This document shows, in pieces, positions 1 through 24,000 of a DNA stretch of 24,000 bases. The stretch lies in the NCBI RefSeq assembly GCF_000243315.1, contig NZ_JH597761.1:1048256-1072255 (forward strand), in the 5' to 3' direction. The stretch's first letter is position 1. Each line of letters opens with the position of its first letter. Origin of the DNA: Metallosphaera yellowstonensis MK1. GTDB lineage: Archaea > Thermoproteota > Thermoprotei_A > Sulfolobales > Sulfolobaceae. Both the position numbers and the translations under genes were made by a program. The notes below the pieces were generated by a model. The model was not told the DNA's origin. It worked only from the letters and a program-made list of their open reading frames with translations, and made no database searches.

Positions 1-1
1 C

Positions 2-274
2 TCATATGACATAACATCTGGAGTGCACGCTAACGTCAGTGGTCAGGTTCTGGCGATAAATATGGTTCCACCCGGATCTAATCTTGAGCTCTTACTGAAT
101 GCTCTACGAGATGCGATGAAAAGAGTTAAGATCTCTCTGGGTGTCGTGATTCCGTTTATGGATAACCTCTTTCAATACTCCAACGACTTGGAAGAAATGC
201 CTCTCCCGCCACAGATCCGGGACCTCGCTAGGGCAATATCAAAGGGTTATCAACTCGGTGAGATCATTAAATAG
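2..274 (+). CDS. ParA/MinD-like ATPase paralog, C-terminal fragment (5' end lies outside window)
   Basis: The reading frame is open from the window edge; the GTG at 23 is only the first start-like codon. The C-terminus aligns by eye with the 275-aa ORF at 18781..19608 (LAINMVPPG vs LVINMIPGK; VVIPFMDNLFQYS vs VLIPFIEELFEYS). Confidence 0.7.
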   Translation, partial: SYDITSGVHANVSGQVLAINMVPPGSNLELLLNALRDAMKRVKISLGVVIPFMDNLFQYSNDLEEMPLPPQIRDLARAISKGYQLGEIIK

Positions 275-493
275 CCTTTTGAGTATTTTCCTTCAGGACG
301 TTAGGAGTCCCAAACCCACACGTGATCTCTGAAGTGGGTGTTGGAGCTATCCCACTTTAGAACGTGAAGGTTTCCTCGTAATACCTGTGAAGTTCTGAAG
401 TTTAGATTAAACACTGTGAACTCACTTGAAGCCAAGCCCCTCGTACACGAGTTCCACCACATCCCTCATCTCTACCGGTTCTACTACGTTACT

Positions 494-820
494 GAAGCCG
501 TGGCCAACAGTTTCAGACAAACCGTAAAGTTTATATCATTTCGTCATAAACTCTTATATGATGCTAAGGCCTAAGGAAGTCCGCCAACGCTTAGGAATAT
601 CCTATAGGTGTGGTTTCACCCTGGACAGGCAATTGAACGCGTCCCTCAACATCTCCCTCAAGATGTGCGGGTTTCCCCACCTCTTTCTCACTCCCACTGG
701 GAGTAGGTGGGTTTAGGTTACCCCGCTAAGGGGGCGGAGGGGTAACGGGTTTCCCCGCGACCCCGGTGAAGCTCAAGGGCTAAGGATTGGATACAAATTC
801 ATGAAAATTCAATGAAGCCC
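494..820 (+). mobile_element. Non-autonomous internal-deletion derivative (MITE-like) of an IS607-type element (serine recombinase + TnpB)
   Basis: 494..605 matches the reverse complement of 22439..~22330 (element 5' end plus the first 16 resolvase codons, MMLRPKEVRQRLGISY). 606..820 matches the reverse complement of ~21985..21772 (TnpB C-terminus CGFTLDRQLNASLNI... and the element 3' end). The deletion junction is at 605/606. Confidence 0.8.
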
Positions 821-919
821 GAACTCCATCTTCACGACTACTCCTATCACTTTGACGTCTAATGATAACCATCGGAGACCCCGATAAGGTTTTTAAATTA
901 ATCCAGGAATAAGTATTTT

Positions 920-1324
920 GTGCAGGCTTATAGGGTATTGCCATTAGTCCTAACAGCATTGGTGGCTTCCTTGGCTTACTACTTCAACAATTATTTTCTA
1001 CTCCTCATTGTACCCCCAGCCCTATACCTCCAATACGAGTTGGGTAGGGCACCAAAAATCAAGGATCAGCGTAGCCTAGAGAGGTACGTGAGGAGAGTTT
1101 ACGGCAAGAGATGTCAGGGAATGATAGTTTTTGACAAGAACGCCAGCTTATACGCCTTCTTCCCCTCGAGGATGAGGGACAATACTGCGGTCTTGAACGA
1201 GGAACTTTGCGTGATAAAGACCAACGGCGAGATAAGGGTCATGGGAGTATACGACGGAATAGAGGAGGCGTTAAAGTTGCTCTCAGCCGCTGGTAAACCT
1301 GAACTGAGTAACTCCAGGAACTGA
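920..1324 (+). CDS. Hypothetical membrane protein (two N-terminal hydrophobic segments plus a soluble C-terminal domain)
   Basis: 134-aa ORF with a GTG start. The A/T box tttttaaatta at ~889-900 lies ~25 nt upstream, typical of a leaderless crenarchaeal transcript. AGG/AGA Arg codon usage resembles neighbouring genes. No recognisable family. Confidence 0.5.
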   Translation: MQAYRVLPLVLTALVASLAYYFNNYFLLLIVPPALYLQYELGRAPKIKDQRSLERYVRRVYGKRCQGMIVFDKNASLYAFFPSRMRDNTAVLNEELCVIKTNGEIRVMGVYDGIEEALKLLSAAGKPELSNSRN

Positions 1325-1346
1325 TGAGAGACTGCAGAGAGACCCC

Positions 1347-1733
1347 TCACGCTCCAGTTTTACCGTCATTGGAATAATACTCGACTATCTTCCTTATGGC
1401 GACAGTATAGGGATAACCTTGAGGTAATGCCTTCGAGAGGCTCATGAGTAAGCTCTCAGGTATCCTCAGTCCGACAACCGCGTAAAGTGACGAACCGTCT
1501 TCACGGGACAGTATAGACTCCTTAACCTCGTCCTTTTCACTCAGGTATCTCCTCACCATGGAAATGATTAAGCCACTCTTGGTGGTTCCTAAATTTCTGG
1601 ACATGGAATCAAGCAATAAATTGGTACTCCTCCCCAATCTGAAGGTTATGGTCCTGAAGAACTCATCGTCAAGTATGATCTCTTTCTTCCCCCTATCCAA
1701 GTTTCTCACCCCCTTGTCTGACCATTGAACCAT
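1347..1733 (-). CDS. Tandem ribbon-helix-helix (CopG/Arc/ParG-like) DNA-binding protein, last gene of a 4-gene operon
   Basis: There are two consecutive beta-alpha-alpha RHH-like segments: RTITFRLGRSTNLLLDSMSRNLGTTKSGLIISMVRRYL and YAVVGLRIPESLLMSLSKALPQGYPYTVAIRKIVEYY. The ORF overlaps the 3' end of the upstream ParA-like gene. The true start may be an internal GTG/TTG nearer the ParA stop at 1693. Confidence 0.6.
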   Translation of the reverse strand: MVQWSDKGVRNLDRGKKEIILDDEFFRTITFRLGRSTNLLLDSMSRNLGTTKSGLIISMVRRYLSEKDEVKESILSREDGSSLYAVVGLRIPESLLMSLSKALPQGYPYTVAIRKIVEYYSNDGKTGA

Positions 1734-2403
1734 CTCCAGCGTTCGTCCTCAGCCCCAGCCAGGCAGACAGTTCCAGGATAGCTGAGATGACTCTCATATC
1801 CTTAGGGGGTTCTGGAGAAGGACCGTAGAGGATAAGTTGTTTTATTAAGGGAATCTTGACCACTTTCTTGACTCTCTCTATCTCTTCTGGGATCTCGTCC
1901 TTGACCATGTTGACAACTAACACCTTTCTATCATCAGCTTCTGGGAAGAAGTCAGGAGAGTTGAGAACCTCTAATGTCTTAGCAGCAGTGAAGGGATGTG
2001 GTGTGGTTAGTAGGACTAGGCTCAGGGAGGCCTTCCCGTGAGATATCTTCCCCTCGAGCTCCAATAGTTCGTGGGTAGGAGAAGATGCGTCAATGATCAC
2101 CAGGTCGTGTCTATCTAGGAGTCCAGGATAGACTGTCTGGAACTGTGTGAGTAAGCCAGGTGAAACCATGCCACCTAAGGATAGTATGGAGAAGTTACCT
2201 TGAGTCCAGTATAGGATCTGTGAATTACCGGAGTATAAGTCATTAACGTCCAGAAGACCTATTGTCCTACTTAGGCTCCTGGTGTAGTCGAGATCTAAGA
2301 TCAGAACCTTCCTGAACTTCATGGCCTCCTTTGCCAACCAGAGGGCCACAGTGGACTTGCCTGAACCTCCCTTCACTCCAGTGACTAAGATCCTTGTAGT
2401 CAT
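1693..2403 (-). CDS. ParA/MinD-family (SIMIBI) ATPase with deviant Walker A
   Basis: It has the N-terminal motif GVKGGSGKST (KGGxxGKS/T with signature lysine), then VLILDLD and a Walker B-like LVIIDAS. It is small (236 aa) with no N-terminal HTH, like type Ib ParA. Its ATG overlaps the stop of the upstream membrane gene (ATGA at 2400-2403). Confidence 0.85.
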   Translation of the reverse strand: MTTRILVTGVKGGSGKSTVALWLAKEAMKFRKVLILDLDYTRSLSRTIGLLDVNDLYSGNSQILYWTQGNFSILSLGGMVSPGLLTQFQTVYPGLLDRHDLVIIDASSPTHELLELEGKISHGKASLSLVLLTTPHPFTAAKTLEVLNSPDFFPEADDRKVLVVNMVKDEIPEEIERVKKVVKIPLIKQLILYGPSPEPPKDMRVISAILELSAWLGLRTNAGDGSMVRQGGEKLG

Positions 2404-3860
2404 ATGGTCACCCCCTGAAAGACGTAAGGGAAACTGTTAAGCGACATGAACAATGCCCAAAGGGCTAAGAACAAGAGAAGTGGGGTCCTCACGTCTTCCC
2501 TCAGCTTTGAGATCCCAAGCGAGGCTGGAATGAAGAGAGGTAGATCGATGATCAGGTTCTGTACGACCCCCAGAAATAGGGTGGCTAAGATTGACGACGA
2601 ATAAATCACGAACATGATCCTAGGGGTCGAGTTCATACCATAAACCACTATGAGGTAATACAAGAAGGTGTTGATGGTTCCCCAACTCAGGAACGCTACC
2701 TGCGTGAAGTAGTTTGATGTCGAGAACCCAACAGGTACTGAGAAAAACCCGGTCAAGATTAGAGAGAAGCCCAGTATGAAGGGAAATGAAGTGAAGAGGA
2801 CGTACGTTTTTAGTGGCTTCCCTATCTTTCTGGTTAGTAGGAAGGAAATCAGGCAAAAGAGCAATATGCCTCCTTCTATTTGGGCCCACGCATAGATGTG
2901 GGAGAACATGGAGACATATGAGGTTAAAACGCTCTGCCACACCTTGCCCTCAATTATGTAGGCCAATGACAAGTACATCAAAGAGATGGAGAATAGGTTT
3001 GCCTGCAGGCCTGAATATAGGAAGGTCAGCAACGTCGGCGAGACTACAGCCATGAAGGACGACAGGGGTCCTAGCCCAGGTTTTACTGCCTCTCCCAACT
3101 TGTAGGACGAGATCCACAGGAGGACGGTCAACACGGGAAGCTGTAACTCCCCCATAATCGAGGGACCCAACAGTCTGGCGAAGGGGAAGAACATGAGAAG
3201 GTAGAGGGGTCTCGAGAAGAAGAACCATCCCATGGTGGGGGACTCCCACCACTGGGAGTAATACCTCCAGTCCACAGTCTCAGGAACGTGTAATGAGTTG
3301 AGTTGAGTCATAGGGATCAGAGTTATCACGAGACCAAGCAAGACCGCTAAGACTGGATTGATACTCTGAGGTTCTACATCCTCCCCCCTAACCTTGAGCC
3401 CGTAAAGGATGCCAGCGAATAGTACAACGGGTATTAGGATAGGTGCACCAGCCTGGACTACGGCCATAGGTATGGCCAGTGGGTTGAGTCTGATACCTAA
3501 CAAGGCGAAAATGACGTAGGTTAACCCAAAGGCATCAATAGCAAGCAATATTTCCCTTGCGAAGGTCGGTAAAGCTCTCACCGAGCTTACGGCTATCAAA
3601 AGCACGACGAGGGACACGTACTCCACGGGAACCAAATAGGAGAGGAAAGCTATGGGCAAAGAAAAGACGTAATAACCCATTCTGGTAGAGAGAGCTAAAG
3701 CAGAGGCTATGACCAGCAACTGTGCCAGGAGTGGGGAATACAGGAGATGCAGAAAGGTGGTCCTCCCCAGAGTTAGATTAAGTCCGAAGGAGAACGTAAC
3801 CGATAGGAAGGCAAGGCCCACAGAGAGCCAAGAGACGTCCTCCTTTCTGACCAGGATCAA
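2400..3860 (-). CDS. Polytopic integral membrane protein (>10 predicted TM helices), family unknown
   Basis: 486-aa ORF that is almost entirely hydrophobic helices with short loops (WWESPTMGWFFFSRPLYLLMFFPFARLLG). Its TTG start overlaps the TGA stop of the upstream gene (TTGA at 3857-3860), and its stop overlaps the ParA start. Confidence 0.8.
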   Translation of the reverse strand: MILVRKEDVSWLSVGLAFLSVTFSFGLNLTLGRTTFLHLLYSPLLAQLLVIASALALSTRMGYYVFSLPIAFLSYLVPVEYVSLVVLLIAVSSVRALPTFAREILLAIDAFGLTYVIFALLGIRLNPLAIPMAVVQAGAPILIPVVLFAGILYGLKVRGEDVEPQSINPVLAVLLGLVITLIPMTQLNSLHVPETVDWRYYSQWWESPTMGWFFFSRPLYLLMFFPFARLLGPSIMGELQLPVLTVLLWISSYKLGEAVKPGLGPLSSFMAVVSPTLLTFLYSGLQANLFSISLMYLSLAYIIEGKVWQSVLTSYVSMFSHIYAWAQIEGGILLFCLISFLLTRKIGKPLKTYVLFTSFPFILGFSLILTGFFSVPVGFSTSNYFTQVAFLSWGTINTFLYYLIVVYGMNSTPRIMFVIYSSSILATLFLGVVQNLIIDLPLFIPASLGISKLREDVRTPLLLFLALWALFMSLNSFPYVFQGVTI

Positions 3861-4321
3861 CGTATCACCCTCCTGAGGACGAGATAGAGTTGAAGCCCGG
3901 CGAGAATTCCTAAAGCTGTCAGGAGGTTGAAGGGCAGTAAATCAACATGACCGGCAAGCGACCAGAAGTCTGGAGGACTCTCGTTTGCTAAACCTGGGAA
4001 GTTAGCGTACACTAGCCTGGTGGTCTGTCCATGGGAGACCTCCTCCAGTAGGACGTGATTGTAAGATATGACGATGATGGTGTTACCCTCTACAGATTCT
4101 ATTGCAGGCACATTATTGTTACCCAGCACGTAGTTAGAGGGAGTTCCGGTCAGCTGTAGGGCGAGAATTGAAATTGGCCATGCCGTGGAGTAGTTGAGCA
4201 CAGTGTGTGTTGTCGGATCTACGGTGATTAAAACCGAGCTATGATTGGTGAAGTTCAGTAAGTAGAACACGTAGGTTATACTGCCGTTAGTGACCACCTC
4301 GTATCCTAGGAAGTAGAACAT
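3857..4321 (-). CDS. Small sequon-rich protein with a single C-terminal TM anchor and basic tail
   Basis: 154 aa with five N-x-S/T sequons (NGS, NFT, NHS, NYS, NES). The C-terminus LLPFNLLTALGILAGLQLYLVLRRVIR is a TM helix plus a positive tail. It is the first gene of the operon, with a TATA-like box ~25 nt upstream. Confidence 0.65.
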   Translation of the reverse strand: MFYFLGYEVVTNGSITYVFYLLNFTNHSSVLITVDPTTHTVLNYSTAWPISILALQLTGTPSNYVLGNNNVPAIESVEGNTIIVISYNHVLLEEVSHGQTTRLVYANFPGLANESPPDFWSLAGHVDLLPFNLLTALGILAGLQLYLVLRRVIR

Positions 4322-4342
4322 GTGAGGATAGGGCCCCTCCCG

Positions 4343-4351
4343 ATTTTAAAG
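4343..4351 (-). promoter_or_regulatory. TATA box for the minus-strand 4-gene operon (leaderless start at 4321)
   Basis: The minus strand reads CTTTAAAATC, 22-30 nt upstream of the ATG at 4321. It shares the octamer CTTTAAAA with the putative arlB TATA. Confidence 0.5.
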
Positions 4352-4973
4352 GGAAGTGAGAGTTTCGACTTGCAATCTTCATCCGACTACGACTTCACGG
4401 GTCGCAACTATGTTTCGTTTAGACCGGATGGGAACTAACCGGTCTTTGGACAAACGTACACGATTATCATGCGGTATAAGTTGTGAGCTCAAAGGTACAA
4501 GGTTCAACGTTGACGAGACGAATGCGTCATCTCCTGGGAATGGGTACGACAAAATTTGTTTTGTTAACTTTATTTGTCAACTTTCTAGGCTAATCAAAGA
4601 TTCAGATCAATCGGAGACAGAGTCTTACTTATTTGGGAAGAGCGAAGATCTATCTATGTGTGATCCTCTGGAACATACGTGTCCGAAAGTTGTAAAGGTG
4701 TCCTTGGAATATAAATCAATCCCTTAAATCCGATATAATCCTTAAAAGTTAATTTAATGAATCTTATCGGAGGTGTTTTGACAGCACCTCCTGAATTATG
4801 AACGAGGCCTTAGGGACTCTAGTGCCAACGTATCATTTATTTGAAATTAATGTTGTTTAAATATAAAAAAGATTAAATATTCTGTGTAAACGACGTGAGA
4901 ATTAGAGTGGCGCTTTTACGTTTTCATTTGCTAACAGCTTACCATACGATCATCAGTCGAAAGATCTGAGCAT

Positions 4974-4981
4974 CTTTAAAA
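4974..4981 (+). promoter_or_regulatory. Putative arlB TATA box, followed by a short 5' UTR with a Shine-Dalgarno-like GGAGTGA (5007-5013)
   Basis: CTTTAAAA lies ~40-45 nt upstream of the arlB ATG (5020). GGAGTGA lies 7 nt upstream of the ATG and resembles the anti-SD complement GGAGGTGA. Confidence 0.5.
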
Positions 4982-5019
4982 CAGGGCGTAAACCCACCCA
5001 ACTAAAGGAGTGAAAGCGG

Positions 5020-5934
5020 ATGGGAAAACTCAAGAAGGTGGTCCAAAGCTATAACAGGCTAGTCAGGCGTAAGGGTCTAGCAGGCCTAGATACTGCGATA
5101 ATTCTAATAGCTTTCATAATAACTGCTTCGGTACTAGCCTTCGTAGCTATAAACATGGGACTATTCGTCACGCAGAAGGCAAAGACTACAATAAATAAGG
5201 GTGAAGAGACTGCGTCGACTGCACTGACTGTTTCCAGTTCAGTGCTTTATGCAGTTAACTATCCAACAAACTCTAAGAGCTATTGGATCTATTTCACTGT
5301 GAGTCCCACGTCTGGGGTTTCGAGCGTTGAGCTGGATCCGGCGACCACGGGACTCTCCTTCGTGGCGACACAGGAAGGCTTAACGTTATCAAATATATAC
5401 AAATATACTCTATTAACTGTTCCAAATCCAGGGACACTATATAGTACTGTTAGCGGGAGTTACCTGACATTACAAAATAACGTGAGCAGTGGAGGTAACA
5501 CCTATGTGTATTACCCAAACCCCTACTATGCTCTCCTGGCACTCAATGAAACTCTCGGAAAAAATATGAAAAATTCACCTATCTATATAAATTATACAGC
5601 TTATACAGTACAGTCGCCAGAGCCGGTTTGGCTTAAGCATGATAATAACTTCACTTTTACGCTGACGATAAATGGTAATACGGTCAAATATTACGTCTTC
5701 GTCAATCAGACATTCGCTTTCTCATTTCCCGTTGCTGGTGACCCATTAGTGGGTAGCGCAATAGCCCCAGCAGGTTCGACCATAGGTTTCATGATACTGT
5801 TTGGTCCTAACGTCGGCAGCCACATCTTCGAATATCAGACCATAAATATCCAAATAACGCCCAACATAGGATCCCCGCTGACCCTCTCAGAGTACATCTA
5901 CCAGCCAGAAGGGTCCGTGACTTCCATAGGATAA
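5020..5934 (+). CDS. arlB: Archaellin (FlaB/ArlB) with class III (type IV pilin-like) signal peptide
   Basis: The N-terminus MGKLKKVVQSYNRLVRRKG|LAGLDTAIILIAFIITASVLAFV is a basic leader plus G/L cleavage context plus a hydrophobic helix, typical of archaellins. There are several N-x-S/T sequons (NVS, NET, NYT, NFT, NQT). It is the first gene of a canonical Sulfolobales arl operon. Confidence 0.95.
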   Translation: MGKLKKVVQSYNRLVRRKGLAGLDTAIILIAFIITASVLAFVAINMGLFVTQKAKTTINKGEETASTALTVSSSVLYAVNYPTNSKSYWIYFTVSPTSGVSSVELDPATTGLSFVATQEGLTLSNIYKYTLLTVPNPGTLYSTVSGSYLTLQNNVSSGGNTYVYYPNPYYALLALNETLGKNMKNSPIYINYTAYTVQSPEPVWLKHDNNFTFTLTINGNTVKYYVFVNQTFAFSFPVAGDPLVGSAIAPAGSTIGFMILFGPNVGSHIFEYQTINIQITPNIGSPLTLSEYIYQPEGSVTSIG

Positions 5935-5940
5935 TTTTTT
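5935..5940 (+). terminator. Oligo-T tract directly after the arlB stop (partial terminator/attenuator)
   Basis: TAA (5932-5934) is followed by TTTTTT, then AGGAGG (5941-5946) and the arlX ATG at 5955. Archaeal terminators are oligo-T tracts. Confidence 0.5.
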
Positions 5941-5954
5941 AGGAGGCAATATAT

Positions 5955-6722
5955 ATGGGAGACCTCTTCTCAAGTCAATTTTTTGTTGTTTTCGTTTCCG
6001 TAAGCATTCCTCTCTCCGTGTTTTTCGTTTTACTATTCTTTTTTGTGTTAAGACCTAGGGGGCTAACGTTTAGGAGAGGCTCAACTAATCCCCCACCTCA
6101 ATCTCCTCAACCCACACAGACACAGCAGCCCCCTCCACTCCCATCGGTTCCTCCTCAGCAAGACTTGAGCAAGATAACCACGAGGATAGAGAAGATGCAG
6201 AGCGACATAACCAAGCTGATCAGTGATAGCACTGCTGAGTTCAAGCAGTCGGTCGAGGCATTGGGTAAGAACTTGGAGGATTTGGCCTTGGCCTTGAAGG
6301 CTTACAAGAGCGACGTTGAGTCTCCCTTCAACAACATTCCCGTGAACGATCACGAGGAACACCCCTCATCCTCTACTTTACAGGGCTCACTACAGTCTCC
6401 ACAACAGAGGATTGACACAGTAGCCCTGAGCAAGATAGACCTCAAGAAGTTGATTCAGCTCTCAGTTCTGCTGGCAGTCCTTGACTATGACAAGTCCAAG
6501 ATTAGGGCACTCATCAATCTGGACCTCATAACGCCAAGGGATCTAGAGATGATAACAAAAATAGAGGAGATAATCCATAAGAACAGGCCCAAGATAGACG
6601 CAACTGAACTTGCCCTCCTGGCTTACGACATAGCCAGAAGTTACGACTCCGTGGACTCTGACCTCGTAAGGTATATGTCGGTAATACTAGGTGAAGGTGA
6701 TGGCAGGGGAAATAGTCAGTGA
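5955..6722 (+). CDS. arlX: Crenarchaeal archaellum scaffold protein FlaX/ArlX
   Basis: It sits at position 2 in the operon. It has an N-terminal TM (FFVVFVSVSIPLSVFFVLLFFFVL), a P/Q-rich linker, then heptad-like coiled-coil sequence. This architecture and the ~250-aa size match Sulfolobus FlaX. Confidence 0.85.
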   Translation: MGDLFSSQFFVVFVSVSIPLSVFFVLLFFFVLRPRGLTFRRGSTNPPPQSPQPTQTQQPPPLPSVPPQQDLSKITTRIEKMQSDITKLISDSTAEFKQSVEALGKNLEDLALALKAYKSDVESPFNNIPVNDHEEHPSSSTLQGSLQSPQQRIDTVALSKIDLKKLIQLSVLLAVLDYDKSKIRALINLDLITPRDLEMITKIEEIIHKNRPKIDATELALLAYDIARSYDSVDSDLVRYMSVILGEGDGRGNSQ

Positions 6723-7161
6723 GGCGATCCTAGTTATAGCTAGCGTGACGCTGATGGGAATCTTGGTTGCCGGTGTTTACTTCTCGGTGAGCAGCATCAG
6801 TTCCGGGATGAGTTCAATGTCCACTGGACTGTCCCAGAGGTTGGTCACAGACGTCAAGGTAATATATGCTACCAACACCTCCCCTACGACCGTAGTATTT
6901 TACGTCCAGAACATAGGGGAGACAGAGGTGTACATGCCTTTCTCGTCGGTGTACTTCGGCAAGGTGTATCAGCTCCAACAGGTGGGCTACTCAGCATCCT
7001 CCCCTCCCAGTTGGACCTCCAGCGTCTCTGTCCTCTCCCCTGGGGGTACAGCTGCCGTGACTGTAACTCTACCTTCCCAACTTCAACCCAATCAGTACTA
7101 CGAAGTCATGTTTGTTACCCAGAACGGTTACCAAACGGACTACGTATTCGAGGTGGTCTGA
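6700..7161 (+). CDS. arlG: Archaellum protein FlaG/ArlG
   Basis: It has an N-terminal hydrophobic archaellin-like helix (MAGEIVSEAILVIASVTLMGILVAG) and the expected operon position. I prefer the ATG at 6700 (preceded by GGTGAAGGTG) over the GTG at 6691. It overlaps the end of arlX. Confidence 0.85.
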   Translation: MAGEIVSEAILVIASVTLMGILVAGVYFSVSSISSGMSSMSTGLSQRLVTDVKVIYATNTSPTTVVFYVQNIGETEVYMPFSSVYFGKVYQLQQVGYSASSPPSWTSSVSVLSPGGTAAVTVTLPSQLQPNQYYEVMFVTQNGYQTDYVFEVV

Positions 7162-7649
7162 TGGGTGTCTCCAACGTCATGGCGTTCTCGCTGACCATGT
7201 TCGTAGGCTTGGCCACCTTCGGTTTCCTCCTCCTGGCCATCACAAACGTGGTGAGCGTGGTGGAACATGCCGAGTCTTCGAGACAGGACCTCTACATCAA
7301 TCAACTCAACTCCAGGATTTACATAACCTCCACCTCAGTCTCAGGTACCTACCTATACGTATTCGTCACCAATAACGGGTCTGTGCCCCTCTGGGAGTTC
7401 AACCACTTCGCTGTCCTAGTTCAGTATTGCGCAAACGTTAGCGGGAAGCCAGTCCTCAGCCTATCCCTCTATAACTTCTCCTCGAACCCCGTGGCGTACC
7501 AGTGGACCTCACTCGATGGACTGCTTGAGCCTGGGGGGATCGGGAAACTGGAGATAGTACTCCCCTATCCTCCCTACCAGGGCACAGCTGGGATAGTGAT
7601 ACTCTCCTCCAATTACGGGAGCTCCGCTGTGTGGAGGGGTATACTTTGA
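7161..7649 (+). CDS. arlF: Archaellum stator-like protein FlaF/ArlF
   Basis: The ATG at 7161 overlaps the arlG stop (TGATG). The N-terminal TM is MGVSNVMAFSLTMFVGLATFGFLLLAI, followed by a beta-rich domain. The ORF-track start at 7011 would overlap arlG by 150 nt and is rejected. Confidence 0.85.
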   Translation: MGVSNVMAFSLTMFVGLATFGFLLLAITNVVSVVEHAESSRQDLYINQLNSRIYITSTSVSGTYLYVFVTNNGSVPLWEFNHFAVLVQYCANVSGKPVLSLSLYNFSSNPVAYQWTSLDGLLEPGGIGKLEIVLPYPPYQGTAGIVILSSNYGSSAVWRGIL

Positions 7650-7660
7650 TAATAAGGACA

Positions 7661-8329
7661 ATGAACGAGGAGCTGGACAGGAGGCTTGGAGGAATTCCCT
7701 TCCCCGCCCTAATCCTAATTGAAGGGGATCACGGAACTGGGAAGAGCGTCATGGCTGCTCAGTTCATATACGGTCTCCTTTCTTCGGGGAAGAGTGGTTA
7801 CGTGATCACCACTGAGCAGTCCACTTACGGTTACCTGAGGAAGATGAGGGAAGTAAAGGTGGACCTTATACCGTTCTTCCTTAGGGGAAAGCTGGGAGTG
7901 GCTCCACTGAACACCAGTAGGTTCAGCTGGAACTCCTCATTGGCCAAGAGGTTGCTCTACGTTATCCTGGACTTCATAAAGAGGGTGAGAGACTTCCTCT
8001 TGATCGACAGTCTGACAGTGATCTCAACTTTCTCTAGGAGGGAGGACTTAATGGAGTTCCTCAGGGGACTGAGGGTTGCGGTCACTGAGGGGAAGGGAAT
8101 AATCATAACTGTTCATCCCAACGCCTTCCCCGAGGACTTTGGTACCAGGGTGAAGAGTGAGGTCGACGTTTACTTCAGGACCAGCTCTGCCAGCATAGGT
8201 AACAGGAGACTAAAGGTAATCGAGAAGATCAAGACAAGCGAGGGAACTTTCGGCTCAGACTCCGTGTCCTTCGATGTTGATCCCAGCCTAGGCATTAAGG
8301 TAGTACCGCTCACCCTCTCGAGGGCGTGA
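7661..8329 (+). CDS. arlH: RecA/KaiC-like ATP-binding protein FlaH/ArlH
   Basis: It has Walker A GDHGTGKS near the N-terminus ([30 protein letters not shown]), the expected size (~222 aa) and operon position. The ATG at 7661 is preferred over the GTG at 7631. Confidence 0.9.
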
Positions 8330-8331
8330 CC

Positions 8332-9873
8332 ATGGCCTTCGAATACCTGGATAAATACTTGGCTTCACTGGAGGAGAGGCCTGAGATGGTAGACGATCCC
8401 TCCAAATATAAGGGTTCTAGGGTCTTCAACATAGTCTACAGAGTGTCTGATGGGATCTTCGTTCACGTAACGAGCAGGAAGTCAGATGACGGATACTTTC
8501 AGTACATCGTGATCGAACCTCCCAGGCCTCCACAGAGGATCCTGGATGAGGCAGAGGTTCAGTTCGCTAAGATCATAAACTACAGGGAAAAGGTCCCAGA
8601 GACAGTACAAGAAAAGGAGGAGAAGATGAAGAGGTTGCTGGCCAAGGTGAAGGTTAGAGAATTCAACAGGGAGTACCTCATGTATCACTTCGTAAGGGAC
8701 AAGCTCTATTCAGGACCCATAGAGCCCCTAATAAGGGATCCATTCATTGAGGACATCAGCCTCCCTGGATTGGGTCACGTTTACATAGTTCACAAGCTCT
8801 TCGGCCCCATGAAGACCTCCATCAAGATTGATACTCAAGAGGAGTTGGACGAACTGATAGTGACCCTGAGCGAGAAGACGTTGAGGCCCGTATCCCACAA
8901 CAGGCCCATAATCGATGCCTCTCTTCCAGACGGATCGAGAGTTAACTTCGTTTTTGGCACAGATATAAGCAGGAGGGGGTCTAACCTCACTATCAGGAAG
9001 TTCAGCAAGGTGCCCATGAGTATAACCCAGCTAGTGGCAGGGGGAACCATTTCACCAACATTGGCCGGTTACCTGTGGATGATGCTCGATGAGGGAATGA
9101 ACCTTTTCGTGTGTGGGGAAACTGCCTCAGGAAAGACAACTACGCTTAACGCCATCACCGCGTTCATTAAGCCCAATCAGAAGATCGTCACCATTGAGGA
9201 CACCCCTGAGCTAACTGTCCCCCACGAGAATTGGGTCGCAGAAGTGACCAGGGAGACCGGGGGCGAGGGCACGGTGAAGTTGTTCGACCTCCTCAAGGCA
9301 GCCTTGAGACAGAGGCCCAATTACATACTTGTGGGGGAGATAAGGGACAGGGAAGGTAACGTGGCCTTCCAGGCCATGCAAACTGGACACTCTGTGATGG
9401 CAACTTTCCACGCAGCCAACATCAGGACGTTGGTCCAGAGGCTCAGCGGTTACCCCATAGAGGTTCCTAAGTCCTATATCAACAACCTTAACATAGCCCT
9501 CTTCCAGAGTGCCCTGTACGACAAGAAGGGTAACTCAGTGAGGAGAGTCATAGAGGTGGACGAGATAATCGACGTGGATCCCATAACCAACGATGTGGTT
9601 TTCGTACCTGCCTTCACTTACGATCCCGTTTATGATCAGATAAACTTCGCAGGCAAGGGTTCCTCGTTCCTGATAGAGAACAAGATAGCGGTGAGGAGGG
9701 GGATAGACAGGAGAAATATGAGCGTCCTCTACGAAGAGTTGAACTTGAGGTCAAAGTTCATAAATCTCTTGGTAGAGAAGGGTGTGTTCAACTACTTCCA
9801 GGTGTGGGAATGGATTCTCAAGGCTAGACAGATCGGTCTAGAGGAGGCGGTGAGACAGATTGCCGTTACGTAG
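8332..9873 (+). CDS. arlI: Archaellum motor ATPase FlaI/ArlI (type II/IV secretion ATPase superfamily)
   Basis: It has Walker [11 protein letters not shown], Walker B/Asp box [10 protein letters not shown], and [18 protein letters not shown]. Long stretches match my recollection of S. acidocaldarius FlaI (e.g. [37 protein letters not shown]). From the ATG at 8332 it is 513 aa. Confidence 0.97.
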
Positions 9874-11287
9874 TAAAGAAGAGTTGGACTCCAGGTTCAT
9901 CTTCCTCATAGCCTACATGCTGGCCCTCTTTACAGCTGATCTCCCCCCAGAGACCATAGTGGTTCTCCTCTCTGGTCTTGAGTATTTCGGTGAGTACTCT
10001 AAGACCTTCAGCAAGTTAAAGACCTTGATTCACGGTTATAGGTACAAATTCTCCACTGCCATAAACGTGGTTAGCTCTAAGGTTTACATAAAACCCTTCA
10101 GGGAGTTCATCATCAGGTTCTCCCAGGCTCTGTCCCACGGTGACAACATGATATCTTTCCTGAACAGGGAGATAGAGATGACCTTGAACGATTATGAGGC
10201 CAACATGAATAGGAAGATAGACTCCATGAACAACTTTCTGGCCATATATGGTAGCTTAAGCAGTTCCCTCGTCTTCCTCATGGTCAACCTAACATTGATC
10301 TCCATACTGTTCGACGTAGGCACCTCGGCACTCAAGTTGCTATCTCTGGCCATGGTGATGGTAATCGTACTCATGACGTTAGTAATTTACCTCCTGTACA
10401 GACCCGAAGTTTACATCCTCTTGAGGAGATATGAAAGAGTTATGGGCATTCTTGCCGTGATGAGCTGCGTCATACTCATGATGATGGGTAGGAACTTCGT
10501 CTGGGTGGCCTTGGGGGGTGGAGTCCTCGTGGGTGCAGGAACGTATTTCAGGTTGAGGGAGAGGAGGCTCAGTACACTAGAGAGACACTACATAGCCTTC
10601 GTCACTTACTTTTCCAGGACCTTCTCCGTCGTAAACAACCTCATGGACACCCTCCTCAGTGTCATGCGAGGTGATCTGGGAACAATGAGACCGTTAGTAA
10701 CCGTGTCCCTCAACAGACTAAAGTATGGGGTTAAGAAGTCCATCATATTCGAGATGATGGGAGAGGAGAGCGGGAGCGTCCTCATACTCATGATGAACAG
10801 GATACTCTCGGCGACCATCGAGCTGGGCGGTAACGTCAAGGAAGTAGGCGAGACCATATCGAAAGTTGGAGTAGCACTCCTGAACCTAAGGGCCAGGAGA
10901 GAACAGAACGGCAGGGCGTTTGAGGCCTCGGTATATGCCATGCAGGCTGCGAGCTCTGCGATAGGAGGGGCCCTCCTGGCCCTTATACAAGTCTTCGAGA
11001 ACATATTCACCACTAACGTCATAAGTTCCATCTTTACGTTAGGTCAGGTCAGTATACCCGAGCTCTCCATACTCCTCCTGGCGATATTGGTGGCTTTATC
11101 GTTCGCCAACGGCGTGTCTATAGCCATAGCATACGGTAAATCATTTTTCTCGTCTTTGTATTTCATAGGAATATTGTTGATAATAACTGCCCTGAGCTTT
11201 CACTACACCTACGTATTAACTGGGGGTATATTCTCCGGAGTGTTTCAGGGATTGCCATCAGTTTCCAGTATTCCGCAGGGAGTTTAG
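9860..11287 (+). CDS. arlJ: Archaellum polytopic membrane platform protein FlaJ/ArlJ
   Basis: It is the last gene of the operon at ~475 aa, with alternating cytoplasmic domains and TM bundles typical of TadB/C-like FlaJ. The start is uncertain: a TTG at 9860 overlaps the arlI end, with alternatives at TTG 9884 and ATG 9917. Confidence 0.9.
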
Positions 11288-11535
11288 CTTCTGGAGAGTT
11301 CAGCCTTCATCGTGACTAATAGTCACTTTTCGTGACTATTAATCACTTAGCCTCATCACTCCTTCTCCCTCTCCATGCCGTCTACGGGAGCGGTAGTTAA
11401 ACCACTCCCTTCAAGGACATGGGGAGTTTCATTGGGTGCCTTCCTCCACCTCGCAACTGCTCATAGACTTCATAGTGGCACCTCCAATTTAATGTTATCA
11501 CAAAAATTTATAAATTTTTCCGCTACTTACAAGGT

Positions 11536-11700
11536 ATGGAGCAGATAGTTTTCAGAGGTGTCATATCCTCAGCTGGTAGTGATAAGTACGGTGAGAAGAG
11601 GTATGCAATATACATCCCTAAGAGTGTGAAAGAGAAGGCTGGGAAAATTGCTGGAAAGGAGGTGATTATAATTGTCATCCTACCGGATGATGAGGAGTAA
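11536..11700 (+). CDS. Small AbrB/SpoVT/MazE-fold DNA-binding protein (54 aa; below the ORF-track cutoff)
   Basis: My translation is MEQIVFRGVISSAGSDKYGEKRYAIYIPKSVKEKAGKIAGKEVIIIVILPDDEE. The segment YAIYIPKSVKEKAGKIAGKEVII fits the swapped-hairpin motif (x-I-P-K-x-h-R/K-E-x-h-x-h-x-x-G-x-x-V). The TATA-like ATTTATAAATTTTT (11505-11518) lies ~25 nt upstream. It overlaps the next ORF by 29 nt. Confidence 0.55.
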   Translation: MEQIVFRGVISSAGSDKYGEKRYAIYIPKSVKEKAGKIAGKEVIIIVILPDDEE

Positions 11701-12743
11701 ATTAATTGGCTCTAAGGAAGCAATTGATAACTTCCAGTTTGTTACAATAAATGGTAGGGTTGAGTTTGAAGACGTTGAAAGAATCTCAAGGATTGCTTAC
11801 TCTTACTCAAAGGCTGTGAAGGCTGGGATTAACCTGGCTTTAAAAGGAGTTTCATTAAATGATGCTGTTAAGGAGTTGTATAATATCATCCCTTACGCCT
11901 TTTATGCAGAGACTGCTTATAAGCAGGCTTTAGCTCTTGTTAATGGTAATAAGGTTGAGATTAAAAAGAGATGGATCGCTTGTAGAGGCAATAAAGCTGA
12001 TAATGGTAATAGGGGGATTAAGTTTCACGTTTTTCAAGACCACGTTGAAGTTAAAGTTAAAGACCCATGGGGTAAGTGGGTTCACGGGAAGGCGTACTTA
12101 GGCAAGGAGTACTTACCATCACTTTCTGAGCTAGAGGAGTTATCTCGAAGGAAGGAGGAGGGTTACGGTGCTGTAGTAAGTTTCAAGCATTACCCTATGA
12201 TCCACCTCCAAATCCCACTCTGGTTGTACTTAAAGCACTTCTCTTCGCCGAAACCCAATGGTTACGGTTTGGTTGCCGGTTTTGATTTAAATAGTGATAG
12301 GTTGAACGTTGTTGTAGTTAATGAGGAGGGTAAAGTTGTTACTGAAAAGACGTGGTGGTATTCGGATGTTACTAGACCAGGTTTTCCTAAAGGGAAAGCT
12401 ATGGCTTTGCGTTTGAATGCTCTATCACAAGCCCTTAATTTCCTATCAAGGGTTGGTGTTGATTACGTAGTTTTTGAGGACTTATTCCTATAAGAAGAGG
12501 AGGTTCACTAGGAGTAGGAGTGGTAATAGGAAGGTTTCGCGTTTCGCTAAGAGGCAAATGTTAATTCACGGTGTTATTAAAGCACTTAGGTTAGGTTTCA
12601 ACGTTGTGTTAGTTAATCCAAAGGGTACTACAAACTCGGAAGAACATGAAAAGGTGATGAGGGAGAAGGGATTTGATAGGCATACAGCCTCTGCTTACTT
12701 AATAGCATTAAAGGGATTAGAAGTAATTAAAAATAACGAATAG
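11672..12743 (+). pseudogene. TnpB-like (IS200/IS605 OrfB superfamily) RuvC-fold protein lacking the zinc ribbon, interrupted by a +1 frameshift near 12488
   Basis: Two ORFs (11672..12493 and 12474..12743) join into ~356 aa. RuvC-I-like is GFDLNSDRLNVVVV, RuvC-II-like is DYVVFEDL, then LVNPKGTTNS (the yTSq equivalent) and RuvC-III-like DRHTASAYLIA. There is no CxxC...CxxC between motifs II and III. The frame changes right after FEDLF. Confidence 0.65.
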
Positions 12744-12782
12744 TTACGTAAATGTGCTATAGACTACGGAATTTTTACGTAA
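12744..12782 (+). repeat. 9-bp perfect inverted repeat (TTACGTAAA ... TTTACGTAA) immediately after the TnpB-like stop codon
   Basis: The arms are at 12744-12752 and 12774-12782 with a 21-nt spacer. The position is consistent with a right-end or terminator hairpin. Confidence 0.6.
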
Positions 12783-13033
12783 GTTTTAAATATTTTCAAT
12801 TACTTCTAAATATAGTTTTGATGCAATTCATGTTTATATAACTTTACCAAAATTTCCCCTGATGGCCTCCCGGCTGATGATGGACACTGCTCACAGGATG
12901 GTAGCGATTAAAGAGATGGAGGGTATATTTTTCTAGTATATCTTCACAAGATTTCCTGGCTCTTCTGAAGAGCCAACCGTAAAGGCCCTCTCCTTTTTCC
13001 CAAGACAAATCGTACTCCCTTCTTCCTAACTTT

Positions 13034-14356
13034 TTAATATGCTTCCTCAACGAATATGGGAGTTTCAAGCATAGCCAAAAATAGCGGTATCGGGATAATA
13101 CTATCACCGATTTGGTCTTTACTGACATACACGAACTTCTTTACCTTCCCCAATACCTTTTTACTCCCCTCCCTCACCTTTCCGTACTTGACCTCAACAC
13201 CAAGATACTCTTCACCCCGTCTAACTATTATGTCCACCTCACCGTTAGTCCTGGCATAGCCCACCTCGTAGAGCCTTGAAAGGTGGGCAATCGTAACAGC
13301 CTCTGCCAGTTTCGGGTAGTCTAGGGGCTTACTCATGGTCCACCTCGTGAAACTGTGGTAAATAAATGGGTCTATGAAGTAGAACTTCTTCAGTTTTTTG
13401 TGTAGGGGCAAACCCGTGTTTACGTCCATAGTATCAACGACCTCCATCAAGTGTAACTTTTCCATTAAATCGACGTAACTTATAGCAGTTTTTACAGTCC
13501 CAACGCCGTAGTCTTTTGAGATGGTGTGGAAGCTGTACTCTGACGACGCTCTCTCAACTATCGCCTTTGCTGTGAGTTTGAAGAACCTCTCACTCCTCCT
13601 TAACTTGTTTATATCACTTATGATACTTGAGATGAAGTCTTCTTCAGTAGTTTTGTTAACCCTCCCCTCGTTTATGAAGTCCTTTATGGCGTTTGGAAAC
13701 CCTCCCGTAAGTAAGTAGTTTTCAAACACTTCCTTCAGCTTGGGCAGGTAACCCACGTACTTGGTGTAGTTATCTAGGACGAATTGTAAGTCCCCTGTAG
13801 GTATGTTTATACCGAAGAGTTTGACATATTGTGAAAAGGGGAGGGGAAGCATTATCAAAGTCCTCCCCTTTCCCCTCCTACCTGGAAAGGTCTCTGTTTC
13901 CCCTTTGGCCTTAATTGACAGAGAGCCAGATAATATTAGTACGTCGTTACTGAACTTCCCCACATCGATCCTGTGTTTAATGCTCCTAAACCAGTCTTTG
14001 GGGAAGGTGACTTCGTCTAATATGATGACTGAACTCTTAACTCCTTCCCTTCTCCTAATCTTGTCGTATTCCTCTAAAATCTCGTCCAACTCCTTATAAT
14101 CAGCCAGTTTGTCGCAAGCGAAGTAAAAGATGGACTTAGGGTTATAACCCATCTCCAGTAGCTTTTTCACGAGGAGTATCAACGCCGTACTTTTACCCAC
14201 TTGTCTTGGGCCGAACAAAAAGTTTAAGGAGTAGGGTTGGAGAGATATGGGGAGTTCCACTTCCCACTTACCTTTTGATTGCTGGTACTTCTTATAGCAT
14301 TCGTTTTCAGAGATGAGCCCTGGTGAGAGCCACCATGGGTTTTGTTCCTCAATCAT
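13034..14356 (-). CDS. AAA+ ATPase of the archaeal COG1373-like family (AAA_14 + DUF4143-like region) with a C-terminal PD-(D/E)xK-like motif
   Basis: It has Walker A GPRQVGKST, Walker B VIILDEV, the N-terminal NPWW signature typical of this family, and C-terminal GEVDIIV...GVEVKYGK. Confidence 0.8.
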   Translation of the reverse strand: MIEEQNPWWLSPGLISENECYKKYQQSKGKWEVELPISLQPYSLNFLFGPRQVGKSTALILLVKKLLEMGYNPKSIFYFACDKLADYKELDEILEEYDKIRRREGVKSSVIILDEVTFPKDWFRSIKHRIDVGKFSNDVLILSGSLSIKAKGETETFPGRRGKGRTLIMLPLPFSQYVKLFGINIPTGDLQFVLDNYTKYVGYLPKLKEVFENYLLTGGFPNAIKDFINEGRVNKTTEEDFISSIISDINKLRRSERFFKLTAKAIVERASSEYSFHTISKDYGVGTVKTAISYVDLMEKLHLMEVVDTMDVNTGLPLHKKLKKFYFIDPFIYHSFTRWTMSKPLDYPKLAEAVTIAHLSRLYEVGYARTNGEVDIIVRRGEEYLGVEVKYGKVREGSKKVLGKVKKFVYVSKDQIGDSIIPIPLFLAMLETPIFVEEAY

Positions 14357-14796
14357 ATGTAATTACACTCTACAAGGGTTTATAAAGCTCGTTTACTCTG
14401 ACTCCACAAGCCTTTATAAACGAAATGTGGCAAGGGATTGTCCTGAGTGGAGATAACTCAATGAATATGAAATGACAGAGATGTAATATTACACCTAATT
14501 GAGAATAAAGGAGAATTACCTTCACGCGTCGCTGAGCTCCGTTTGCCCCTACACTTTCATTTCACTCATCTTATGTTCAATCATGATGGAGTGCAGGGAC
14601 TTAGCCCTCAGCCACCTACCAGCCTTAACGGTAGGTGGGTCACGGAACTCCTTGGAGCCCAAGGGCAAGGGACTCACATCTCTGCTATCACTCCCACCCC
14701 TTTGGGCTTAGCCCACATCGGCGTGAGAGGTCATCCTTTATCACCAAAAAAAGATTTCTGTTAACACGAAAAAGGATTCAGCCCATCTGAACGTTG

Positions 14797-15816
14797 TTAG
14801 AAAACAGGTATGAAGTCCTCCTCCTTGAGATCCTTGACTTCTTCCCCGGTTATTCCCAACTCCGGGATGGCCGGCATGGGAACCCCGTATCTACTCAAGG
14901 TAGATCCTACCCTGAGTATAGCCATCCTCCACGCCTCTTCCTTCTCCTTAAGTTCAGGGATATAGAATCCGGCCTCCCTGGCCAGATCCTCCATGTGCTC
15001 GTTAACCTCCTGGAACCACGATGGCAGTCTCCAGAAGTCCTTGGGAGGCCTATATGTTATTAAAGAGAGGAACACGAAGCCTGCCCTGACCTGTTTCGAT
15101 ACGAGTTTCTTCCTCTCCTCGCTCATGGAGGACGCGTTCTCAGTCATAATGAGATGAGTGAACGCATAGTGTCTGGTTTCGTCCACAGCAGTCTTCTTGA
15201 ACAACTTGGAGAACTCCTCCACTTTCGCCCCCTTGGACATGGTACTGAACACGGTGGTGGCTGCAGCTTCCCCCATCATGAAGGAGGTAAAAAGGACGTC
15301 CATGGTGTATTTACTGTAAGCCTCTAGGTATGCCTTCCAGTATCTCGACCCGTTATACCAGGCCCATAGGGTATTGAGCTTAACCTTCCTCTCCAACTCA
15401 TCCTGTGGCTTAAAATTGAAGGGATACCCGGGAAGGACGCTATTGATGGCCAGTCCGCACATGACGTTGTGTCTGTTCTCGTCGAAGGTTATGGTGGTGA
15501 GCACTCCCTTAACTGCGGTGTCGAGGTGCAGTTCGTGTGCCTTTACTAGCGCATAGGCGAATACAGGGGTAGCGTTATCAAAGGTGGAGAGTAGTGACCA
15601 CCAGTAGGCTATGGCCAACCTCTGTTTCCTGTCCAACCCTGACGCTATCTCCCTGACCCTGTTCCAGTCTATCTCCTCCTCGTCCCACTGTTCCCTCTTG
15701 GCCCTCCTGTAGAGTTGCCAGGCCCTCTCATTGTCGAAGTTCCACCTGGGAGGGTAGACGTTGAACTCGGGGAAAATGGGTTCAAGCTCGTAGTTTACAG
15801 ACATCCTCTCACTCAT
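14797..15816 (-). CDS. Ferritin-like di-iron carboxylate protein (ribonucleotide reductase R2-like / di-iron oxygenase superfamily)
   Basis: It has two ExxH motifs (FDENRH, VDETRH) plus upstream acidic ligand candidates (STFDN, MMGE). The N-terminal segment QWDEEEIDWNRV...LDRKQR resembles R2 helix 1. Oligo-T tracts lie on the minus strand downstream of its stop (14746-14753). Confidence 0.65.
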   Translation of the reverse strand: MSERMSVNYELEPIFPEFNVYPPRWNFDNERAWQLYRRAKREQWDEEEIDWNRVREIASGLDRKQRLAIAYWWSLLSTFDNATPVFAYALVKAHELHLDTAVKGVLTTITFDENRHNVMCGLAINSVLPGYPFNFKPQDELERKVKLNTLWAWYNGSRYWKAYLEAYSKYTMDVLFTSFMMGEAAATTVFSTMSKGAKVEEFSKLFKKTAVDETRHYAFTHLIMTENASSMSEERKKLVSKQVRAGFVFLSLITYRPPKDFWRLPSWFQEVNEHMEDLAREAGFYIPELKEKEEAWRMAILRVGSTLSRYGVPMPAIPELGITGEEVKDLKEEDFIPVF

Positions 15817-15984
15817 TTTATAGTGATAATCTCAGTTATATAAAGATTCCTTAAAACCTATAAATGAACTAGAATATTATATATGTCTTTGCTTTATACT
15901 CCAAGGGTAAAGGAGCCCTTAGTTTCTGTGCTGTTCAGGACTTTACGTCGAGCCTCACCGTTGTCAACGGCGTCTCATAAGTCC

Positions 15985-16015
15985 TCTGTGATAAAACAAA
16001 CGACAAACCTCGCCC
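15985..16015 (+). repeat. Direct repeat copy 1 (27/27 identical core TGATAAAACAAACGACAAACCTCGCCC; 30/31 extended)
   Basis: The core is identical to 17708..17734. Confidence 0.9.
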
Positions 16016-16189
16016 GGGCAATTCAGGACTCCTTTGCGAATTGTAATATCTCTGTTGATTTGGACTTATTCAATGGAGGAATTACTGAACAGCAGTTATG
16101 GGAATCTTAGGGAGGTAATACCAAGAACTTGGTATTAGCGAGAAGTTTTTAAACGACACCGTGGACCACAATACTCCAGGGGGGAGGAC

Positions 16190-16895
16190 GTGAGCCCCTG
16201 AGAACCACTGGATCTACTGCCACGCCCACGGGAGGTTCGAGAGGGCCAAGCTCCTCACGGTCGCCATAGTGGACCTCAAGCAGGACGTTCAAGGTTTCCC
16301 CTACGCCGTGAGGAAGATGTTGGACTTGGGGATGGTCAACGAGTTCAAGACCAAGATCGAGATGGCCAGATGTTGGACGTGCTCAAGGGGTACTTCCGCG
16401 TGTCCAGGGTAGTCTTCGACTCCAGTACTGTCCGAGAAGCTCGTGACGGACAACGTGGTGTCTGAGCTCAAGTCAAACAGAGCCCAGGGTCGAGTCGGCC
16501 CGGGGGACCCTCGAGGAGGTGGAGGGACACCTCCGAGTGTGAGACCTACACCCTGGAGTCTACTACGCCGACCTGACCCCGGTAGGCCGAGCAATTACGG
16601 TAAAGTTGCCAGTCCGGGAATATAAACGTGACTCCATGACACACGTCAGGTACCTCTACACGACCGACCTCTCGCTCAGCGAGGAGGAGATCGAGGAGGC
16701 CTGTCGGGTGGGAGACCGAGGAGCTCCACAGGGACGTCAAGGCCCTGGGACTGGAGGACTCCTCGTTCTGGAGGAGGGAGAGGCTTCAGGGCTACCTCGC
16801 GATCTTCACCGTGACCAACGTCGTCAGGGAGCTGGTGGGGGAGCTGAACCTGAGGAGCGCGGAGGCGTTCCTCAGGTCCTCGAGCGCCATTTAGG
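16190..16895 (+). pseudogene. Degraded DDE transposase (IS4/IS5/ISH3-like C-terminal signature), multiple frameshifts, high GC
   Basis: Coding sense can be followed only by hopping frames: HWIYCHAHGRFERAKLLTVAIVDLKQDVQGFPYAVRKMLDLGMVNEF..., then LDVLKGYFRVSRVVFDS..., then VYYADLTPVGRAITVKLPVREYKRDSMTHVRYLYTTDLSLSEEEIEEA..., then WETEELHRDVKALGLEDSSFWRRERLQGYLAIFTVTNV. The last piece fits the Y-x2-R-W-x-x-E-x6-K type motif. A hand count of one 60-nt line gave ~63% GC. Confidence 0.65.
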
Positions 16896-16998
16896 CTGAT
16901 CGCCGGGGCTGATGAAAATCTTTAAGTTACGTTAAAGTCCCATAACTGCTGAAGATTTAATGAAGAGATTTAAAGGAATACAGTGCTATATATTATTG

Positions 16999-17784
16999 AT
17001 GTCTGATAACAAAATAACAAGGTTTTCAATTTTCGGGTTTAAGGGAGGAGTGGGTAAGTCTACCGTAGCCTACTTCCTAGCCAGGGATCTGGCCATGAGG
17101 CATAGAGTTCTCCTTGTGGATCGAGATTACACCAACACTATAGGTAAGATCTACGGTTTGGACACTGGAATAATCAACGTGCTGGCTGACGGTGTGGAGG
17201 GAAAGTTCTTGGCAAGGGATGGAAACCTGAAAGTACTATCCTTAATATCGTTTCAGCCCAGAACCCTTCCCGCATTGGAGGACTTCGCCCGTTCATATTC
17301 CCAGGTACTGGAAGATGTAGATGTGGTTGTCACTGACAATCCTCCCAACCTCGATGACATAACTAGGATAGAGGCGCAGGGGTATTATAGGGCTAGGGGC
17401 GAGTTCCACTGTAACGCAATAGTGGTAACTACTCCAGGTCTGGCCCTAAGGCTCACCTTGGAACACCTAAACGAGATATCCTCATCGCTTAGAAGCTGGG
17501 TTCCAGAGGCTACGTACACTAGATTGGTGGCATTCGTGGTCAACATGGCGAGAGAGAATGTAGACGTGGAAGTACCCAGGAAGGTCGTAATACCATTCTA
17601 CAGGGACATGTTATTCAAAGGATTTAGGGAGGTCCCTGAACCTAAGGAGATGGAGAAAGTGCTAGAGTATGCTGAGCAGGCAATAGCGGGGGGGGGTCCC
17701 TGTTCTATGATAAAACAAACGACAAACCTCGCCCCTTCTAGGAACGGGGTAAAGTTCTTGACTCAGACCTACTCTTACTTCTAA
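16999..17784 (+). CDS. ParA/MinD-like ATPase paralog with an aberrant C-terminal tail
   Basis: It has Walker A FGFKGGVGKST, VLLVDRD, VVVTDNPP and FVVNM. I prefer the ATG at 16999 (MSDNKITRFSIFGFKGG), with ATTTAAAG ~25 nt upstream, over 16960. The last ~30 codons run through a G9 tract (17688-17696) and direct repeat copy 2, so the native C-terminus appears replaced. Confidence 0.75.
   Translation: MSDNKITRFSIFGFKGGVGKSTVAYFLARDLAMRHRVLLVDRDYTNTIGKIYGLDTGIINVLADGVEGKFLARDGNLKVLSLISFQPRTLPALEDFARSYSQVLEDVDVVVTDNPPNLDDITRIEAQGYYRARGEFHCNAIVVTTPGLALRLTLEHLNEISSSLRSWVPEATYTRLVAFVVNMARENVDVEVPRKVVIPFYRDMLFKGFREVPEPKEMEKVLEYAEQAIAGGGPCSMIKQTTNLAPSRNGVKFLTQTYSYF
17704..17734 (+). repeat. Direct repeat copy 2 (matches 15985..16015)
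   Basis: It has the same 27-bp core. It lies inside the 3' end of the ParA-like ORF, directly after the G9 homopolymer. Confidence 0.9.
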
Positions 17785-17859
17785 GGTGCCCTCTCCTGGT
17801 CAACTTCCTGGGGATGAGGAGCGGGAGCCGACCTCTCATGCGATGCCAGAGGAGGGCGT

Positions 17860-18700
17860 CTAGAGGTTGAGTATAAGAAGAGGAGGGCAAACGTCGTACA
17901 TCTTGTACCAAGGTTTCAGGAGAGGAAACTCAGGAACAGCAGATATGGGATTTTTCGTTAGGTGTAGCCTTGAAGTCAAGGCGAAATCTGATAACTGCTG
18001 TCAGGAAGTTAGCCAACCTCTCTTCTAAGTTGTTCAACGAGTTGAACTACGAGAGGAGACAACAATTCTTCAAGCACCACGTGGACTTCGAAGCCACGTG
18101 GGACAGGTACTACGGGAAGTACAAGGAAGAACTGGGAGTTAACGCTCAAGCAGTTATGCAGAAGGACAACGAGGCCCGGTCGTCGTTCTTCACCCTTCTG
18201 AAGCTGAGGAGAGAAGGGAGTTTGCCACCCCACATCAAACACGTCGCCCCACCCAAGTAATGGAAGGATAGGGACGAGAAGGGGAGGAAGTTACTACTCG
18301 TGGTGAGGCAGGACAGGAAGGTCGTGGACGAGCAGGACCAGCTGGTCCTGAAGGACTTCGACGTGGATGTCGAGTTCGCTGGGAGGTTGAGGTGGTACGG
18401 GAAACAGGGGAGGCTAGAGATACACTACGACGACGTGGAGAACGCCTGATACGCCTCTATCCCAGTCGAGGTAGGTGTAGAGACGACGAGGAAGGGCAAC
18501 AGGTCGAAACACATTGTGAAGGGTGAGAGGAAGAGTATATGGATCGAATCACCCAAGGGGAATAAGGTCGCGTCCATCGTTGGGAATAAACGTGTTGGCG
18601 AGCGTTGAGGTAGACGACACCTGGATCTTGTACAGGGGCATAAGGACAAAGGAGGGCGGTAAACCACAAACCTGTGATCCGGCCTGATGGAACCCTCATC
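17860..18700 (+). pseudogene. TnpB (IS200/IS605 OrfB) N-terminal relic with in-frame stops and frameshifts
   Basis: The pieces read LANLSSKLFNELNYERRQQFF...NAQAVMQKDNEARSSFFTLLKLRREGSLPPHIKHVAPPK*, then WKDRDEKGRKLLLVVRQD...GRLRWYGKQGRLEIHYDDVENA*, then YASIPVEVGVE...GNKVASI(V). This follows the usual TnpB N-terminal layout (sFf..lk...lPp.yk; kWya.ipve; g..vgIDlG) but is broken at the RuvC-I region. GC is elevated. Confidence 0.6.
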
Positions 18701-18780
18701 CTCAGGACGGGGAGGAGGTCAGTTTTGGCCCCATAACTGCCCATTACTAATAATGTTGCTTTCCTTGAAAACTGCAGAAA

Positions 18781-19608
18781 ATGAAAGGAAAAGTTTATTT
18801 TTCAGATCTTAACTTTCCACTTGTGCGTATATCCATAGTGAGTACTAAGGGTGGTGTGGGAAAGTCTACTATAGCTATCTCCCTTTCTAGGGAGTTGGCG
18901 GATAGGGGTAAAAGGGTTCTGCTAGTGGACATGGACCTATCTGGGTTTTCCTCCCTCATTGCGGGAATAAGGGAACAGGGCCTGATCTCCTCAACAGTTG
19001 ACGGTAACGATTCAAATTACCTAAGGGAAGTACACACTGGCAATGGAACGTTCACAGTACTCAAATTTTGCGGTGATGGACCTAGATTAAGGAGGGATCT
19101 TGAAGTAATTAGGGACAACGAATTCCTAAGAGAAGAGGTCATCGAGGCCTACTCCTCAATAATTTCCAGGGGTTATGACTTCGTAATCTTAGACAACAGG
19201 CCCTTAGCTAACCCTCAGGAGGAAGAAGCTGGGATCGAGTGGGAAGCTTTTAGGGACACGAAACAGGAAGAGAGCTATAGGATATACGTCACTGATGCCT
19301 CTGAGTTCGATATAGAGGACACGATCAGGTATCACGAGTGGCTTGACAAGGATCCACGCGATAATACGTTCCCTCTGACCCTTGTGATCAACATGATACC
19401 TGGCAAGGAGAGGATAGAAGAGATGAGAAGTAAGATTAAAGATGTAATGAAGCGAATGAGCGTAAGGATAGGAGTGCTCATACCCTTCATTGAAGAACTG
19501 TTCGAATATTCAGGTTCACTTGACGGTATGCCCAGATTGGAACAAGTAGGAAAGTTGGCTCAAAGGTTGCTTGACAGTAGCCTGGAGGATTACATCGTAA
19601 TCGAGTGA
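18781..19608 (+). CDS. ParA/MinD-like ATPase paralog (orphan, no partner gene)
   Basis: It has Walker A STKGGVGKST, VLLVDMD, FVILDNRP, LVINMIPG and the C-terminal IPFIEELFEYS motif shared with 2..274. The start may instead be the GTG at ~18823 (MRISIVSTKGG). Confidence 0.8.
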   Translation: MKGKVYFSDLNFPLVRISIVSTKGGVGKSTIAISLSRELADRGKRVLLVDMDLSGFSSLIAGIREQGLISSTVDGNDSNYLREVHTGNGTFTVLKFCGDGPRLRRDLEVIRDNEFLREEVIEAYSSIISRGYDFVILDNRPLANPQEEEAGIEWEAFRDTKQEESYRIYVTDASEFDIEDTIRYHEWLDKDPRDNTFPLTLVINMIPGKERIEEMRSKIKDVMKRMSVRIGVLIPFIEELFEYSGSLDGMPRLEQVGKLAQRLLDSSLEDYIVIE

Positions 19609-20153
19609 TTCGTATCCGTTATAGAAGAGGAGTTTAAAGGGGGCTGAAAATCTCGCCCTTAGGCGGGGATGGAAAGCCCCCAACATTTAAATATAACTTG
19701 GATTTTTCATTGGCAATCGCGGATAGGGTGAGAGTCACCTAGACACTTGAGCTAGAGTCAACGACGTACGCCTCTGCCCCACCAGACGGCCCTTCCCCTG
19801 ATCGACTTCCTGGGGATAACGTAGCTCGTGCTAACTGTTGCCACCAACTACAATCTATCGACCTGTTTCCTTATTGTTAGGAATATTACAACATTCCTTT
19901 TCTTATTAATATTATAATATATATTTAATTAATTCATGCAAAATTACAAAAAATTAAAAGAGTTATTACAATTCACGATGGAAACCTAAATGGACCGAAA
20001 CCTGAGCACATGATGAATAATCTAAACTGCCTTACTTAATTCTGACCTATTTTTCCGAGGAGGTGAGTTTGAATCTACCGTAAATGCCGAGATCCCCCCT
20101 CACAATATTTAACTAAAGATTATAACCAGCTAATGACGAGTGAAAGCAAGTTC

Positions 20154-20912
20154 TCAGAACGTGAGGAGATCGAGCCCAACTTTGTCCAGGGAGCTCATCC
20201 ATTGCAGGAACTTCTTGACGTTATCTCCCTGGAACACTGAACCGTGCTGCGGAGCTATGAAGTCTATTTGTAGGCCTCTTATCCTGTTCAACCAGAGCTC
20301 TATGGCCTTCCTGCTCGGTATGTACCTCCTATGGAAGGCCTCCATCAGTTTGGCGTGTTCTTCAAAGTCCTCGACGATCAGGTACCAGGTACCTTTAGGG
20401 AATATGGCAGCTCCCATGTCGCCAGAGAAGTAACCCCTGGAGATGGGGTCATAGAAGTGAAAGTTCCCAGGAGAGTGAAGGAAGTGAGCTGGTATCGCCT
20501 CAATGAAACTCGACCCAAAGGGGATCCTCATCCCCATGTCGGGTATTTCGTTGATCTTCTCACTTACCTCCTGGCCGAGGTGTGGAAGGAATCTCTCCCA
20601 GAGCTCGGACACGTAGATCTGTGCGTTTGGGGCCACGTCGACCCATAGGTTGAGTGCACCTACTACGTCCGGGTCCTGATGGCTGAACAGTAGTAGCGAG
20701 ATGTTCTCAGGCTTCAAGAATTCCTGGACAGAGTTCAATACTCTTTCGAAGACGAAGTAACCTCCAGCGTCAAGTATCGCTCCCTTTTCTCCGTCCCTGA
20801 TTAGGTATTGGTTTGTGAGAACTCCCTTCTCTGCATCTGACTCATCAAGACCCAACCATATGAAGGAGTGATCTTTCTCTTCAAAGATTACATAAGGCTT
20901 ATGTACTTTCAT
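20154..20912 (-). CDS. Metallo-beta-lactamase-fold protein resembling the di-iron domain of flavodiiron/ODP proteins (no flavodoxin domain)
   Basis: It has NQYLIRDGEKGAILDAGG, then SHQDPDVVG (an H-x-D-x-D variant of HxExDH), then AHFLHSPGNFHFYD, SGDMG and APQHG as further ligand candidates. It is 252 aa. The start region overlaps the upstream gene's stop (ATGA at 20909-20912). Confidence 0.7.
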   Translation of the reverse strand: MKVHKPYVIFEEKDHSFIWLGLDESDAEKGVLTNQYLIRDGEKGAILDAGGYFVFERVLNSVQEFLKPENISLLLFSHQDPDVVGALNLWVDVAPNAQIYVSELWERFLPHLGQEVSEKINEIPDMGMRIPFGSSFIEAIPAHFLHSPGNFHFYDPISRGYFSGDMGAAIFPKGTWYLIVEDFEEHAKLMEAFHRRYIPSRKAIELWLNRIRGLQIDFIAPQHGSVFQGDNVKKFLQWMSSLDKVGLDLLTF

Positions 20913-21652
20913 GACGTCACCTCAAGTACTTTGGGACTTAGAGCCACGTAAACGTGGATCTTGAAACCACCCTTCAAGATGTTCAGTGATCCCTCCTCGA
21001 GAGACTCCCTTCCTTCCCTCACGACGTAGACCCCCTTCATCTCTCCTCCCACAAAGAGTAACCTAAAACTGCCTTCCCCGCTACCGGAGATATATATGAC
21101 GGGGTACTGCGAGTATTGGGATATGATTTCCTGTAAGTAGTCCACGAGCTCGCCTTCCTTAACATCTACCACCTCTGACTTCACCAGCTTGGACTTCATC
21201 AGTAGCTTTGTTATGAAGGAGACCTTAGAGAGGGACTGGGAGTAATCACCTCTGGTGCTGACTGAGGGGAGTTTCTCCACCTCCTTTCTTAAACCCTCCT
21301 GCAATTCCTTAGCAATGAGCTTTACGGCCTTGTTTACAACCCACTCCCTCTCACCGGAGTAACTCACAGAGATCGTCAATTCCCTCTCATTCCTCGAAGA
21401 GAATAAAATCACTAGGCTGTTCCCCCTTTGATCTGCTAACTTGTATTCCACCATCCTAGGTCCAAGGATGGCAGCGGAGACCTCGTAGGTAGATTCATGA
21501 GTTAGCATCACTCTTCTGAACCTCAGCTTAACTTTGTTTCCCTGTATGCTCACCACTCCAGGGAGGTGCGATATGACCACGTCCCTGTCCTTGGCAAGTC
21601 CTAGCAATCGATCTGCAGGGGATTCAGCGATTTCCACGGAAAATGATCCCAT
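20909..21652 (-). CDS. Hypothetical two-domain protein, co-transcribed with the MBL-fold gene
   Basis: 247-aa ORF with host-like codon usage, translationally coupled to the downstream gene. The N-terminal ~130 aa is vaguely SRPBCC/CoxG-like by pattern only. No firm family. Confidence 0.55.
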   Translation of the reverse strand: MGSFSVEIAESPADRLLGLAKDRDVVISHLPGVVSIQGNKVKLRFRRVMLTHESTYEVSAAILGPRMVEYKLADQRGNSLVILFSSRNERELTISVSYSGEREWVVNKAVKLIAKELQEGLRKEVEKLPSVSTRGDYSQSLSKVSFITKLLMKSKLVKSEVVDVKEGELVDYLQEIISQYSQYPVIYISGSGEGSFRLLFVGGEMKGVYVVREGRESLEEGSLNILKGGFKIHVYVALSPKVLEVTS

Positions 21653-21771
21653 TATCTTCCGTTCAAAGAAAGCGCCATTAAGTTTTGTTAATTAACGGAA
21701 ACCGTGTAGGACGTAAAACATTGTTAACGTAATTAGTCCAGCATAAATTAACCCAGTCTTACGACCAGGGT

Positions 21772-22439
21772 GGGCCTCATTGAATTTTCATGACTTTGTA
21801 TCCAATCCTCAGCCCTTGGGCTTCACAGGGGTCACGGGGAAACCCGTTACTCCGCCCCCTTAGCGGGGTAACCCCAACCCACCTACTCCCGGTGGGAGTG
21901 AGAAAGAGGTGGGGAAACCCGCACATCTTGAGGTAGATATTCAGTGATGCGTTAAGTTGCCTGTCCAGGGTGAACCCACACCTCTCACACTTGAAAGTCC
22001 TACCTTTCGGGATAAGCTATGGCTATTTTAGAAACCTCGTTATTGAGTATCATTCTAAGTAACTTGAGGGACCCTTCCTCTTCACGTTCAATGAAGATCC
22101 CACGTCGGTTATTACCTGGTAGTATTCCTTAACGTTCTCCTCGAGGTACTTAACTTGGTTCACTAGATCGTCCTTTCGTGTGTTTGATGATACCCTAGCG
22201 TATAATATTACTTTCCTCTTTCTAACAATACCCATTAACTTCTCTAGGTCCTTCTCCCTGAACCTCCACTTCCCAATCTCTAGTACAGGTTTAATGTAAC
22301 CCTTCTTAACATATTCCCTAACTGTAGCATAGGATATTCCTAAGCGTTGGCGGACTTCCTTAGGTCTTAGCATCATATAAGAGTTTATGATGAAATAATA
22401 TAAACTTTACGGTTTATCGGAAACTGTTGACGAGGCTTC
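21772..22439 (-). mobile_element. Second internal-deletion derivative of the same IS607-type element (retains resolvase N-terminus and TnpB C-terminus)
   Basis: Both ends match element A (494..820) in inverted orientation. The interior keeps 108 resolvase codons, then jumps into the TnpB zinc-ribbon/RuvC-III region (FKCERCGFTLDRQLNASLNIYLKMCGF...KVMKIQ*). Confidence 0.8.
22050..22376 (-). pseudogene. Truncated IS607-family serine recombinase (MerR-like HTH plus start of the resolvase catalytic domain)
   Basis: MMLRPKEVRQRLGISYATVREYVKKGYIKP is the HTH, ILYARVSSNTRKDDLVNQ is the catalytic Ser region, and ITDVGSSLNVKRKG follows. The ORF terminates about half-way through a normal ~200-aa enzyme. 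Confidence 0.8.
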
Positions 22440-22493
22440 CCTCCTACAGCTCTCGGCCTCGGTTGGCTCTGAGGAACTTTCCAGGGAGTGAGT

Positions 22494-23033
22494 TCAAGTT
22501 CCTCTCACTGGTATGGCCTCAAGCCTTACTATGGACTTGGCAAATATCCCCTTTACCAAACTGTTCCACAGACGCGAGGGTACCCTTTCCTTTCTGGACT
22601 CTTCGTCGTTCCCCACACCACCTATCTTTATCTTCATCTCTGTGGCTACCCTCCTAAGGCCGAAAACACACTCGGCGTAAACGGGACAGGCGGGGCATGA
22701 GTATTTATCTGAACCCATATCGATGAAGATTAAGTGATTGTTGGACGTGTATAGTATACCCACGTCCAGATCCAGTGAACTCTCCCTCGGAATGAAGGGA
22801 AGGACAGCCTTAAACGCTATGGCGTTATCCTCAACTAATCCCATCCTTTTGAGGTCCTCGAGGATATAATAGTAATAACTTTTACTCATGCCCAAGGTCT
22901 GCCTCCTATCTGTGGAGAGTACCTTCATGTAGTTCTCGGTGCCCAACCTGTTGAAGTTCTCCCTGCTTAGCATAACTATCTTCTCAGTTTTCTTTACTGG
23001 TCTATCTGTGTTCAATATCCGGTAGTCGCACAT
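22494..23033 (-). CDS. Putative winged-helix DNA-binding protein with a C-terminal Cys motif
   Basis: SKSYYYYILEDLKRMGLVE is wHTH-like, and a CPACPVYAEC cluster lies in the C-terminal half. I prefer the ATG at 23033 (MCDYRIL) with TTTTTAAAG ~27 nt upstream over the GTG at 23054. Confidence 0.5.
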   Translation of the reverse strand: MCDYRILNTDRPVKKTEKIVMLSRENFNRLGTENYMKVLSTDRRQTLGMSKSYYYYILEDLKRMGLVEDNAIAFKAVLPFIPRESSLDLDVGILYTSNNHLIFIDMGSDKYSCPACPVYAECVFGLRRVATEMKIKIGGVGNDEESRKERVPSRLWNSLVKGIFAKSIVRLEAIPVRGT

Positions 23034-23157
23034 TGTTATCGTGTAAAGTAACACTTTAAAAACATTAAAATGAATTTACATATCATTTCTTCTTAGGCAC
23101 TTTAACGGCCTTTACCCAACTGAGCTCCCATGAGCTTAGTGAGCGAGGCCAGGGTGT

Positions 23158-24000
23158 TTACCCGTGGCGTAACTTTTCCTTACTTTTAATTACTTCTAAT
23201 TCCACCACGGGCACCCCTCTTAAGGGATCATACAGGGTCACCCTTAACTCATTGGGGCTAGTCGAGGGAAACACCACTACCCTCCCATCCACCTTCCTTG
23301 CCAAGTTAAGGGGAGCAATAGAATCCCTCTCCAAAAGAACTTCACCGCTTTCCAGGTACCTAGCGTTCACCTTCAGTACTTTTACACCCCCACCCTCGTG
23401 AGCAGTGCCCGTCATCAGGTAGGGGTTTAAAACTTTGATAACTTTCTCAACTACCTGCTTTCTCTTCTTCAACTTCTCACCGTTAAATGGGTTGATGGAG
23501 GAAGTGTAGGACTCAGAGACCTCCGCGACGTCTATCGGCTGAGTTTTCAACATCTCCAGGAATTTAACAACACTCCACTGGTGAATCCTATGCCTAAGCT
23601 TAGCAGTCTTGTTACCCTCCATCTTCTCCTTAGACCTTGAGGAGAACTTACCAACAATAACCTTAGCCTTTAAATCCCTAGCTAACTCCACGACTCTCTT
23701 AACAGTCTTCCTCAACACGTCAATTTTCCTCTCCCTCTCCCTTAATTTCCTCAACTTCTTCTTAACCAGTTCGTCCTTAGTTGAATGCCCCTTAGTAATC
23801 TCTTCCCTCCTCAAGGAGTAGTTCATGACAACCCTCCCTAACCCAGTCTCATATCTTCTCAACTCCTTGAGTTTAAAACCCTCGAAGACTGCTAAAGTGA
23901 CGTTATTCTCATTAACGTCAATAGAGATATGATTGCCGTCTTTCGTTTCAACCTCAACCTCCTTCTCAAAAGTCAACCAAACTAGGACTTTCCTACCAAC
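23158..24000 (-). CDS. TnpB-like RuvC-fold protein, zinc-ribbon-less, 5' end beyond window; RuvC-II Glu apparently absent
   Basis: The frame stays open upstream of the annotated TTG (23976) to the window edge (VGRKVLVWLTFEKE...). RuvC-I-like is ISIDVNENNVTLAV. The expected xxxEDL position reads KVIVGKFS. It also has SESYTSS and RuvC-III-like ERDSIAPLNLA. There are no Cys pairs. Confidence 0.65.
   Translation of the reverse strand, partial: VGRKVLVWLTFEKEVEVETKDGNHISIDVNENNVTLAVFEGFKLKELRRYETGLGRVVMNYSLRREEITKGHSTKDELVKKKLRKLRERERKIDVLRKTVKRVVELARDLKAKVIVGKFSSRSKEKMEGNKTAKLRHRIHQWSVVKFLEMLKTQPIDVAEVSESYTSSINPFNGEKLKKRKQVVEKVIKVLNPYLMTGTAHEGGGVKVLKVNARYLESGEVLLERDSIAPLNLARKVDGRVVVFPSTSPNELRVTLYDPLRGVPVVELEVIKSKEKLRHG

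Follow-up and report, generated by a model that had tools for sequence, protein, structure and literature searches.

What does a ParA-like ATPase do in an operon of membrane proteins that lies head-to-head with the archaellum genes? In the window, the whole 24-kb stretch of M. yellowstonensis DNA that was analysed, four genes lie on the minus strand at the positions given by an earlier, sequence-only reading, and the listing of open reading frames agrees: p154 (3857–4321, 154 residues), p486 (2400–3860, 486 residues with a TTG start), a ParA-like ATPase gene (1693–2403, 236 residues) and an RHH gene (1347–1733, 128 residues from ATG 1733 or 117 residues from TTG 1700). Their divergent neighbour on the plus strand is arlB, which encodes the archaellin (5020–5934) and opens the arl operon arlB, X, G, F, H, I, J. 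The earlier reading held that the four genes are translationally coupled, and the overlaps TTGA at 3857–3860 and ATGA at 2400–2403 are exact. The third overlap, given as 1693–1733, spans 41 nt if ATG 1733 is the start and shrinks to 8 nt if it is TTG 1700. The start-site analysis found GGGGGTGAG ahead of TTG 1700 and the public annotation of the RHH product has 117 residues (P0016; L005); the Shine-Dalgarno-preceded TTG 1700 is the more likely start.

A known pattern in Sulfolobales operons is a leaderless first gene followed by internal genes with Shine-Dalgarno sites. The locus matches this pattern, as the inner three genes have strong GGTGA sites (GGAGGGTGA ahead of p486 and GGGGGTGA ahead of the ParA-like gene) while start-site analysis found none for p154, the first gene, whose ATG lies 22 nt downstream of the TATA box. 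The same stop/start overlaps were seen again in other genomes in the locus comparison. These data support the proposed coupling and the four genes of M. yellowstonensis are a genuine single, translationally coupled transcription unit.

The four genes are not, as had been supposed, one conserved unit. In each of the 8 Sulfolobaceae lineages whose flank is long enough, p154 and p486 are transcribed divergently from arlB, and the linkage of the locus to arl proposed earlier is tight in every one of them. Synteny of the homologues adds a third member, p134 (920–1324, plus strand), which is convergent to the operon here. In Saccharolobus the p134 homologue directly follows that of p486 with a 4-nt overlap and in Sulfolobus sp. 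S-194 it lies a few nt downstream, whereas in Metallosphaera and Acidianus it comes after the ParA/RHH pair. Only in these last two genera does the pair lie between p486 and p134. It is missing from the slot in Saccharolobus, Sulfolobus sp. S-194 and Ca. Aramenus, so that about half of the lineages having p154, p486 and p134 beside arlB lack it there, and in the MAG L012 a different ParA paralogue occupies the slot. Thus, the cassette is a composite of two layers rather than one four-part machine, and its conserved arl-linked core consists of p154, p486 and p134 (~134 residues, 2-TM). We favour, with moderate confidence, a reading in which this core would be a glycosylation-type accessory module of the archaellum locus found Sulfolobaceae-wide, into which the small ParA/MinD-type ATPase and its overlapping RHH gene would have come as a lineage-specific insertion.

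Such an insertion might also be devoid of function at this site. The pair could be a partition-type or toxin-antitoxin-like element, domesticated or in decay, that landed by chance and has no functional tie to its neighbours, as its patchy distribution, its position precisely at a gene junction, the remnants of mobile elements nearby and the differing RHH partner (a 66-residue RHH_1 protein in Acidianus versus 117–128 residues in Metallosphaera) would suggest. We regard this as very improbable: three Metallosphaera species and Acidianus keep the pair in the same slot, the ATGA overlap and strong Shine-Dalgarno site are maintained, the Walker motifs are conserved between species at 35–39% identity, and no plasmid or virus/phage relatives of the ATPase were found. 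Moreover, the unrelated ParA paralogue in the L012 slot argues for selection for a ParA at that position.

The preferred reading ties the core to the archaellum through its promoter. The sequence-only reading had remarked on a box, CTTTAAAA, shared by the two divergent promoters; it is indeed present at both (4344–4351 and 4974–4981) but is an ordinary TATA box, with 4 copies in the window versus 1.1 expected. Absent from that reading was the GTCGA that lies 11 nt upstream of the TATA box at both promoters, giving each the layout GTCGAAA-N11-CTTTAAAA. GTCGA is a half-site of the published ArnR box, TCGAC-N5-GTCGA (PMC6396743). The p154-operon promoter (4344–4379, minus strand) carries the ArnR-box-like AAGAT-TGCAA-GTCGA at 4365–4379 and the arlB promoter (4946–4981, plus strand) carries ACGAT-CATCA-GTCGA at 4946–4960, each followed by AA-N11; the left half is degenerate and departs from the published box at 3 positions for p154 and at 2 for arlB. 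The 24 kb contain exactly two copies of the composite GTCGAA-N13-TTTAAA, where 0.2 would be expected, and none of 100 shuffles gives as many; bare ArnR boxes at ≤2 mismatches are not enriched. At the p154 promoter, AGTCGAAA is invariant in four species, although the upstream sequence around it diverges. Metallosphaera L001 has a perfect box, TCGAC-TTTGG-GTCGA, at the same arlB position, and the 122-bp intergenic region of Saccharolobus holds a single, shared palindromic box. The half-site common to both promoters suggests that the p154 operon is co-regulated with the archaellum, and the shared ArnR-box-plus-TATA layout makes it probable that the starvation activator ArnR switches on both together. 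The arrangement is like that of the S. acidocaldarius ArnR regulon in that a GTCGA half-site or full box directly precedes BRE/TATA at both arlB and the p154 operon, and unlike it in that the published regulon contains no GT-C-like or ParA-like gene (PMC6396743, PMC4307647, PMC8578740). In S. acidocaldarius the gene for the small membrane protein Saci_1179 lies between arlB and arnR and is regulated together with the arl genes (PMC8578740; PMC4307647), and its deletion caused no archaellum-regulation phenotype (PMC4307647); by position only, Saci_1179 may be the equivalent of p134.

What the core might do is indicated chiefly by p486. It had been described as a polytopic membrane protein of an undescribed system, and while its many hydrophobic spans bear out the first part, structure prediction and Foldseek now point to a probable superfamily. 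p486 has no Pfam match and no PDB sequence match, and its close homologues are confined to Sulfolobaceae and all annotated hypothetical. The best PDB matches of the AF2 model (pLDDT 65.8, pTM 0.63) in Foldseek are GT-C enzymes, namely ArnT, STT3, PglB, AglB, PIGU, ALG9, PMT and EmbB (prob up to 1.0, E 0.07–5, TM 0.27–0.35). The search for remote relatives returned 154 proteins with full-length homology (hhalign E 4e-49); sub-threshold PMT_2, STT3 or DUF6541 matches occur in 7 of 40 of them, a UniRef 'RgtA/B/C/D-like' name speaks for the same superfamily, and glycan genes (GT2/GT4/flippase/epimerase) lie near all four that were sampled. Asp197 in PETVDW and His321 in SHIYAWAQ are invariant family-wide, as are several Arg, Tyr and Trp residues even in very distant relatives. 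Textbook GT-C enzymes have a conserved Asp after TM1, whereas that of p486 comes after ~7 helices. On this moderate evidence from sequence and modelling, p486 probably represents a new GT-C-superfamily glycosyltransferase-like family, an assignment that points to glycosylation rather than to a generic complex to be positioned.

In our favoured reading p486 would most likely work at the outer membrane face, where it would pass a sugar from a lipid-linked donor to an archaellum-associated acceptor; the cassette itself contains no lipid-sugar synthase or flippase gene. One candidate acceptor is ArlB, whose five sequons all fall within N154–N229, the segment in which Sulfolobales archaellins carry their glycosylation sub-domain (PMC11607397). 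The closest known arrangement is pilA-tfpW-tfpX of P. aeruginosa (bioRxiv 10.1101/2020.04.19.049825), also a type IV filament system, in which genes for a polytopic GT-C-type protein and for a small accessory protein adjoin that of the major filament subunit, the accessory one not being universally conserved. Unlike TfpW, p486, whose transferase role is putative, has its conserved Asp in PETVDW instead of a DDX after TM1, has no large C-terminal periplasmic/TPR domain and shows no detectable sequence similarity to it, and its gene points away from the subunit gene rather than lying downstream of it. S. acidocaldarius is motile, yet homologue searches returned no p486 homologue labelled as from this species; archaellation must therefore be possible without the module.

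The other candidate acceptors are p154, which would be the partner or substrate of p486, and its paralogue. p154 has no Pfam or NCBIfam match. The five sequons (N12, N23, N26, N43 and N113; 1.98 expected, p = 0.03) and C-terminal anchor claimed for it were both confirmed, the latter as a hydrophobic span at 128–153 that forms one TM helix followed by the basic tail RRVIR. Across nine orthologues there are 53 sequons versus 19.3 expected. From these features p154 is probably a surface glycoprotein in N-out orientation, although it has no recognisable signal peptide that would account for the export of its N-terminal domain. p134, in which an N-terminal TM hairpin is joined to a ~95-residue basic domain that is probably cytoplasmic, is not enriched in sequons (5 versus 6.7 expected). 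p154 has paralogues of ~161 residues encoded next to ArnR-like regulators (hhalign 97.5%, E 8.6e-12). Like p154, the paralogue is enriched in sequons and has conserved sequon columns, which p134 lacks, and in the loci compared this paralogue always adjoins the gene for the membrane-bound regulator ArnR.

That adjacency opens a different interpretation, in which p486, p154 and p134 are membrane signalling or scaffold parts of the ArnR sensory pathway and not filament-acting enzymes, p154 and its paralogue serving as extracellular co-sensors and p486 as a non-catalytic GT-C-like scaffold. PIGU, a non-catalytic GT-C-fold subunit among the top fold matches, would be a precedent, and the interleaving of the core genes, the p154 paralogue and ArnR in one same-strand cluster in L012 and the ArnR-box promoter ahead of the paralogue in Acidianus L007 agree with it. 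We nonetheless think it unlikely, as the residues invariant in very distant p486 relatives are active-site-like and those relatives reside in glycan-synthesis neighbourhoods, not beside regulators.

The second layer remains to be placed. The ATPase is of the ParA/MinD class, as claimed: it has the deviant Walker A motif GVKGGSGKST, scores 33.4 bits against Pfam CbiA (GA cutoff 25.4) and conserves KGGxGK[ST], Lys11, Asp37, Asp105, Asn165 and a VKIPF motif. The best match of its family profile is archaeal MinD (1ion, 2.8e-11), followed by CFD1, PF-32, CapB, FleN and then SegA (7dut, 1.7e-8). It is one of a family of Sulfolobaceae paralogues that has expanded around the arl/arnR locus, with seven members within ~15 kb of arlB in M. 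yellowstonensis and several near arlB at every other locus compared. MinD4 positions archaella in Haloferax, FlhG/FleN in bacteria likewise place or count motility machines, and MinD/FleN-like ATPases recurrently neighbour archaeal type IV filament loci (PMC4858521; bioRxiv 10.64898/2026.04.22.720090). By analogy, a crenarchaeal counterpart of MinD4 or FlhG, tethered to DNA by the RHH protein, could position or count a membrane complex, be it p486/p154 or the archaellum motor. An ATPase that looks catalytically intact and is translationally coupled to membrane proteins, its many paralogues around arlB, and a paralogue in L012 with N-terminal TM helices lend this idea some appeal. It seems doubtful all the same, with the slot lacking the pair in so many lineages, no evident C-terminal amphipathic membrane-targeting helix and no centromere-like repeats found. 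Although superfamily and linkage to a motility-filament locus are shared with MinD4 and FlhG/FleN, the ATPase is not their orthologue, since only the N-terminal half aligns, and it is paired with an RHH protein. BcsQ/BY-kinase-type relatives are similarly encoded with a membrane glycan-handling complex, but the NCBIfam/PDB matches to them are weak, far below family cutoffs, and the ATPase has neither a C-terminal tyrosine cluster nor a polysaccharide co-polymerase partner.

Type Ib partition pairs such as ParF-ParG and delta-omega consist of a small ParA and an RHH adaptor. The likeness noted earlier holds for the small ParA, which lacks an N-terminal HTH, for the overlapping RHH gene that follows and for the basic, probably flexible N-terminal tail of its product. 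It fails in that the pair is chromosomal, lies inside a membrane-protein operon without iterated repeats or plasmid relatives, and has an ATPase profile that resembles archaeal MinD more than it does ParF or SegA. A plain plasmid partition module had been named as the finding that would count against an archaellum role, and the locus is neither plasmid- nor virus-borne; with no plasmid/phage relatives and no iterated repeats, we rejected a chromosome or plasmid segregation system. Returning to the two-layer reading, the pair would most likely be a local DNA-bound regulatory switch, which may control the membrane module or else exert autoregulation, on its own operon or on the shared intergenic DNA.

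The RHH protein had been read as a tandem RHH in one chain. Its N-terminal RHH (~residues 26–65) stands, since the N-half of the Metallosphaera L001 orthologue matches Pfam RHH_3 (23.2 bits, GA 21.6) and the N-half here matches plain RHH_1 proteins of neighbouring loci (hhalign 76.5%, E 2.2e-5). The second, at ~82–121, was not detectable by profile methods (CopG_antitoxin E 0.19; hhalign 0.3–0.4%); only a low-confidence AF2 single-sequence model (pLDDT 49.8), with the pattern b-a-a / b-b-a-a, hints that the C-terminal half may be an RHH. F-plasmid TraY is a single-chain tandem RHH regulator. AvtR of Acidianus filamentous virus 6 is another (PMC5569661). AvtR (4hv0) is among the fold matches of the model, as is a chain of the F-plasmid relaxosome (9f0x_F), both with insignificant scores. 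The length (~100–130 residues) and predicted b-a-a / b-a-a order that the protein shares with these regulators would allow a DNA-binding monomeric pseudo-dimer.

Four ORFs on the minus strand, divergent from the archaellum genes, encode a 154-aa protein (p154; 3857–4321), a 486-aa protein with a TTG start (p486; 2400–3860), a 236-aa ATPase of the ParA/MinD class (1693–2403) and its partner, the RHH protein (1347–1733 as a 128-aa product). The plus-strand ORFs from 5020 are arlB (archaellin), arlX, arlG, arlF, arlH, arlI and arlJ. The sequence-only reading had described the four minus-strand ORFs at these same positions, joined by TTGA and ATGA stop/start overlaps, and both descriptions are exact. 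An overlap of 1693–1733 between the ATPase and RHH genes had also been described; the genes do overlap, but an overlap of 8 nt is more likely, as the RHH protein more likely starts at the TTG at 1700 than at the ATG at 1733, given that GGGGGTGAG precedes the TTG codon and that the public annotation calls the same 117-aa product. The p486 gene is preceded by GGAGGGTGA and the ATPase gene by GGGGGTGA, while the p154 gene has no SD and starts 22 nt past its own TATA box. Operons of Sulfolobales commonly have a leaderless first cistron and SD-led internal cistrons. Thus, the overlaps and this layout show that the four-gene operon is real. The 128-aa RHH product shares 99% identity with a protein named from M. 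yellowstonensis, and the same locus is also present on JGI hot-spring contigs.

We then compared the loci of p486 homologues by mapping homologues of every window protein. The approximately 15 close p486 homologues are all from Sulfolobaceae (Metallosphaera, Acidianus sp. HS-5, Saccharolobus, several Sulfolobus species, Ca. Aramenus and MAGs), and every one is annotated as hypothetical and lacks a Pfam domain. Homologues of p154 and p486 are overlapping neighbours, divergent from arlB, in 8 of the 8 lineages with enough flanking sequence; the co-localisation with arl genes that the earlier reading had proposed to check holds for this part of the cassette in these Sulfolobaceae lineages. The gene for a third protein, p134 (134 aa; 920–1324, plus strand), which combines a TM hairpin at its N-terminus with a soluble domain that is basic, belongs with them: its homologue directly follows that of p486 in Saccharolobus, with an ATGA overlap, and begins a few nucleotides downstream of it in Sulfolobus sp. 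S-194. The ParA-like/RHH pair is found between p486 and p134 in no lineages but Acidianus HS-5 and three Metallosphaera species; the Acidianus ATPase is 186 aa long and is paired with a plain Pfam RHH_1 protein of 66 aa. The p486 homologue has no ParA-like ORF after it in Ca. Aramenus; in a Sulfolobaceae MAG (L012) it is followed by a different ParA paralogue and then by an ArnR-like regulator, a p154 paralogue, a membrane-anchored ParA-like protein and the p134 homologue. The four genes had been read as a single unit, which the compared loci do not bear out, the ParA/RHH pair being lineage-specific. The synteny instead identifies p154, p486 and p134 as the conserved unit and the ATPase/RHH pair as a lineage-specific addition; all of them lie in one arlB-divergent neighbourhood that is also home to arnR, the gene for the starvation activator of the archaellum.

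A second contig of the window's species (L006) departs from the window directly after p134 into HTH_17/MerR, PLD-nuclease and DEAD-helicase genes (L006 11963–19000), and the window itself holds mobile-element traces, an HTH_17-like fragment left of p134 (558–716) and a 108-aa ORF with HTH_17 and resolvase-N matches (22050–22376), which together indicate that the cassette adjoins a strain-variable region. In a Ca. Aramenus MAG (L010 8143–10055) the p154 and p486 homologues are both split by frameshifts, from decay or sequencing error. The same p486 sequence also opens a contig binned as 'Thermoproteus sp. AZ2' (L009 174–1586) that then becomes GC- and Ala-rich, suggesting that this contig is chimeric or misbinned.

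The divergent promoters of arlB and p154 had been noted to share a box. The box is present at both, but CTTTAAAA by itself is a TATA box and occurs 4 times in the window against 1.1 expected. An alignment of four species revealed an invariant AGTCGAAA amid divergent DNA upstream of the p154 gene, and this octamer is found upstream of arlB as well. Both promoters read GTCGAAA-N11-CTTTAAAA, with identical spacing; the composite GTCGAA-N13-TTTAAA occurs twice in the 24 kb against 0.2 expected, a count reached in 0 of 100 shuffles. The GTCGA element corresponds to the right-hand half-site of the ArnR box as published (TCGAC-N5-GTCGA); in S. acidocaldarius this box lies between −43 and −84 of flaB, and ArnR binding and promoter activity depend on it (PMC6396743). 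The Metallosphaera locus L001 has a perfect box at arlB (TCGAC-TTTGG-GTCGA) and one with a single mismatch at p154, and in Saccharolobus the 122-bp arlB/p154 intergenic region holds a single central palindromic box between two TATA boxes. The window promoters have an exact right half-site and degenerate left half-sites, and bare ArnR boxes, with up to 2 mismatches allowed, are no commoner in the window than expected, so it is the half-site, together with how it is spaced and conserved, that carries the case for ArnR. On these grounds a putative ArnR box is located just upstream of the BRE/TATA at both the arlB and p154 promoters. The same ArnR-box-plus-TATA composite stands directly upstream of the ArnR-adjacent p154 paralogue in Acidianus sp. 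HS-5 (L007 13514–13545), suggesting that the ArnR regulon is wider. Published data agree in part: S. acidocaldarius has a gene for a small membrane protein, Saci_1179, which is situated between flaB and arnR, is conserved across the fla loci of Sulfolobales and falls into the ArnRAB iModulon along with the arl genes; deleting it did not deregulate archaella (PMC4307647, PMC8578740). Judged by position, Saci_1179 may be the counterpart of p134. At 698 bp (4322–5019) the intergenic region of the window exceeds the 122 bp of Saccharolobus, with about 550 bp of additional, unexplained content. This extra DNA includes a 123-aa ORF (4356–4727) that has no support, and one same-species contig has a 105-aa gene call there.

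The central protein of the conserved unit, p486, is polytopic, with many hydrophobic spans and 23 predicted helices, in keeping with the at least 8 TM helices expected of a GT-C protein. Its AlphaFold model, built with 14 sequences, is of moderate confidence (pLDDT 65.8, pTM 0.63). The best 16 Foldseek matches of this model in the PDB are GT-C fold proteins (ArnT, STT3 of yeast and of human, PglB, ALG9 and PIGU, a subunit of the GPI transamidase), except for two transporter/receptor entries at ranks 13 and 15; AglB, PMT and EmbB appear lower in the list. The GT-C matches reach probabilities of up to 1.0, but with E values of 0.07 to 5 and TM-scores of 0.27 to 0.35. The transporter and receptor folds match with probabilities below 0.1 and the PDB profile search gave only noise, and we rejected a transporter; an archaeosortase, considered from sequence features, was dropped since there is no conserved Cys. 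No PDB entry matched the p486 family profiles at the sequence level, and p486 itself matched no family of the GT-C clan in Pfam.

A profile search of 1.84 billion representatives returned 154 relatives of p486, 55 of them below 1e-10 and most 560–600 aa long, and the remote relatives are homologous to p486 across its full length (hhalign E 4e-49). They have in common the motifs T-x-G-R-x-T, P-x-x-V-D-x-x-Y-Y (containing D197), R-P-L-Y-L, S-P-x-x-L-x-F-x-Y-x-G-x-Q-A-N and H-x-[WY]-x-W-x-Q (H321). Among 40 relatives scanned with Pfam, PMT_2 matched in 4, STT3 in 2 and DUF6541 in 1; the sole such match inspected in detail, in relative P0042, scored 20 bits, below the curated cutoff of 26.1. One relative bears the UniRef name 'Glycosyltransferase RgtA/B/C/D-like'. 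Glycan genes were found near all 4 of the remote relatives whose neighbourhoods were sampled: GT2, GT4 and a Polysacc_synt flippase (P0036), GT4 and a phosphodiesterase (P0025), an adjoining 250-aa GT2 (P0034), and GT2 and an epimerase (P0053). All remote relatives have D197, and the close Sulfolobaceae homologues almost all keep it too. This residue falls within a loop (residues 182–217) that is followed by a short amphipathic helix and that the positive-inside rule, our one guide here, would place outside the membrane. This conserved Asp loop comes after about 7 helices rather than after TM1, pointing to an N-terminal extension or an atypical topology. Our conclusion, held with moderate confidence, is that p486 is the founder of an undescribed branch of the GT-C superfamily.

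Searches for p154 and RHH homologues gave only near-identical sequences, and their orthologues were drawn from the compared loci. The p154 protein carries five sequons and, after its single C-terminal TM helix, the sequence RRVIR. Across nine orthologues the sequons are 2.7-fold enriched (53 against 19.3 expected), and they are 3.6-fold enriched in a paralogous family of about 161 aa (hhalign 97.5%, E 8.6e-12), in which three sequon columns, one at residues 5–7, are fully conserved; p134 shows no such enrichment. The paralogue is encoded beside an ArnR-like regulator in every genome examined (L005, a contig of the window's species, 16544–17029; the other compared loci L001 14852–15328, L004 12817–13302, L007 13571–14062 and L008 3302–3805). 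No signal peptide was found in either family. Sequon enrichment and the positive-inside rule argue for p154 as an N-out, C-in surface glycoprotein, with the export route of its N-terminal domain unexplained. A pilin carrying a signal peptide of class III was also considered from sequence features and dropped, as p154 has no hydrophobic N-terminal helix.

The ATPase carries the deviant Walker A motif GVKGGSGKST, in which K11, G12, G13, G15 and K16 are invariant across 10 orthologues and paralogues, as are D37 (LDLD, Walker A′) and D105 (VIIDAS, Walker B); N165 is also kept. It scores 33.4 bits with Pfam CbiA (cutoff 25.4), the AAA_31 and ParA models fall just under their cutoffs, and all NCBIfam equivalogs are far below theirs. 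The ParA/MinD deviant Walker A class proposed from the sequence is thus supported. The family profile is nearest to archaeal MinD structures (1ion, 2.8e-11) and is weaker to FleN and to Sulfolobus SegA (7dut, 1.7e-8), with alignment over the N-terminal half only. We therefore rejected SegA of the SegAB system, to which there was also no direct PDB match, and a BY-kinase, considered from sequence features, was dropped as there is no Tyr cluster. The C-termini vary, the last helix aligning with the one that ends the fold in the paralogues, and no clear amphipathic membrane-targeting helix of the MinD/FlhG kind was seen there by eye.

The RHH protein is an RHH protein in its N-terminal half by sequence comparison, with the Metallosphaera L001 orthologue scoring 23.2 bits with Pfam RHH_3 (cutoff 21.6) and an alignment to the RHH_1 proteins of neighbouring loci (hhalign 76.5%, E 2.2e-5). 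The sequence-only reading had proposed two RHH units in one chain. The first is supported by these matches; the second has no significant sequence match, as the C-terminal half is in register with RHH profiles but insignificant (CopG_antitoxin E 0.19, hhalign 0.3–0.4%), and hhalign gave no signal of internal duplication. A single-sequence AlphaFold model has the order b-a-a, b-b-a-a at low confidence (pLDDT 49.8), and its fold search was uninformative. A tandem RHH remains plausible, and AvtR of an Acidianus virus provides a natural precedent for two RHH units in a single chain (PMC5569661). Matches of the RHH protein to viruses are weak and not significant (E 0.4–3).

A small ParA gene followed by an overlapping RHH gene is the type Ib layout, and the ParA–adaptor architecture claimed earlier agrees in gene order, overlap and N-terminal RHH. 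No centromere-like iterated repeats were found in 1–5100, where short two-copy repeats occur at chance level only. A tblastn search of 72,556 plasmids and 50,697 phage records detected no relatives of the ATPase, and we rejected a plasmid or viral partition module; the plain plasmid-borne version, which the earlier reading had held against its own model, was likewise not seen. That model has the ParA-like ATPase and the RHH protein placing a membrane complex, possibly the archaellum. In its favour, MinD/FleN-like ATPases are known to accompany the type IV filament loci of archaea (PMC4858521), and in M. yellowstonensis a stretch of about 15 kb around arlB holds about 7 ParA/MinD paralogues, with several at every other locus. 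Besides the ATPase, the window contains two full ParA/MinD-like genes on the plus strand (16960–17784 and 18781–19608) and, at its left edge, a C-terminal end (1–274, plus strand) that matches a 267-aa gene of L005; three more lie just outside the window beside the ArnR-like gene (L005 18169–20767), and Metallosphaera L001 and S. islandicus have comparable clusters. As half of the lineages do without it, the ATPase/RHH pair most likely adds regulation and is not the core of the machine, and we regard positioning as a less likely alternative. In L012 (13599–14585), a 328-aa ParA/MinD-like protein between the p154 paralogue and the p134 homologue has an N-terminal hydrophobic region that is apparently membrane-anchoring.

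The best-supported reading of the locus is a putative ArnR-co-regulated, archaellum-accessory membrane module. Its central protein, p486, would be a GT-C-type enzyme active on the outer face of the membrane. A candidate acceptor is the Sulfolobales-specific glycosylation sub-domain of ArlB (PMC11607397), and all five ArlB sequons fall within N154–N229; alternatively, p154 and its paralogue may be the acceptors. The bacterial pilA-tfpW-tfpX genes are analogous, with a GT-C enzyme and a dispensable small partner encoded with the pilin. A fuller version would be an ArnR-controlled, archaellum-dedicated outer-face glycosylation module, combining a new GT-C family with a signal-peptide-less N-out glycoprotein, in most Sulfolobaceae except S. 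acidocaldarius and under a nucleoid-referencing ParA/MinD–RHH switch in Metallosphaera and Acidianus. We hold this version to be somewhat less probable even than positioning. If true, it would give Crenarchaeota their first case of ParA-type control, in space or in time, over an accessory complex of the archaellum, and this control would belong to a wider network of ParA/MinD paralogues around arl and arnR that is so far undescribed.

The crenarchaeal archaellum has been worked out almost wholly in S. acidocaldarius, and none of the p486 homologues retrieved is labelled as from that species. The parts of the locus are of known kinds, GT-C, ParA/MinD, RHH and ArnR-box promoters; what is undescribed is how they are combined, the new family resembling GT-C, its linkage to arl and the clustering of ParA paralogues, and we found no published description of the p154, p486, p134, ATPase or RHH genes in the literature, including by locus tag. 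The results point to p154, p486 and p134 as conserved, unstudied accessory genes sharing the arlB control region, and to p486 as a candidate new glycosyltransferase family in an order for which the enzymes of surface glycosylation other than AglB are still described as elusive (PMC11607397). Together with the dense cluster of ParA/MinD-type ATPases at this motility locus, they bear on the modification, regulation and possible placement of archaella in Crenarchaeota, and the predictions can be tested in relatives amenable to genetics, for example S. islandicus REY15A and M. sedula.

Three further minus-strand genes in the window have no evident tie to the operon, encoding an AAA_14/DUF4143 ATPase (13034–14356), an AurF/ribonucleotide-reductase-like di-iron protein (14797–15816) and an ODP-family metallo-beta-lactamase (20154–20912). 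Directly downstream of arlJ and antisense, an Rfam match to Sulfolobus sRNA133 (Sso133) lies at 11369–11442 on the minus strand (93.6 bits, E 4e-18).
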